Positions 1 through 64,000 of a DNA stretch of 64,000 bases are shown piece after piece. Position 1 is the first letter of the stretch. Every line of letters begins with the position of its first letter. Location of the stretch: assembly GCA_963702475.1 (NCBI GenBank), contig CAVPCT010000005.1:224001-288000 (forward strand), given 5' to 3'. A program made the position numbers and the translations under genes. The notes beneath the pieces are model-generated. The model did no database searches. It worked only from the letters and a program-made list of their open reading frames with translations, and had not been told where the DNA came from. This DNA is from an uncultured Thermoleophilia bacterium (GTDB lineage: Bacteria; Actinomycetota; Thermoleophilia; UBA2241).

Positions 1-75
1 TCGGAGCCTTGGGAGCCGCCGCGGACAGGTAGCCGCAGTCGAACCGGGTCTCGGGTGTACCGGAGCCACGGCCGA

Positions 76-411
76 CTACTGCTCGTGGGTCACCGCGATC
101 GTCATCGAGTCGGGCAGACCGAGGGCACACGCCACCTGCAGCGCCTTGAGCAGACCCAACGGGACCGGGCACCAGGCGTACGAGCCCTTGAGGCTCTCCC
201 TCATCAAGGTGTGCAGCGGGCTCTCGCCACGCCAGTCCATCTCAGCGTAGGCGTCGAAGGGACCGTGCTTCTCCAGCGCCTCGGCCAGCACCGCCACGTG
301 CTCACACCGCGAATCGACGACGAACCGCGCCTCTCGTCCGCCCTCGATGCTGGCGGTGACTGTCGCCGTGAACCCGCAGGTTCCGGGCTCGATCAAGGCT
401 CGCGCTTGCAT
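76..411 (-). CDS. Conserved hypothetical protein (DUF6951-like, Cys-containing)
   Basis: ATG at 411 after GAGGAGG; motifs PGxCGF, SxCxH, CPVP recalled for this family. Confidence 0.6.
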   Translation of the reverse strand: MQARALIEPGTCGFTATVTASIEGGREARFVVDSRCEHVAVLAEALEKHGPFDAYAEMDWRGESPLHTLMRESLKGSYAWCPVPLGLLKALQVACALGLPDSMTIAVTHEQ

Positions 412-430
412 GAGCACCTCCTCATCGTGG

Positions 431-1237
431 TCACTCCGCCTCCGGGTCCACGACCCCGAGACCTGCGCAGACGGCGAGCAGCGCATCCTTCAGCTCGCCG
501 CGGTCGCCTGCGAACACCGGTAGGCAGCCACGAGGGTCGGCGTCACCTCGCCAGACCGCCCAGGCGAAGGCCATGCACGTCGCTTCCCCGCACTCCCGGC
601 AGTTGGTGCCCGGCAGGCGCTTGTAGACCTCGAGTGCGGGCGGACGCCGGCGCGTCTCGGTCGACGGTGTGATGTCCGCCCTGCGCGACCAGACGCCGTT
701 GACCAGACAGCGCACTCGCTCGAGGCTCGCCCAGGCGTCCAAGATGTCGTCGGCCTTGGCGATGCCGATGCGGTCACGGAAGAGCGAGACCATGCGGTGC
801 CCGTCCATGTAGGTGAACACCGGCACCGACGGCACGTAAGAACCCTTGGTCACCTCGGCGTTGAGATACGGCAACGCCTCCGCGACGTCGCCGGAGAAGT
901 GCGCGATCAGGCGGAGCCGCGCCGCGTCGGCGACGCAGGGCGCGAGCACCACGATGGCCACGCGGCCCGTCACATCCTCGGCGAACTCGGCCGGCGCCGT
1001 CTCGGGAACCGCGCCACCTGGCGGGCGGAACTCGACCCAGCCGGCGCTCATCAGGTCGAGTCCTCCCCTCTCGAGATAGGCGGCGCGATCCTCCGGCGTG
1101 AGCACGATCGCCGGCGAGCCCACCCGCGCGTACCCGGGGTCAGGCGAGATCACCCGGTGCGGCAGGCCGAGTCGCCGCAGCAGCTCCAGGGCGCGATCGG
1201 CTTCGGCGCGGTCGCCGAACGTGGTGAGCGCGTCCAC
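431..1237 (-). CDS. Fe-S cluster-binding protein (C-terminal LPGTNCxxCGxxTC domain)
   Basis: LPGTNCRECGEATC...C motif; last-but-one gene of the leftward ars operon. Confidence 0.7.
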   Translation of the reverse strand: MDALTTFGDRAEADRALELLRRLGLPHRVISPDPGYARVGSPAIVLTPEDRAAYLERGGLDLMSAGWVEFRPPGGAVPETAPAEFAEDVTGRVAIVVLAPCVADAARLRLIAHFSGDVAEALPYLNAEVTKGSYVPSVPVFTYMDGHRMVSLFRDRIGIAKADDILDAWASLERVRCLVNGVWSRRADITPSTETRRRPPALEVYKRLPGTNCRECGEATCMAFAWAVWRGDADPRGCLPVFAGDRGELKDALLAVCAGLGVVDPEAE

Positions 1238-1256
1238 GGCCCGTGCCCCGCGCCGC

Positions 1257-2414
1257 TCAGAGCACCGCGTTGAACAGGAAGCCGACGATCATGATGCCGG
1301 CGCCGACCACACCCAGGAAGGTGAAGATGAGCGGCCACTTCAGGACCTTCTTGAGGATGATGGTCTCCGGCAGCGACAGAGCGATGACGGCCATCATGAA
1401 GGCCAGGACGGTGCCCAGCGCCGCGCCCTTCTCGAGCAGCGCCTCCACGATGGGGATGATGCCGGCGGCGTTCGAGTACATGGGGATGCCGAGCAGCACC
1501 GCCAGCGGCACGCTCCACCAGGCGTCGGCGCCCATGATCCCGGCCATGAAGTTCTCCGGCACGTAGCCGTGGATGAGTGCGCCGACGGCGATGCCGGCCA
1601 CCACGTAGGGCCATACCTTGCCGACGATGTCCTTGACGGCCTTCCAGGCGTAGGACATGCGGCCGGCCCACGAGAGCTCCTCGCCGGCCGCCGCCTCGCC
1701 CATGCGCACCTCGCGCACCCAGTCCTCTATGTAGCGGTCCATGCCGAGACGGCCGATGACCCAGCCGGCGACGATGGCGATGGTCAGGCCGGTGATCAGG
1801 TACAGCGCGGCGACCTTCCAGCCGAACAGTCCATAGAGCAGCACCAGGGCGATCTCGTTGACCATGGGCGCGGCGATGAGGAACGAGAACGTCACGCCCA
1901 GCGGGATGCCGGCTTCCACGAAGCCGATGAACAGCGGCACCGCCGAGCAGCTGCAGAACGGAGTGACGATACCGAGGCTCGCGGCCATCACGTTGCCGGT
2001 GGTCTCGCGCCGCCCGCGCAGCAGTGCGCGCGTACGCTCGGGGCTGAAGAACGAGCGCACCACGCCCACGCCGAACACGACGAGAGTGAGCAGCAGCATC
2101 ACCTTGACGGTGTCGTAGACGAAGAACTCGAGCGCCGAGGCCCAACGGGTGTCCGGAAGGGCCAGCAGGTCGTGGAACAGCCAGACGACGAGCGGCAGCC
2201 AGAAGTGATAGACGACCGCCCAGACGCCCACCGCAAGCACCAGACGGAGCCACAACGGCAGGCGGAGCCACACCCGCACGGGCAGGCGCCGCGTCCCTTC
2301 GTCGCGCGGCGCCTCCGCCGCCGGCGCGTCGCACGCGCACCGGGGCATGGCGGGCGGCGTGCCGCGCGCGGGCTCGCCGGCCGCCGGAGCGGTGTCGAGG
2401 GCGGTCTCACTCAT
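1257..2414 (-). CDS. arsP: ArsP/DUF318 family permease
   Basis: TPFCSCSAVP signature, multiple TM helices, ars context. Confidence 0.85.
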   Translation of the reverse strand: MSETALDTAPAAGEPARGTPPAMPRCACDAPAAEAPRDEGTRRLPVRVWLRLPLWLRLVLAVGVWAVVYHFWLPLVVWLFHDLLALPDTRWASALEFFVYDTVKVMLLLTLVVFGVGVVRSFFSPERTRALLRGRRETTGNVMAASLGIVTPFCSCSAVPLFIGFVEAGIPLGVTFSFLIAAPMVNEIALVLLYGLFGWKVAALYLITGLTIAIVAGWVIGRLGMDRYIEDWVREVRMGEAAAGEELSWAGRMSYAWKAVKDIVGKVWPYVVAGIAVGALIHGYVPENFMAGIMGADAWWSVPLAVLLGIPMYSNAAGIIPIVEALLEKGAALGTVLAFMMAVIALSLPETIILKKVLKWPLIFTFLGVVGAGIMIVGFLFNAVL

Positions 2415-2420
2415 CGCGCG

Positions 2421-3197
2421 TCACTCATCCACTGCGCCCGGCGCGCTCACGTGCCGCGGAACCGCGGCCGGCGGCCCCGCGAAGCTCGTGATCAGCGGCG
2501 TTGCCGCGAGCCATCGCTGGAGGCGGTCGTGGTCGTAGGGCACGCGCACGAACTCGACGAGGCCCGGCGTACCGAGGTTGGCCGGATCGACGACGGCGTA
2601 GCACACGCGCCAGTCGCCGTCCTTGGGCCGGCCGCCACTGCCGACATTGACGAACGTCGTCGCGCCCACCGTGCGCGCGTACGGCACGTGCGTGTGCCCG
2701 AGGAGGATGGCAGGGTACGGGTACTCGGCGGCCATGCGCTCCATCGCGGACGCCGGCCTGTCCTCGAAGAGGTACTCGTTGATGCGCCGCGGGCTGCCGT
2801 GCACGGCGAGCAGGTCTGCGCCCGGCGTCTTCAGCAGGAAGTGGTCGTCGAGCGTGCGCAGGTAGGCCTTGGCCTCATCACTCACGGCCCCCTGCGTCCA
2901 GGCAAGGGACGCCGCGCCCTCCGCGCGCTGCTCGTCGGTCTTGTACACGCAGCCGCAGTCGCCGGTCTCGAAGCCGATGCCCTGGTCGTAGTTGCCCATG
3001 AGCGACGGGATGCCGCGGTCGCGCACGAGGAGCGCGACCTCGTTGGGATACGGCCCGTATCCCACGAGGTCGCCCAGCGAGATCGTCGCCGGGACGCCGC
3101 GGTCCTCAATGTCCGCCAGGATGGCCTCGAGGCCCGGCAGGTTGCCGTGCACGTCGCTGAAGACCGCAAACGGCGTGGCTATCGTCAGTGCGCGCAC
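2421..3197 (-). CDS. Metallophosphoesterase (calcineurin-like), ars-associated
   Basis: SDVHGN, GDLVGYG, GNYD, HGSP, GHTH motifs plus DCGC. Confidence 0.85.
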   Translation of the reverse strand: MRALTIATPFAVFSDVHGNLPGLEAILADIEDRGVPATISLGDLVGYGPYPNEVALLVRDRGIPSLMGNYDQGIGFETGDCGCVYKTDEQRAEGAASLAWTQGAVSDEAKAYLRTLDDHFLLKTPGADLLAVHGSPRRINEYLFEDRPASAMERMAAEYPYPAILLGHTHVPYARTVGATTFVNVGSGGRPKDGDWRVCYAVVDPANLGTPGLVEFVRVPYDHDRLQRWLAATPLITSFAGPPAAVPRHVSAPGAVDE

Positions 3198-3233
3198 GAC
3201 GGACCCCTCGTTTCATCGACCTGTGTTTATATC

Positions 3234-3270
3234 AACTTACCTTGACCATAAACGGATGTCAATGTAACGT
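3234..3270. promoter_or_regulatory. Overlapping divergent sigma70-type promoters; probable ArsR operator
   Basis: + strand TTGACC(3242)-17-TAACGT(3265); - strand TTGACA(3262)-17-TAAGTT(3239). Confidence 0.6.
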
Positions 3271-3309
3271 CGAGAGGACCTCAGCCCCACCCGACAGGAG
3301 ACCACGACG

Positions 3310-4425
3310 ATGGCAGCGAGCAGCACCAGGCGCCTCTCGTTCCTCGACCGCTACCTCACCCTCTGGATCTTCCTCGCCATGTTCGCCGGGGTGGGGCTCG
3401 GCTACCTGTTCATCGGCCTGCCCGGGTTCATCCAGCGGTGGTCTGTGGGCACCACCAACATCCCCATCGCCATCGGCCTCATCGTGATGATGTATCCGCC
3501 CCTCGCGAAGGTGCGCTACGAGGAGCTCGGCGACGTCTTCCGCGACTGGAGGATCCTGGGCCTCAGCCTCGTGCAGAACTGGCTCATCGGCCCGTTCGTG
3601 ATGTTCTTCCTGGCGATCATCTTCCTGCACGACTACCCCGAGTACATGGTCGGGCTCATCATGATGGGCCTGGCGCGCTGCATCGCCATGGTCATCGTCT
3701 GGAACCAGCTCGCCAAGGGCGACACCGAGTACGCTGCCGGACTCGTGGCCTTCAACAGCGTCTTCCAGGTGCTCTTCTACAGCGTCTTCGCCTGGGTCTT
3801 CGTGACCAAGCTGCCGCCGCTCTTCGGGCTCGAGGGCGTGGCCGTCGACATCACCATCGGGCAGATCGCCAAGAGCGTCTTCATCTACCTGGGGATCCCG
3901 TTCATCGCCGGCATGCTCACGCGCTACATCGGGCTCAAGACCAAAGGCCGCGAGTGGTACGAGCAGAAGTTCATCCCGCGGATCAGCCCGCTCACGCTGA
4001 TCGCGCTGCTGTTCACGATCTTCGTGATGTTCAGCCTCAAGGGCGACCTCATCATCGAGCTGCCGCTGGACGTGCTGCTCATCGCCATCCCGCTGTCCCT
4101 GTACTTCGTCATCATGTTCTTCGTGAGCTTCTTCATGGGACGCAGGATCGGCGCCGACTACTCGAAGACGGCCACCCTGAGCTTCACCGCGGCGAGCAAC
4201 AACTTCGAGCTCGCGATCGCCGTCTCCATCGCCGTCTTCGGCCTCAACTCCGGCCAGGCGTTCGCCAGCGTGATCGGCCCGCTTGTCGAGGTGCCGGTGC
4301 TCATCGGCCTCGTGAGCGTGGCGCTCTGGCTGGGCAAGAAGTACTGGCACATCAGCGACGACCCTGTGCCGGAGGCGGTGCAGGCAGGCTGCGACGAGGT
4401 GGGGTGCGACCCCACGAGGAGTTGA
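3310..4425 (+). CDS. acr3: Acr3 arsenite efflux transporter
   Basis: [45 protein letters not shown]. Confidence 0.95.
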
Positions 4426-4426
4426 C

Positions 4427-4828
4427 ATGAGGTCAGACCGAGACCCGGCCGGAGCCGGCAGCATCACCGCGTTCGTGCCCTTCTTCAAGGCGTTCTGCAA
4501 CGAGACCCGCGCGCAGATCGTCGAGTTCCTGCTCGGCGGCGAACGCTGCGTGTGCGAGATGACGGGGCCCCTCGACGTCAGCCAGCCGCTGGTGTCGCAT
4601 CATCTCGCGCTGCTCCGCGAGGCCGGCCTCGTGAAGATGCGCAGCGAGGGCACGCGTACCTACTACTCCATCGACCGGGAACGCTTCGACGCCGACCTGC
4701 AGGGGTTTCTGGAGCACGTTGAACGCCTGCGCAACGCCCCCCGTACCGAGCTCAGCGGCAGCGCCTGCGCCGTCGCCGTCGGGGCGCCGGCACGTATCGC
4801 AGATCCACGAACAAGGAGAGACCCGTGA
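4427..4828 (+). CDS. arsR: ArsR/SmtB family repressor
   Basis: ERCVCEM metal site and SQPLVSHHL HTH. Confidence 0.9.
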   Translation: MRSDRDPAGAGSITAFVPFFKAFCNETRAQIVEFLLGGERCVCEMTGPLDVSQPLVSHHLALLREAGLVKMRSEGTRTYYSIDRERFDADLQGFLEHVERLRNAPRTELSGSACAVAVGAPARIADPRTRRDP

Positions 4829-5079
4829 GACTCGAGATCCTCGGTTCGGGCTGCGCCAACTGCCAGAAGCTGATGGCGGTGACCGAAGCGGCCGTGCGCG
4901 ACCTCGGCATCCACGATGCCGAGCTGGTCAAGGTAGAGGACTTCCCCAGGATCATGGCGTATGGCGTGATGTCGACGCCGGCTCTCGTGATCGACGGCAA
5001 GGTCGTGCTCAGCGGCAAGGTGCCGTCGCAGGCCGAGGTCAGCTCGCTTATCACCACGGCGCTGGCCGCACGAGGATGA
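4825..5079 (+). CDS. Small redox-active disulfide protein (thioredoxin_3/MTH895-like)
   Basis: LGSGCANC and YGVMSTPALVIDG. Confidence 0.9.
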   Translation: MRLEILGSGCANCQKLMAVTEAAVRDLGIHDAELVKVEDFPRIMAYGVMSTPALVIDGKVVLSGKVPSQAEVSSLITTALAARG

Positions 5080-5507
5080 CCTTGAGGCGCACGGCGGGGC
5101 CGCGAGTGGTCGCCGCCCTCGTGGTCGCCCTGGCCGGCGTCCTGTGGCTGGCCGCGTGCGGCGGGGGGGCCTCCGAGGATTCTTCCGCATCTCCGGACGC
5201 CGGGAGCGCCACAGCGAAGGTCACCTTCGTCGAGCTCGGCTCCGACAGCTGCATCCCCTGCAAGGAGATGAAGCCGGTCATGGCCGCGATCCAGAAGACC
5301 TTCGGCGACCAGGTCGAGATCGTCTTCTACGACGTGTGGGAGGATGACGCGCCGGCGCGTGAGTACGGCATCAACATGATCCCCACGCAGGTGTTCCTCG
5401 ACGAGGACGGCGAGGAGTTCCACCGGCACGTCGGCTTCTATGCGCAAGAAGAGATAGAAGCGCTGCTCGTCGAGCACGGCTTGACCAGGCTCTCCACCAC
5501 CCAGTAG
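5076..5507 (+). CDS. Thioredoxin-family lipoprotein
   Basis: ATGA overlap; lipobox LAAC; CIPC active site; IPTQVF. Confidence 0.85.
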   Translation: MTLRRTAGPRVVAALVVALAGVLWLAACGGGASEDSSASPDAGSATAKVTFVELGSDSCIPCKEMKPVMAAIQKTFGDQVEIVFYDVWEDDAPAREYGINMIPTQVFLDEDGEEFHRHVGFYAQEEIEALLVEHGLTRLSTTQ

Positions 5508-5518
5508 GCGTCGCGGCC

Positions 5519-6211
5519 GTGCTCCAGCAGGTCCTGACCACCCTCAGCGAAGCGCTGGGCCGGTCGCTGGGCTGGGCCCTGCTCGCGGCCTTCGCCTGGG
5601 GAGTCGTGAGCATCGTCTTCAGCCCGTGCCACCTCGCCAGCGTGCCGCTCGTGGTCGGCTTCATCTCCACCCAGGAGAAGGCCTTGACGCGGCGCGCGTT
5701 CTGGCTCTCGCTCGCGTTCTCCATCGGCGTCCTGGCCTCGATCGCGCTGATCGGCGCGGTGACCGCGGCCCTGGGTCGCCTGCTCGGCGACCTCGGCGCC
5801 ATCGGCAACGTCGCCGTGGCCGTGGTGTTCTTCGTCTTCGGCCTCTACCTCATGGACCTGCTGCCGCTGCACTGGGTGTCGCTGCCGTCCAGCACGAGCC
5901 TGCGCGGGACGCCGGCGGCCCTCGGTCTCGGCCTCGCGTTCGGCGTCGGCCTCGGCCCGTGCTCGTTCGCCTTCCTCGCCCCGCTCCTGATGATCGCCTT
6001 CGGCCAGGCTGACGTCGACTACACCTTCGCCGTCGGACTGCTGGCCGCTTTCGCCCTCGGCCACTGCGGGGTCATCGTGCTCGCCGGAACTGCCGCGCAG
6101 CGCGTACAGGGCCTCGTCTCCTGGGGATCGCAGTCGCGCGTGACGCGCTGGGTGCGCCGCGCCTGCGGCGCCCTCGTGGTGCTGGCGGGCGTCTATCTGC
6201 TCGCGAAGTAG
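5519..6211 (+). CDS. ccdA: CcdA/DsbD-type membrane thiol-disulfide electron transporter
   Basis: FSPCHL and GPC motifs in a ~6-TM protein. Confidence 0.85.
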   Translation: MLQQVLTTLSEALGRSLGWALLAAFAWGVVSIVFSPCHLASVPLVVGFISTQEKALTRRAFWLSLAFSIGVLASIALIGAVTAALGRLLGDLGAIGNVAVAVVFFVFGLYLMDLLPLHWVSLPSSTSLRGTPAALGLGLAFGVGLGPCSFAFLAPLLMIAFGQADVDYTFAVGLLAAFALGHCGVIVLAGTAAQRVQGLVSWGSQSRVTRWVRRACGALVVLAGVYLLAK

Positions 6212-6244
6212 CGGCGGGCGGCCAGTACGCGGGCCGCCCGCCGC
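6211..6244. terminator. GC-rich hairpin after ccdA
   Basis: GCGGCGGGCGGCC / GGCCGCCCGCCGC 13-bp stem. Confidence 0.5.
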
Positions 6245-6257
6245 CTTGCGCGCGAGC

Positions 6258-6400
6258 TCAGCTCTGCTGCACCAGCCTCACCTGCGTGTCGTAGAAGGAG
6301 ACGCCCCCCCACGGGGTCCAGCAGACAGGTGTTCTTGAGGTAGTCGTCGAGACGCCCATCCCCGGTCCGTGTGGAGGTCGTCGCTGCACCTCGACGGCAT
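6258..6400 (-). pseudogene. Relic of the 3' end of a TtrA-like molybdopterin oxidoreductase catalytic subunit
   Basis: RLDDYLKNTCLLDPVGG in one frame continues as VSFYDTQVRLV* in another, shift at the G-run ~6304-6310; no upstream body. Confidence 0.55.
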
Positions 6401-6778
6401 GGGCGGCAGTGCGCGGCGAGACCGCCGGCAAGATGAGCGGCGATGCAGGGAGCGTTTGCCTTAGGCTGCCCGCCGGCACGGTCGGTGGATACGCTCTGCG
6501 CGCAGCCGGTACGCGGTGGCGAAAGGCGCTTGACCGCCACGCCCGCGGTCGCAGAGGCCACCGGACCGCGGAGCCCTCAGCGAGAGCCGCCCGGGCGACT
6601 CGTCTCCAGGCCGCGGAGGAACCCAGCCTCCGCGGCCTCGCGCCGATCTTGGTGGTGCCTTGGACGAACGTCCCATGCGGCTTCTAGACAATGGTCCCAT
6701 GCGCCCCCGCGCGTCCCGGGGCAGAGTAGGAATGAACACCCCGGCCAGTCGGGACACCGCACTCAGGAGGCCGCAAGC

Positions 6779-7372
6779 ATGCGCCGCACCAGGACCTCGC
6801 AGCAGGGCTTCACCCTGATAGAGACGCTCATCGTCCTCATCGTCATCGCCGTGCTCGTCGCCATCGCCGTTCCCGCCTATGCGGCGCAGCGCGGCAAGGC
6901 GAAGGAGACCGTCCTCAAGAAGAACGGGCGCGATGTGAACATCGCCGCGCTGACCTACGTGCTCCAGGGGCTCGACACCACCTACCGCAGGAGCGACGAC
7001 GGCAACGCCAGGCAGTACGCCAACGCCGCCCGGTTCGTGAGCAACGCCCTGGAGGTCGGCCTCGAACAGGGCGTGCCTCTGGACAACGCCGATCACTACA
7101 TCAATCCATATTCAGGTCACGAGTCCATCGTGAACTGGGGCAGCGTGATCACGACCCAGGCTCTCTACTCGACCCCCGCCGTGTTCATCACCAACGCCGG
7201 CAGCTGCCGCTACGCGAGCTTCCAGAACATGAGCCTGGCTCAGCGGACCAGCCTGCGGGGTACGATCATCGCCTGCTGGAACACGACGGCATCGGTGCGC
7301 GCCATCCAGATCTACTACGTCACGGGCAACGCGACCAAGGGCCCGCTGCTGCACAGCATCCCGCTGGACTGA
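6779..7372 (+). CDS. Type IV pilin/pseudopilin-like protein
   Basis: QG|FTLIE class III signal plus hydrophobic helix; AGGAGG RBS. Confidence 0.85.
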   Translation: MRRTRTSQQGFTLIETLIVLIVIAVLVAIAVPAYAAQRGKAKETVLKKNGRDVNIAALTYVLQGLDTTYRRSDDGNARQYANAARFVSNALEVGLEQGVPLDNADHYINPYSGHESIVNWGSVITTQALYSTPAVFITNAGSCRYASFQNMSLAQRTSLRGTIIACWNTTASVRAIQIYYVTGNATKGPLLHSIPLD

Positions 7373-7424
7373 CCGGGCGGAGCACGGCCGCTCCCGCCGG
7401 GACCGGAGGCCGCGGCGAGGCGCG

Positions 7425-7985
7425 TCAGGCCCCCGGGTCGAAGTCCTTGCCCACGCTCCAGCACTTGGCGACCGGCTCGCCGAGCGACCAGTACTTCTGG
7501 CTCGCCATGTCGAAGAGCAGCGGCTTGAGCTTGGCGATGTCGACGGCGCCGTTGGTGAGCACGTCCGCGTCGGCGTAGGTGCCCACGATCTCTCCCACGA
7601 ACAGGTCGTGCGTGGGCAGCTCCACGTGCTCGATGAGCCTGCACTCCATCGTCACCTTGCACTGCTCGATCATCGGCGCCGTGTCGAGCTTGCCGTAGAA
7701 CACCTCGAACAGCCCCGCCTTGTCCTCCTTGCGACCGCTGACCATGCCTATGTGGTCGGTGACCTCGACCATCGCCTCAGACGGCAGGTTGACGCTGAAC
7801 GTGCGGTTGGCCTTGATGCCTTCGTTGGTGAGGTGCATGCGGCCCATGCCGAGCGTGATGCCTTTGAGGTGGGCGATGCCGACGTGCGCGACGGTGGCGA
7901 AGTCGGGCCGTCCGTCGACGGTCGCGCCCACCAGGGCGGTGACCAAGGGATACAGGGCGTTGGTGTCGCCGAGTTGCTGCTTCAC
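7425..7985 (-). CDS. Flavin reductase family protein
   Basis: FSVNLPS, APMIEQC, HDLFVGEIV. Confidence 0.85.
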   Translation of the reverse strand: MKQQLGDTNALYPLVTALVGATVDGRPDFATVAHVGIAHLKGITLGMGRMHLTNEGIKANRTFSVNLPSEAMVEVTDHIGMVSGRKEDKAGLFEVFYGKLDTAPMIEQCKVTMECRLIEHVELPTHDLFVGEIVGTYADADVLTNGAVDIAKLKPLLFDMASQKYWSLGEPVAKCWSVGKDFDPGA

Positions 7986-8103
7986 GAGAGACCTCGCTCA
8001 TCGGGGTGGCCGGTCGGCCAGTTCCTACCCGCTGAGGAGCCGGCGGCAACCAGCGACGGGCGGCTCGGGTTGCGGGACGCTCCCCGCCCGTCATCATGAG
8101 GAC

Positions 8104-9238
8104 GTGAGCGACGCCCGCGGAGAACCCCAGGACCCAGGCGCCGGGCCGGCGCGCGTCCGGCCGCGCCGCAGGCGCGGCAGACTCGCGCCGGCGCTTGTCG
8201 TCATCCTCGTGGTCGGCGTCGCCGCCGTGGCCGGCGCCTTTCTGCTGGCGCGCGCGTCGGAGAGGACGACCTCGCGCGCCGGCCCGCAGGGGCCGTATCT
8301 CGTCGGCGCCTGGACCTTCGGCGACACCGCCTCGTTCGAGCGCGCCCTCGACGCCGGCGCGCTCGACGAGGTGAGCCTGGACTGGCTGCAGTCGCGACCC
8401 GACGGCTCGGTCGTGGCGCCGCGTTTCGACGGCGCCTTCCTCGAGCGCGTGCGAGAGAGCGGCGTCGCCGTCTGCGTCACGCTGACCGACTACGACCAGA
8501 CGCTCGGCACGTTCGACGGGTCCATCCCGCAGGCCATCCTCGCCACGGCCGCATCGCGCCGGCGCCACGCCGAGGCGGTGGCCGAGTGGTGCCGCGCCCA
8601 CGACGTGGACGGCCTCGACCTGGACTGGGAGGCGCTGCGGCGGGACCAGCGTGCCCGGTTCACCGCCTTCGTAAGGCAGCTTGCCCGGCGGCTGCACGAG
8701 GACGGGCGCTTCCTCGCCGTCGACGTGGTGCCCAAGACCTACGAGCCCGGCGGCTGGAGCACGCCCCAGGCGCAAGACTGGAAGGACCTGGGGCGCATCG
8801 CCGACCAGGTCCGCGTGATGACGTACAACTACTCGGGCTCGTGGTCGGGCCCAGGCCCGCTCTCGCCGCCGGGCTGGATGGACGCCGTCCTCGACTTCGC
8901 GGAGACTCAGATACCGCCGCAGAAGATCGTGATGGGTCTGGGCTTCTACGGGCGCGACTGGAGAGGCGCGCAGACCACCGACCTGGTGTGGGCGGACGTG
9001 CGCGAATCCGCGACACGCGCACGACCCGAAGACCTACCGCGGGCCGACCGAGGAGCTCACCCTCACCTACGAGGTGGACGGCCACGCGCACATCGCCTAC
9101 TTCCCGGACGCGAAGGCGATCGACGCCAAGGTGCGCATGATGCTCCGCGAGCACCCGCGCATCGGCGGCGTGTACGGCTGGATGCTGGGCCAGGAGCAGC
9201 CGTCGGTGTGGCGGGTGCTCGACGAGCGGCTGCACTGA
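8104..9238 (+). CDS. Membrane-anchored GH18 glycoside hydrolase, frameshifted near 9005-9030
   Basis: DGLDLDWE catalytic motif and VMTYNY; expected C-terminus (GGVYGWMLGQE) lies in another frame ending 9238. Confidence 0.75.
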
Positions 9239-9344
9239 GCGACGGAAGAGGGCTCAGCTGACGGGGCGGCGCAGCGGCACCGGCTACTGAGCGACGGAAG
9301 AGGGCTCAGCTGACGGGGCGGCGCAGCGGCACCGGCTACTGAGC
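9234..9344. repeat. 52-bp tandem direct repeat, two copies plus 7 bp
   Basis: ACTGAGCGACGGAAGAGGGCTCAGCTGACGGGGCGGCGCAGCGGCACCGGCT at 9234 and 9286; ACTGAGC again at 9338. Confidence 0.9.
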
Positions 9345-9391
9345 AGAACGGCGCCGGCCGGCCGTGAGAGCCGGCGCCGGCCGCCAGCGGG

Positions 9392-10360
9392 TCAGGACGA
9401 GGTGTCCGGGGGCTCGCCGTCCCAGTAGTCGCACAGGGCGAGCCGCCCCGTCACGCCCAGCCCGCGGAAGCGCACCTTGCCGCTGCGCGGGTAGAACGTC
9501 ATCTCGTCGCTGCGCCGCTGACCATAGGCGAGCAGTGTCATGCCGAGGGCGTTCGCCATGAAGGCGTGGGCCACCCCGCTCCCCGCCGGACGCACGAGCA
9601 CGTCACCCCTCTTGATCACGTGGATGCGCAGCTGCGGCGGCACCTGGTCGCAGTCGTAGGCAAGGACCGTGCCGTCGCCCTCCAGGACCACGAAGATCTC
9701 CTCCTCGGCGGCGTGCACGTGCGGCGGGCAGTTGAGCCGGTTGTGGGTGATGACGACGTGGTTGAGGCCGGTGAGGCGCGAGCCGGCCGCCAGACCCAGT
9801 GAGCGCTGCCGCCGTTCCGTGTCCCCCTGCGAGATGAGGACCTCCTCAACATCCTCGACCGCGACCACGTTGGCAGGCCGCGGGCCCGGGTCGGGCACGT
9901 CCAGATCGCCGGCGGCCAGTTCGCGGGCCCACGGGTGCGGATCCTCACCGACCCGCACCCAGCTTCTCCCGAGCCACGCGACCCCGGTGCGCGGCAGCCG
10001 CGCGGTGGCGGGGTTCTCCCTCGTGCCGAACGCCAGTACCTCCAGACCCTGCGCACCGGCGATGAGCGTGTGCTCCTTGCCGCCGGCCACGTGGGCGATG
10101 CAGTCCCCGGGGCGGATGTCGCACGTGGCCCCGCCCTGCCAGAGAAGACCCCACCCGTCGACGACGTAGAAGATCTCCTCCTCGGCGTCGTGTGCGTGCA
10201 CGGGCGTCGAGCGGCACTCCGGCTCGATGCTGATGCGCTTGAGGCCGGTCTGCACGCTGCCGCCGGCCTTGCCGAGATCCGTCCAGGTGGCCTTGAGCGG
10301 GCCCATCTCCACGACGCGTCCCGCCACGTCCTCGCCGTGCACCAATCCGCTGAGCGGCAC
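9392..10360 (-). CDS. Bicupin domain protein
   Basis: Two HxHxxEEEIF cupin motifs; GTG at 10360 after GGAGG. Confidence 0.8.
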   Translation of the reverse strand: MPLSGLVHGEDVAGRVVEMGPLKATWTDLGKAGGSVQTGLKRISIEPECRSTPVHAHDAEEEIFYVVDGWGLLWQGGATCDIRPGDCIAHVAGGKEHTLIAGAQGLEVLAFGTRENPATARLPRTGVAWLGRSWVRVGEDPHPWARELAAGDLDVPDPGPRPANVVAVEDVEEVLISQGDTERRQRSLGLAAGSRLTGLNHVVITHNRLNCPPHVHAAEEEIFVVLEGDGTVLAYDCDQVPPQLRIHVIKRGDVLVRPAGSGVAHAFMANALGMTLLAYGQRRSDEMTFYPRSGKVRFRGLGVTGRLALCDYWDGEPPDTSS

Positions 10361-10554
10361 CTCGTCCTCCCTCGTCGACACCCGCCGCGGCTCGTTCCGC
10401 AGCGCCGGCCGGAGGTCCACCGACCGGGTCCCGAGTGTAGCAGAGCGGCCCTTCGGGTCCGGGACAGGAGCCGGCAGCGATCACGCGGCGAGGGCGGCGG
10501 CGCTGCGCGCCGCCGCCCTCGCCGCCAAGTACGGTGCCCGCCGGCCGACGGACG

Positions 10555-11859
10555 TCAGGCCGGTGGCGCGGGGGCAGCCGGGGGCTCTGGCGCCGGCGGC
10601 GGCGCCGCGGCCGGCTCGGCCGGCGCTTCTTCCGCGACCTGGGTCGCGGCCTCGCCCGGCCCTGCCGCGGCCTCGATGACCGCTTCGGAGGCCGCATCAC
10701 CCGGCACGGCAGGCGGCGGCACGGCAGCCCCGGCCGCCTCCGTCACACCTGTGACCTCGGCGGCCGCCGCGGCCTCAGGGGCCGCCTCAGCGACCACGGG
10801 CACCACCGGCGGCTGTGCGGCGGGAGGCGGCGGCGCCTCCGCGACGGCCGGCGGAGCCGGGGGCGGAGGCACGGCTGCCTGCGCGCCGGCCGCCGTCGCC
10901 GAGGGCGGCGGCGCCAGCGGAGCGACGAGCGGAGCCACGAGCGGCGGCGGAGGCACGGGTTGCCCGGGCTGGCCGAACTGGCCGGGCTGGCCGAACTGCC
11001 CGGGCTGGCCGAGCTGCCCGGGCGGCGGCGGGGTGAACGGGCCGGGGACGGCCGGAGCGGCGGCGTTGGTCACGTCCAGGACCACAGCCTCCCCGCCGGC
11101 ATTGAGATACATGGTGCTCACGTAGCAGATGGCGAAGGGGAACGCCAGGATCTCGAAGACGAACATGAGGATGGTGCCGAACGTCGACGACTCCCGGCTG
11201 ATGAGCGAGATGATGAGCCCGATGACGAAGAACGCGACCCCCAGCACGATGATGATCCCGAAGGTCTGCCACCAGCCCGTGCGCTTCACCATCCTGCTGC
11301 TGGCACGGGCCGCGTCGGCGAACGAGACCTCGCGGTCGGCGATCAGCGGCAGCACGTAGATCCAGGTCGTCCCCAGCCACGCGAGGAACACCGGCACCGC
11401 GATCCAGCCCACGATGGGGATCAGGAAGACCAGCCCGCAGGCGATGCCGATACCGGCCATCACGAGCCAGAAGACCAGGAACGAGCCGAACTTGTGGAAC
11501 CCGCTGAACAGGTCACCGAAGTTGACGCCACGCTCGTCGCGCGCGGCCCCGATGACCATCTCGAACATGCCGCCGTAGAAGACGGTAGCTATCACCGACA
11601 CGATGAGGTAGCCGATGAGCGCGAGGATGCCGGCGAACACCAGGGACCCGATGCCGACGCCCGTCAGCCCCGAGGAGTCGTTGACTGAGCCGGCGGCGAT
11701 GCCGCCGATGCTGACCGCCGCGACCCCGGCCACGATGACCACGACCACGACGGCGATGACCCCCACGATGAGCCCGACGACGAGCCCCGCGAGGATCAGC
11801 CACCCCACATCCCGGCGCCACAACTCCCATGCTTTGGCGAACACCTCGCCGATGGTCAT
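10555..11859 (-). CDS. Multi-TM membrane protein with Pro/Ala-rich tail (paralog 3)
   Basis: MTIGEVFAKAWELW start, ~5 TM, GQPGQF repeats. Confidence 0.75.
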   Translation of the reverse strand: MTIGEVFAKAWELWRRDVGWLILAGLVVGLIVGVIAVVVVVIVAGVAAVSIGGIAAGSVNDSSGLTGVGIGSLVFAGILALIGYLIVSVIATVFYGGMFEMVIGAARDERGVNFGDLFSGFHKFGSFLVFWLVMAGIGIACGLVFLIPIVGWIAVPVFLAWLGTTWIYVLPLIADREVSFADAARASSRMVKRTGWWQTFGIIIVLGVAFFVIGLIISLISRESSTFGTILMFVFEILAFPFAICYVSTMYLNAGGEAVVLDVTNAAAPAVPGPFTPPPPGQLGQPGQFGQPGQFGQPGQPVPPPPLVAPLVAPLAPPPSATAAGAQAAVPPPPAPPAVAEAPPPPAAQPPVVPVVAEAAPEAAAAAEVTGVTEAAGAAVPPPAVPGDAASEAVIEAAAGPGEAATQVAEEAPAEPAAAPPPAPEPPAAPAPPA

Positions 11860-12041
11860 ATCGCCTCCCCATTCTTCTCGGTGTGCGAGCCGCGCGCGAC
11901 CGCAGGCCATCGGGCACACGCTACTATCGGATACGTCCGCCTGTCACGTGTTCCTTCTGCCGAGGCGACGTCCGGCCAGACGACAGCCTGCGCGCTCCCG
12001 CCGCCGCGTACGCCCGCGGTGCGCCGGCCACGCCCGGCCGA

Positions 12042-13241
12042 CTACGCCAGGCGCGGCGGCTCAGGCGGCGCGGGCGCTTCGGGCGGCGTGGGCGCCCCGT
12101 CGGGCGCCAAGCCCGGATCCGATGCCGCGCCGGGCGCGGGCGCCGGTTGCTCGGCCGCCGGGGGCCCGGACGCGTCCGCAGGCGGCACAGCCGTGGGCGG
12201 TGGAGCCGGCGAGTACGCCGGCGGAGCCGCCCCAGGCGGCGCCGCCCCTGATGCCGGCGCCTGAACGGGTGGCTGCGACGGAGGTTCCGGCGGCTGCCAC
12301 GCCGTCCCGCCGGCCGGCGGCTGCCATACCGCCCTGGCCGCCGGCGGCGCCGGCGGCATCGGCGCCGCCGCCGCCGGCACATACGGCGCCGCCTGGTGCG
12401 AGTATGCCGGCGCGCCGCCCAGCGCCCCCGGCGCGACGTAGCCGGTCACGACGTCGATCAGCTCACCCTCGCCGCGCGCCTGGAAGTACATCGCCACGAC
12501 GTACGTGAGCACGAACGGGTAGAGCACGATGGTGGCCACAGCGCCGACGAACGGGATGAACCCGAGTACCGTGCTCACGGCCCCGACCGTCAGGCTGAGA
12601 ACGAAGTACGCCAGCAGCGTCCACCACCAGCGGCGACGCACGAGCCCCGTGCTCTGCGACATCGCCTCGCCGACACCCGCACCTTTGTCGACGATCACCG
12701 GGAACACGTACAACCACCTGACGAAGAGGTAGACGTAGAAGACAATGGCCGCAACCAGGAACAGGACGCCGACGCCGACCACGACCGCCGTCTCCGTCAC
12801 CCCGCCGGCCACGATCACGGCGGTCGGGACCAGCACGAGGGCGCCGTAGATGACGCCGAGGAGCACGGCGGCCCCGACCACGCGCCCGAAGATGCGGAAC
12901 CCGTTGAACGCGTCCCCGTAGGCCATCGGTCGCCCCTGACGGACGCGCAACAGCACGCCCTCGAGGAGGCCGGCGAACAGCGGCACGGTGAGGAGGAGCG
13001 CGACGACCGCGATGACCACCGAGCCCACGACCCACACGACGATGCTGGAGGAGTCCACCGACGTGATCTCGCCCTGCGCGTTGGTGGAGATTCCGCCCAG
13101 GCTCGCGCCGATGGTCACGGCGATCACGACGGTCATGGCGACGGCCGGGACGATGCAGGCGATGAGCATGCCGACGATGAGGGGGCCGACATCTTTCGTG
13201 AACAGGCCCCAGCCGTCCCTGAAGAGCTTGCCGATGTCCAT
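12042..13241 (-). CDS. Multi-TM membrane protein with Pro-rich tail (paralog 2)
   Basis: MDIGKLFRDGWGLF start; YVVAMYFQARG end of core. Confidence 0.8.
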   Translation of the reverse strand: MDIGKLFRDGWGLFTKDVGPLIVGMLIACIVPAVAMTVVIAVTIGASLGGISTNAQGEITSVDSSSIVVWVVGSVVIAVVALLLTVPLFAGLLEGVLLRVRQGRPMAYGDAFNGFRIFGRVVGAAVLLGVIYGALVLVPTAVIVAGGVTETAVVVGVGVLFLVAAIVFYVYLFVRWLYVFPVIVDKGAGVGEAMSQSTGLVRRRWWWTLLAYFVLSLTVGAVSTVLGFIPFVGAVATIVLYPFVLTYVVAMYFQARGEGELIDVVTGYVAPGALGGAPAYSHQAAPYVPAAAAPMPPAPPAARAVWQPPAGGTAWQPPEPPSQPPVQAPASGAAPPGAAPPAYSPAPPPTAVPPADASGPPAAEQPAPAPGAASDPGLAPDGAPTPPEAPAPPEPPRLA

Positions 13242-13289
13242 TCCCCTCCTCCTCTCAGCGACGCCCGGCCGGCGGAGCCGGCCGGGCCC

Positions 13290-14012
13290 TCAGCCCCGCC
13301 TGCGGCGCGCCAGCACCTGGTCGATGAGCGCCCCCTGCCCCTGCGCCTGGAAGTACATGCTGACCACGTACGCCACGGTGAAGGGCGCGGCGACCAGGCC
13401 GATGATGAACCCGATCACGGGGATCACGCTGAGCAAGCCGACGACGACGCCGACGACGATGACCCCCACCAGCCACGTGACGAATGTCGTCAGGTAGCCG
13501 AGGCGTTTCGCCATGTCCTTGCTCTCCGACATGGCCTCCCCCACGCCGATGCGGCGGTCACCGATCAGCGGCAGCGAGAAGACCCAGAGGGTCACGAAGA
13601 TGAGACCGGGGACGACGAACAGCAGGAAGCCGATACCGATGATCACTCCGAGCACGACGGCCGCGACGGCGAACGCGCCGATCTGGTCAAAGCTCTGCAT
13701 GTCCGCGTACTCGGCCGGACGGCCGTCGCGTACGCGCCGCAGCATCATGTGAAAGGTCACCGCGTACATCCAGGAGTACGCAAGGACGGTGGCCACGCCG
13801 ACCACCAGCGTGAACGCCATGGCGGAGCCGAAGCCGGCGCCCGGCAGGCCGAGGGTGATGCCGCCCAGGCCGGCCCAGCCGTCGAGGGAGACGCCGACGA
13901 TGGAGCGCACCACCCCGACGATGACCGCGGCGATCAGGGCGGTCACCGCCAGCGGCCCCCAGTCCAGCCGAAAGAGCCCCCACGCGTGAGAGAAGCACTT
14001 GCCGATATCCAT
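13290..14012 (-). CDS. Multi-TM membrane protein (paralog 1)
   Basis: MDIGKCFSHAWGLF start; YVVSMYFQAQG end of core. Confidence 0.8.
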   Translation of the reverse strand: MDIGKCFSHAWGLFRLDWGPLAVTALIAAVIVGVVRSIVGVSLDGWAGLGGITLGLPGAGFGSAMAFTLVVGVATVLAYSWMYAVTFHMMLRRVRDGRPAEYADMQSFDQIGAFAVAAVVLGVIIGIGFLLFVVPGLIFVTLWVFSLPLIGDRRIGVGEAMSESKDMAKRLGYLTTFVTWLVGVIVVGVVVGLLSVIPVIGFIIGLVAAPFTVAYVVSMYFQAQGQGALIDQVLARRRRG

Positions 14013-14103
14013 GCCCCGTCCCTCCGTCCGCCTACGCTCCCGCCTCTCGCGGGAACGGCGGCGGGTGTCGCTCGCCCGGGCCCCCTGCTACCCTTGGGGC
14101 ATC

Positions 14104-15077
14104 ATGAGCGAGTGTACCCGCGGGGACTTCCTTCGACTAGCAGCGGCGGCGGCCATCGGCACGGCGGCGGCGGCCGCGGCGGCCTGCGCGGCGGCGCCTC
14201 TGGGCCCGCCCAGCCGCCGCCCGACTCAGGCCGGCTCTCGGCGTCGCCCGGCGCCGCCGCAGCGGCCGGCAGACCGCGCCTGGCGGTGGCCCGCGGCGCC
14301 GACCCCGCCGCCATCACCGCCGCCGCTGTGGCCGCCCTCGGCGGCATCGAGCAGTTCGTGCGACGTGGGGCCGACGTGGTGATCAAGCCCAACCTCTGCA
14401 CCGGCTACCACGGCCCGGAGTACGCTGCCACCACCAATCCGGACGTCGTCGGCCAGCTCGTGGGGCTGTGCCGCGCGGCCGGCGCGAAGCGCGTGCGCGT
14501 CATGGACTCTCCCTTCGGCAGCACGGCCGAGGAGGCGTACACCGTGAGCGGCGTGCAGGCCGCGGTCGAGAAGGCCGGCGGCACCATGGAGCTCATGGCG
14601 CCGGCCCGCTTCCGCAACTTCAGCATCCCCGACGGGCGCGACATCACCGAGTGGCCCATCTACGAGGACGTGCTCTCCTGCGACGTGCTCATCAACGTGC
14701 CCATCGTCAAGGACCACGGCCTCACGCGCCTCACGCTCGGCGGCAAGAACCTGCTCGGCGTCGTCCTCTCGCCCGGCGACCTGCACGGCAGCATCGGCCA
14801 GCGCACCGCCGACCTCATGAGCGTATGCCGGCCCACGCTCACCGTGATCGACGCCTACCGCGTGCTCACCGCCAACGGACCCACCGGCGGCGATCTCAAC
14901 GATGTCGAGAAGCTCGAGACGGTCGTCGCGAGCGCCGACATGGTGACCGCCGACGCGTTCGCGGCCACCCTGATGGGCCTCACCGGGGCGGACATCCCCT
15001 ACGTCACGGCCGCCGCAGCCATGGGCCTCGGCGAGCTCGACCTCGAGAAGGTCGACGTCCATACCGAGCGCATCTGA
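14104..15077 (+). CDS. DUF362 protein with Tat-like lipoprotein signal, frameshifted near 14188
   Basis: TRGDFL...AAC leader in one frame; VVIKPN, TTNP, KDHGLTRLTLGGKN in the next. Confidence 0.75.
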
Positions 15078-15220
15078 GTCCCGCCGGGCCACAGCGCGCG
15101 CCCTGAGCTCACCGCGTGGGGTCTCCTCCCCGCCTCATCTCCCCTCTTCACCCCATGGACCACGTCCGGTGACTAGGGCACAAGAAGGGTAGACGCGCGT
15201 CGCGACACGAGGGGGAAGCC

Positions 15221-15766
15221 GTGGACCCGCTGGAGATCCTCAGACAGGAGCACAGGTTGGCCCTCCGGGTGGTGCGTTCGGCGCGGGACATCGTCGCCGA
15301 CAGCGCCGCGGGAGGATCGCTCGACATGGACCGGCTGGGCGAGGTCCTTGACTTCCTGCGGTATTTCGCCAACGCGTGCCACGAGCCCAAAGAGGAGGAT
15401 CTGCTCTTCACCGCCCTGCACCGCCACGGCATGGAGTGGGACAGGCCGCCCCTTCGCGACCTCCTGCGGCAGCACGAGGAACTGCGCCTCGCCCTGGACT
15501 CGGCGAGCGACTGGTCCAGGCTCGTGGACCAGGGCGTCTCCGGCGCCGTCGAGCCGCTGCTGCACGACCTGCGGCTCTCGCTCGACGTCCTCGAGGGCAA
15601 CATCGCCCTCGAAGAACAGACGCTCTTCCCGCTCGCCGGTGAACGTCTGCACCAGCGCGACCTCGACGACCTCTCGACAGCCTTCGCGGCCATCGCGTGT
15701 GACGAGGAGAACGAAGGCGTCCACGCCTACTATGCCGGGGTGGCGCGGGACCTCGCCGGCGCCTGA
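15221..15766 (+). CDS. Hemerythrin-like (HHE) domain protein
   Basis: LRQEH, CHEPKEEDLLF, QHEELR, EEQTLF. Confidence 0.8.
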   Translation: MDPLEILRQEHRLALRVVRSARDIVADSAAGGSLDMDRLGEVLDFLRYFANACHEPKEEDLLFTALHRHGMEWDRPPLRDLLRQHEELRLALDSASDWSRLVDQGVSGAVEPLLHDLRLSLDVLEGNIALEEQTLFPLAGERLHQRDLDDLSTAFAAIACDEENEGVHAYYAGVARDLAGA

Positions 15767-15777
15767 TCCCGGCGCCG

Positions 15778-16800
15778 TCACGACCTCGGCCAGCGCGGCG
15801 GCTCCGCGATCAGCGACCAGCCCACAGGGTCCTCCGCCCGGCGCACCTCCGCCCAGTCCCGCTGCGTCAGCACGCGCTCGGCGACCGGTACGAGCACCTC
15901 CTCCTCGCAGGCCGACAGCTCCCGCATGCGGGCATGCAGAGTGCGGCCGCGGTCGAGTACCGACGGGGGGTCGTCCGCCGCGAGGGCCAGCCGCACCAGC
16001 CTGAGGCCGTCGAGCACGTCGTCCTGGCGGTCCCTCACCAGCCGGGCGGCGTCGCCGGCGCCGTTCCGCGCGAGGGTCGGAAGCCACGCCTCGCGCTCGC
16101 GCGTCACACGCGTCTCCACGCCGGCGAGCCTGTCCACGAGGCGGGCGACCAGCGGGCGCACCGCACGCCAGCGCCCGCGCGACGGCGATCCGCCGAGACG
16201 CTCGAGCTCGTCGCTGAGAGCCGCGGCGAGCACCTCGACCTGCGCGCCCTCACGACCGAGCGACTCGATCGGATGCCCCTCAGGCAGGGCGTCGAGCACG
16301 GCTCCGGGGCCGTGTGGCTCACGGAGGACCAGCTCGCCGACGGTCGCCGCCGCAGGGCCAGCCTTGAACGCCGCGGCCAGCGCCTCCATCTCGCCCGCAT
16401 CGTGCCCGGCGGTGAGCGCGTCGAGCCGGGCCGCGAGGTCCAGCAGGGAGCCTCCCCGCTCCAGCTCGGCGGTTATGTCGCGCAGCTCGCCGAGCCGCGG
16501 ATCGGTCGCGCTCACGTCCCGCGGGTCGTCCACCGTGCGCGGGGCACGCCCGGTGCGGCGCCGCACCTCCGTGGCAAGGTCGCGCACGAGCCTCCGCCAG
16601 GACACGTTCATCTCGAGGGCCACGTCGCCGAGCGTGGCGATCCGCGCCCACGAGACGCGGCCCCTGGCGTCCTGCAGACGCCCGAAGGCCGCGTCGTAGG
16701 ACGGCAGGAACTCGACCAGGTCCGGGAAGGCGCTCACTAGGGCGTACACCGTGGTGCGCGGTCCGAGGACGATGGTGGTGGTCTCATCGCGGCTGCTCAT
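15778..16800 (-). CDS. DUF1858/DUF438-like protein with degenerate hemerythrin region
   Basis: N-terminal TTVYALVSAFP...ATL, GHPIESL, EEEVLVP...W motifs. Confidence 0.55.
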   Translation of the reverse strand: MSSRDETTTIVLGPRTTVYALVSAFPDLVEFLPSYDAAFGRLQDARGRVSWARIATLGDVALEMNVSWRRLVRDLATEVRRRTGRAPRTVDDPRDVSATDPRLGELRDITAELERGGSLLDLAARLDALTAGHDAGEMEALAAAFKAGPAAATVGELVLREPHGPGAVLDALPEGHPIESLGREGAQVEVLAAALSDELERLGGSPSRGRWRAVRPLVARLVDRLAGVETRVTREREAWLPTLARNGAGDAARLVRDRQDDVLDGLRLVRLALAADDPPSVLDRGRTLHARMRELSACEEEVLVPVAERVLTQRDWAEVRRAEDPVGWSLIAEPPRWPRS

Positions 16801-16944
16801 CTGCTCACCTCGCCCCCTGCAACACCTGCGCCTAGCCTACCAGCCACGGCCGCGAAGGCGGCGACGGGCGCACGGACTGGCGACGGAGTGCCTGCCGGTG
16901 GTATCCTGCCGCTCCCGCCCCACCCCGTCCTCGCGGGCGCCTCC

Positions 16945-18930
16945 ATGAGCATCGTCACCTTCAACAACGTTGAGAAGTCCTTCGGTGGACAGCGCCTGTT
17001 CACCACCGTCACCTTCGCCGTCGACGGACACGACCACGCCGTGCTCGTCGGCCGCAACGGTACCGGCAAGACGACGCTGCTCCGACTCATCTCCGGCGAC
17101 GAGCACGCCGACGGCGGAGCGATAGCCCGAGCCCGCGGCCGCAGGGTGTGGCTCCACGGCCAGACACCGGAGCTGGAGGCGGACCGCCCTGTGCGCGACT
17201 ACCTCCTGGAGGCGTTCGGCGACGCCGTGCAGCTGGAGGCGGACCTGCGCGCGACAGAGGAGAAGCTCTCCGCGCTCGCGGAGCACAGCCCCGGCCTGCG
17301 CGACACGATGAAGGCCTATCAGCAGCTGCAACGCCGCTTCGAGGCGGCTGGAGGCTACGGCTTCAGGGCCCGGCTCACCGGCGTGGTCGAGGGCCTCGGA
17401 CTGCCCGAGGACATGCTCGACCGCGGCCTGCTGTCGCTGTCGGGCGGCGAGCTCACGCGCGTGACCCTCGCGCGGGCGCTCCTCGCCGACGCCGACCTCC
17501 TGCTGTTGGACGAACCCACCAACCACCTGGACATCGACTCCGTCGAGTGGCTCGAGGGCTTTCTCGCGGAATACCCGCGCGCCTTCGTACTGGTCACGCA
17601 CGACCGCCGTCTGCTGGAGAAGGTGGGCAGGCGCGTGCTGGCCGTGGAGCACGAACACGTGGAAGCCCAGGCGGGGGACTTCGCCACCTACCTCAAGGAG
17701 AGCGAGGCGCGGCTCGACCTCATGCGCCGCGAGTACGAACAGGACATCGAGAAGATCGCCCAGCTGCAGCGGTTCTACGACCGCTTCCACGCCAAGAAAG
17801 ACAAGGCCAAGCAGGCCAAGGCGAAGCTCACGCAGATCGAGCGGATCAGGCGCGACCTCAAGGAGCCGCCGCGACAGGCCAAGAGCTTCAAGCTGGGCCT
17901 TCCGCAGCCGCAGCCTTCCGCGCGCGTCGTCCTCGAGATGAAGACGCCCGCCCTCACCGTGGGCTCGGCAGACGAGCCGGGAGGCGTGCACACGCTGGTC
18001 CGCGATATCGAAGTCGTGCTGGAACGCGGTGAGAAGGTCGCCCTGCTCGGCGCCAACGGCTCCGGAAAGACCACGCTGGTCGAGACGGTGGCCGGCCTCC
18101 GTAACCTCGCCTCCGGAGCCGCCCACCTCGGCCACAACACGCGGGTCGCCTACTACTCGCAGCAGGGCCGCGAGCTGGACGAGGAGGCCACGTGCCTGCA
18201 GACCGTCCTGCCGCTGGCCGGGCAGGACGAGGAACAGGCACGCAAGCTGCTCGGTCGTTTCCAGTTCGGCGCCGACGAGGTCGAGAAGCGCGTGGAGATG
18301 CTGTCGGGCGGCGAGCGCAGCCGCCTCCGCCTGCTGGCGCTACTGGTCGGCGACGCCAATCTCCTGCTCCTCGACGAACCCACCAACCACCTCGACATGG
18401 GCTCGGTCGAGGCGCTGGCCGACGCCCTCGACGACTACACCGGCACCATCCTGCTGGTCACCCACGACCGCCACCTGATCGACCGGGTCGCGTCGCGCGT
18501 CCTCGAGATCCACGATGGCCGCCTGATGAACCACCTCTCGGCGACGCGCTACTGGGAGGCCAGAGCCGCGCGCCTCGGCGAGGACGCCGCCGCCGGCGCC
18601 GTCGCGGCAACAGCCTCAGGTGCCGGCTCCCGCGCCACCACGGGTGGGTCCGCCCGTCGCGCCGCCGCCCCTGCCGGCGCGGCCGGTAGCCGGCAGACGA
18701 AGGAATCGGCCGAAGAGGCCCGCCGCCGGCGCGCCCGCCTGCGCGGCGTGGAGTCGGCGATCCTGAGAGCGGAGAAACGGCTCGGCGAGATCGACGCGGA
18801 GCTCGCCGAGCCCGGGACCTACGCCGACCGGGACGCGCTCAACCGCCTGCTCGACGAGCGCGGCATCGTCGAAGGCGCGCTCGAACGTGAATACAAGGAG
18901 TGGGAGCGTCTGGTCGACGAGGTCGGGTGA
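16945..18930 (+). CDS. ABC-F family ATPase
   Basis: Two ABC cassettes (GRNGTGKT, GANGSGKT, LSGGE, LDEPTNHLD), no TM, coiled-coil C-terminus. Confidence 0.93.
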   Translation: MSIVTFNNVEKSFGGQRLFTTVTFAVDGHDHAVLVGRNGTGKTTLLRLISGDEHADGGAIARARGRRVWLHGQTPELEADRPVRDYLLEAFGDAVQLEADLRATEEKLSALAEHSPGLRDTMKAYQQLQRRFEAAGGYGFRARLTGVVEGLGLPEDMLDRGLLSLSGGELTRVTLARALLADADLLLLDEPTNHLDIDSVEWLEGFLAEYPRAFVLVTHDRRLLEKVGRRVLAVEHEHVEAQAGDFATYLKESEARLDLMRREYEQDIEKIAQLQRFYDRFHAKKDKAKQAKAKLTQIERIRRDLKEPPRQAKSFKLGLPQPQPSARVVLEMKTPALTVGSADEPGGVHTLVRDIEVVLERGEKVALLGANGSGKTTLVETVAGLRNLASGAAHLGHNTRVAYYSQQGRELDEEATCLQTVLPLAGQDEEQARKLLGRFQFGADEVEKRVEMLSGGERSRLRLLALLVGDANLLLLDEPTNHLDMGSVEALADALDDYTGTILLVTHDRHLIDRVASRVLEIHDGRLMNHLSATRYWEARAARLGEDAAAGAVAATASGAGSRATTGGSARRAAAPAGAAGSRQTKESAEEARRRRARLRGVESAILRAEKRLGEIDAELAEPGTYADRDALNRLLDERGIVEGALEREYKEWERLVDEVG

Positions 18931-19808
18931 CCTTCGGTGCCGGGCTCACGCCGATGAAGAACGGCAGCACACCGGCGCTGCACCCCGCGGTCACGCCCAA
19001 AGCCGTCGCGGCGCTCCAGGAGCGCATGCTGACCTGGTACGCCGAGAACCGCCGCGACCTCCCCTGGCGCCGCACGCGCGACCCCTACGCGATCCTCGTC
19101 AGCGAGGTGATGCTGCAGCAGACGCAGGTGCCGCGCGTGATCCCCAGGTACGAGGGCTTTCTGCGCGCCTGGCCGGCGCTCGAGGACCTGGCGGCGGCGG
19201 CCCTCGCCGACGTGCTTCACCTGTGGCGGGGACTCGGCTACAACAACAGGGCACGGCGGCTGCGCGAGTGCGCGTCGGCCGTCGTCACGGACGCCTCCGG
19301 GAGCGGACGCCGTCCCGCGGCCCTCCCCGACTCGGTAGAAGGGCTGCGCACTCTGCCCGGCATCGGCCCGTACACCGCCCGTGCGGTGCTCATCTTCGCC
19401 CACGACCGCGACCTGGCCGCCGTGGACGCCAACGTGCGTCGCGTCCTCACGAGCGAGCTCGGCCTGCCGAAGGACCTCGGCGAGAGGGACCTCCAGGCGG
19501 TGGCCGACGCGGCTCTCCCCGCGGGTCGCAGCCGGGATTGGCACAACGCGCTCATGGACTACGGGTCGCTCGTGCTGACGGCCCGGACCACCGGGATCGC
19601 CCCCCGCACCAGGCAGGGCGCCTTCCACGGGTCCCGCCGCTGGTACCGCTCGCGCCTGCTGCGGGCCCTGCTCGACGGCGGCCCGCAGCGCCTCCCCGAG
19701 CTCGCGGCGCACATCGGCCTCGACATCCAGGCCACCGCGGACATCGCCGACGCGCTGGAGGCGGACGGCCTCGTTCGGCGCGACGGCGACGTCGTCGGCA
19801 TCGCCTGA
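18927..19808 (+). CDS. mutY: A/G-specific adenine glycosylase (HhH-GPD)
   Basis: RDLPWR, VSEVMLQQT, LPGIGPYTA, VDANVRRV. Confidence 0.85.
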   Translation: MTFGAGLTPMKNGSTPALHPAVTPKAVAALQERMLTWYAENRRDLPWRRTRDPYAILVSEVMLQQTQVPRVIPRYEGFLRAWPALEDLAAAALADVLHLWRGLGYNNRARRLRECASAVVTDASGSGRRPAALPDSVEGLRTLPGIGPYTARAVLIFAHDRDLAAVDANVRRVLTSELGLPKDLGERDLQAVADAALPAGRSRDWHNALMDYGSLVLTARTTGIAPRTRQGAFHGSRRWYRSRLLRALLDGGPQRLPELAAHIGLDIQATADIADALEADGLVRRDGDVVGIA

Positions 19809-19870
19809 CGGCGCCGGGCCGGCTGTGCGCCCCCCAGGGCGCCTTTCAGGGGCTGATGCCCCGGCGCCTT

Positions 19871-20191
19871 TCAGGTCCTGAACATGGTGAGGAGGAACAC
19901 GAGCTCCTCGCGCGCCCGCACCGCGTGCTTCAGCTCGGCCGGCATGTAGTGCAGCTTGCCCGGGCCGGCCTCGTGCTCGACGCCGTCGAGCACCACCGAG
20001 CCGGCCCCGCGCAGCACGTGGATCACGGCCGGCACGCTGGCAGTGTGCTCACTCAGCTCTTGTCCGGGCGCGAGCGTGAACAGGATGATCTTGTGGTGGT
20101 CGTTCTCCACCACCGACTTGCTGACGATGCCCTGGTCGGCTAGCTGCGTCATCTGCTCCAGGTCCACGACCACCGGGTTCGATCCGTCCAT
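19871..20191 (-). CDS. Cupin domain protein
   Basis: GQELSEHT and MPAELKHAV; ATG at 20191 after GGAGG. Confidence 0.85.
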   Translation of the reverse strand: MDGSNPVVVDLEQMTQLADQGIVSKSVVENDHHKIILFTLAPGQELSEHTASVPAVIHVLRGAGSVVLDGVEHEAGPGKLHYMPAELKHAVRAREELVFLLTMFRT

Positions 20192-20302
20192 CGATGCCTC
20201 CGACTCACGGGGATTGCCTGTCTCGAAACCTACCCATCGGAGGCCCCACCGAACTTGACCTTCGTCAGGGCGTCTGCCCCCACCCTGCTCCCCTTCACGA
20301 GT

Positions 20303-20349
20303 TTGACAGCCGCACGGTGCGGGGATACACTTTGTGACGGTCATCACAG
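20303..20349 (+). promoter_or_regulatory. sigma70 promoter with adjacent Rex/CRP-type palindrome
   Basis: TTGACA(20303)-17-TACACT(20326), then TTGTGACGGTCATCACAG (20332-20349). Confidence 0.7.
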
Positions 20350-20376
20350 AAGCTCTTATTTTTGAGGAGGGTCGCC

Positions 20377-20511
20377 ATGACGAATCCATTCGCAACACTC
20401 AAGCGCCTGTTCGATGGCTCGCCGGACGTCGGGGGCTCACCTCAGTCTTCCGCGCGACGAGTCGAGAAGAATTTCATGAAGTACGACCTCACCGTCGATC
20501 CGCGGTTCTGA
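20377..20511 (+). CDS. Microprotein A, 44 aa (MTNPFATLKRLFDG...KYDLTVDPRF)
   Basis: GAGGAGG RBS 6 nt before ATG, downstream of consensus promoter; below ORF-track cutoff. Confidence 0.65.
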   Translation: MTNPFATLKRLFDGSPDVGGSPQSSARRVEKNFMKYDLTVDPRF

Positions 20512-20527
20512 GAGAGGAGGCACCACA

Positions 20528-20668
20528 GTGAACTCAAGCGTCTTCCGCTCCATCGGCAGGTTCCTGGCCGACGCCGCAGAGGCCATCGGCACACCGTCGG
20601 GCGACACCCGAGGTCATGTGCGCGTCTACTCCCTCGACCGCAAGGTGGGTCGCGGCCGCAACTTCTGA
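20528..20668 (+). CDS. Microprotein B, 46 aa (MNSSVFRSIGRFLADAA...VGRGRNF)
   Basis: GAGGAGG RBS 7 nt before GTG, directly after microprotein A. Confidence 0.6.
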   Translation: MNSSVFRSIGRFLADAAEAIGTPSGDTRGHVRVYSLDRKVGRGRNF

Positions 20669-20720
20669 GATATCTACTGGCTGCCGGCGATCTCCCCCAG
20701 CCGCCGACGGCATCCTTCAG

Positions 20721-20781
20721 GGCCTCCCGCCTCCTGACCCGGCCCCAAGACGTCAGGAAACCAGGCGGGAGGCCTTCTCTT
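20721..20781 (+). terminator. Putative intrinsic terminator
   Basis: GGCCTCCCGCCT / AGGCGGGAGGCC stem followed by TTCTCTT. Confidence 0.6.
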
Positions 20782-20922
20782 ACCGGCCGCTGGACCCACC
20801 GCGATGGTCGACGTGCAAGCGCGGACCGGACGCAGTTCGGACAAGCCCAGACGCCAGACTCCGTGCGGGGTCGTCCCGGCAACAAGTCGGGAGCTTGACA
20901 AGCGCGACCGCGGCTCGCGTGT

Positions 20923-20969
20923 TTGACGTAGTGGTAGTTATGGAATACACTCTGTGCTCAACTTCACAA
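20923..20969 (+). promoter_or_regulatory. sigma70 promoter with adjacent Rex/CRP-type palindrome
   Basis: TTGACG(20923)-17-TACACT(20946), then CTGTGCTCAACTTCACAA (20952-20969). Confidence 0.7.
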
Positions 20970-20998
20970 TCAATACTCTTTAATCGGAGGAGATGGTC

Positions 20999-21154
20999 AT
21001 GAGCAGCCTCGGTCGCATGTTCGACAAGATCTTCTTCGGCGGCGGCCGCTCGGATGAGGTCTCCCAGACCGTGTCCCAGCCGTCGCCCGTCGCCCGCCCC
21101 GGCGTCGAGGACCGCGCCCGCTACGACAGCGGCACGTCGATCTACTACCACTGA
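20999..21154 (+). CDS. Microprotein C, 51 aa (MSSLGRMFDKIFFG...YDSGTSIYYH)
   Basis: GGAGGAG RBS, GC3-rich codons, own promoter and terminator. Confidence 0.7.
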   Translation: MSSLGRMFDKIFFGGGRSDEVSQTVSQPSPVARPGVEDRARYDSGTSIYYH

Positions 21155-21206
21155 CGCCCGCGCCGGCGCGGAGATCAGTCCTCGCCGGCGACTGACTGGT
21201 ATGACG

Positions 21207-21252
21207 AGACCCCCGGGCTCTCGACTTCTGCGAGTCGAGAGCCCGGGGGTCT
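21207..21252. terminator. 20-bp perfect hairpin between convergent genes
   Basis: AGACCCCCGGGCTCTCGACT / AGTCGAGAGCCCGGGGGTCT. Confidence 0.75.
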
Positions 21253-21347
21253 GTCTCGTTCCAAGGACAGCCGGCCAGAGCCGACGTGCTCTGCGACCGG
21301 CGGGAAGTGCTCCCGTTCCAGGACAGCCGGCCCGAGCCGGCGGGTCC

Positions 21348-22664
21348 TCAGACCGGCCGAAAGTACGCCGGATACGTGCGCGGCTTGGACTTCTTGCGCC
21401 GATACGTGTGCGCGAGCTCCAGAAAGATGCCGACGTCGCGCTCCAGGTCGCCCTGGGTACCGTCGAAGTAGAAGACCCTGATGGGCATGTTGTCGAGCTC
21501 TTTGGCCAGACTGGGATAGACGGCCTCGGTGACGATGCCGTTCATGCAGGTGAACGGGCTGATGTCGATGATGCCGTCGGCGCCCTTACCGTACAGATAG
21601 ATGGACTTGCCGCTGCTCAGCACCATCTCTCCCAGCGCCCCGGTGTACGGGAGGTACGGCTCGCTCAGCTCGAGCACCTGACCCACGTCCTCCGGCTCCT
21701 CATAGCCCACGAAGTCGTCGTGGAACGGGCCGTACAACGCGTGCTCGTCGCTGCGCATGATCCTGCTCTTGAGGTACCGGTAGGCGTTGTCCTTGGAGAA
21801 GCGCCGCTTCTGCTCGATGAGCCGGCGGCGCTGCTCGTCGTCGGTGTACCAGACCCACTCGCCGATATCGGCCAGCCAGCACTCCCCGCCCTGCTCCTCT
21901 ACCACGCGGATGAGGTCGAAGTTGGAGAAGGTGTTCTGGCGGCAGAAGATCTCGCCGACCACACCGATGAGCGGCCGCGAACGATCGTAGGCGCACGGGA
22001 TGGCGCGGAACCTGTCGCGGGCGCGCTGCATGGCCGGCAGGATCGCGGCCATGCGCTCCTTGTGCGACACGCCGTTGCTGCTGATCGCGTCACCCACCTC
22101 TACCAGACACTGCTGGTAGACCTCGTCGGTACTGCCCTTCTCCAGCTCGTACGGACGCGTCTTGAGCAGGAGCTTCATGAGGATGTCCTGCGCGAGCACG
22201 GCCCGCCACGCGGTGCGGATGAGGTCGCTGGAATAACTGCCGATGGACGAGTAGCCGTCGCTCGACGTGATGGTGATGACCGGCACGTCGTCGTATCCCA
22301 GTTCGCGGAACTTGGCGTTGACCAGGTGAAGGTACTGGCCGAAACGGCACGGGCCGTTGGCCGTGGGCATGAGGAAGGCGACGTTCTCCCGTCCCTCGTC
22401 CTCGATGATGCGCAGGAAGTCGCCGATGGTGATCTTCTGCGGGTAGCACTCGTCACCGGACGTCACTCGCCCACCGAGGTCGAGCGTGCGCTCGTCCGAG
22501 TCACTTGTGGGCCACGCGTCGAAGCCGATGGAGCGGATGGCGGCGGCGAGCAGGTACGTGCCGCCGTAGGGCATCTGCGGCAAGTAGAGCTTGCGTCCCT
22601 CCAGGCCGAAGTCCTTGATGGCCTGCTTGATGCGCTCGTCCTGTTTGACGCTACTTGAGGGCAC
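21348..22664 (-). CDS. CoA-activase partner reductase/dehydratase subunit (PlsR-like)
   Basis: ECYP, GPCRFGQY, GVVGEIF, PFTCM motifs; overlaps the activase gene. Confidence 0.75.
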   Translation of the reverse strand: MPSSSVKQDERIKQAIKDFGLEGRKLYLPQMPYGGTYLLAAAIRSIGFDAWPTSDSDERTLDLGGRVTSGDECYPQKITIGDFLRIIEDEGRENVAFLMPTANGPCRFGQYLHLVNAKFRELGYDDVPVITITSSDGYSSIGSYSSDLIRTAWRAVLAQDILMKLLLKTRPYELEKGSTDEVYQQCLVEVGDAISSNGVSHKERMAAILPAMQRARDRFRAIPCAYDRSRPLIGVVGEIFCRQNTFSNFDLIRVVEEQGGECWLADIGEWVWYTDDEQRRRLIEQKRRFSKDNAYRYLKSRIMRSDEHALYGPFHDDFVGYEEPEDVGQVLELSEPYLPYTGALGEMVLSSGKSIYLYGKGADGIIDISPFTCMNGIVTEAVYPSLAKELDNMPIRVFYFDGTQGDLERDVGIFLELAHTYRRKKSKPRTYPAYFRPV

Positions 22665-25600
22665 CTGCCACCTCCTCTTCCGGCGGGGCGCAGAGATGCT
22701 CGCGTTCTTCTCCCGCCTGCGACCACCAGCGCAGGAAGCCCTTGCTGTCCAGGTACGCCTCGCAGCGCGTCATCGCGCCGGCGTCGTTCTGGTGCTCGTC
22801 GAACTGCAGGGTGAGGTACGGCTTGCCGGAGGCCTCGCGCACGTAGTGCTTGATGTACGAGTCCGGGCCGCACTTGAAGTTGGTCATGTAGATGAGGTGC
22901 AGATGATCCTTGCCGTGCACGAACGTCGCCGCCTGCAGGATCTTGCGCCCGTAGTTCCAGTACATGTTGGGCACGATCGGGTTGATGTCGATGCCCTTGA
23001 TGGGCAGGAAGTCGAGCGGTATCAAGTTGACCCCGTAGAACTTGCGAAGCTTGCGCGGGATGTCCATGTTGATGCCCTTGTCGTACATGTTGTACGGGCG
23101 CCCTATGAGCACGATGCCGAGCTCGCCGGAGCGCTCAAGGGTCGCAAGCGCCTCGTGGCCGGCCTTCTGCAGGGCGGCGCGGAACTCATCCTGGGCCACG
23201 AAGGCGCGGTCGAGTGCCGCGCGCAGACGACCCTTGCCCACGCCCAGCTGGGCGGCCATGCCGGCGAGGTCACGCACGAGGCCTTCCCGGCCGTCGCGGA
23301 ACATGACGCGCGGCGCGAGGAACCTGTGCTTGTACTGCTCGAGCGCCGGCGCCTGACGGACGACGAACGGCAGGGTCTGCCCCCAAGGACACGCGTGCGA
23401 GTTGTACTGCATGAACTCGCTCTCCTCGTTGACCTGGTTGGGCACGAAGACCCAGTCAACGCCCTCTCGCAGCAGCCACTGCGCATGCCCGTGGGCCACG
23501 CGGATGGGGAAGCAGGGCTCGGCCACGGTGAGGTCGACGCCGGCCTCGCGGATCTGCTTGTCGCTCTCCGGCGAGAGGACGGGGCGGTGGCCCAGCTCGG
23601 CGAAGAACGTCGCCCAGAACGGCAGCCTGTCGTAGGTGTACATGGCACGCGCCAGGCCGACCGTGGGCGCCGTCTCGGGCAGCCTGGCTCGCGCCGCCTC
23701 GTAGGGCGCCATGAGCTGCTGCTGGCGGAAGGCGATGAGGTCGGCGATCACGGGCTCCTTGTCCACCTTGGCGGGCTTGCGGTACCTGTCGGAGCACTTG
23801 TCGCCCCAGTAGGTCTTCTGGCCCTCGATGGTGAACTGGCGCACGTCGCACTCGTTGGAGCAGGCGTGGCAGACGAAGTCGACCACGGTGTAGTCCACCT
23901 CGCCCAGGTCCCATCCGCGGAACGTGCTCGGCTCGCCGGTGCGCTGCACGCGCTCGCGAGCCAGCAACGCCATGCCCAGCGCGCCCATGACGCCGTTGTA
24001 CGGCGGCACGATGATCTCCTTGTCCAGGATCTGGCTGAAGGCCGCCGCGACGGCGTCGTTGTAGGCCGTCCCCCCCTGGAAGAAGATCGTGTCGCCGACG
24101 GTGCGCTCGCGCACCAGGCGGTTGAGGTAGTTGGTGGCGATGGAGAAGGCGAGGCCGCCCACCAGGTCGTCGCGGCGCGCGCCGCGCTGCTGATAGGCCA
24201 TCACGTCGCGCTCCATGAACACGGTGCAGCGCTCGCCGAGACGGACGGGCGCCTGAGAGCTCAGCGCCAGCTCCGCGAACTCGCCGATGATGTTGATGCC
24301 GAGCTTCTCGGCCTGCTCTTCCAGGAAAGAGCCGGTACCCGCCGCGCAGGCCTCGTTCATGGCGAAGTCGACGACGATGCCGTCCTGCAGGCTGATGAAC
24401 TTGGAGTCCTGGCCGCCGATCTCGAAGATGGTGTCTACCTGGCGGCCGATCTTGCGCCCGATGAAGTCGGCGCCCGTCTTGTGGGCGGTGATCTCGTCGG
24501 TGATGATGTCGGCCCCGCAGAGCTCGCCGATGAGCTCGCGTCCCGAGCCGGTGGTGCCCACACCAAGCAGGTTGAGGCGCGGGCCGATCTCGGCGTAGAT
24601 GTCGTGCAGGCCCTTGGTGACGACCTCCACGGGCCGCGCGTCGGTCTTGGTGTAGATCTCCTTGATGACGCGCCCCTCGTCGTCGACGACGACGAGGTTG
24701 GTGGACACGGAGCCGATGTCTATGCCCATGTACGCGTCGACGACCCCGACGTCGTCGGCGAACGTGAACGGCTCGGCCATGTCGCGCAGGAGCGTGACCT
24801 TGGCCATGGAGAGCGGCTCCGTCACGGGGAAGTCGGCCGCCGGGAGGCGGCTGGCGTCGAGCGACGCCAGCTCCGCCCGGGCCGACTCGTACTCGGCCTC
24901 GATGAGCGCGGCGCCGACGGCGCCGAGCGCCGCGTGATAGTCGGGGATGAAGAGATCGCCGGGCTCGAGGTCGAAGGCCTCCTGGAGCGCCTGCACGGCG
25001 CCCTTGTTGGCCGCCACCCCGCCGATGAAGGCGATGGGCGGCTCCACGACCTTGCCCTTGGCGATGGTGCCCTTGAAGTTGCGCATCACCGCGTCGCACA
25101 GCCCCCGGAGCACCTCGGGCGGCTGATAGCCCTTCTGCTGGGCGTGGATCATGTCCGACTTGGCGAACACGCTGCAGCGCCCGGCGATGCTGGCCGCCTT
25201 GCCGGCATCGAGCACGATGTCGCCGACATCCTCGATGTCGTAGAGGAGGCGGCTCGCCTGCTGGTCCATGAAGGAGCCGGTGCCGGCGGCGCAGTCGCCG
25301 TTGGTCTGGTAGTCGGTGATGCCGTGACAGCGGGTCTCCTCGTCGGGCTCGAGCCTGATGAACTTGGACGTCTCGCCGCCCATCTCGAAGATGGTGCGCG
25401 TCTGCGGCGCCAGGGCGCTGACCCCGCGGGTGATGGCCTTGAACTCGTTCTCGAAACTCGCCTCGAGCGCCTGGCCGATGAGGCGACCGCCCGAACCGGT
25501 GACGCGGACGCCCTCGATCTTGCCCTCAGGCAGGACGGCCAGGAGCTCGTCGAGCAGAGCCTGGGTCGCCTCCCCGGGACTGCCCTTGATTCGCCGGTAC

Positions 25601-25770
25601 TTCGCCACCAGGACCGGACGCCCGTCGACGACCGTGAGCCCGTCGGCGGGGTTCTCGAAGAGGTCGGGATGGCTTGCGAGGAGCTGGGTGTAGAGGTCGT
25701 GGTCTTCAGCCTCGCCGGCGAGGGCCGCTTTGAGGCTGATGCAGCCGATGTCGATGCCGAGAGAAGTCAT
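22651..25770 (-). CDS. Double BcrAD/BadFG CoA-activase plus DUF2229 domain (PlsA/Ger-like)
   Basis: Two GIDIG...GG(E/Q)(T/D)SK...CAAGTGSF modules, CxxCxNxC, CFP, FKCGPD. Confidence 0.88.
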   Translation of the reverse strand: MTSLGIDIGCISLKAALAGEAEDHDLYTQLLASHPDLFENPADGLTVVDGRPVLVAKYRRIKGSPGEATQALLDELLAVLPEGKIEGVRVTGSGGRLIGQALEASFENEFKAITRGVSALAPQTRTIFEMGGETSKFIRLEPDEETRCHGITDYQTNGDCAAGTGSFMDQQASRLLYDIEDVGDIVLDAGKAASIAGRCSVFAKSDMIHAQQKGYQPPEVLRGLCDAVMRNFKGTIAKGKVVEPPIAFIGGVAANKGAVQALQEAFDLEPGDLFIPDYHAALGAVGAALIEAEYESARAELASLDASRLPAADFPVTEPLSMAKVTLLRDMAEPFTFADDVGVVDAYMGIDIGSVSTNLVVVDDEGRVIKEIYTKTDARPVEVVTKGLHDIYAEIGPRLNLLGVGTTGSGRELIGELCGADIITDEITAHKTGADFIGRKIGRQVDTIFEIGGQDSKFISLQDGIVVDFAMNEACAAGTGSFLEEQAEKLGINIIGEFAELALSSQAPVRLGERCTVFMERDVMAYQQRGARRDDLVGGLAFSIATNYLNRLVRERTVGDTIFFQGGTAYNDAVAAAFSQILDKEIIVPPYNGVMGALGMALLARERVQRTGEPSTFRGWDLGEVDYTVVDFVCHACSNECDVRQFTIEGQKTYWGDKCSDRYRKPAKVDKEPVIADLIAFRQQQLMAPYEAARARLPETAPTVGLARAMYTYDRLPFWATFFAELGHRPVLSPESDKQIREAGVDLTVAEPCFPIRVAHGHAQWLLREGVDWVFVPNQVNEESEFMQYNSHACPWGQTLPFVVRQAPALEQYKHRFLAPRVMFRDGREGLVRDLAGMAAQLGVGKGRLRAALDRAFVAQDEFRAALQKAGHEALATLERSGELGIVLIGRPYNMYDKGINMDIPRKLRKFYGVNLIPLDFLPIKGIDINPIVPNMYWNYGRKILQAATFVHGKDHLHLIYMTNFKCGPDSYIKHYVREASGKPYLTLQFDEHQNDAGAMTRCEAYLDSKGFLRWWSQAGEEREHLCAPPEEEVAGALK

Positions 25771-26060
25771 GGGTGAACGCGATGTACCTCCTGCGGGCGG
25801 AGCCCGCCTCGCCGACCCAGAAGCCTACCGTCGTCAACGGCCCCCGGCAAGCTGGCCTAAGAAGACTATCGCACTCCTGATTAACGGTCAAACGACGGCC
25901 ACCACCTCCCGCACCTCGAACGTGCACCCGTTGACGGCCGAGATGTCACCCGTTCCCCGCCTCCGTGAGCCTGTTCGGGCCGGCTCCGGTGCCGGTACCC
26001 TGCGTGCACGACGCGCCGGCCGGCCGTCCCCGCACCTCACCTCGATCGCTGGGAGCACCC

Positions 26061-26852
26061 GTGAACGAATCGACCACGCTCACCAACCGCGAGCGCCGCG
26101 AGAACGTCGCCTTCCTGAGCCAGGCGTTCTGCGCTGCGCAACGGCAACCGGCCGACGTGCTCGACGTCGACGAACGCCAGCAGTTCGCCGCCGAGCCCTC
26201 CGGCCAGGCCCGGCTGTTCTTCAAGCTTCTCTGCTACGGCGCCCTGGCCGCGCAGCCGGCCCCCGAAGCTGTCGTCGACGCCGACTGGCGGCGCCTCGAA
26301 GCCGCCGGCGTCGTCGACGCCCTGTTCGACGATGGGTTCGACCTCAAGCGCTACGCGCTGGACCCGCCGGTGTCGCGCAACGACAGCAAGGGCAAGGTCA
26401 TCGACTTCGTGCGCCTCGCCGAGACGCGCGACACGTGGAGCCGCCTCCTGCCGCAGCCGGACGACCCCGACGTGGCCGTCGATGTGCTGCACGCGGCGTC
26501 CGGCGGCGCCCTCAAGTCGCGGGCCTTCTGGGCGGTGCGCGAGATGCGCCGCCACGAGCTCTGGCAGGACGAGGCCCTGGATCGCTACGCCTGCGTGCCC
26601 GACGGCCGCGTGCGCAAGCGCGCCGTGCGCATGGGCCTCATCGATCTGCCGGAGAAGGCCGACACGTTCGCCGACATGAAGGCCGTCTCGCGGGCGCTTC
26701 ACGCGGTGCTGCGCCTGGGCGAGGCGCCCCAGGATGCCTTCGACCTGCCCGTCAGCGCCGCCGACACTCGTTGCGAGGTCTGCGACGCGGCGCGCATGGC
26801 CGCCTGTCCCATCCCGCACTGCCGCTGGCGGCGCGAGCACGCCGGCGTCTGA
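26061..26852 (+). CDS. Hypothetical protein with HhH-GPD-like C-terminus and Cys cluster
   Basis: VPDGRVRKRAVRMGLI resembles the xDxHxxRxxxRxG segment; CEVC...CPIPHC. Confidence 0.55.
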   Translation: MNESTTLTNRERRENVAFLSQAFCAAQRQPADVLDVDERQQFAAEPSGQARLFFKLLCYGALAAQPAPEAVVDADWRRLEAAGVVDALFDDGFDLKRYALDPPVSRNDSKGKVIDFVRLAETRDTWSRLLPQPDDPDVAVDVLHAASGGALKSRAFWAVREMRRHELWQDEALDRYACVPDGRVRKRAVRMGLIDLPEKADTFADMKAVSRALHAVLRLGEAPQDAFDLPVSAADTRCEVCDAARMAACPIPHCRWRREHAGV

Positions 26853-27119
26853 CGCCTGCAAAGCGCCCGCGACTGCGGCCCTCAGCGCCGAGCCGGCTCC
26901 TTCGGCCGGCGTAGAGCCGCAAACGGCGGCCGTGGCCGAACTGGGCCGCGGCTGCCGTTTGCCCGGCACGGCGGCGTCTGGGGGCTCTACCGGCGGCTGA
27001 GTCAGGTGAGCACCCCACCCCGCTCTGCTCCCGGCACCCTATGCTCGGCGTATCCAGCCTGGGAGATAACTAGAGCAGAGAGCCGAGTGGAGCGGCTCCG
27101 CTCGAGGAAAGGGGGCGAC

Positions 27120-27263
27120 ATGAGCCTGTGGGTGGTTCTCGCGTGGCTCGGCGTCGCCGCGATCACGATCCTCCGTATCGCGCTCGTGGTGGGGGTCATC
27201 GCCGTGGTCGTGCTCGTCGCACGCGGCGTCTGGCGCTACCACACCGCACAGCCGATGTCCTGA
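27120..27263 (+). CDS. Small hydrophobic membrane protein, 47 aa
   Basis: Purine-rich RBS; long hydrophobic stretch. Confidence 0.5.
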   Translation: MSLWVVLAWLGVAAITILRIALVVGVIAVVVLVARGVWRYHTAQPMS

Positions 27264-27306
27264 CGCGAGGGTCGTTCGCGCCGACCGCAGGCGTGCGGCC
27301 GGCGCT

Positions 27307-29794
27307 TCAGCGTGCCGTGAGCAGGGTCACACCGGGCACCTTCTGCGCGTTGCCGGACCTGTCGACTGCTGAGAACGTCAGCGTATACGCACCTGCCGCC
27401 GGCGCCTTCCAGGAGCACGTAGCCGTGGTCCCCTGCTTGACCCAACCCGGGGACAACGTCGTCAACTGCGTACCGGCGGCGTCGGTCACGCCGACGGTGA
27501 CCTTGACGGTCGCGCTGTAGGCGTCGCGGACGGTGTACGAGACCTTCGCGGTCTTGCCGGCCTTCACCGAGAGCGTCGAGGGCACCGTGAACTTCGGCGG
27601 CGTGAGGTCGACCGTGACCGGCACGCTGACGGCGCTGACGCCCTGGTTGCCGTCGGCCACGACCTTCAGGCGGTAGGCGCCGCTCACCGGCGCGCCGCCG
27701 CCCGACAGGGCACCGTCCCAGGCGGTGTTCTGGTCGCCCGCGGCGAGGGCGCCCAGATCGATGACCCTGACGGTCTCCTCACCCTTCAGCACGCGGACCT
27801 TCACGTCGGCCCGCCGCGTGAGCTTGAACGCCAGGGACGCCGCGTCCTTTACCCCGTCGCCGTTGGGCGAGAACGCCACCGGCTTGAGCACCGGGAACCC
27901 CAGCGTGCGGTCGACGGTCACACTGCGCCGCACGCTGTCGCTGTTCCCGGCCAGGTCGCGCATCTCCACGACGATGACGGTCTTGCCCTCGGGCGCGTCG
28001 ACAAGCTTGCCGTTGTCGTTCACGCGCCCGTCCCAGGAGACGGTCTTGCGCGCCGGGCCGATGCTGCGCCACGCGAGCACCGTGCGCACGACCCGGTCCT
28101 TGTCGTCCAGCACCGTGACCCGCGCAGTGCCGCTCTCGCCTGGCTGGAAGCTCACGCCGGCGACGTCGTCCTGGCCGTCGTCGTTGGGGCTGAAGGTGCC
28201 CGGCTCGACGGACGCGCTCTGGAGCTGCGGGGGCGTCGTGTCCACGCGCACGACCGCCGTCGCCGGCCGCGCGTCCCCGTGCCCATTGCCGGCGCTGAGC
28301 GTCAGCGTGTAGTCGCCATCCGGCACGATCCCGCCGTCGTTGTCGCGACCGGACCATGTGGTCTCCACCGCGGTGCCTGAGCCGCTCACACTGCGCACCA
28401 GGGCGTCGACCGCGTTGCGCACTTCAAGCTTCCAGTCGGCCTGCTCCGAGAGACGGCAGGTCAACGTGACCCCGTCGCGCACACCGTCGCCGCCGGGGCT
28501 GATGTACTCGTCGTCGAGATCGACGTCGTAGATCTTCGGCTGGCCCGTCGCCTCCACCGTCTTGCGGACGCCCGGAAGCAGCGCGTACAGCTTGTTGCCG
28601 GGGCACTCGGTGTAGTTGGCGTCGCGGTGGCCGGAGATCGCGGCGAAGCCGACCTTCTCGCCGCTGGAGAACTTCTCCCCGTAGCCGCACGTCAGCGTCG
28701 CCCGGCCCAGCGGGTCGATGTGGTGGACATCGAGCTTCCAGGCGAGGAGCGCCTCGAGCGCGCGCACCGAGACGGTGGTGGGCGCCGCCTTGCTGTACGT
28801 GCCGATCACCGACACGCCCACACTCCCCGTGTTGAAGCCCAGCACCTGCGCGCCGATCACGCCCTTCGTGATGCCACCGGACCGGCCCTCGTAGATGGTG
28901 CCGTACCGGTCGATGAGGAAGTTGTAGCCGATGTCGCTCCAGTGCAGCGAGCGCGTGTGGTAGTAGTACGCGCCGCGGACGACCGACGCCGCCTCGCCGC
29001 GCCCGTAGTCGTTGCCGCTGGCGGTGTGGTGGACGAAGGCCATCGTGGGGGTGGCGTAGTCCGGGGAACCGGTGCGGTACGACTCGTCGGCGCCCCACTC
29101 TTCGCGAGTCACGATCGCCGGCTTGTCGGTCATGGCCGCCGCCGGCGGAGCAAGCTGGAGACCGGCGATCGCGGCGACAGTGCGGCGCAGCACGCCGAGC
29201 ACGGTGGCGCCGGCGTCGGCGCGCTCGGTGCTGTCGATGGCCACCACGCGCACGTCGCGGAGGGCGGCCGGCGCAGCGGAGCCGTCCGCCGGCCGGGCCG
29301 CGATCTGCACGAAGCGCCCCGGACCCGTCCACAAGGCCTCGGTGAACGCCTGTGGCCTGCCCGCATCGCCGTCGGCCTGCACGTCCAGCGAAGTCGTGTA
29401 CCAGCGGCTCCAGGCGTCGCCGTCGAGGCTCGTGCGCAGATCGACGAGCACGCCGTCTGCGTGCTCGGGCACTGCGCACGTGACTCCGAGCATCGTGAAG
29501 CGCAGTCCCGCGTCGAGCGTGACGGCGGCAGCGCGCGGCGGGGGTAACACCGGCGCTTGCGGGCGCCGTCGCGTCATCCCGTACCGCCGCGCGTGCGCGA
29601 GGGACCGCCTGCTCCAGCGTGAGCCCGCCGGCGACCTGCAGCGTGGCCGCGTGTACCTGTGGCGTGCGCAGCCACGCGGCCACCGCGTCGCTCACGCGCG
29701 GCGCGCACCAGAGCGCGGCGAGCGCCGCCGTGAAGGTGAGGATGGAGACGGCCGCCGCACAGGCGACCCGCTTGTGGGATCGAGGTCTCGCCAT
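27307..29794 (-). CDS. N-acetylmuramoyl-L-alanine amidase (Amidase_2/PGRP) with FlgD/Ig-like repeats; frameshift near 29530-29580
   Basis: VHHTA, WSDIGYNF, GHRD..TECPG; repeated SPNGDG/WDG; signal-bearing N-terminus in adjacent frame starting 29794. Confidence 0.8.
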
Positions 29795-30015
29795 GTCGGT
29801 TCCGGCAGACGTCAGCTTCGACAGGGTAGCACGGAATCCCCCGGGCACCGACCCGGCGGCCGTGAGTGGAGCGGCCACCGGCGGTGCGCCTCGAGGGCGT
29901 CCTGCCCCGCTGCCCAAGGAACGGACGGGGGCCGGAGCCCCTCAAGGGACGGCGGGCGGCGGGGCGCTCATGCGCCCCGCCGCCCGCCGGACCGCGCAAG
30001 TCCGAAGCCGCCGCG

Positions 30016-31437
30016 TCAGGAGACGGGTGCCTTCTCTTTGCGCGTCGCCTTGCGGATGGTGTTGGTGCGCGCCGGCGTCTCGGCCGGTTCTTCCTTCTCC
30101 GCACTCAGACAGCTCCAGATGGGGCTGTAGAGGTGGTCGACGGCGCTGGCATACTGGTCCAGCTCGTCCTGAAGGTCGGTGATCATGACGTCCCCGCCGG
30201 GGTGCGTGGGCTTCGCGCCGGTGGCGGCCACGATCTCACGCGCCTGCGTGGGATTGTCGATCCACATGCAGGGCATGAGCAGGTTGTGGTTGAACGGCTG
30301 CCGCGCGCGGATCTCCCGGAAGAAGTCCGAGTTGAACGCCTCGAGGAGGCTCACGTCGTGGATGTTGTCGGTGGCGAAGTGCGTGAAGATGCACGGCTCC
30401 ACCCAGCCGCCGCTGTTGATGTGCATGTAGTGCTTGCCGGCGATGCAGCCGTTCACCCAAGGAGCGTCGCCCCAGAAGTCGATCGGGAAGATCGGCTTGG
30501 TGTCGCGGATACGGTGGATGTCGATGCGGAACTGGTTCCGCTCCTCCGCCGTCAGCATCAGGCTGGTGTCGGGATCGCGACCCACCGGCATGTAGAGGAA
30601 ATGCCAAGCCAGCATGGCGCCCTTGGCGACGAGCGGGTCGATGAACTCGTCGCTCACTATGGCCTTCCACGTGTTGCGCGTCACCGTGCACGAGTAGCCG
30701 AACAACACGCCGGCCTCGCCCAGGTGATCCATGATCTCCATGACCTGGTCGTGTACGCCTTCGCCGCGACGCTGATCGGTGAGCTCCGGGGAGCCCTCGA
30801 GACTCAGCATGGGGGCGATATTGCCGATACGGGCCAGCTCGTCGATGGTGTCATGATCGAGAAGCGTGCCGTTGGTGAACACCTGGAAGTAGGCGTCCTT
30901 GTTCTCCTTGGCGAAGTCGAGCAGCTCGTCCCACATGAACGGCTCGCCGCCGAGCATGGTGAACAGGTAGACACCCATGTCGTTGCCCTCGTCCACGATC
31001 TTCTGCATCAGACGGCGGTCGAGGTCCTGGTCCATCTTGTATTCCGATGCGTAGCAGCCCTCACAGGTGAGGTTGCAGCGCATGGTGGGGCTCATGAGGA
31101 TCGTCGTCGGCGCATTGCAGCCCGTCGTGTCGATCAGTTCACGCCTCTTTGCCACGCCGCGAAGAAGAGTATTAACGATAAGACATTCGATGAAGCGGTC
31201 GCGGCAGCGCGGGCTGAGTCGGCTGGTGACGTGCTTGGCGATGGTGAGCGCCGGGTGGTCGTCCTGCACCTTCTCTGTGACGAAACGTACTGAGCCCTTG
31301 TACTGGTCGGGCGTGATCTTCTCCGCCAGGTTGAACGCCTTGACGATCTTGGTCTTGTCGTCGCTGGCGGCCAGCTTGAGCATCTGATTGACCACTTGCC
31401 TCTGTACCGTAGTGTAGAGGCCGTCCGTCCGGCTCAT
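30016..31437 (-). CDS. Radical SAM/SPASM-type enzyme
   Basis: CNLTCEGC, GGEP, GCIAG...GWVEPC...PC; AAGGAGGAG RBS before ATG 31437. Confidence 0.9.
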   Translation of the reverse strand: MSRTDGLYTTVQRQVVNQMLKLAASDDKTKIVKAFNLAEKITPDQYKGSVRFVTEKVQDDHPALTIAKHVTSRLSPRCRDRFIECLIVNTLLRGVAKRRELIDTTGCNAPTTILMSPTMRCNLTCEGCYASEYKMDQDLDRRLMQKIVDEGNDMGVYLFTMLGGEPFMWDELLDFAKENKDAYFQVFTNGTLLDHDTIDELARIGNIAPMLSLEGSPELTDQRRGEGVHDQVMEIMDHLGEAGVLFGYSCTVTRNTWKAIVSDEFIDPLVAKGAMLAWHFLYMPVGRDPDTSLMLTAEERNQFRIDIHRIRDTKPIFPIDFWGDAPWVNGCIAGKHYMHINSGGWVEPCIFTHFATDNIHDVSLLEAFNSDFFREIRARQPFNHNLLMPCMWIDNPTQAREIVAATGAKPTHPGGDVMITDLQDELDQYASAVDHLYSPIWSCLSAEKEEPAETPARTNTIRKATRKEKAPVS

Positions 31438-31755
31438 TGATCTCCTCCTTTCACGCTTCTCCGCGCCCGTGCTCGGCGGACGCGAGGTTATCGGCCTCGT
31501 GGAGACCACGGTGAGGGGACGAGACGACGCAGCGTACTGCCGCTTGCCTCGGGACACCGGCTCCCCCCGGTGGTCTTCGAGCAACCATGCCCGACATCCT
31601 ATCACCCTCGCAGCGGGTGACGAAGGCTTTCGTGGTGTTGGGCACACTCTACTCCAGCGTCCCGGCCCCGCACGTCGGCCGTGCTGGCAACACTTCACTG
31701 GGACATTCGTCTATACGGCCCTCATGTTCATCGCGCATGCGGCCGATACCGCCTA

Positions 31756-31833
31756 TCGACAAAGGCAAACCTGTCGTGAGGCAGGGACGCAAAGCCAGAG
31801 GTCTTGAAGTGCTCAAGATAGCTCGGTTGCCGG
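31756..31833 (+). ncRNA. Cyclic di-GMP-I (GEMM) riboswitch
   Basis: AAAGGCAAA-CCTGTC-GTGA-GGCAGG-GACGCAAAGCC...GGTC...GATAGC..GGTTGCC matches the aptamer layout including a GNRA loop. Confidence 0.85.
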
Positions 31834-31962
31834 TTCTGACCAGCTCCGCGATCGCGGATGTCTTCGTCTGCCTTCAACCCCTGGCCGCCGTTCCCGCCTC
31901 ACGTCTGAGCTGAGTCCACCGGGCGCCGCCGGACGCGCCCTGGAGACAGAGGGGGTACCGCA

Positions 31963-33627
31963 GTGAAGGCCAGACTCAGATGCGTCAGGTGGCTGCTCCT
32001 GGCGTGCGTGCTCGTCGCGCTTCTCACGCTACCCTCCACGGCGCTCGCCGACGGTGAGCCGGCAAGAAAGGTCGACACCAGCGTCCAGACGGTGCTGGAG
32101 GCCACGGGTGGCAAGACGGCCATCCCGGTCATGGTCGAGGCCCCGGGCGCGCTCGACCAGGTCAAGGCGACCATCCCCCTCGGCGTCGCGATCACCGACA
32201 TCCCCCTTGTCGACGGCCTCGCCGCGTGCCTGACCCCCGACGAGATCAAGTCCCTGGGCAGCGCCGGCTTCGTGACGTACATCGTCGCCGACAACCTGGT
32301 GCATGGCCTGACCTACCAGAGCACCATGGACATCACCAACCTCACCATCGGGCTGGGTGATGTCCCGTCGCCTGCCGACGACGGCCCAGACGGCGCCGGG
32401 GCGACCGTGGCGATCATCGACACCGGCATCGCCACCACCAGCGACCTGGGCGCGAGCCGTATCGTCGGCTGGAAGGACTTCGTCAACGGCGAGGCCGCCC
32501 CGTACGACGACGCCGGGCACGGTACCTTCGTCGCCGGCCTCATCGCCGGCGACGGCAGCGCTTCACTGCCGCTCGAGAACGGCGGCACGGCCAGAGTGCA
32601 GTTCCGCGGCGTCGCTCCGGCCGCGAACGTCGTCGGCATCAAGGTCCTCGACGAAGTCGGCCAGGGTCGCAGTTCGGCCCTCATCGCAGGTATCGCGTGG
32701 GCCATCACCCACAAGGACGAGTACGGCATCCGCGTCATGAACATCTCCATCGGCGGCAACCCCGTCTCCTCGGTGACCAAGGACCCCGTCGCTCGAGCGG
32801 TCGAGGCAGCGTGGCGCAGCGGCATCACCGTGGTGTGTGCTGCAGGCAACGAGGGTGAGTTCGGCCCCGGCAGCATCCTGTCGCCCGGCAACGACCCGTT
32901 CGTGATCACCGTCGGCGCCGACGACACCATGCTGACCGCAGAGACCGGCGACGACCGCATCGCCGCCTACAGTTCGGTCGGTCCGACGCTGTTCGACGAG
33001 ATCGCCAAGCCAGACGTGATCGCCCCGGGCAGACGCCTGGAGTCGCTGCGCGCCCCCGGCTCCTTCCTCGACGTCAACTTCCCGGACAACATCGTCCCGC
33101 TGTCCAGTTACGACACGTCCCCGACGACCGGCGCCGAGTCCGCCTACCTCAGGCTGTCCGGCACCAGCGCTTCTGCGCCGGTGGTCGCCGGCGCTGCCGC
33201 CCTGATGATAGGAGAAGACTCCTCGCTGACCCCCGACGACGTCAAGGTCCGGTTGATGACGACCGCTGACCCGGTGGCAGGAGCCACGACCGCCCAGCAA
33301 GGCTTCGGCCTCATCGACGTCGACGAGGCGCTCGAGAGCACTGCCGTCGCCGACGGCTGGGCGCTCTCCGCGACGCTCGGTGACGGCAAGAAGACATTCA
33401 AGGCCGGGGACTACAACAAATGGGAGAAGCGTGCTTGGGAGAAGTATGGGTGGACCAAGTACAAGTGGACCAAGTACAAGTGGACCAAGTACAAGTGGAC
33501 CAAGTACAAGTGGACGGAAGTCGTCTGGACGAAGTACAAGTGGACCAAGATCGACTGGACCAAGTACAAGTGGACCGAGTACGACTGGGCTAAGTACAAG
33601 TGGACGATCCTGATCGAAGGTCAGTGA
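31963..33627 (+). CDS. Secreted S8 subtilase with C-terminal Trp-pentapeptide repeat tail
   Basis: Signal peptide; triad IIDTG / GHGT / SGTS; AAGN oxyanion; (KYKWT)n tail. Confidence 0.92.
   Translation: MKARLRCVRWLLLACVLVALLTLPSTALADGEPARKVDTSVQTVLEATGGKTAIPVMVEAPGALDQVKATIPLGVAITDIPLVDGLAACLTPDEIKSLGSAGFVTYIVADNLVHGLTYQSTMDITNLTIGLGDVPSPADDGPDGAGATVAIIDTGIATTSDLGASRIVGWKDFVNGEAAPYDDAGHGTFVAGLIAGDGSASLPLENGGTARVQFRGVAPAANVVGIKVLDEVGQGRSSALIAGIAWAITHKDEYGIRVMNISIGGNPVSSVTKDPVARAVEAAWRSGITVVCAAGNEGEFGPGSILSPGNDPFVITVGADDTMLTAETGDDRIAAYSSVGPTLFDEIAKPDVIAPGRRLESLRAPGSFLDVNFPDNIVPLSSYDTSPTTGAESAYLRLSGTSASAPVVAGAAALMIGEDSSLTPDDVKVRLMTTADPVAGATTAQQGFGLIDVDEALESTAVADGWALSATLGDGKKTFKAGDYNKWEKRAWEKYGWTKYKWTKYKWTKYKWTKYKWTEVVWTKYKWTKIDWTKYKWTEYDWAKYKWTILIEGQ
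33421..33606 (+). repeat. 15-bp coding repeat encoding 13 Trp at period 5
   Basis: TGGACCAAGTACAAG four perfect copies at 33451-33510 flanked by diverged copies. Confidence 0.95.
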
Positions 33628-35165
33628 CGACGATCCCGGCCACCCACCTCGACACCGAACACGAGACGGCCGTGCGGAAACGCACGGCCGTCTCTGTCTC
33701 TGTCTTCGTCGCACTCGTCTCCGTCGCGGCGGGCGCGGCTGTCCTTGCGGCGCTGCTCGACGACCCCGCCCCGCTCACGGTGGACATAGTCGCGTTCATC
33801 ATCCTCGCGACGGTGGCCGACCTCCGTGAGGTCAAGATGCCGCTGGTCGGGATCGTGACGCTCTCGTTCGTGCCGGTCCTCGCAGCGCTCCTCGTCCTCG
33901 GTCTCTGGCCGGCACTGTTGTGCGCGGCGGTGTCCGGACTGACCAGCGCGTGGTACATGCGAGACCCGGTGAAGATCGTCTTCAACGTGGCCAATTACGT
34001 CGTCTCGACATACCTGGCCGGGATCCTGTACCTCGCCCTGGCTCCTCCAGACGGGGCTTTCATGACGAAGGTGCTCCCCACGGTCGCGGCGACGGTCGTC
34101 GATTTCGCCGCCAACACGGTGCTCCTGGCAGTCGTGATCTCGCTCGCGACGCACGGCAATCCGATGGCCGTCTGGAGACAGAACTACCAGTGGGGCCTGC
34201 CCAGCTACCTTGCCGGCTCCACCCTGGCACTACTGCTGGCCGCGCTCTACCTGTGGCTCGGCGTACCCGGCATGCTCCTCGCCATCCCCCCGGCGTACCT
34301 CATCTACTACTCCTACGACATCTACATGAAGCGCGCGAAGGACCGGCTCACGTTCGACGCGGAACGTGACTCCTTCCACGCCGAACTCACCAAGTCGACG
34401 CAGCTGCACGATGAGCTCCGTGCGGCACAACTCAAGGTGGCTGCGGAGATCGAGCGCGCCAAACGCATCCAGACAGACCTCCTGCCCGCCCGCACCCCAG
34501 ACGTCGGAGGGCTCGCCCTCACGCAGCGGATCGAGTTCCTCGGTGAGATGGGCGGCGACTACTACGACTACATCCCCTTCCGCGACGGACGGCTGGGCCT
34601 CGTGTGTGGCGACGTGATGGGCAAGGGCCTCGCGGCAGCCCTCATCATGGCCATGGCGCGGTCCGTCCTGCACTCCGCGATCGGTCCGGGCAGGTCGCCC
34701 GGCGACGTCCTGGCCGAGGTGAACGACGCCCTGGCACGCGACCTGGAGGGCCAGCGCCTGCCGTACTTCCTCACCCTGGTGCTGGCCGTGTACGACCCGT
34801 CCACGCGCCACCTGTCGGTGGCCGGCGGCGGCCACAACCCTGTACTCGTCGTGTCGTCGAACGGCATCGAGCGCGTGCCCTCACGCGGCGCCGCGCTCGG
34901 TGTGCGCACCGGCCTGCAGTTCCCGGAGGACGACTTCGTCCTCGACCCCGGCGACACAGTCGCCCTGTACACCGACGGCATCACTGAGGCGCGTGACCCC
35001 GCCGGCGAGCTCCTCGGACAGCATCGCCTCGAGGCGATGCTGTCCGAGGCGGACACTGACTCGCTGGACGCCACCCTGGAGTCGGTCTGGGAGCGCGTGG
35101 CCGCCTACCGCGGAGGAGCGGCCGCGACCGACGACGCGACGCTCCTGCTGGCGCGCATGCGGTAG
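33624..35165 (+). CDS. Multi-TM sensor fused to SpoIIE/RsbU-type PP2C phosphatase
   Basis: GTGA overlap with subtilase stop; ~7 TM; GGDYYD, GDVMGKG, YTDGITE, DDATL. Confidence 0.9.
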   Translation: MTTIPATHLDTEHETAVRKRTAVSVSVFVALVSVAAGAAVLAALLDDPAPLTVDIVAFIILATVADLREVKMPLVGIVTLSFVPVLAALLVLGLWPALLCAAVSGLTSAWYMRDPVKIVFNVANYVVSTYLAGILYLALAPPDGAFMTKVLPTVAATVVDFAANTVLLAVVISLATHGNPMAVWRQNYQWGLPSYLAGSTLALLLAALYLWLGVPGMLLAIPPAYLIYYSYDIYMKRAKDRLTFDAERDSFHAELTKSTQLHDELRAAQLKVAAEIERAKRIQTDLLPARTPDVGGLALTQRIEFLGEMGGDYYDYIPFRDGRLGLVCGDVMGKGLAAALIMAMARSVLHSAIGPGRSPGDVLAEVNDALARDLEGQRLPYFLTLVLAVYDPSTRHLSVAGGGHNPVLVVSSNGIERVPSRGAALGVRTGLQFPEDDFVLDPGDTVALYTDGITEARDPAGELLGQHRLEAMLSEADTDSLDATLESVWERVAAYRGGAAATDDATLLLARMR

Positions 35166-35200
35166 GCCGACCGGACGGCCGCCCTGCGCGCGGGCGGCAC

Positions 35201-37297
35201 TCAGCGTACGGTGAGCTCGGCCGACCCCACCTGCTTGGCGCGATTGCCGGCGATGTCGGTGGCCGTCACCCGCCACGTGTACACGCCTTTGGGCAGCGTC
35301 GCCTTGAAGCGGTACCTGAGACCGGTGTTCACGCGGCGAGCGCCCAGCCCGACGGTGCGGACCGTCGTCCCGTTGCGCCTCACCTGGATGGTGACGGTGG
35401 CGCTGCCGCAGGTCGGGGCCGCATCGTCGACGCGGTAGTGCAGCGTCACCATCTTGCCGGCCTTCACCGTCGCAGGGTCTGCAGTGGTCCGTGGGACAGA
35501 CGTGTCGATATTGACGTAGCCGGTGCACGTCGTCTCCGCGGCCCCGAGCACGTCGACCGACGACCACGCCACCGCATGGCTTCCCGCGCCCGACACCGTG
35601 AACGGCGCGCTGTAGGCTTCGGCCGCCGAGCCGTCGACGGAGTAGCTCGTGCTCGCGACGCCCGCCCCCTCATCCACGGCCTTGAGCGTCACGGTCAGTG
35701 GAGAGTTGCGCCAGCCGGTCGTGGGGCCCGCAGCAAGCGACGGACTGGCGGTCGTCACCGGAGGCGAGTCGTCGGTGTTCACGTAGGCGACGTGGCGGGT
35801 CTCCCGGTTGCCGGCCACGTCGACCGACCAGTAGACGACGGCGTGACTCCCTCCGCCGGCCACGGTGAACGGCGCCGTGTAGGTTGTCTCGGAGCCGCCG
35901 TCCACACTGTAGCGCGTCACGGACACACCCGAGAGATCGTCGCTGGCCGAGAGGCTGACCGCGCGCACGGTCGGGGCCCAGCCGCCTGTGGGACTGACCG
36001 CCAGCGGTGGTTCCGCGGTCGTCACTGGAGGCACGACGTCGATGTTCACGTAGCCGTTGCGCGGCGTCTCCTCGTTGCCCGAGGCGTCGACCGAGTGGTA
36101 GCCCACGCGGTGGCTGCCCGGAGCGGCGACGACGAACGGGATCAAGTACAGGGCGGGCTCCCCATCGTCGAGCGTGTAGTACGTGGCCGCGACAACCGAG
36201 CCGGCGTCGCCGGCCGACAGCGTCAAGGTCACAGCCGACGTGCGCCACCCTGAGGTGGGATCGCCCGCCAGCGCCGGACTGACGGTGGTCACGGGCGGCA
36301 GACCGTCGATGGAGAGTCTGCGGACGGTGTCGTTGCCCGTGTCGGCGACGTACACGTTCCCCGCAGCATCGCAGGTGACGCCTTGAGGACCGTCGAACCG
36401 CGCCTCTGACCCCGCGCCGTCGACGCTGCCGGACACGTCGACAGCGCCCGCCACGACAGCAGCCGAGCCGCCGCCCGCACAGCGCCGAATGCAGTCGTTG
36501 TCGGTATCCGCCACATAGACGGTGCCGGCGGCATCGCAGGCGACGCCGCCGGGATAGCTCAACGAGGACGCCCCGGCGATCTCCACGACGCTGCCGCCGG
36601 TGAGCTGGAGGACACGGCCGCCCCCTGTGTCCGTGACGTAGACGCTGCCGTCGGGTCCGCACGCCACACTCTGCGGCGAGTCCAGACCGACCTCTGGTCC
36701 TGCCACCGTGGTGACCCGACCGGACGGCGTCACTTTGCGCACCGCACCGTTGCCGACATCGGCCACGTAGACGTTGCCGTCCGCATCGCAGGCCAGGCCG
36801 GCGGGGTAGCTGAACCGTGCCGTGGCTCCGAGACCATCATCGGCCCCCTGCTCGGCGGCCGCGCCTGCGAGCGCGCTCAGTGACCCGCCCTCGATGATCC
36901 TGTAGATCACGTGGTTGTAGGTGTCCGAGACGTACACGGTGCCGGCGGCGTCGCAAGCGATCCCCTGCGGGTACGAGAGACCCGCCGAGGCTCCCACGAG
37001 TGTGCTCACCGTGCGGTCCGGCGTGATCCTGCGCACGGTGCCGTTGTCGGTGTCGGCGACGTAGACGGCGCCGGCCGCATCACAGGCAAGGGCGTAGGGG
37101 CTTCCGAACCTGGCCGCGGCGCCCACGCCGTCGGCGGTGCCGGCGACGCCTGCGGATCCAGCGAGCGTGGTGACGCTCACGCCGAGCCCCGATGCTGGGG
37201 AGCATACGGAAAGCGCCAGGCAGACGCATGCCGCCGGGACACCGAGGGCCAGAGCCAGCCATCGACCCGCCCGATGAGAAGACGACACCGTGTTCAC
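35201..37297 (-). CDS. Secreted NHL-repeat beta-propeller with repeated Ig-like domains
   Basis: Repeated PxGxACDAAGxVYVADT; three PPVTT...Y.VDG...GSH.V...SVD units. Confidence 0.85.
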   Translation of the reverse strand: MNTVSSSHRAGRWLALALGVPAACVCLALSVCSPASGLGVSVTTLAGSAGVAGTADGVGAAARFGSPYALACDAAGAVYVADTDNGTVRRITPDRTVSTLVGASAGLSYPQGIACDAAGTVYVSDTYNHVIYRIIEGGSLSALAGAAAEQGADDGLGATARFSYPAGLACDADGNVYVADVGNGAVRKVTPSGRVTTVAGPEVGLDSPQSVACGPDGSVYVTDTGGGRVLQLTGGSVVEIAGASSLSYPGGVACDAAGTVYVADTDNDCIRRCAGGGSAAVVAGAVDVSGSVDGAGSEARFDGPQGVTCDAAGNVYVADTGNDTVRRLSIDGLPPVTTVSPALAGDPTSGWRTSAVTLTLSAGDAGSVVAATYYTLDDGEPALYLIPFVVAAPGSHRVGYHSVDASGNEETPRNGYVNIDVVPPVTTAEPPLAVSPTGGWAPTVRAVSLSASDDLSGVSVTRYSVDGGSETTYTAPFTVAGGGSHAVVYWSVDVAGNRETRHVAYVNTDDSPPVTTASPSLAAGPTTGWRNSPLTVTLKAVDEGAGVASTSYSVDGSAAEAYSAPFTVSGAGSHAVAWSSVDVLGAAETTCTGYVNIDTSVPRTTADPATVKAGKMVTLHYRVDDAAPTCGSATVTIQVRRNGTTVRTVGLGARRVNTGLRYRFKATLPKGVYTWRVTATDIAGNRAKQVGSAELTVR

Positions 37298-37507
37298 GGG
37301 AACACCTCCCCGGTCCGTGCACGAGAGGGCCGGCACCCATGGGGGGCGATGCCGGACCCGCGACACCTGCGAAGCGCCCCTCCACTGCTATCGGCACCTC
37401 GGGCGCACGCGCTTAGGAATCCGCGAGTCCGGAGGCCCACGGGGCGCCGTCTTGTCTGAGACGCTGCGACGCGAGAGTATCTAGGCGACCCCCGATGAAA
37501 GGTCGCC

Positions 37508-38284
37508 ATGCCCGACCCCACAGTCGAAGCGCCCGCCAAGCTCCAGGTCTTCCGCTACCGGCCGTCCAACGGCCGCATCCACGCGGTCATCGGGGAACTG
37601 GACGAGGGCCTCCGTCGGACGGACCTCATCGCCTATGCGTCTGACGCGCTCGAGAGCGAGACGTTCGTGTGCCACGCCGTGGCGAACGACGACGAGAACG
37701 TGGCGGACGAGCTGTGCTTCGTCCCTCAGGGCGACCACTGCGACATCCTCAGCATGCGCACGAGCGGCTGGAAGCGCTACCACGGCGACCACCGGCGCAG
37801 CCTCGTCGAGATCCTCAACACGCTGGCCGCGGCGGTCGCCTGCGGCAGGCTCAGGATCCTGGATGAGGAAGAGCGCAAAGCCGAGGTGGCGCGGGGTGAC
37901 GTGCTGCGCAAGATCGAGATCGTCGACAGCGGCGCGCTCGCCCAGGCCCGTGACGCCGTGCAGCAGGCGCTCGAGCTCCTCGGCATCGACGCCTTCACCG
38001 TCCAGCGCACCACGCTCTGCGTCTCGGAGGCGCTCACCAACATCCTCATCCACGGCGGCGGCCGCGGGGCGATGACCCTGCGCCGCCTCCCCGGCCGCCT
38101 GCGCATCGTCGTCGCCGACGCAGGACCCGGCCTCAACTTCCTGAACTGGATAGAACCACCACACGTGGGCGGGCAGGCCTCCATGGGGTATGGCTTCAAG
38201 ATCATCCTCGACAACCTCGACGCGGTCGCACTGCACACCGGCCCCGACGGCACCACGCTGGTGCTCGACCGCGTCATAGACTAG
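37508..38284 (+). CDS. RsbW-like anti-sigma/Ser kinase (HATPase_c) with N-terminal extension
   Basis: SEALTNILIHG, DAGPG, GYGF. Confidence 0.8.
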   Translation: MPDPTVEAPAKLQVFRYRPSNGRIHAVIGELDEGLRRTDLIAYASDALESETFVCHAVANDDENVADELCFVPQGDHCDILSMRTSGWKRYHGDHRRSLVEILNTLAAAVACGRLRILDEEERKAEVARGDVLRKIEIVDSGALAQARDAVQQALELLGIDAFTVQRTTLCVSEALTNILIHGGGRGAMTLRRLPGRLRIVVADAGPGLNFLNWIEPPHVGGQASMGYGFKIILDNLDAVALHTGPDGTTLVLDRVID

Positions 38285-38296
38285 GCAGGGACGAGC

Positions 38297-38608
38297 ATGC
38301 TCCGCACATCTGTGACCCAGGGCCCCGCGCCCACGGTGTTCCTTACCGGAGAGATGGACCTGGACTGCGCCGACGTCCTCCGCGAGGCAGTCGCGGAGGC
38401 GACTCGCGGCGCCGAGACGGTGGTGCTGGACTTCTCCGGTGTGTCCTTCATCGACTCGTCCGGGACCGGCATCTTCGTGCGGCTGTGCCTCGACCTGAAG
38501 AGCCAGGGCACGCCCCTGGTGGCGCGCAACCTCACGCCGGCGGTGCGCGGCGTGTTCGACATGCTCCGTGTGCGCGACCTCGTCGGCGAAGAGGTGTTCC
38601 CCGACTGA
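38297..38608 (+). CDS. STAS anti-sigma factor antagonist (RsbV-like)
   Basis: GEMD and DFSGVSFIDSSG with phospho-acceptor Ser. Confidence 0.9.
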   Translation: MLRTSVTQGPAPTVFLTGEMDLDCADVLREAVAEATRGAETVVLDFSGVSFIDSSGTGIFVRLCLDLKSQGTPLVARNLTPAVRGVFDMLRVRDLVGEEVFPD

Positions 38609-38687
38609 CGAGCGCCTGCCGGGCGGAGCGGGTCAGCGCCTCCGTGCCGGCCGACCCGGCGTGCGACGCCCGCCGCCCCGCTCCCCA

Positions 38688-39008
38688 TCAGTCGTTGTGA
38701 AGCGGGCCGACCCCGGCGAGGACGACGAGCGTGGCCAAGTCGCCGTCGACCGACACGCTCGACACACACGCCTCGCCCTGGTAGCAGCGGCCGTCACGGG
38801 TGACGATGGAGAGCGACATGGACGAGCCGTGGTGGAGGTGGTCGAGGTACTCCTGCACCTCCTGGGGAGACTCGACCCGCAGCGTCCAGCACGCCCCGGC
38901 GTCGCTCACGATACGCGCGTTCAGGAAGCCCATCTCACGATGGTCGTGTCGCAGCTTGAGCAATCGTGCCTGAGGCATGTCCACGCCGGCCCCTGTGTTC
39001 AGGATCAT
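38688..39008 (-). CDS. Hypothetical protein
   Basis: ORF with host-like codon usage; start uncertain. Confidence 0.45.
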   Translation of the reverse strand: MILNTGAGVDMPQARLLKLRHDHREMGFLNARIVSDAGACWTLRVESPQEVQEYLDHLHHGSSMSLSIVTRDGRCYQGEACVSSVSVDGDLATLVVLAGVGPLHND

Positions 39009-39100
39009 CCTCTGTCTCACACCATACCCCCGGCGTGTGGCCGATAGACGGCCGGAGACACGAAGACCGGCCCCGAAGGACCGGTCTGGCGGGCGAAGAC

Positions 39101-39176
39101 TGGTGGCGAGGGTCAGAATTGAACTGACGACACCGCGATTTTCAGTCGCGTGCTCTACCAACTGAGCTACCTCGCC
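39101..39176 (-). tRNA. tRNA-Phe (GAA)
   Basis: GGCGAGGTAGCTCAGTTGGTAGAGCACGCGACTGAAAATCGCGGTGTCGTCAGTTCAATTCTGACCCTCGCCACCA, 76 nt with CCA. Confidence 0.97.
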
Positions 39177-39302
39177 ACGCGTGCTCCCGCTGGAGCGCGC
39201 CTCATGCTACCGACGAGGCTGCGCGGGTGCAACCGGCGGTCCGGGCGGGCGGCGTCCGTGCTGACGCCGCCCGCCCGGACCGCCTTCCCGATGCCGCCCG
39301 GC

Positions 39303-40016
39303 TCACCAGCCCGTCGTGTCCAGCTCGGACTGCTTCTCGACGCGCTCCGGCTCTTCCTCGGGCAGGAACACCTTGATGAGGTCCTTCTCCCTGCCGTGCG
39401 GCACGAGGCACAGCACGTAGTCACCGGCGAGGATCATGGTGGAGCCGCGCGCCACCAGAGCCTGTCCGGCGCGCACGATGGCGGCCAGCAGCACGCCCGA
39501 CGGCAGGTCGATGTCCTGCACGTAGGTGTCGGCGAACGGGGAGCTCTCGCTCACCTCCAGCTCGACGAGCTCGAGGCCTTCACCGCGCAGCGAGAGCAGG
39601 TGCACGAACTTGTGCACCGGCAGCTCGTGCATGATGAGCCGCAGCATGGCGGTGGTGGCGCACACGGTGTTCTTGATGCCGAGAAGGTCGAACGTCGCCT
39701 GGTTGAACGGGTTGTTGACGCGCGCCACGATCTTTGGCACCCCGAACTTGAGCGTGGCGATCTGCGAGATGACGATGTTGTCCTCGTCGTCGCCCGTGAC
39801 GGCCACGATCATGTCGGCGCGGCCGATGCCGGCCTTCTCGAGCACCCACACCTCGGTGCCGTCACCGAACACGAGGCACTCCTCACCGAGCTCCTCCGCC
39901 ACGAGGTCGTACCGGGTCTTGCGCTGCTCGACGAGGACGATCTCGTGCCCCAACTGCAGCAGCTGCCGGGCGGTGTTCAGACCGACCTTGCCCGCGCCCA
40001 CGATGAGTACGAACAC
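39303..40016 (-). CDS. trkA: TrkA family protein (RCK-N and RCK-C)
   Basis: GAGKVG, TGDDEDN. Confidence 0.9.
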   Translation of the reverse strand: MFVLIVGAGKVGLNTARQLLQLGHEIVLVEQRKTRYDLVAEELGEECLVFGDGTEVWVLEKAGIGRADMIVAVTGDDEDNIVISQIATLKFGVPKIVARVNNPFNQATFDLLGIKNTVCATTAMLRLIMHELPVHKFVHLLSLRGEGLELVELEVSESSPFADTYVQDIDLPSGVLLAAIVRAGQALVARGSTMILAGDYVLCLVPHGREKDLIKVFLPEEEPERVEKQSELDTTGW

Positions 40017-40019
40017 CGC

Positions 40020-40442
40020 TCAGCCCTCCGCGACCGGCAGCTGACAGGAGCGCACGGCGTCGAGCAGCGACACGCGCACATCCCGGGTAGGACACACCGT
40101 GCGGATGCCCGCCTGCGCGAAGAGCTCGGCGCGCAGCGGGTCGTACACGCGCGCGACCACGCACTTCACGCCGTAGCGTTTCTGCGCGATCTGCGACACC
40201 ACGATGTTGGTGTTGTCGCCGTCGGTGCAGGCGACGAAGGCAAAGGCCTGCTTGATACGGGCCTTGCGCAACACGTCCCAGTCCAGCGCGCGTCCGACGA
40301 TGAACTCGCCGGGGAACTCGTCGCCCAGCAGATGGAACGAGTCCGGACTCTCGTCGATGATCACGACGTCGAAGCCTTGCGAGACAAGGTCACGGGCGAG
40401 GCCTGAGCCCACGCGCCCGCAGCCTGCGATCACGACATGCAT
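40020..40442 (-). CDS. TrkA-N only protein
   Basis: GCGRVG, DGDNTN, VARVYDP. Confidence 0.88.
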   Translation of the reverse strand: MHVVIAGCGRVGSGLARDLVSQGFDVVIIDESPDSFHLLGDEFPGEFIVGRALDWDVLRKARIKQAFAFVACTDGDNTNIVVSQIAQKRYGVKCVVARVYDPLRAELFAQAGIRTVCPTRDVRVSLLDAVRSCQLPVAEG

Positions 40443-40452
40443 CTTTCACCCC

Positions 40453-42600
40453 TCAGTTGGTGCCGTTGCTGCCGCCGGTGATGGAGGATCCCCCAGTAGG
40501 ATATTCCTTCGGGACGAGGTTCAGGAGGACCTCGCAGGGTGCGTTGTCGATGACGTAGTCAGTGGTGCGCCCGAAGACGAGGTCGCCCACGCGGCGTTTG
40601 CGCTGCGTACCGAGGATGATGACCTCCGAACGCCCGCGTTCCGCCTCCTCGACGATGGCCCTGCCCGCGGACCGCGCGGTGACGACGTGCGGCGTGAACC
40701 TCACCCCGAACTGCTGTGCGATGGTGCCGGCGGCCTTGAGCACCCGCTCGGCGTTGCGCCGCTCAATGACGAGGCGCGCGTCGAGCGGCAGGTTCAGCGG
40801 CACCTCGATCACGTACAGGCCGTCGATGGACGCGTTCTTCTCGGTCGCCAGCTGGCAGGCGAGCACCATCATCTCGTCCGAGATGCGTGAGCCCACGATG
40901 GGCACGAGGATCTGGTCGTAGTCGACGTCGGCCTGCATGGACGGCGGCACCACGACCTTGTCCACCGTCTTCGTGAGCGAGTACCCCTTGACCTTGCGGT
41001 AGACGACGTACATGAGCAGGCCTGCGCCCATCCAGACGAAGCCCACCGTGCGGCCGAACGGGTGCGTGGCCACCACGACGCACCAGACCGTGAAGGTACC
41101 GAGGCCGCCGATCACGGCGAGGACGGGAACCGACATCCTGCCGACGCGGATGTTGATGGGCGTGCGGAACGGCCGCGGGAAGTCCGGCTCCTTGTGGCGC
41201 AGCCAGATCACGGAGACGTGCGCCACCGTGAACGAGATCATGGCCCCGAACGCGTACAGGTCGGCGAGGAGGCTGATGGTGTTGCCGGGCAACAGGAGCA
41301 GCACGCAGGCGACACCGCCGAACACCATGATCGCGATGTACGGCGTGAGCCGCCGCGCGTGCACGCGGCCGAGTTGCGGCGGTATCTGCCGATGCTGCCC
41401 GAGCGAGTAGGCGAGGCGCGACACGCCGATGAGGCCGGCATTGGTGGCGATGAGCAGGATGGTCGCCGCCAGGATGCCGACCCAGGGCATGAGGATGGTC
41501 TTGAGCCAGCCGAGGTCTGCCGGCAGGAAGCGGACGATGCCGACCACCGGGTCTTCCTTGTACACGCTGCCGAGGATGGTGCCGTACAGCTTCGCGTACT
41601 GCTCGCCATCCTTGATGAACGTCTCTTCGCCCGGGACCTGCGCGGGGATGACCCACTTCTCCCCGATCAGCTCCGCGGGGACGTAGACGTCGCTGCCCAC
41701 GTTGCCGGGCGGCGGTGTTCCCTCGAACACGAACGGCCCATTGGGCTCGTCCTCGCTCTTGGGCACGACCTGGACCGGCACGGTCTTGCCGGTCGCGGGA
41801 TCGACGGCGAGCACGTTGGGCTTGACCGGCATCGCCGAGAGAGCCGTCAGGGAGATGCCGAGATACACGATCAGCACGGCGAGCAGGACGAAGTTGACGG
41901 CTCGCGGCACGTCCCGATCGGGGTTGGCCGCCTCCTCCGACATGTTGGAGATGGTCTCGATGCCGGTGTACGCGATCGTCCCGATCGAAAGGCCGTAGAT
42001 GAGGTGCGACCAGGTGGGCGCCACCCCCAGATGCACCTGGTCGATGAGCAGCTTGGGCTCGAGCAGCAGCACCACGCCGACGACCATCAGCAGGATCTGC
42101 GTGCCGAGGTCGAGGAGCGCCAGGACGATGTTGAGGCGCGCCGCCTCCTTGATGCCGATCACGTTGACCGCCACCAGCACCAGGATGGTGACGATGCCAC
42201 CGATGGAGTTGTACGGCGACGTCTTGAGGACGGGCCAGAACACGGAGAGGTAGTTGGGCACGAAGTAGGCGCTGATGGCCACCGTGACGATGTAGTCGAG
42301 CATCAGCGCCCAGCCGGCGCCGAAGCTGACGAACTCGTTGAAGGCGCGGCGCCCGAAGCTGGACGACCCGCCCGCCTCCGGCACCATGGCCGTGGCCTCC
42401 GCGTAGGACCAGGCCGTGGTGCAGAACAGCAGGCCAGTCAGAAGGAAGACGAGCGGGGTGACGCCCAGGGCCCACAGGGCGACGAGACCGAGGGCGTAGT
42501 AGATCGAGGAGCCGACGTTGCCGTAGGCGGTGCTGAAGAGCGCCGGGACGCCGAGGACTTTCTGAAGGCTGTCGCCCTCCCTGTACTTTCTGCGCGGCAC
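40453..42600 (-). CDS. APC family permease fused to C-terminal USP domain
   Basis: GNVGSSIYY, YTGIE, TM array; FGRTTDYV...APCEV USP motif. Confidence 0.88.
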   Translation of the reverse strand: MPRRKYREGDSLQKVLGVPALFSTAYGNVGSSIYYALGLVALWALGVTPLVFLLTGLLFCTTAWSYAEATAMVPEAGGSSSFGRRAFNEFVSFGAGWALMLDYIVTVAISAYFVPNYLSVFWPVLKTSPYNSIGGIVTILVLVAVNVIGIKEAARLNIVLALLDLGTQILLMVVGVVLLLEPKLLIDQVHLGVAPTWSHLIYGLSIGTIAYTGIETISNMSEEAANPDRDVPRAVNFVLLAVLIVYLGISLTALSAMPVKPNVLAVDPATGKTVPVQVVPKSEDEPNGPFVFEGTPPPGNVGSDVYVPAELIGEKWVIPAQVPGEETFIKDGEQYAKLYGTILGSVYKEDPVVGIVRFLPADLGWLKTILMPWVGILAATILLIATNAGLIGVSRLAYSLGQHRQIPPQLGRVHARRLTPYIAIMVFGGVACVLLLLPGNTISLLADLYAFGAMISFTVAHVSVIWLRHKEPDFPRPFRTPINIRVGRMSVPVLAVIGGLGTFTVWCVVVATHPFGRTVGFVWMGAGLLMYVVYRKVKGYSLTKTVDKVVVPPSMQADVDYDQILVPIVGSRISDEMMVLACQLATEKNASIDGLYVIEVPLNLPLDARLVIERRNAERVLKAAGTIAQQFGVRFTPHVVTARSAGRAIVEEAERGRSEVIILGTQRKRRVGDLVFGRTTDYVIDNAPCEVLLNLVPKEYPTGGSSITGGSNGTN

Positions 42601-42615
42601 CTCAGCCCCCGGGGG

Positions 42616-42777
42616 TCAGCGCATGTACTTCCAGCGAAGGACGGCGAAGACGGTGAGCAGCACCCCGGCGAGGAGCTGGATGGAGAGGGGCCACACGCCA
42701 CCCCACGCGCCCCTCACGATGAGGAGCACGCCGAGCACGGCCATGACGACGGTGATGACTCTTCTGGCTGTCCACAT
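42616..42777 (-). CDS. Small two-TM membrane protein
   Basis: 53-aa hydrophobic ORF directly upstream of the permease. Confidence 0.55.
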   Translation of the reverse strand: MWTARRVITVVMAVLGVLLIVRGAWGGVWPLSIQLLAGVLLTVFAVLRWKYMR

Positions 42778-42914
42778 GTCCCTTGTCCCGCAACAAGGCC
42801 GGTCCGGGTCCGGACCGGCCTTCATCGCACAGTAGCACCGCGTGACGGCAGGCACAAGACGGCCGCAGCCAGGTCCCGCGCGAGCCTGAGTGATTCTTCG
42901 GACTCCCCCAAAAG

Positions 42915-42961
42915 GACGAGGCGCGGCGGGTGGCCGCAAGGGCCTCCCGCCGCGCCTCGTC
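42915..42961 (-). terminator. Terminator of hppA
   Basis: 16-bp stem GACGAGGCGCGGCGGG / CCCGCCGCGCCTCGTC followed by CTTTT on - strand. Confidence 0.7.
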
Positions 42962-42989
42962 ACGACCGCCCGAAGGCGGCAACTGCCCT

Positions 42990-45146
<2,157 letters not shown>

Positions 45147-45290
45147 CCTCCAGCTCCTTTCTCGGCTCCATTAGGAGGCGTCCGGGATCGTGCCCGGCTC
45201 ACGCCCCTCCCCCTCGACGTGCCCGGGCCACGGGGCCGGGTGCGTCGTTCTCATCGAGAGGCCGCGCCGCCACGAGCGGCGCGTCTCGTG

Positions 45291-46160
45291 TTACCGCAGG
45301 TACCTGCCGATGAGCAGGTCGAGCTTCTCCTTGGTCGCGGCCGGGATGAGGTCGGCCGGGGTGTTGATCGCGAACTCGACGGCGTGCCGGCACGAGCAGT
45401 CGCGGTCCTCGTCGAGGGAGGTGACCGTGTGGCGCACGATGGCCTGCGCCGTCTCCACGTTACGGCGCACGTTCTCGAGCACCTGCTCGAGCGTGACGTC
45501 CTCCTCGCTCTCGTACCAGACGTCGTAGTCGGTGACCATGGCCATGGTGGCGTAGCATAGCTCGGCCTCGCGCGCGAGCTTGGCCTCCTGCAGGTTGGTC
45601 ATGCCGATGATGTCGAAGCCGAGCTGCCTGTACACGCGGCTCTCCGCACGCGTGGAGAACTGCGGGCCCTCGATGCACACGTAGGTGCCGCCCTCGTGCA
45701 CCGCGGCGCCGACCGCCCGGCCGTGTTCCACGAGCAGCCGGGAGACGTGGGGGCAGAACGGGTCGGCGAAGCCCATGTGGACAACGACACCGTCGCCGAA
45801 GAAGGTACTGGGGCGCGCCTTGGTGCGGTCGAAGAGCTGGTCCGGGACGACGACGTCGAGCGGTTTGAGCTCCTCACGCAGGCTGCCGACGGCGCTGGCG
45901 GACAGCACGGAGTGCACCCCCAGCGCCTTCATGCCCCAGATATTGGCGCGGTAGTTGACCTCGCCGGGGAGGATGCGGTGGCCGCGCGCGTGACGCGGCA
46001 GGAACGCGACCGGGACCCCGTCGATCTCGCCCAGGAAGTACGAGTCGCTGGGAGCGCCGAACGGGGTGTCGAGCGTGACCTCGCGGGCGTTGTCGAGCAG
46101 CTCGTAGAACCCGGAGCCGCCGATGACACCGACCTTGGCAGAATCGTTGACAGCCGTCAC
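45291..46160 (-). CDS. mtnP: 5'-methylthioadenosine phosphorylase
   Basis: GVIGGSG, EGPQFSTRAES, GMT, VTDYD. Confidence 0.92.
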   Translation of the reverse strand: MTAVNDSAKVGVIGGSGFYELLDNAREVTLDTPFGAPSDSYFLGEIDGVPVAFLPRHARGHRILPGEVNYRANIWGMKALGVHSVLSASAVGSLREELKPLDVVVPDQLFDRTKARPSTFFGDGVVVHMGFADPFCPHVSRLLVEHGRAVGAAVHEGGTYVCIEGPQFSTRAESRVYRQLGFDIIGMTNLQEAKLAREAELCYATMAMVTDYDVWYESEEDVTLEQVLENVRRNVETAQAIVRHTVTSLDEDRDCSCRHAVEFAINTPADLIPAATKEKLDLLIGRYLR

Positions 46161-46416
46161 TTGTCCCTCCTCTGGAGCGGTCGCCGGGCGCAGTATACAG
46201 GGCCGGGGCCGGGGCAAAAAGGCAGCTGCCATACCATCCGCTATGCGGACGTGGTAACCGCATGCCGAAACGGATAGGCTCTGGAGAGTTCGTGGACAGG
46301 TGGTCCAACCGCTCGCTCGGGACGAGGTGATACTGTCTTGTCGCGAACGCACTCACGGCGTGCGGCAGGCCGCACACCCGCGCGCGTACGGCGTTGTACG
46401 ACTGAAGGAGCCAGAG

Positions 46417-47115
46417 GTGCCGAAGAACAAGGTCATCCCCATCGAGGAGGCCATGTCGCACATCGAAAGCGGCATGAGCGTCGCCGTCGGCGGGTTCATC
46501 GGACAGGGGGACCCACTCACGATCATCGATGCCATGAAGTCGCTCGACGTCAGAGACCTCACGCTCTACGCGAACGACGCCGGGTACCGTGAGCGCGGCA
46601 TCCTCGAACTGGCGCAGCTCGGCAAGGTCCGCAGGATCGTCGCCAGCCACGTGGGCACCACTCCCTGGGTGGGCAAAGCCATGAACGAGGGCCGCCTGGA
46701 GGTGGAGCCGACGCCGCAGGGCACCCTCGCGGAGATGATGCGGTGCGGTGGCGCCGGGCTCGGCGGCTTCCTCACGCCCACCGGCGTCGGCACCGTGGCC
46801 GAAGAAGGCAAGACCGTCATCGAGCTCGGCGGGCGTAAGTACATCCTGGTCCCCTCCCTGCGCTGCGACGTGGCCATCATCCGCGCCCACGCCGGCGACA
46901 CCTGGGGCAACCTCATCTACAGGGGCACGTCGCGCAACTTCAACGTGCCGGCCGCCATGTGCGCCGACTACGTCATCGCCGAGGTCGAGAACCTCTACAC
47001 GCTCGGCGAGCTCGACCCCAACGCCATCCACACCTCGGGCATCTTCGTCGACGCCGTGGTGCGCGCCGACATCGACTACTGCGTGATCCGGGAGGAGGTC
47101 TTCAATGCCCACTGA
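46417..47115 (+). CDS. CoA-transferase subunit A
   Basis: VGGF, PQGTLAE, GGAGLGGFLTPTGVGT. Confidence 0.92.
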   Translation: MPKNKVIPIEEAMSHIESGMSVAVGGFIGQGDPLTIIDAMKSLDVRDLTLYANDAGYRERGILELAQLGKVRRIVASHVGTTPWVGKAMNEGRLEVEPTPQGTLAEMMRCGGAGLGGFLTPTGVGTVAEEGKTVIELGGRKYILVPSLRCDVAIIRAHAGDTWGNLIYRGTSRNFNVPAAMCADYVIAEVENLYTLGELDPNAIHTSGIFVDAVVRADIDYCVIREEVFNAH

Positions 47116-47773
47116 CGCGAAGACGGTCATCGCCTCCCGCGCGGGCCAGGAGCTCAGTGACGGGGAGATCATCAACCTCGGCATCGGCCTGCCGACGCTG
47201 ATCGCCAACTACGTTCCCGAGGGCGTGGACGTCGTCATCCAGACCGAGAACGGCGCCATCGGCGTCGGGCCGGCGCCGGACCCCGGCTGCGAGGACCGCG
47301 ACCGCGCCAACGCCGGCAACCAGCCCATCACCCTCATCCCGGGGGGCAGCTACTTCGACTCCGCCACATCGTTCGCCATGATCCGCGGCGGCCATGTGGA
47401 CGCCACCTTCCTCGGCACCCTGCAGGTGGACGAGCTCGGCAACATCGCCAACTGGATCGTGCCCGGCAAGATGCTGGCCGGCATGGGCGGCGCCATGGAC
47501 CTCGTGACCGGCGCGAAGACCGTGTACATCGTCAGCGAGCACTGCTCCAAAGATGGAGCGTCAAAGCTCATGAAGCGCTGCACGTTCCCGCTCACCGGCG
47601 CGGAGGAGGCCGACGTCATCATCACGGAGCGTGCCCTCTTCCGCAGGTACCAGGGCCGCGGGTGGGTACTGGAGGAGGTCGCTACCGGGTACACCCTCGA
47701 CGACATCGCCGCCTGCACCGACTTCGCCTACACCGTGGCCCACGACGTCAAGCTCGACGCCTACGGCGCCTGA
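47105..47773 (+). CDS. CoA-transferase subunit B
   Basis: NLGIGLP, TENG catalytic Glu, GMGGAMDL. Confidence 0.92.
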   Translation: MPTDAKTVIASRAGQELSDGEIINLGIGLPTLIANYVPEGVDVVIQTENGAIGVGPAPDPGCEDRDRANAGNQPITLIPGGSYFDSATSFAMIRGGHVDATFLGTLQVDELGNIANWIVPGKMLAGMGGAMDLVTGAKTVYIVSEHCSKDGASKLMKRCTFPLTGAEEADVIITERALFRRYQGRGWVLEEVATGYTLDDIAACTDFAYTVAHDVKLDAYGA

Positions 47774-47867
47774 GCGGCGGAGGAGGGCTCGTCGAGGGGT
47801 GCGCCACAAGGGCGCCCCTTCACTGACAGGCGCGCGTCCATCGTCACGAGCGGAGGGGAGCCGGGTC

Positions 47868-48077
47868 ATGCCAGACCTGAAGAAGAAGTTCAGCCGCAGC
47901 GACTGGAAGGACTGCTGCGGCAAGGGCTGCAAGAAGTGCGAGATCGCCCAGACCTACATCGGCGTGTACGGCAAGGCCAAGGGCCTCGAGAAGCTCAACG
48001 AGGACCGCGCCGACATACGTGCCAAGAAGAGCCACAAGCTCAAGGGCCACAAGAAGAAGGGCGGCAAGAAGGCCTGA
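47868..48077 (+). CDS. Small basic Cys-cluster protein, 69 aa
   Basis: GGAGG RBS; CCGKGCKKC; Lys-rich tail. Confidence 0.7.
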   Translation: MPDLKKKFSRSDWKDCCGKGCKKCEIAQTYIGVYGKAKGLEKLNEDRADIRAKKSHKLKGHKKKGGKKA

Positions 48078-48123
48078 GGCGCGACGCCCCGGTCCGGTCT
48101 CCACGCCGCCACGCCCGTCGCCC

Positions 48124-49713
48124 GTGGACCCGCAGCAGTCGCCGCGACCGGCCGAGCCGGCGGCGGACGACGTCCTCGCCTGCTTCGACATCGGCACCAA
48201 CTCCGTACGCCTGCTCGTCGTGCGCGTGGACGAAGGCGGGACTTGGAGCACGCTGACGGCGCAGAAGGAGCCCGTGCGGCTCGGCGAAGGCGAGTTCGGC
48301 GGGCGGAGCGCCCTCACGCTGGAGGCCATGGACCGCGGCGTGCTCGTGTGCCGCACGTTCGCCGATCTTGCCCGCTCCCACGGCGCCATGCGGTCCGTGG
48401 CCGTGGCCACGTCAGCGACCCGCGAGGCGACCAACCAGGCGGCCTTCGTGCGGCGCCTCCGCGACGAGGCGGGCCTGGACGTGCACGTCGTCTCGGGCAA
48501 GGAGGAGGCCCGCCTCATCTTCCTGGGCCTCCTCAGCCGCGTGCACGTCGGCGCGCAGAGGGCCCTCGTGATCGACATCGGCGGCGGCAGCACCGAGGTC
48601 GCCGCGGGCGACGCCACCGGGCCCGGCTACGTCGAGTCGCTGCGGCTGGGGGCCATACGCCTCACGGCCGAGTTTCCCGACCTGCCGGAAGGCGGGCGCG
48701 TGCCCGGCAAGGTGTACGAGCAGATGCGGCACCGCGTACAGACCGAGGCGGACCGTGCGCGCCGCGCGCTCGAGGGTGTGACGATCGACGCGGCGTACGG
48801 CACCTCCGGCACCATCCGCAACCTCGCCAGCGTCGTCGTGCGTACCCAGCGCAACGGCACGCCGCAGCGCGAGGACACCATCACGCGCGCCGAGCTTGCC
48901 AGGGTCGCCAAGCTGGTGCGCGGGCTGGACCTCGAGGAGCGGCGCAAGGTCCCCGGCCTCAATCCGGCGCGCGCCGACATCGTCGTGGCCGGCGCGGCCA
49001 TCCTGGACGCCGTCATGGAGGACCTCGGCCTCGAGGAGATCCGCGCCGTGGACGAGTGCGGCCTACGCGAGGGTCTCGTCGTCGACCACCTGGCGCGCGA
49101 GCGAGGCCTCGTCCACCCTGGCGATACGACCGTGCGCGAGCGGAGCGTGCTGCAGCTCGCGCACGCCTGCCGCTTCGACGAGCCCCACGCTCGTCAGGTG
49201 CAGGCGCTCGCCCTGGCCCTCTTCGACTCGGCGGCCGCGGCCGGCCTGCACACCTGTTCGCCGGCCGAACGCGAGCTGTTCGCCCACGCGGCCCTGCTGC
49301 ACGACATCGGCGCCTTCCTGAGCTACGCCGATCACCACCTCCACAGCCACTACCTCATCCGCCACGCCGACCTCCTGGGGTTCGACGAACGGGAGATCGC
49401 CATCATGGCGGCCACGGCGCTCTTTCACCGCAAGGCCCGGCCCGGCGCCGACCACGTGGCGCTCGCCGGGCTGGACCGCGCGACGCGTGCGCGCGTGCGC
49501 CTGATGAGCGCCCTGCTGCGGCTGGCGGAGTATCTCGACCGCGGCCACGCCGGCGCCGTCCGTCGCGCCACCCTCAACGCCGACGGACCCAAGGGCCTGG
49601 TGCTCGAGGTGGAGCCGGTCTCCGGCTGGCACCTCGAGCGCTGGCGCCTGGAAGAGCGCCGCGAGACGCTCGAGAAGGCCTTCCGGCGGTCGCTCCGCGT
49701 GCTCGAGGTCTGA
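48124..49713 (+). CDS. ppx: Ppx/GppA phosphatase with HD domain
   Basis: DIGTNS, ATSATREA, DIGGGSTE, LLHDIG; start uncertain. Confidence 0.9.
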   Translation: MDPQQSPRPAEPAADDVLACFDIGTNSVRLLVVRVDEGGTWSTLTAQKEPVRLGEGEFGGRSALTLEAMDRGVLVCRTFADLARSHGAMRSVAVATSATREATNQAAFVRRLRDEAGLDVHVVSGKEEARLIFLGLLSRVHVGAQRALVIDIGGGSTEVAAGDATGPGYVESLRLGAIRLTAEFPDLPEGGRVPGKVYEQMRHRVQTEADRARRALEGVTIDAAYGTSGTIRNLASVVVRTQRNGTPQREDTITRAELARVAKLVRGLDLEERRKVPGLNPARADIVVAGAAILDAVMEDLGLEEIRAVDECGLREGLVVDHLARERGLVHPGDTTVRERSVLQLAHACRFDEPHARQVQALALALFDSAAAAGLHTCSPAERELFAHAALLHDIGAFLSYADHHLHSHYLIRHADLLGFDEREIAIMAATALFHRKARPGADHVALAGLDRATRARVRLMSALLRLAEYLDRGHAGAVRRATLNADGPKGLVLEVEPVSGWHLERWRLEERRETLEKAFRRSLRVLEV

Positions 49714-49734
49714 GCGACCCGGACCTGGCGGCCG

Positions 49735-51645
49735 TCAGATGTCGGCGATCACGGTGGCCAGCTCGCGACTGAAGTCGGGGCCGGCCACGGTGGGCCACAC
49801 GTCCGGGAACGTGGCCACGAGGTGCTCCATCTCCTCCTGGCGCACGGCCATGTACCGCGCCTCACCGGGGGCGACGATGATCTCGATGGGCCCCGGCAGC
49901 GAGTGGCCGCTGTGGCGCCACGTTCCCCACGTGAGGTAGTCGCGCAGGATGCCGCAGGTGACCACGGCGTCCTGGAGGTCGCCGAGGTGGTCCTGCAGGT
50001 TCTTGACCTTCTTGATGAGCGGCCGGGCGCCGGGGCCGAGCACGTCCTCGAAGAACTCGAGCGTGTAGCGCAGGCCCTTGCAGCCCTTGCGCAGGGCGTG
50101 GAACTCGGGGAGGGGTGTTCCCGGCCCGTCGAGGCGGCCCTCGAACGCCCACACCACGCCCATGTCGCGGTACAGCACGCCGGGGAGCACCTGGGCCACA
50201 CGCTGCGGCCGCGGGTCGCCGGACTGCCGCGCCGCCAGGGTGTGGAGCGGCTGGTCGAGGAGGTCCCGGAGCCGTTCGACGAAGCGCCGGTACCTGTCGC
50301 CGTCGAGATAGGCGACAAGGTGCTCACGTTGCTTGTCACGCTCGGCGCGGCAGGCCGCCAGCAGGCCGTCCAGATCGCTCGACCGCTCCGCCGGCAGGCC
50401 GTCCAGATAGCGCTGCGTCTTCACCTGGAACACGTCGAGGTCGCGCACTGCGCCGAGCACGGCGCCGGTGCGGCGCAGACCCTTGAGGACGGGCCGCAAC
50501 GTCTCGCTGTCCAGATACTCCTGAAACACGCGCAGAGCCATGCGCATGCGCCGGGTGGAGACGCGCATGACGTGCAGCTCCTCGGGATCCTCGCCCAGGC
50601 GCGTGCCCTCCTCGCGCTCGAGCATGCGCTCGAGGTGGAAGGCGAACGTCTTGACGGCCGCCTCGGTCATGGTGTCGGTGGCGAGGATACCGGGCCGCTT
50701 CTTCTTGTCGTCGTCGGCGGGCGGGGGCGGCGACGCCGTCACGACGGCCTTGAGAGCGGCGGCGGGAGCGGCGGCGCGGTAGATCCCCGTACCCTCCGCG
50801 CGGTACCGCGCCGCCCAGTAGCGCACGCGCCGCGTGGACAGCCCGGCGCGCTCCGCGGCCTTCGCCGCGACCAGGCCGTCGTCCAGGGCGAGGAGCGCGG
50901 CGGCGCGGCGGGCGTCGGGCCCGTCCCCCGCCGCGTAGGCCTCGTGCAGCACGCGCTCGCCGGCCGGCAGGAGCCGGCCGGCGACGGAGCGCGCCGCGCC
51001 CATGGAGACGTCCTCGGCCGCGCCGGGGCCCTCGGTCAGCTCCAGCGCGCGCGCGAACTTGGCGCGCGACTCGGGCGCCAGCCCGGGCTCTCCGGCGAGT
51101 GCCGCCGTGAGGCGCTCGAGATCCTCGTCGCGGCCCTCGTCGCGCAACTCGACCTCGACCTCGAACCAACGGCTCTCCCGCTCGCCCACGGTGACGCGGA
51201 CGTCGTCCAGGCTGAGCTCCGCCACCTCGCGGTCGCCGTCGAACACGCGCCGCGCCACACGGTCCTGCTCGAGCGAGAGGAACGGGTCCAGCGACGCGTC
51301 CCCGGCGAGCTCCAGCACGCGCTTCTTGAGCTCCCCGCGCGGCCACTCGGTCAACGGCACGTCGGCCGCGACCATGGCCTCGAGCTCCTCGCGGCGCAGC
51401 ACGCCGCCCTCGTCGGTGACGAGCTGTTTGAGCGTGATCTTCACGCCGTCGTCGGTCTCGCGCCGGCGCAGGTAGTACCCGGCCGAGAGCACGCGGCGGT
51501 CGTCCGTGTCGAGGAAGGTGTCGTGGTCGTGACGCGCCTCGCCGGCCTCCAGCTCGTAGCCGGCCAGCGCCGGCGTCATGGCGAGCCGCTCCAGCGTCGC
51601 TTCGTCCGCCACCGTGTACTTGGCCTCGACTTCCACCGCCGTCAC
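49735..51645 (-). CDS. CYTH-HTH-CHAD multidomain protein
   Basis: EVEAK/EVEVE CYTH motifs; LHVMRVSTRR, RDLDV, LQDHLGDLQD CHAD motifs. Confidence 0.88.
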   Translation of the reverse strand: MTAVEVEAKYTVADEATLERLAMTPALAGYELEAGEARHDHDTFLDTDDRRVLSAGYYLRRRETDDGVKITLKQLVTDEGGVLRREELEAMVAADVPLTEWPRGELKKRVLELAGDASLDPFLSLEQDRVARRVFDGDREVAELSLDDVRVTVGERESRWFEVEVELRDEGRDEDLERLTAALAGEPGLAPESRAKFARALELTEGPGAAEDVSMGAARSVAGRLLPAGERVLHEAYAAGDGPDARRAAALLALDDGLVAAKAAERAGLSTRRVRYWAARYRAEGTGIYRAAAPAAALKAVVTASPPPPADDDKKKRPGILATDTMTEAAVKTFAFHLERMLEREEGTRLGEDPEELHVMRVSTRRMRMALRVFQEYLDSETLRPVLKGLRRTGAVLGAVRDLDVFQVKTQRYLDGLPAERSSDLDGLLAACRAERDKQREHLVAYLDGDRYRRFVERLRDLLDQPLHTLAARQSGDPRPQRVAQVLPGVLYRDMGVVWAFEGRLDGPGTPLPEFHALRKGCKGLRYTLEFFEDVLGPGARPLIKKVKNLQDHLGDLQDAVVTCGILRDYLTWGTWRHSGHSLPGPIEIIVAPGEARYMAVRQEEMEHLVATFPDVWPTVAGPDFSRELATVIADI

Positions 51646-52130
51646 TCCCCCGTGAGCTGTGCCGGCGTGAGGAGCCAGGCCAGCACGCCGCCGTCAAGTG
51701 CCGGACCGCGCACGTCCACGCGCGCCAGCCCGCCTTTCTTCATGTCCACTCGTCCGCCGCCGATGAGCTCGGCGATGGTCAGGCTGAAATCGGGCTCGTG
51801 CCCGACGAGCATCATGCTGGCAACGCCCGGGTGCGCGGCCACCACGTCGCGCAGCACGCCGGTATCGAGGCCGTGGCCGAGGCCGTGGTCCTCGTAGAGC
51901 AGACCCTCTACGCCCAGCTCGCCGGCCACGATCTCGGCCGTCCGGCGCGCCCGCGCCAGCGGGCTCGTGAGGATGAGCCCGACGCCTCTGGTGAGGCGGG
52001 CGATGGCCGGCGCCTCCGCCAAGAGCAGGCGCTCGCCCTCCTCGGTGAGCGGCCGCAGGCCGTCGTCCTCACGCCAGTCGGCGCGAGCCATGGCCTTGCC
52101 GTGCCGGAGGAAGTACAGCCTGAGGGTCAC
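51642..52130 (-). CDS. sixA: SixA-type histidine phosphatase
   Basis: RHG, RPLT, SPLARA, GHEP. Confidence 0.88.
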   Translation of the reverse strand: MTLRLYFLRHGKAMARADWREDDGLRPLTEEGERLLLAEAPAIARLTRGVGLILTSPLARARRTAEIVAGELGVEGLLYEDHGLGHGLDTGVLRDVVAAHPGVASMMLVGHEPDFSLTIAELIGGGRVDMKKGGLARVDVRGPALDGGVLAWLLTPAQLTGE

Positions 52131-54364
52131 TCTTCACCCTGCAGGCGCACGGCCTCCCGGGCCTGCGCCACGAAGTACTCCTGCGCATTGAGCGGCTCCA
52201 CGCCGTCGGCGGGCCAGATGTGCTCCCAGCCGCCGTCGGGGCGCAGGATGCGCGTCTTCATGGTGTCGCTCAGGTAGATCGGCAGGATCTCGTCGCGGAT
52301 GCGCCGCAGGATGCCCCGGTCCTGCACCGGGAACAGGATCTCCACGCGGCGATTGAGGTTGCGGGGCATGAGGTCGGCGCTGCCCAGCAGCACCTCCTCC
52401 TCGCCGCCGTTGCGGAACCAGTAGATGCGACTGTGCTCCAGGAAGCGGCCCACCACGCTGCGCTCGGTGATGTTCTCGCTCACCCCGGGGATGCCGGGGC
52501 GCAGGCAGCACATGCCGCGCACGTTGAGCTCCACCTTGACGCCGGCCTGCGACGCCCGGTACAAGCGGCGGATCATCGGCTTGTCGACCAGGGAGTTCAT
52601 CTTGAGGATGAGGTGCGCCTCCTCCCCGTTCGAGGCGTGTGCGATCTCGCGGTCGATGCGCTCCTCGATGCCGCGGCGCATGTGGGCGGGCGCTACCAGG
52701 AACTTGCGGTAGTCGCCCGTCGTGGAGTACCCGGTGAGCGAGTTGAAGACGACGGAGGCGTCGGCCCCGAGGTCCTCGTCGCAGGTGAGGTAGCCGAGGT
52801 CGGTGTACTGCTTGGTGGTGACGCTGTTGTAGTTGCCGGTGCCGAGATGCACGTAGCGGCGGATGCGGTCGCCTTCGCGGCGCACGATGAGCATGATCTT
52901 GGAGTGCGTCTTGAGGCCCACGAGGCCGTAGACCACGTGCACGCCCTCGCGCTCCAGGCGCTTGGCCCAGCCGATGTTGCTCTCCTCGTCGAAGCGCGCC
53001 TTGAGCTCCAGGAGGACGGCCACCTGCTTGCCGTTGGCCGCCGCCTCCATGAGCGCGTCCACCACCGGCGCGTTGCGGCCAACGCGGTAGAGCGTGGTCT
53101 TGATGGCGAGGACGTCGGGGTCCTCGGCGGCGGTGCTCACGAAGTCGACCACCGGGTCGAACGAGTCATAGGGGTGATGCAGCAGGATGTCGCGGTGGCG
53201 GATGGCGGCGAAGATGTCCGGCGCCTCGGCACCGCCCAGCGCCGCCGGCGTGGCCTGCACGAGCGGTGCGTACGAGAGCTCAGGCCGGTCTATGCGCTGG
53301 AGGTCCCACAGACTGCTGAGGCCCAGCGGCGGCTTCACCGTGTACATGTCCTGGTCGCTGAGCTCCAGGTTCTCCTTGAGGATGCCGCGGATGCGCTCGG
53401 GCATGTTCTCGTCCACCGTGACGCGGATGACCGAGCCGAAGCGGCGGCGGCGCACGAACTTCTCGATGGTCTCGAGGAGGTCGTCTGCCTCGAGCTCCTG
53501 GATGGCGAGCTCGGCGTCGCGGGTGACGCGGAAGTCGTGCGACTCCAGCACCTCCATGCCCGGGAACAGCGCCTGAAGGTTGGCGGCGATGACCTGCTCG
53601 AGCCACGTGTACCAGTACTCGGGCTCGGGCTCCACACCGTCGGCCGACAATGTAGCGTGCCCGGCCGGCGCCGGGACCGGCACGAGACGCGGCACCGGCG
53701 AGCCCGGTACCTTGACGCGGGCGAAACGCTCCTCGCCGCTCTGGTCGCGCACGAGCACGGCGAGGTTGTGGCTCATATTGGAGATGTGCGGGAACGGCCG
53801 TCCAGGGTCGAACGCCAGAGGCGTGAGCACGGGGAAGATCTGCCCCTCGAAATACTTCTCCAGCGCGGCTTGCTGGCTGGCGTCCAGCCGCGCGTAGTCG
53901 ACGATGTGGATGCCGGCCGCGTCGAGCTCGGGCAGCAGCTCGGACCAGACCTGCCGCGCCTCCCTCATGAGGCCGCCGGCGCGCTCCTGCACGATGGGCA
54001 GCAGCTTCTGGGGGGTGTAGCCGTCGGCGGACGCCTCGGTCACCCCGGCCTCCACCTGCTGCCGCAGGCCGGCGATGCGCACCATGAAGAACTCGCCGAG
54101 GATCGACCCGACGATGCCCACGAACTTCACCCGCTCGAGCAGCGGGTTGTTGACGTCGCGGGCCTCGAACACGACGCGCTCGAAGAAGTCGAGCATGCTG
54201 AGCTCGCGATTGATGAACAGCGACGGGTCGCGCAGGTCGGTCTCGGCCCTCTCGGCTGCGACGAGGGACTCGGCGTTGAACTCCTCGTAGGCCGCCTCGG
54301 TGGTCTGCTTCACGACTCTGCGGCCGTGATACTCGTCGGCGCGGCTCCGGATGTCACCCCCCAT
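52127..54364 (-). CDS. ppk1: Polyphosphate kinase 1
   Basis: NRELS, LLHHPY, ELKARFDE, KTHSK, GRFLEHSR. Confidence 0.95.
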   Translation of the reverse strand: MGGDIRSRADEYHGRRVVKQTTEAAYEEFNAESLVAAERAETDLRDPSLFINRELSMLDFFERVVFEARDVNNPLLERVKFVGIVGSILGEFFMVRIAGLRQQVEAGVTEASADGYTPQKLLPIVQERAGGLMREARQVWSELLPELDAAGIHIVDYARLDASQQAALEKYFEGQIFPVLTPLAFDPGRPFPHISNMSHNLAVLVRDQSGEERFARVKVPGSPVPRLVPVPAPAGHATLSADGVEPEPEYWYTWLEQVIAANLQALFPGMEVLESHDFRVTRDAELAIQELEADDLLETIEKFVRRRRFGSVIRVTVDENMPERIRGILKENLELSDQDMYTVKPPLGLSSLWDLQRIDRPELSYAPLVQATPAALGGAEAPDIFAAIRHRDILLHHPYDSFDPVVDFVSTAAEDPDVLAIKTTLYRVGRNAPVVDALMEAAANGKQVAVLLELKARFDEESNIGWAKRLEREGVHVVYGLVGLKTHSKIMLIVRREGDRIRRYVHLGTGNYNSVTTKQYTDLGYLTCDEDLGADASVVFNSLTGYSTTGDYRKFLVAPAHMRRGIEERIDREIAHASNGEEAHLILKMNSLVDKPMIRRLYRASQAGVKVELNVRGMCCLRPGIPGVSENITERSVVGRFLEHSRIYWFRNGGEEEVLLGSADLMPRNLNRRVEILFPVQDRGILRRIRDEILPIYLSDTMKTRILRPDGGWEHIWPADGVEPLNAQEYFVAQAREAVRLQGEE

Positions 54365-54534
54365 CGCCGGCTCACCTCCCACTGTCGTACGCGCGTGTTC
54401 GATTCCGCGCGATTGTGTTCTGAGTCAACCAGTATATGACGTCGCGACTTCCCCGACTATTCCGTACGAAGCGGCGACCCGGTCCGGCTTACCCTACGGT
54501 AACCGGACCGGGTCGCCAGAAGAGCCTGCGCGTG

Positions 54535-54771
54535 TCAGTAGCCCAGGTTCTCCACGCGCTCCACGCCGGGCACCACGTTCTTGAGGTGGCGCTCCACGCC
54601 GTTGGTCAGCGTGAGCTGGGACATCGGGCAGCCGGCGCAGGCGCCCTGGAGGCGTACCTGCACGACGCCGTCGTCCAGGACGTCGACCAGCTCGATGTCG
54701 CCGCCGTCGGCCTGCAGGGCCGGGCGCACGTCACCGAGTGCCTGCTCGACCTGCTCCTTGAGTGTGCTCAT
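54535..54771 (-). CDS. NifU C-terminal (NfuA-like) Fe-S carrier
   Basis: RPALQADGGD and GACAGCP. Confidence 0.92.
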   Translation of the reverse strand: MSTLKEQVEQALGDVRPALQADGGDIELVDVLDDGVVQVRLQGACAGCPMSQLTLTNGVERHLKNVVPGVERVENLGY

Positions 54772-54777
54772 TCGTTG

Positions 54778-55224
54778 TCACCTCCTCGAGGTGCTTGGGC
54801 GGTTGTCGGCGCCCTGGGGGCGCCTCCCCTGATCGGCCAGGGCCGCGAACGTCACGGTCTGAAGCTCCCGCGTGAGGAGCGTCTCGACACCGCTCCAGAA
54901 CTGGTGCGTGTCGCAGGTGTCGTCGCCGCAGGGATCTACCCGCTGGTGACAACGGCAAAGCAGGATCGGACCCTCCACGGCCTCGTAGACATCACGCACA
55001 GTGATGGCGGCCGCCGGCCGGGCCAGCATGACGCCGCCTTGCTGGCCTCGCATCGTGCGCACGAGGCCGGCGCGCGCGAGGTCCTGCACGACCTTCACCA
55101 GACGGGCCCCGGGGATGCGTTGGGCCGTGGCGATGTCGCAGGTGTGCACGACGGCGCCCGGTTCGTGCCGCGCGAGCTCGTAGACGGCGCGCACGGCGTA
55201 ATCGGCCTGGGTGGAGAGTCTCAT
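54778..55224 (-). CDS. Rrf2 family transcriptional regulator
   Basis: MRLSTQADYAVR, RGQQGG, VEG, Cys-rich C-terminus. Confidence 0.9.
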   Translation of the reverse strand: MRLSTQADYAVRAVYELARHEPGAVVHTCDIATAQRIPGARLVKVVQDLARAGLVRTMRGQQGGVMLARPAAAITVRDVYEAVEGPILLCRCHQRVDPCGDDTCDTHQFWSGVETLLTRELQTVTFAALADQGRRPQGADNRPSTSRR

Positions 55225-55240
55225 GGATCCTTTGTACCCC

Positions 55241-55275
55241 AAGTGGTCCACAATGTCCACTTTGATCCAGGTCAA
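55241..55275. promoter_or_regulatory. Palindrome (candidate Rrf2 operator) abutting an FNR-type box
   Basis: AAGTGG-N10-CCACTT (55241-55262); TTGAT-CCAG-GTCAA (55262-55275). Confidence 0.5.
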
Positions 55276-55351
55276 TCCGCGCCGGCCGTCCTCACCCGGC
55301 CGGCGGGGCGCGGCGCCGTGGAGGCGCCGTCCTCGCCGGCGGCCGGCGCCT

Positions 55352-56146
55352 TCAGACCTCGTCCCACGCGTGCGCGATATTGGCCGCATGCACGGCCTCG
55401 TACACGGCGTCCACACGCACGCCCTCGTCGAGGAACCTTGCGGCCGGCAGGTCGAGCTCGTGGCGTCCGGCCCCCTCATCTTTGGCGGACGCCACGGCCT
55501 CGTACACCTCGGTGATGTAGCGTTCGTTGGCGTCGATCAGCGACTTCGGCCGAGGCGCCCCATGTGCCGGCACCACGAGGTCCACCGGCAGCTGCTTGAG
55601 GAGGCGGAGCGTCCGCACCCAGATCTCCGCCGCCTCCCGGTCGCAGAAGCTGGGCAGCGGCCACTCCAGCACGTCCCCGGCGAACAGGACGCCGGCGCCC
55701 GCCAGGTAGACCACCAGCGAGTCGGCCGTGTGGCCGGGCGCGTGGATGAGGTGGACGGTCTCGGGATCGGCGTCGAAGGTGAGGCGGTCGCCGAACGTGA
55801 CGGCGGGCAGGGGCACGCCTTCGGGCGGCTCGGGCGGGACCGTGTCATCGGTGGTGCTCCTCTGCGCCACCATGAGGCGGGGGCACGCTCGATGAGCGAC
55901 GATGTCCACTTCGCGGAAGGCGGCGTTGCCGTACACGTGGTCCCAGTGGTGGTGCGTGTTGACGACCAGGAGCCGCTGCCCGTGCGTCGCCTGGCGCAGG
56001 AGCCCGAGCACCGGCTGCATGTCCTGAGGACCGGTCAGCGTGTCCACGACGAACGCCCGGGATGGAGTGACGATGACGGCGCTGACCGTGGGAAAGCCCT
56101 GAGCCACCACGCGCTCTGTCCAGATGTGGGGCGCCAGGTGCTCCAC
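55352..56146 (-). CDS. MBL-fold metallo-hydrolase
   Basis: THHHWDH, PGHT, GD, PAHG. Confidence 0.88.
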   Translation of the reverse strand: MEHLAPHIWTERVVAQGFPTVSAVIVTPSRAFVVDTLTGPQDMQPVLGLLRQATHGQRLLVVNTHHHWDHVYGNAAFREVDIVAHRACPRLMVAQRSTTDDTVPPEPPEGVPLPAVTFGDRLTFDADPETVHLIHAPGHTADSLVVYLAGAGVLFAGDVLEWPLPSFCDREAAEIWVRTLRLLKQLPVDLVVPAHGAPRPKSLIDANERYITEVYEAVASAKDEGAGRHELDLPAARFLDEGVRVDAVYEAVHAANIAHAWDEV

Positions 56147-56200
56147 GACTCCTCCTCCCCCTCGCGACGCGGCTCCCGCGCGCGCTCGCGTGCCGCCGCT

Positions 56201-57430
56201 TCAGGCGACGGTGACGATGTGGTCCGGGGCCACGGTGAGGGCGATGACCCCCCGCGAGCCCACCAGCCAGGTGTCCTCGGTGCCGATGGCGCCCAGTCCC
56301 GGCAGCACGAACTTGGGCTCGAGCGCGAAGACCATGCCCTCCTCGAGCTCGAGGTCGCTCGCCGCCAGCACCGGCAGCTCGTCCAGCTCCAGGCCCACGC
56401 CGTGGCCGATGAAGCGCACCTGGCCGTCGCCGTGACCCATGAAGCCGTCGGCCAGACCCTCGGCGGCGGCCCGCGCCACCGCGAGCTCGTAGAGGGCGCG
56501 GCAGGTGACGCCCGGGCGGGCCGCGCTCACCACATCGTCGCGCACGGCGCACGCCACCTCGTAAGCGCGGACCAGAGGCGGTGGCAGCTCGCCGAGCGCG
56601 AACATGCGCGTGAAATCGCTCAGGTAGCCCTCGCGCACCGAGACGAAGTCGAACACCACCGGCTCGCCCCGCCCGATACGCCGAAAGCTCACGCCCTGCG
56701 CGACGGCGGGGCTGAGGCCGGTGCCGGCCAGGGGCGTGTCGAGGTAGCTGCCGGCCGCCCCGCTGGGGCCGGTGAGCAGCTGGCCGTAGAACATCTCCTG
56801 GTTGAAGGCGCGCATGCGGATGAAGCCCTCGTGGCCGAGGCGCCGGGCCTCGGCCTCGACCATGCCGGCGAACTGCGCCTCTGTGAGCCCCTCGCGGAGC
56901 AGGCCGGGGACGGCGTGGTAGACCCCGGCCGTGACGGCCGCCGAGGCGCGGATGCGCTCCACCTCCCAGGGCGACTTGACGGCCCGCAGGCGCACGATGT
57001 CGCGACCCACGTCGTGCGCCTCGGCGTCGGGGAACTGCTGCAGAAGACGGCGGGACTCCGCCACCGGCAGCACGTCGAGCTCCAGGCCCAGCCGGGCCGG
57101 CGGCCGGCCGTACCGCGCGACCACCTGTGCGCCGAGGTCGCGCGGGTCGTCGAGAGCGACCACCTGCGACAGCGGCGTCTCGAGGAGCGCGCGCTCGGCG
57201 AGCCTGCGCACGAACAGCGTGACCTCGCCCTCGGCCGGCACGTACAGGAACGAGCGCTGCACCGTGCCGCTGAAGTAGTACAGGTCGGCGTTCTGCACGA
57301 TGAGCGCCGCGTCGAGGCTCCGCGCGCCCAGCACGCGCTGCAGCGCGGCCAGACGGGCGCCCGTCTCCGCGGCCGGGACGAGCGTGGCCGCGGGCTCGAC
57401 CAGCGGCGCGACGCTGCGAGGGCCGGTCAC
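56201..57430 (-). CDS. M24 Xaa-Pro peptidase family protein
   Basis: DFTR, GHGVGL, ALEPK, ED. Confidence 0.88.
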   Translation of the reverse strand: MTGPRSVAPLVEPAATLVPAAETGARLAALQRVLGARSLDAALIVQNADLYYFSGTVQRSFLYVPAEGEVTLFVRRLAERALLETPLSQVVALDDPRDLGAQVVARYGRPPARLGLELDVLPVAESRRLLQQFPDAEAHDVGRDIVRLRAVKSPWEVERIRASAAVTAGVYHAVPGLLREGLTEAQFAGMVEAEARRLGHEGFIRMRAFNQEMFYGQLLTGPSGAAGSYLDTPLAGTGLSPAVAQGVSFRRIGRGEPVVFDFVSVREGYLSDFTRMFALGELPPPLVRAYEVACAVRDDVVSAARPGVTCRALYELAVARAAAEGLADGFMGHGDGQVRFIGHGVGLELDELPVLAASDLELEEGMVFALEPKFVLPGLGAIGTEDTWLVGSRGVIALTVAPDHIVTVA

Positions 57431-57494
57431 CTTTCGCGACCGGGCGGACGGCGGAGGCGGATGATCGCGGGCCGGGACCGCGAGACGCGACGGC

Positions 57495-58466
57495 TCACAT
57501 CACCGGGAACGTCGTGGTGCGCCACAGGACGACGACGACCAGGACGGCGGCGACGGCGGCCAGCAGGGCGGCGTCGCGCGCGGCCCACGGGGCGCGCAGG
57601 TCGCGCCGCCCGAACCACGTGAGCGCCTCGACGGCGAGCACACCGCCGATGAGGCCGCCGATGTGGCCCTGCCACGAGATGCCCGGGATGAGGAACGTGA
57701 TCACCAGGTTGATGAGGATCACGGTGCCCATGCTGCGCAGCGCGCGGCCGGCGGCGCTGTCGCGGTTGTGGATGCTGTACATGAACAGCGCGCCGAACAC
57801 GCCGAAGATGGCAGTGGAGGCGCCGATGGTCACCGAGAACGGCGCCGCCAGCACGTACACGGCCACGTTGCCGGCCACGCCGGCCACGAGGTAGATCGCC
57901 AGATACTTACCCTTGCCGGCCAGCGCCTCCAGGAACGAGCCGCCGAGGTACAGGGCGTACATGTTGAAAGCGATATGGATCAGGCCGCCGTGCAGGAACA
58001 TGGCCGTGAACAGGCGCCAGTACTCGTGCTTGACGGCCACGTAGGCCGGAACCAGGGCGCCGAGGTCCACCAGCGCCTGGCTGCTGCCGCCGCCCATGAA
58101 CCCCACGGCGCCGAACACGAGCTCCACGAGGAAGAGGGCGACGTTGATGCCGATGAGCACCTTGGTGACGGGGGCGCTCCCCGACATGACCCCGGCCCCG
58201 GCGCTCCAGCGCGAGCGCGTCTGGGCGCGCGTGACCACGCGCGCCCTGTCACCCGACGAACGCTGCTCGCGCACGCACTCCGGGCAGCGAAAGCCGACCG
58301 GCGCCGGGATCATGCACTCGTAGCAGATGGGCCGCCCGCAATTGGAGCACGAAACGCCCGTCTCCCGGTCGTGGTGCCGGTAGCAGCGCTGCACCTCCAG
58401 GTCTGGCGGCAGGTGCGTGTCGAAGTCGGGCGGCAGCTCGCCGCCGGGAGAGACCGGGGTGCTCAC
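57495..58466 (-). CDS. Rhomboid protease with N-terminal zinc-finger
   Basis: CYRH...CxxC; HIAFNM, GAS, GHIGG. Confidence 0.9.
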   Translation of the reverse strand: MSTPVSPGGELPPDFDTHLPPDLEVQRCYRHHDRETGVSCSNCGRPICYECMIPAPVGFRCPECVREQRSSGDRARVVTRAQTRSRWSAGAGVMSGSAPVTKVLIGINVALFLVELVFGAVGFMGGGSSQALVDLGALVPAYVAVKHEYWRLFTAMFLHGGLIHIAFNMYALYLGGSFLEALAGKGKYLAIYLVAGVAGNVAVYVLAAPFSVTIGASTAIFGVFGALFMYSIHNRDSAAGRALRSMGTVILINLVITFLIPGISWQGHIGGLIGGVLAVEALTWFGRRDLRAPWAARDAALLAAVAAVLVVVVLWRTTTFPVM

Positions 58467-58900
58467 GAGGCGACCCCCGCGAGAGTCCCGGCGAACAGCT
58501 CCTTGAACCACGCCGGGACGCGCAGGGCACGGCCGGTGGCACGGTCGCACACGGCGTGCCGGGTCCCGGCCGTCGCCAGGAGCAGCCCGTCGCGCGCGAT
58601 CTCGTACTTGAACGAGAACGTCGCCGGCCCCACAGCGTCGACCCACAGGGCGATCTCGACGAGGTCGTCGAGGCGTGCCGGCCGCAGGTACCTGACGTTG
58701 ACGTCTACCACCGGCAGAACGACGCCGCGCGCCTCGATGCCGGCGATGGGATGACCCAGCTCGCGGAGCAGGTCGATGCGCGCCACCTCCATCCACACCA
58801 GGTAGTTGGCGTGATACACGACGCCGGCGGCATCGGTCTCAGCGTAGCGTGCGCGGACGTGCGTGGTGAACCGGGGCGCCTGAGGGGAGGGGTCACTCAT
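58463..58900 (-). CDS. YbgC-family acyl-CoA thioesterase
   Basis: ETDAAGVVYHANY. Confidence 0.9.
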   Translation of the reverse strand: MSDPSPQAPRFTTHVRARYAETDAAGVVYHANYLVWMEVARIDLLRELGHPIAGIEARGVVLPVVDVNVRYLRPARLDDLVEIALWVDAVGPATFSFKYEIARDGLLLATAGTRHAVCDRATGRALRVPAWFKELFAGTLAGVAS

Positions 58901-58914
58901 GGCTCAGAGTGTAG

Positions 58915-58950
58915 CACGGGGGCGGGGAGCCCAAACTCCCCGCCCCCGTG
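58915..58950. terminator. Hairpin after aminotransferase
   Basis: CACGGGGGCGGGGAG / CTCCCCGCCCCCGTG. Confidence 0.65.
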
Positions 58951-58974
58951 CGGACGCTCCGGTGTGTGTGCGGC

Positions 58975-60249
58975 TCAGGCGAACGCGACGCCGGCGGCGT
59001 CGGTGAAGATCTCAAAGGCGTAGTCCATCTCCTCGTCGCTGACGTTGAGCGGCGGCAGGAAGCGGACGCAGTTGCCCAGCGAGCCGGCGCCCATGAGGAT
59101 GAGCTTCCTCTTGGAGCACTCGGCGATGAACGCCTTGGCGGCCACGGCGTTGGCCTCCCTGGTGTCGGGGACGACGCACTCGATGGCGTTCATGAGACCC
59201 ATGCCGCGCACCTCGCCGATGGTGGGGTGCTTGTCCTTGAGGCCGGTGAAGAAGGCGCGGAGCTTCTCGCCCTGACGCTGGGCGTTGACCAGCATGCCGT
59301 CCTCCTCCATCGCCTCGATGGTGGCGAGGGCGGCGGCGCAGGCGACGGCGTTGCCACCGTAGGTGCCGCCCATGGAGCCCGGCAGGGTCTTGCTCCAGAG
59401 CGACTCAGGCGCCGCGATGGCGCCGAGCGGGTAGCCCGAGGCGATGCCCTTGGCGACCGTCATGATGTCGGGCTCGATGCCGTAGTGCTCGTGGCAGAAC
59501 CACGTGCCCGTGCGGCCGAACCCGGCCTGGACCTCGTCCATGATGAGGCAGGCGCCGATCTCGGTGGCGATGGCGCGCAGCTCCTGCATGAACTCCACCG
59601 TCGGGACGATGAAGCCGCCCTCGCCCTGGATGGGCTCGACGATGATGGCGGCCACGTCGTCGCCGTAGATCTCCGCGCGCAGCACGCGGCGCACGTCCTC
59701 GATGGCGTAAGCCGTGGGATCCTCGCTCGCCGGCGTACGGAAGGGATAACAGTACCGCGCGTGATAGACGCTCGGCACCAGCGGCTCGTGGTGGCCGCGG
59801 TAGTGCACGGCGGAGTCGGTGAGCGCCATGGTGAGGTGCGTGCGGCCGTGGAAGGCGCCCTGGAAGGCGATGATGCCGGGGCGCCGCGTAGCCTGCTTGG
59901 CCAGCTTGATCGCGTTCTCGACCGCCTCGGCGCCGGAGTTGGCGAACATGAACTCGTCGTGCGTCTCGGGGACGATCTCGTGGAGCTTCTCGGCGAGCTG
60001 GAGCATGGGGCCATGGCGATAGATGTTCATCTGCGCGTGCGGCAGCTTGGCGGCCTGCTCCTGCACGGCCTTGACGACCTTGGGGTGGCAATGGCCGGTG
60101 TTCACGACGGCGATGCCGACCACGAAGTCGAGCCACTTGTTCCCGTCGGTGTCGTACACCCAGCTGCCCTCGGCGTGGTCGAGCGTGATCGGCGCGACCG
60201 GCCCGAGGAAGTGCGGCATGTGCTTCATGTAGGCGGGCTTCGTGGACAT
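58975..60249 (-). CDS. Class III aminotransferase (GabT-like)
   Basis: SGAEAVE, FHGRT, EPIQGEGG, DEVQ, AKG. Confidence 0.9.
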   Translation of the reverse strand: MSTKPAYMKHMPHFLGPVAPITLDHAEGSWVYDTDGNKWLDFVVGIAVVNTGHCHPKVVKAVQEQAAKLPHAQMNIYRHGPMLQLAEKLHEIVPETHDEFMFANSGAEAVENAIKLAKQATRRPGIIAFQGAFHGRTHLTMALTDSAVHYRGHHEPLVPSVYHARYCYPFRTPASEDPTAYAIEDVRRVLRAEIYGDDVAAIIVEPIQGEGGFIVPTVEFMQELRAIATEIGACLIMDEVQAGFGRTGTWFCHEHYGIEPDIMTVAKGIASGYPLGAIAAPESLWSKTLPGSMGGTYGGNAVACAAALATIEAMEEDGMLVNAQRQGEKLRAFFTGLKDKHPTIGEVRGMGLMNAIECVVPDTREANAVAAKAFIAECSKRKLILMGAGSLGNCVRFLPPLNVSDEEMDYAFEIFTDAAGVAFA

Positions 60250-60432
60250 GGATTCGACCTCCATCGACGACCGTACTCCAAGGCGACAGCGCCGCGCCGA
60301 TGACCTCCCTGCGGCGACGCGCGCATCCTAGCAGACGGTCCCGTCTGTCGTTGTGCCAAGTCCACACACCGAGGGGACGATTGACCGGGGCGCTTTGTCC
60401 ACTCTGTCCAAGGCGAACGGACGTGTTCGCTC

Positions 60433-60478
60433 TTGACAGGTTGTGTGCGAAGGCGGAGAATCGTGACATAATTCACAG
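60433..60478 (+). promoter_or_regulatory. Promoter with Rex-type operator upstream of rex
   Basis: TTGACA(60433)-17-GAGAAT(60456), then TCGTGACATAATTCACAG (60461-60478). Confidence 0.65.
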
Positions 60479-60533
60479 CGTTTGTGCTGTCACGAACACA
60501 GTGGTCCGTCTTTTCAGGGGAGCCGGAGCCGAC

Positions 60534-61577
60534 GTGGTATCGAGGAAGACCGTCTCACGCATGAGCCGCTACCGGCGGCTGTTGTCTTCTCTGCGCGCCA
60601 ACGGCGTGAGCAGCATCTACTCCCATCAGCTGGCACGACACGCCGTCGTCAGCGCCGCCCAGGTGCGCCGCGACCTCATGGTCATCGGGTACTCCGGCAG
60701 CCCCAACCGCGGCTACGACGTCGACGCCTGCATCCAGAGCATCAGCTCGTTCCTCGACGGGACCGCGAGGCAGGAGGTGGTCCTGGTCGGCGTCGGGAAC
60801 CTGGGCCGTGCGGTGCTGGCCCACCTCGAGGGCAAGAGCGCCTCGGTGGCGTTCGTGGCAGCCTTCGACGACGACCTCCAGCTGGCAGACACCGTGGTGC
60901 ACGGCGTGCGCTGCCTTCCGGCCGCGCACATGGAGGACCTGGTGCGGGACCTCGGCGTGCAGATCGCGGTGCTCACCGTGCCGGGCGCGGCGTCTCAGCC
61001 CGTCGCGGACGCCCTCGTGCGCGCGGGCGTGAAGAGCCTCATCAGCTTCTCCCCCGTCCCCCTCCACCTGCCCAACGACATCTTCGTCGAGTACATGGAC
61101 ATCACGGCGGCGCTCGAGTCGGCCGCGTACTTCGCACGGCTCGCCGGCGACGAGGCCGAGTCCGGCACCGCCGCCGATCTGGAGCCCATGGTCAAGAAAC
61201 TGGAATCGCTGCTCGCGAGGTCGAACATGAAACTGGAAGAGCTGGCCGAGCACATCGGCGCGCACGTCGTCACGCCCGGCGACCCGGGCGGCACCGAGGT
61301 GAACAGGATCTACGCGGGCGACCGCGTGAGCGACCTCCTCAACGAGGCCACCGACAAGACGCTCCTGGTCAGCAACCTGGCCAGCGTCCAGATGCTGCGC
61401 GTTGCCGAGCTCATGGACGTGCCCGGCATCTGCTTCGTGAACGGTGTCGAGCCCGACGATGAAGTGGTCGCGCTCGCGCGCGTCAACGGCACCCTGCTCC
61501 TCGTCTCGCCGGCCGGCGTGTTCGAGACCTGCGGCCTCATCTACCAGTACCTCTCCGGGGACCAGCGGGAGCAATGA
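60534..61577 (+). CDS. rex: Redox-sensing repressor Rex fused to a DRTGG-like domain
   Basis: QVRRDL...GYDV, GVGNLG Rossmann motif; then MKLEEL...AGDRVSDLL. Confidence 0.85.
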   Translation: MVSRKTVSRMSRYRRLLSSLRANGVSSIYSHQLARHAVVSAAQVRRDLMVIGYSGSPNRGYDVDACIQSISSFLDGTARQEVVLVGVGNLGRAVLAHLEGKSASVAFVAAFDDDLQLADTVVHGVRCLPAAHMEDLVRDLGVQIAVLTVPGAASQPVADALVRAGVKSLISFSPVPLHLPNDIFVEYMDITAALESAAYFARLAGDEAESGTAADLEPMVKKLESLLARSNMKLEELAEHIGAHVVTPGDPGGTEVNRIYAGDRVSDLLNEATDKTLLVSNLASVQMLRVAELMDVPGICFVNGVEPDDEVVALARVNGTLLLVSPAGVFETCGLIYQYLSGDQREQ

Positions 61578-61681
61578 GCGTCCGTCCGGCACGGGAGCGC
61601 GCGACGCGCACCCCGCAGGGGCGGTCGGCGCATGCCGCGGCCGCAGCCCGAGCGGCTCGCAAGCGCGCAGGAGCCTGACCG

Positions 61682-63247
61682 GTGGAGCACCTGTCCTACC
61701 CCATCGAGAGCGGCGATTACGCCGGCGCGGGCGCGGCCTCGCGTGACCTCAAGCGGCACCTCAAGCGCATCGGCGCGGAGGCTGACTCGGTGCGCCGCGC
61801 CATGATCGCCGCCTACGAAGCCGAGATGAACGTGGTCATCCACACGTCGGGGGGCGGCCGCCTGGACGCCACCGTCACCAGCGGCCAGCTCGACGTGGAC
61901 GTGGTGGACCACGGGCCGGGCATCCCCGACGTGGACGCGGCCATGCGCGAGGGCTTCTCCACGGCGTCCGCGGAGGCGCGGGCGCTGGGCTTCGGCGCCG
62001 GTATGGGCCTGCCCAACATCGCCCGCAACAGCGACCGCGTGAAGGTCACCTCCACCGTGGGCCAGGGCACCAGGGTGAGCTTCACCGTCGCCCTGCGCCC
62101 GGAGGCCGCCGTACAGGGAACGCCGGCCTCGTCGCTGAGCACGGTGTCCGAGGTGTGTCGCGACTGCCGCCACTGCCTCGTCGCGTGTCCCACCGCCGCG
62201 CTCCGGGTGCGCGACGGACGGCCATCGGTGCTGCACCACCTGTGCATCGACTGCACGAGCTGCATCGCCGTGTGCGCGCCGGAGGCGCTCACGCTGCTGG
62301 ACGCAGCAGGCCCCCTCGAGGGCCACGGCGTGCTCGCCGTGCCGCCGGCCCTGCTCGCCGGCTTCGGCGACCACCCCGCCGCCACCGTGCTGGCGGAGCT
62401 CCGGGCGCTCGGCTTCGAGGAGGTCGTGTCCGTACACGGATACGAGGATGCCCTTCGCCGCGAGGTGCTCGACGTGGCCGCCACTGCCACGCCGCCGGCA
62501 CCCGTGATCTCGCCGGTGTGCCCGGCAGCAATGAACCTCATCGAGCTCCGCTTCCCGTCGCTGGTGCCGCACGTCGCGCCTCTCGCCTCCCCGTGGGAGG
62601 CGCTGCAGCGCGATCTCCACGGCCGCGAAGTCACCTACGTGGTGTCGTGCCCCAGCCAGCGCTCGGCGCTGCTTGCGCAGCTGCCCACCGACCAGCGCAG
62701 CACCGTGACCCCGCGCCGCGTGCGCGACGCCGTGCTGCCGCGGCTCACGGCTCGCCGCGACGGCGCCGATGGGCGCGGCGCGGCGCCGCGGCCGCAGGCG
62801 AGCGGCACCGACGACCTTCTGGTCGTGGACGGTGTGGCCCACGTGGTCGCCGTCCTGGAGCAGATCGAGGACGGCGTGCTGAGCGGCGTGAGCGCCGTGG
62901 AGCCCTACCTGTGCGACGGCGGGTGCTTCGGCTCCCCGCTTCTGGCGGAGGACGCGCGCGTGGCCGCGTGGCGCTGGACGGCCACGGCCGGCTTCGACGC
63001 CGCCGGCGGCAGCGCGGAACGGGCGCGCCCGTTCCGCCCGCGCCCCGGCGTCCGCCTGGACGACGACATGGCCGTGGCCATCCGCAAGCTCGGCGAGCTG
63101 GATGCCGAGACACGGGCGCTGCCCGGCAAGGACTGCGGCGTGTGTGGAGCACCCACCTGCGCCGCCCTCGCCGAAGACATCGTGATGGGCCGCGGCACCC
63201 GCGCGGCGTGTCCGTACGTGACCACGAAGGAGAGGAGCGACTCATGA
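61682..63247 (+). CDS. Anti-sigma-type HATPase fused to ferredoxin and [FeFe]-hydrogenase-like domain
   Basis: YEAEMN, DHGPGI, GAGMGL; two CxxCxxCxxxC; EPYLCDGGC; LPGKDCGVCG. Confidence 0.8.
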   Translation: MEHLSYPIESGDYAGAGAASRDLKRHLKRIGAEADSVRRAMIAAYEAEMNVVIHTSGGGRLDATVTSGQLDVDVVDHGPGIPDVDAAMREGFSTASAEARALGFGAGMGLPNIARNSDRVKVTSTVGQGTRVSFTVALRPEAAVQGTPASSLSTVSEVCRDCRHCLVACPTAALRVRDGRPSVLHHLCIDCTSCIAVCAPEALTLLDAAGPLEGHGVLAVPPALLAGFGDHPAATVLAELRALGFEEVVSVHGYEDALRREVLDVAATATPPAPVISPVCPAAMNLIELRFPSLVPHVAPLASPWEALQRDLHGREVTYVVSCPSQRSALLAQLPTDQRSTVTPRRVRDAVLPRLTARRDGADGRGAAPRPQASGTDDLLVVDGVAHVVAVLEQIEDGVLSGVSAVEPYLCDGGCFGSPLLAEDARVAAWRWTATAGFDAAGGSAERARPFRPRPGVRLDDDMAVAIRKLGELDAETRALPGKDCGVCGAPTCAALAEDIVMGRGTRAACPYVTTKERSDS

Positions 63248-63597
63248 AGCTCGACGAGATCGCCGCGACGCTCGACCTGACCCTGCTCACGCCCGAGACG
63301 CCGGCCCTGAAGGAGACCGACATCACCAGCGGGTACGCGTCGGACCTGCTCAGCGACGTGCTCGCGCACGCTCCCGAGGGCGGCCTGCTGGTCACGCTGC
63401 AGGTCCACCTCAACGTTATCGCCGTGGCGAGCCACGCCGAGCTGACCGCGGTCGTGTTCGCCGGCAACCGCCGTCCGGAGCCCGACGTCGTCGAGAAGGC
63501 CGCCGCCGAAGGCATCACCCTGTACGTGTCCTCACACGGTACCTTCGACCTGGTCGGGCGCCTGTACGGGCTCGGCGTGAAGGGATCCGATGCGTGA
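63244..63597 (+). CDS. DRTGG domain protein
   Basis: GYASDLLSDVL; ATGA overlap. Confidence 0.85.
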   Translation: MKLDEIAATLDLTLLTPETPALKETDITSGYASDLLSDVLAHAPEGGLLVTLQVHLNVIAVASHAELTAVVFAGNRRPEPDVVEKAAAEGITLYVSSHGTFDLVGRLYGLGVKGSDA

Positions 63598-64000
63598 ATG
63601 TCTGCTGGGCAGACCTGCACGTGCACACGGCGCTCTCGCCCTGCGCCGACGGCGAGATGACGCCGCCGGCCATCGTGAAGCGAGCGCTCGCTGAGGGCCT
63701 GGGCATGATCGCCGTCTGCGACCACAACAGCGCCCGCAACGCGGCGGCCGTCCAGGTGGCGGCCGGCGCACAACTCGCCGTGATCGCCGGCATGGAAGTG
63801 ACGACCGTCGAGGAGTGCCACGTGGTGGGCCTCTTCCCCGACGCCGAAGCCGCACAGGCGGCAGGCGCCGAGGTAGGGGCCACCCTGCCGGCCTCGGACG
63901 ACGGGTACGAGACCTTCTTCGGCGCGCAGCAGGTGATGGACGCGGCCGGCGCCGAGGTGGCCCGCGAGCGGCTCGCCCTGGCCACCGGCACGACACTGGA
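63594..64000 (+). CDS. PHP domain protein (runs off window end)
   Basis: DLHVHT, CDHN, GMEV; GTGA overlap. Confidence 0.85.
   Translation, partial: MNVCWADLHVHTALSPCADGEMTPPAIVKRALAEGLGMIAVCDHNSARNAAAVQVAAGAQLAVIAGMEVTTVEECHVVGLFPDAEAAQAAGAEVGATLPASDDGYETFFGAQQVMDAAGAEVARERLALATGTTL

Follow-up and report, generated by a model that had tools for sequence, protein, structure and literature searches.

The Agr system consists of a precursor (AgrD), a protease (AgrB) and a polytopic receptor (AgrC), and polytopic sensors such as AgrC bind peptides. Phr pentapeptide signals of Bacillus are cut by subtilisin, Epr and Vpr, and subtilisins favour large hydrophobic residues at P1. In LapD-LapG, a membrane c-di-GMP-type signalling protein with a folded periplasmic domain (LapD) is encoded with an extracytoplasmic cysteine protease (LapG). 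Partner switching combines a PP2C phosphatase (RsbU/SpoIIE), a HATPase_c_2 kinase (RsbW/SpoIIAB) and a STAS protein with a DSSG motif (RsbV/SpoIIAA). Aptamers of the GEMM clan (c-di-GMP-I riboswitches) occur in the 5' leaders of genes for secreted or surface proteins.

A 64,000-nucleotide stretch of DNA from an uncultured Thermoleophilia bacterium (the window) was found to hold a widespread two-gene protease-sensor module. No description of it was found in the literature searched, and the preliminary description of this DNA had likewise named no characterised system of this layout. The module resembles Agr and Phr cassettes in its secreted S8-type protease, its five-residue unit, its all-helix membrane sensing part and its co-encoded presumed precursor, protease and receptor. 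It differs from them in that a separate small precursor gene is absent; the presumed precursor, repeated 6-36 times in tandem, is the C-terminus of the protease. MASE9 is the receptor domain, the outputs are PP2C, c-di-GMP enzymes or kinases, and release and sensing of peptides are putative. A small precursor gene of the Agr/Phr type was rejected, the repeats being part of the S8 reading frame. With LapD-LapG the module shares the pairing of a membrane signalling protein with an extracytoplasmic protease, and a link to c-di-GMP, but it has an S8 protease and no sizeable outer domain, and several of its outputs (PP2C, kinase) cannot receive c-di-GMP. Membership of the LapD-LapG family was rejected on the S8 protease and on a MASE9-PP2C sensor that has no HAMP, GGDEF or EAL domain. 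The window has all three classes of partner-switching protein but differs from the RsbU-RsbW-RsbV arrangement in its MASE9 input, in the protease gene upstream, in the lack of an adjacent sigma gene and in scores that do not reach the NCBIfam equivalog cut-offs. The window aptamer lies in the leader of a secreted enzyme, as GEMM aptamers do, but scores as the GGC variant.

Anatomy of the locus

The order riboswitch, subtilase with intact D/H/S triad, Trp tail and overlapping sensor gene (GTGA), as given in the preliminary description, was confirmed in the sequence (Table 1).

Table 1. Positions in the window of the module and of neighbouring features
Feature	Position	Strand	Evidence
Divergent radical SAM/SPASM (rSAM) gene, possible accessory	30016..31698	-	Pfam Radical_SAM, Fer4_12, SPASM
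c-di-GMP-I-GGC riboswitch aptamer	31755..31835	+	Rfam RF03167, 71.2 bits vs gathering score 59, model positions 1-80
Leader, candidate expression platform	31836..31962	+	Between aptamer and start codon; sequence, fold, leader alignment
Secreted S8 subtilase, 554 aa	31963..33627	+	Pfam PF00082, E 4.3e-45
Trp-period-5 tail, residues 487-554	33421..33624	+	13 five-residue units, then conserved end ...WTILIEGQ
MASE9-PP2C membrane sensor-phosphatase, 513 aa	33624..35165	+	Pfam MASE9 28.2 bits, SpoIIE E 1.5e-51
RsbW/RsbA-like serine kinase (HATPase_c_2)	37508..38284	+	Pfam PF13581, E 2.1e-12
STAS-domain anti-sigma-antagonist-like protein, DSSG motif	38297..38608	+	Pfam STAS and STAS_2, E ~3e-15

The Pfam Peptidase_S8 profile matched residues 144-449 of the subtilase over its whole length (positions 1-288 of 288). 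D153, H186, N296 and S402 were invariant in an alignment of 44 sequences. D153, H186 and S402 were read as the catalytic triad and N296 as the oxyanion Asn from their DTG, HGT and GTS contexts, as is established for subtilases. The whole-domain match and these invariant residues place the catalytic domain in Peptidase S8. Its nearest solved chains were 9ues_B and 3afg_A ('Subtilisin-like serine protease', E ~1e-46), and the N-terminus looks like a signal peptide.

The sensor GTG (33624-33626) overlaps the subtilase TGA (33625-33627); an alternative in-frame GTG lies at 33600. MASE9 (PF20972) was matched by residues 53-229 above its cut-off of 24.3 bits, with 30.2 bits in the genome search, and SpoIIE/PP2C (PF07228) by residues 321-512. 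The transmembrane receptor with PP2C output of the preliminary description was thus present, its membrane part belonging to an already named family. A search for homologues of the sensor gave 203, and SpoIIE was found in 120/120 among the matches listed. Conserved Asp/Gly motifs, with D312, D315, D330, D451, D503 and D504 invariant in 45 sequences, presumably hold the metal-binding residues of PP2C. A crude hydropathy scan gave 5-7 membrane segments in the N-terminal part. In those parts of its description that bear on the present domain (bioRxiv 10.1101/2021.11.05.467447), MASE9 has eight predicted membrane segments including an intramembrane hairpin; its ligand is given as unknown, and binding within the membrane was proposed.

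All 80 positions of the RF03167 model were matched by the aptamer, above the gathering threshold. What had been called a c-di-GMP-I riboswitch is a riboswitch, but of the GGC variant family RF03167 and not of the canonical c-di-GMP-I family. To our knowledge the ligand of this variant is not established, so that 'c-di-GMP-gated' is an assumption. The aptamer was kept across six aligned leaders, and within the window's family an S8 orthologue lay directly downstream of the RF03167 match in 29 of the best 30. No riboswitch was found in 10 tail-bearing S8 (tail-S8) loci outside the window's clade, to which it is restricted. The leader contains a small hairpin (~31848-31861), a stretch near 31888-31905 that could pair almost completely with the aptamer's 5' half, and a ribosome-binding site (GAGGGGG) before the GTG start. 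Its fold was not significant (z -1.78), and a simple scan gave no T-tract terminator. A second, weaker aptamer copy was seen in the window's genome, upstream of prepilin-type genes.

The kinase has an N-terminal extension of ~130 aa and scored 51 bits against NCBIfam RsbA_anti_sig, under the cut-off; the STAS protein scored 51.1 bits against ant_ant_sig (cut-off 53.45). The kinase gene lies directly 3' of the PP2C gene in loci L002, L003, L004, L006, L007, L008 and L127. PP2C, kinase and STAS protein are encoded together, with four genes contiguous in L002, L003, L004, L006, L007 and L127. Among ORFs at 28000-40000, neither a sigma factor gene nor another defined target was found. The true start of the rSAM gene is probably internal, and 30016-31440 was used. 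Its best solved relatives were SkfB (6efn_A, E 2.3e-10) and 5v1q_A (E 4e-8). It faces the S8 gene across the riboswitch in 28/30 family loci and shares an operon with a same-strand amidase gene. Membership of the streptide-type (KxxxW) or WGK-type rSAM RiPP families was rejected: the maturase models scored far below cut-off and the tail has no K-x-x-x-W spacing.

The Trp-period-5 tail

The last 68 residues of the subtilase contain 13 Trp at an exact period of five, in units that read WEKRA, WEKYG, WTKYK (four times), WTEVV, WTKYK, WTKID, WTKYK, WTEYD, WAKYK and WTILI, exactly as previously noted. Tandem Repeats Finder gave a period of 15 nt with 10.4 copies at 33450-33605. The periodicity is far above chance. 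The same kind of tail was present in 78/78 protein clusters found with the window tail, and its architecture is positionally conserved in L003 and L007. The general unit is W-[STA]-[GSA]-x-[SA], in arrays of 6-36 units; the KYKWT cassette of the preliminary description holds for the window, where it is a basic outlier, and not as the general unit. In 46 proteins the W is fixed, W+1 is S, T or A in 75% of units and W-1 is S or A in 60%. Tails differ in charge: some are strongly basic (WTKYK), others neutral (WSGNS) or acidic (WADAS, WDGMS). The WTRYR units of L006 differ at synonymous sites, and between the window and L003 a Y-to-F change is concerted over all units. Fixed W, biased flanking positions, synonymous differences and the concerted change indicate a repeat unit under selection.

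The array is more than a repetition of one unit, and its variant units occur at the same places in orthologues. The C-terminal end is also conserved, as WT[TI]L[IL][EQ]GQ in the window's clade and as ...WG in several other clades. Both features are more suggestive of a defined structure, or of a terminus that is recognised. In the GGDEF-HD-GYP group an acidic extension follows the array. Frameshifted or interrupted tails also occur (an in-frame stop in L005; fusions in L059 and P0152).

The window tail matched no Pfam family at E up to 10, and a PDB sequence search gave no match. AlphaFold2 gave no confident fold (pLDDT 21-28 in the full model, mean 47 when folded alone). Pentapeptide-repeat proteins (PF00805, PF13599) also have a period of five, and the small W+1 and often hydrophobic W+3 could map to their i-2 and i, but the fixed residue of the tail is Trp, unlike in the known ones; this family was rejected on the Pfam result and on the lack of a beta-helix in the AlphaFold2 model. 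W_rich_C (PF07483), which is listed in one part of PMC2605481 as a Trp-rich C-terminal domain that co-occurs with subtilisin, was rejected on the Pfam result.

Of the genomes sampled, 127/401 from Thermoleophilia and 68/201 from Actinomycetota had Trp-period-5 arrays. Every array-bearing ORF scanned from genome loci (34/34) was a Peptidase_S8, as were 15 of the 24 longer matches of an exhaustive array search, whose short matches resemble C-terminal S8 fragments. The Trp array belongs to S8 peptidases.

Linkage of tail-bearing subtilases to membrane sensors

In the window's clade, MASE9-PP2C comes right after the tail-S8 gene in 8/8 loci with downstream DNA (window, L002, L003, L004, L006, L007, L008 and L127). 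For the class, 20 loci were sampled as the first listed place per genome, with neighbours not known at the time of choice, and 18 were tail-S8 loci with downstream DNA. A same-strand polytopic GGDEF, EAL, HD-GYP or kinase protein was next in 11/18; six of the 11, being syntenic orthologues, amount to a single event. In the phylum sample a same-strand polytopic sensor was next in 8/12 tail-S8 loci. Independent pairings number about five only, and gene calls were crude ORF picks. One Armatimonadota locus encodes an S8 with a Trp-rich tail and, 19 nt on, a MASE9-like hybrid kinase. The preliminary description had expected tail-bearing homologues to be followed by this transmembrane domain with variable outputs, and the counts bear this out; the lack of linkage that it had named as the contrary outcome was not found.

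As a control, GGDEF, EAL, HD_5, HisKA or SpoIIE was found in only 2/98 other ORFs of at least 250 aa from the same 20 loci. Genome G000 has only two MASE9 and two S8 matches, of which one each form the adjacent pair; its tail-less S8 is followed by ilvC. Tail-S8 genes without a sensor after them were found in 7/18 class-sample and 4/12 phylum-sample loci, and in L131, which was chosen on purpose. In two genomes whose first-listed copy is sensor-less, another tail-S8 copy has a sensor. MASE9 sensors without an S8 neighbour also exist, e.g. a MASE9-HD-GYP gene in the genome of the Armatimonadota locus.

Sensor outputs vary by lineage (PP2C, GGDEF-HD-GYP, GAF-GGDEF-EAL, histidine kinase) and in the tree they swap within S8 clades. 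The window family was aligned using hhalign to the N-termini of the kinase group (probability 98.8%, E 4e-17) and to the GGDEF-EAL group (probability 83.7%, E 8e-6), and Pfam MASE9 was at or above its cut-off in L047, L048, L052, L054, L086, L130 and L132. By these profile comparisons, the sensors share a MASE9-like membrane domain with differing outputs. Start/stop overlaps or gaps of 4-50 nt separate the two genes in the window, L042, L053, L058, L084 and L086.

Proposed mechanism and alternatives

The S8 and MASE9 proteins may act together to signal from outside to inside, with cleaved pentapeptides of the Trp array as the signal; this is our leading explanation, and it is held tentatively. 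The first gene encodes a Sec-secreted subtilase of one S8 subfamily with a C-terminal array of Trp units, and the next, on the same strand, a polytopic MASE9-type sensor whose cytoplasmic output depends on the lineage. Most likely the protease would cut behind every Trp, either in its own tail or in that of another molecule; the general unit has no other large hydrophobic residue, and a small residue follows the Trp. The product would be a single pentapeptide in many copies (T-K-Y-K-W in the window), which the MASE9 domain would sense at or within the membrane. In the window both genes would be translated from one mRNA behind the c-di-GMP-I-GGC riboswitch, so that production of the pair would depend on a second-messenger signal. 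On activation the sensor would switch its PP2C domain, and the STAS protein, once dephosphorylated, would bind the RsbW-like kinase and free the target of the kinase. The module suggests a hitherto undescribed mode of transmembrane signalling. In a more specific version, which is possible but doubtful, the array would be a polyprotein carried by the protease that processes it, and would give dozens of identical Trp-ended pentapeptides per molecule as the long-sought MASE9 ligands; in the window's clade a variant cyclic-dinucleotide riboswitch would gate the system, and the rSAM enzyme might cross-link the peptides. If this version is correct, the module would be a widespread actinobacterial form of cell-to-cell or self-signalling that feeds c-di-GMP enzymes, kinases or, in the window, a PP2C partner switch. 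Against the leading explanation stand the tail-S8 genes that no sensor follows, the MASE9 sensors with no S8 neighbour, the variant units at fixed places and the conserved C-terminal end, the acidic extension of the GGDEF-HD-GYP group and the small number of independent pairings. Paralogues of one genome also have nearly the same units (e.g. WADAS and WAEAS), which does not sit easily with specific signals.

The data that suit peptide release can also be explained by a tail that remains tethered or by one that simply anchors the protease in the envelope, and each of these is unlikely rather than remote. The tail may stay on the mature protease, with no peptide set free, and bind the outer face or the membrane-embedded part of MASE9, and the sensor would then report the presence of the protease or hold it at the cell surface. 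Gene linkage favours such docking as much as it does peptide release; overlaps and short gaps fit products made in matched amounts, and the variant units at conserved positions and the conserved end are also in its favour. An array of 6-36 nearly identical units would be an unusual docking surface, no fold was predicted for it by AlphaFold2, and in the relevant parts of the MASE9 description the outer loops are short (bioRxiv 10.1101/2021.11.05.467447). The array might instead bind a wall glycan or membrane surface and keep the protease at the cell, with the sensor linked for another reason: the sensor, or the true ligand of the sensor, might be trimmed by the protease, or the protease might be under the control of the sensor from the cytoplasmic side in the manner of LapD-LapG. 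Repeats rich in aromatic residues are often found in modules that bind cell walls or sugars, and tail-S8 paralogues without an adjacent sensor are expected if the tail has its own use. Many partner sensors carry GGDEF-EAL or GGDEF-HD-GYP and could bind c-di-GMP; control from inside does not suit the PP2C and kinase clades, because those outputs are not c-di-GMP receptors. The range from basic to acidic tails is hard to fit to one envelope polymer, and known wall-binding families were not matched at E up to 10.

Two further explanations appear much less probable. For the window's clade only, the rSAM/SPASM enzyme might first cross-link the K/W-rich tail, giving a RiPP-like peptide or tail, which is compatible with the other readings and is the most improbable of those considered. 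Its conserved place opposite the S8 gene, relatives that are peptide-modifying enzymes (SkfB, and 5v1q_A, which we take to be the Lys-Trp cross-linker SuiB) and the likeness of the W-T-K unit to the W-G-K cross-link motif speak for it. Against it, the KxxxW maturase model TIGR04080 scored 37.6 bits (cut-off 500) and the WgkB model NF050035 44.2 bits (cut-off 650), and K-to-W spacings in the tail are 1, 3, 6 or 8, never the 4 of KxxxW. L127 and L005 have Lys-bearing tails and no rSAM neighbour, Radical_SAM was found in 0/98 neighbour ORFs scanned in other clades, the rSAM gene has its own operon with the amidase gene, and modification would have to precede Sec export. Slightly less improbable is inherited gene order with no functional tie, the tail being a fast-evolving low-complexity appendage. 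Most loci come from two related groups, with the six syntenic class loci counting once; tandem repeats expand easily and broken tails occur. This is opposed by pairing that spans S8 clades ~36% identical, four output types and a second phylum, and by the low control rate. The amino-acid sequence of the units is preserved where their codons have changed synonymously, and clusters are no less similar in their tails (86-88% identity) than over the whole protein (74-79%).

Operon organisation

The secreted S8 subtilase (tail-S8) of the window matched PF00082, and its N-terminal sequence resembles a Sec signal peptide. Residues D153, H186, N296 and S402 were invariant in 44 homologues, which bears out the intact catalytic triad (D, H and S) given in the preliminary description. 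Its account of Trp at period 5 agreed with the units read here, in order WEKRA, WEKYG, WTKYK (four copies), WTEVV, WTKYK, WTKID, WTKYK, WTEYD, WAKYK and WTILI; the tail DNA was a tandem repeat with a 15-nt period and 10.4 copies. The GTGA overlap that it had reported between the subtilase stop codon and the GTG start of a PP2C membrane protein was likewise found. A c-di-GMP-I riboswitch did precede the subtilase, with the sole qualification that its type is the GGC variant.

Features of the operon and of the divergent genes in the window
Feature	Position	Strand	Remarks
N-acetylmuramoyl-L-alanine amidase gene	27307-29577	-	FlgD_ig domains
Radical SAM/SPASM gene	30016-31698	-	
Riboswitch RF03167 (c-di-GMP-I-GGC)	31755-31835	+	Rfam full-length match, 71.2 bits (gathering score 59)
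Leader between aptamer and S8 start			127 nt
S8 subtilase, 554 aa	31963-33627	+	Peptidase_S8 over residues 144-449, whole profile, E 4.3e-45
Trp tail	S8 residue 487 to end		All five-residue units begin with Trp
Sensor, 513 aa	Start overlaps S8 stop at 33624-33627		MASE9, 28.2 bits (cut-off 24.3), and SpoIIE/PP2C phosphatase domain
NHL-repeat/Big_13 surface-protein gene	35201-37366	-	Between PP2C gene and kinase gene
RsbW/RsbA-like HATPase_c_2 kinase	37508-38284		
STAS protein	38297-38608		DSSG

The radical SAM and amidase genes form an operon (27307-31698, minus strand) divergent from the riboswitch. The radical SAM gene held this position in 28 of 30 loci of the window's family, and the best solved relatives of its product were peptide-modifying enzymes. 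The idea of a streptide-type KxxxW substrate was rejected, as it disagrees with the K-W spacing in the tail.

Conservation of the tail and of gene order

When the final 85 residues of the S8 protein were used in a word-indexed search, 78 protein clusters out of 124 candidates passed at E up to 1e-3. Each of the 78 contained PF00082 and had a tail of the form (WTK[YF][KRAQ])n, with a few acidic units interspersed and the terminus WT[TI]L[IL][EQ]GQ. Identity between clusters was 86-88% in the tail, at least equal to that of the whole protein (74-79%). The architecture of the array was kept position by position in the window and two related loci (L003 and L007), the change from Tyr to Phe was concerted across all units, and WTRYR units in a third (L006) differed at synonymous sites. 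On these three sequence features, the array is judged not to be a product of random slippage. An in-frame TAG was present within the array of L005, and the S8 tail and sensor were read as one ORF in L059 and in database protein P0152; these interrupted or fused tails could represent real slippage or assembly errors in the repeat.

In seven related loci (L002-L008), the amidase and radical SAM genes, which lie on the opposite strand, came first, and then the riboswitch and the genes for tail-S8, MASE9-PP2C, kinase and STAS. Among these loci, the window and L127, eight had DNA downstream of S8, and in all eight the MASE9-PP2C gene came next. Unlike in the window, the PP2C gene was followed directly by the kinase gene in L002, L003, L004, L006, L007 and L127; the NHL gene of L007 was placed after the STAS gene.

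Structure prediction and family searches

AlphaFold2 prediction of the full S8 protein with 44 sequences gave a mean pLDDT of 47.5 (21-28 in tail blocks), and prediction of the tail alone a mean of 47.3. No fold can be claimed for the tail from the models. The ESM Atlas gave no match at 0.9 or more, and a PDB sequence search with the tail returned nothing at E up to 10. With four tails and a limit of E 10, the sole Pfam match was Pentapeptide_4 (E 0.38, for L053), and the tail with Trp at period 5 falls into no Pfam family, Pentapeptide and W_rich_C included.

Arrays in other genomes

An exhaustive HMMER search with the tail in 1.84 billion representatives yielded 298 matches at E up to 1e-3. 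When 24 longer matches were scanned, 15 were S8 peptidases with C-terminal Trp-period-5 arrays of quite different sequence (units such as WTGVR, WSAHA, WTGNS, WTSAS, WDGIS and WNALR). Many matches (P0089-P0148, with WTELN, WTGLD and WSEVK units) look like translated simple satellite DNA, probably eukaryotic, and not like relatives.

Genomes were also scanned for seven TGG codons at 15-nt spacing. The pattern was present in 127/401 Thermoleophilia and 68/201 Actinomycetota genomes, counts that include some simple repeats, since a reversed-pattern control also matched some genomes. Seven genomes flagged as unpublished all matched (G344 in the first count; G401, G417, G445, G483, G538 and G562 in the second), and without them the counts were 126/400 and 62/195; these genomes were used in the two tallies only, and no locus was drawn from them. 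All 34 array-bearing ORFs scanned from genome loci were Peptidase_S8 (16 + 12 + 6). A giant non-S8 protein with Beta_helix/NosD domains (2,235 aa, L049; also L020 and L023) likewise contained Trp-period-5 units, WSASQ and WSPSE.

Across 46 tail-S8 proteins, given equal weight, tails contained 6-36 units (median 13) and the general unit was W-[STA 75%]-[GSA 70%]-x-[S 46%, A 14%], against which the WTKYK of the window is a basic outlier. Many tails outside the window's clade ended in WG at the extreme C-terminus (L042, L038, L026, L083, L089, P0095 and P0155); in the HD-GYP-linked group the array was instead followed by an extension that is acidic and Pro-rich.

Linkage of the protease to membrane sensors

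The preliminary description had proposed a check, whether tail-S8 homologues are followed by the membrane sensor with variable outputs. This was seen in the eight clade loci and in most loci of two wider samples. For the class sample, a 16-kb region was taken from each of 20 genomes of the class at the place listed first, with neighbours not known beforehand; one non-S8 locus and one ending at a contig edge were excluded. In 11 of the 18 remaining loci the S8 gene was directly followed on the same strand by a gene for a large polytopic signalling protein: GGDEF-MASE9-HD-GYP (L044, L046, L047, L048, L052 and L054), GAF-GGDEF-EAL (L042, L058 and L059) or a histidine kinase (L051 and L053), the six HD-GYP loci counting as one evolutionary event on account of common flanking genes, and L058 and L059 also being syntenic. 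No sensor followed in the other seven (L041, L043, L045, L050, L055, L056 and L057). As a control, the 98 other ORFs in these loci with a length of 250 aa or more were scanned, and only 2 had a GGDEF, EAL, HD_5, HisKA or SpoIIE domain. Conserved neighbours of the HD-GYP-linked loci were MurT, GATase (GatD-like), two sigma-70 genes and an HflX-type GTPase. Two tail-S8 genes stood in tandem before a single GGDEF-MASE9-HD-GYP sensor gene in L048 (6320-10204).

The phylum sample consisted of 15 loci from other actinobacterial families, of which L085 (run of N) and L093 and L094 (no array-bearing ORF above 250 aa under the filter) were left out. The array-bearing ORF was S8 in 12/12 loci and was followed by a sensor in eight, either a PAS- or GAF-kinase (L082, L083, L084, L086, L088 and L096) or a GAF-GGDEF-EAL protein (L091 and L092); L087, L089, L090 and L095 were without one. 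The S8 protein of an Armatimonadota locus (L009) showed 36% identity and had an acidic tail rich in Trp, with a period of about 6; it was followed after 19 nt by a MASE9-like hybrid kinase (MASE9 23 bits, below cut-off).

Three paralogous copies were picked on purpose and kept outside the tallies. Two genomes lacking a sensor at the first-listed copy had another tail-S8 followed by an HD-GYP sensor (L130 and L132); the third copy (L131) had no sensor after it. The window's genome (G000) contained only two MASE9 and two S8 matches, one of each being the pair described here. The other S8 was tail-less and followed by ilvC, and the other MASE9 gene (L061:5118-6551, minus strand, G000:C5), for a MASE9-HD-GYP protein of 477 aa, had no protease gene next to it. 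Its neighbours encoded BioY and a LuxR-type regulator.

Sensor domain and outputs

The sensor family of the window was compared by profile with the other groups. The probability was 98.8% for the kinase-group N-termini (E 4e-17, 213 columns), 83.7% for the GGDEF-EAL group (E 8e-6) and only 24.8% for the HD-GYP group when its first membrane block was used; in that group the Pfam MASE9 match sits in the second membrane block. The motif K..FN[ILV][AG][NQ][YF] was common to the sensors.

A maximum-likelihood tree was calculated by careful search from 36 S8 catalytic regions; partial, frameshifted or redundant sequences were left out (L002, L005, L007, L008, L059, L060, L085 and L127). The branch leading to the tail-less S8 was very long, the PP2C clade was a single group (99/99), and rows with kinase, EAL, HD-GYP or no sensor were intermixed in other well-supported clades. 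Such mixing within S8 clades indicates that outputs were exchanged while the S8-sensor pairing persisted. A crude hydropathy and charge script run on 15 pairs showed near-neutral sensor loops and no pattern of charge match with the tails.

Proposed mechanism and alternatives

Bacterial signalling proteins often contain membrane sensor domains of the MASE type. To our knowledge, almost none of these domains has a known ligand. For MASE9 the ligand is described as unknown in the preprint text, whose authors suggest binding within the membrane (bioRxiv 10.1101/2021.11.05.467447). A conserved secreted partner, the protease with its periodic Trp tail, now provides one MASE family with a candidate input that is concrete and open to testing. 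The component families are already known (S8, MASE9, PP2C, STAS, HATPase_c_2 and RF03167). Literature searches gave no description of a Trp-period-5 tail or of S8-MASE9 pairing, in line with the earlier statement that no characterised system of this layout was known. The module appears to be new in kind, and we infer its mechanism. It is frequent, since roughly one in three sampled Actinomycetota genomes had arrays, and is tied to c-di-GMP twice, by sensors that make or break it and by the variant riboswitch before the pair.

Functional coupling of protease and sensor is considered highly probable; mere synteny of the two genes is very improbable. For the mechanism, the idea of the preliminary description is favoured tentatively and in a sharper form. 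The array may be the signal-bearing part: cleavage behind every Trp would turn it into identical pentapeptides, and these would be sensed by MASE9. Tail cleavage, peptide release and sensing would be the steps on which the mechanism is based. This reading is suggested by Trp and the small residue after it being the only fixed features, as expected of a P1-P1' site, and by Trp being the only large hydrophobic residue of the general unit. Subtilisins favour large hydrophobic residues at P1. Homogenisation of units within a protein, the widely variable unit number and the lack of a predicted tail fold point the same way, as does the description of MASE9 as being without an outer domain (bioRxiv 10.1101/2021.11.05.467447). 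If the tail is such a fused multi-copy peptide precursor, it would be a new way of making signalling peptides.

Against cutting into pentapeptides stand the variant units at conserved positions, the conserved C-terminal ends, the acidic extension past the array in the HD-GYP group, and paralogue units that are nearly identical within one genome. An uncut tail was weighed in two forms. It might act as a tethered ligand, which we regard as unlikely, or as an envelope anchor, with protease and sensor then connected in the manner of LapD/LapG or through a substrate, to which we give similarly little credence.

Riboswitch and leader

Of 61 genomes in the window's family, 56 had a match to RF03167, and in 50 it was above the gathering score. 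Among the best 30 matches, one per genome, 29 were directly upstream of the S8 orthologue and the thirtieth was at a contig end; so tight a tie to one operon provides a handle for finding the riboswitch ligand. The aptamer and a small hairpin were conserved in the leader alignment. The minimum-free-energy fold of the leader was not significant (z -1.78), and a simple scan found neither promoter nor T-tract terminator; the switch may turn the operon either ON or OFF. Elsewhere in the genome (L128, G000:C5:108500-114500), a second RF03167-like element, which at 53.5 bits stayed under the gathering score, preceded two prepilin-type genes that carry the N_methyl motif. This location fits a surface-behaviour regulon. 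A shorter, 75-nt form of the RF03167-like element recurs in many genomes of the window's family.
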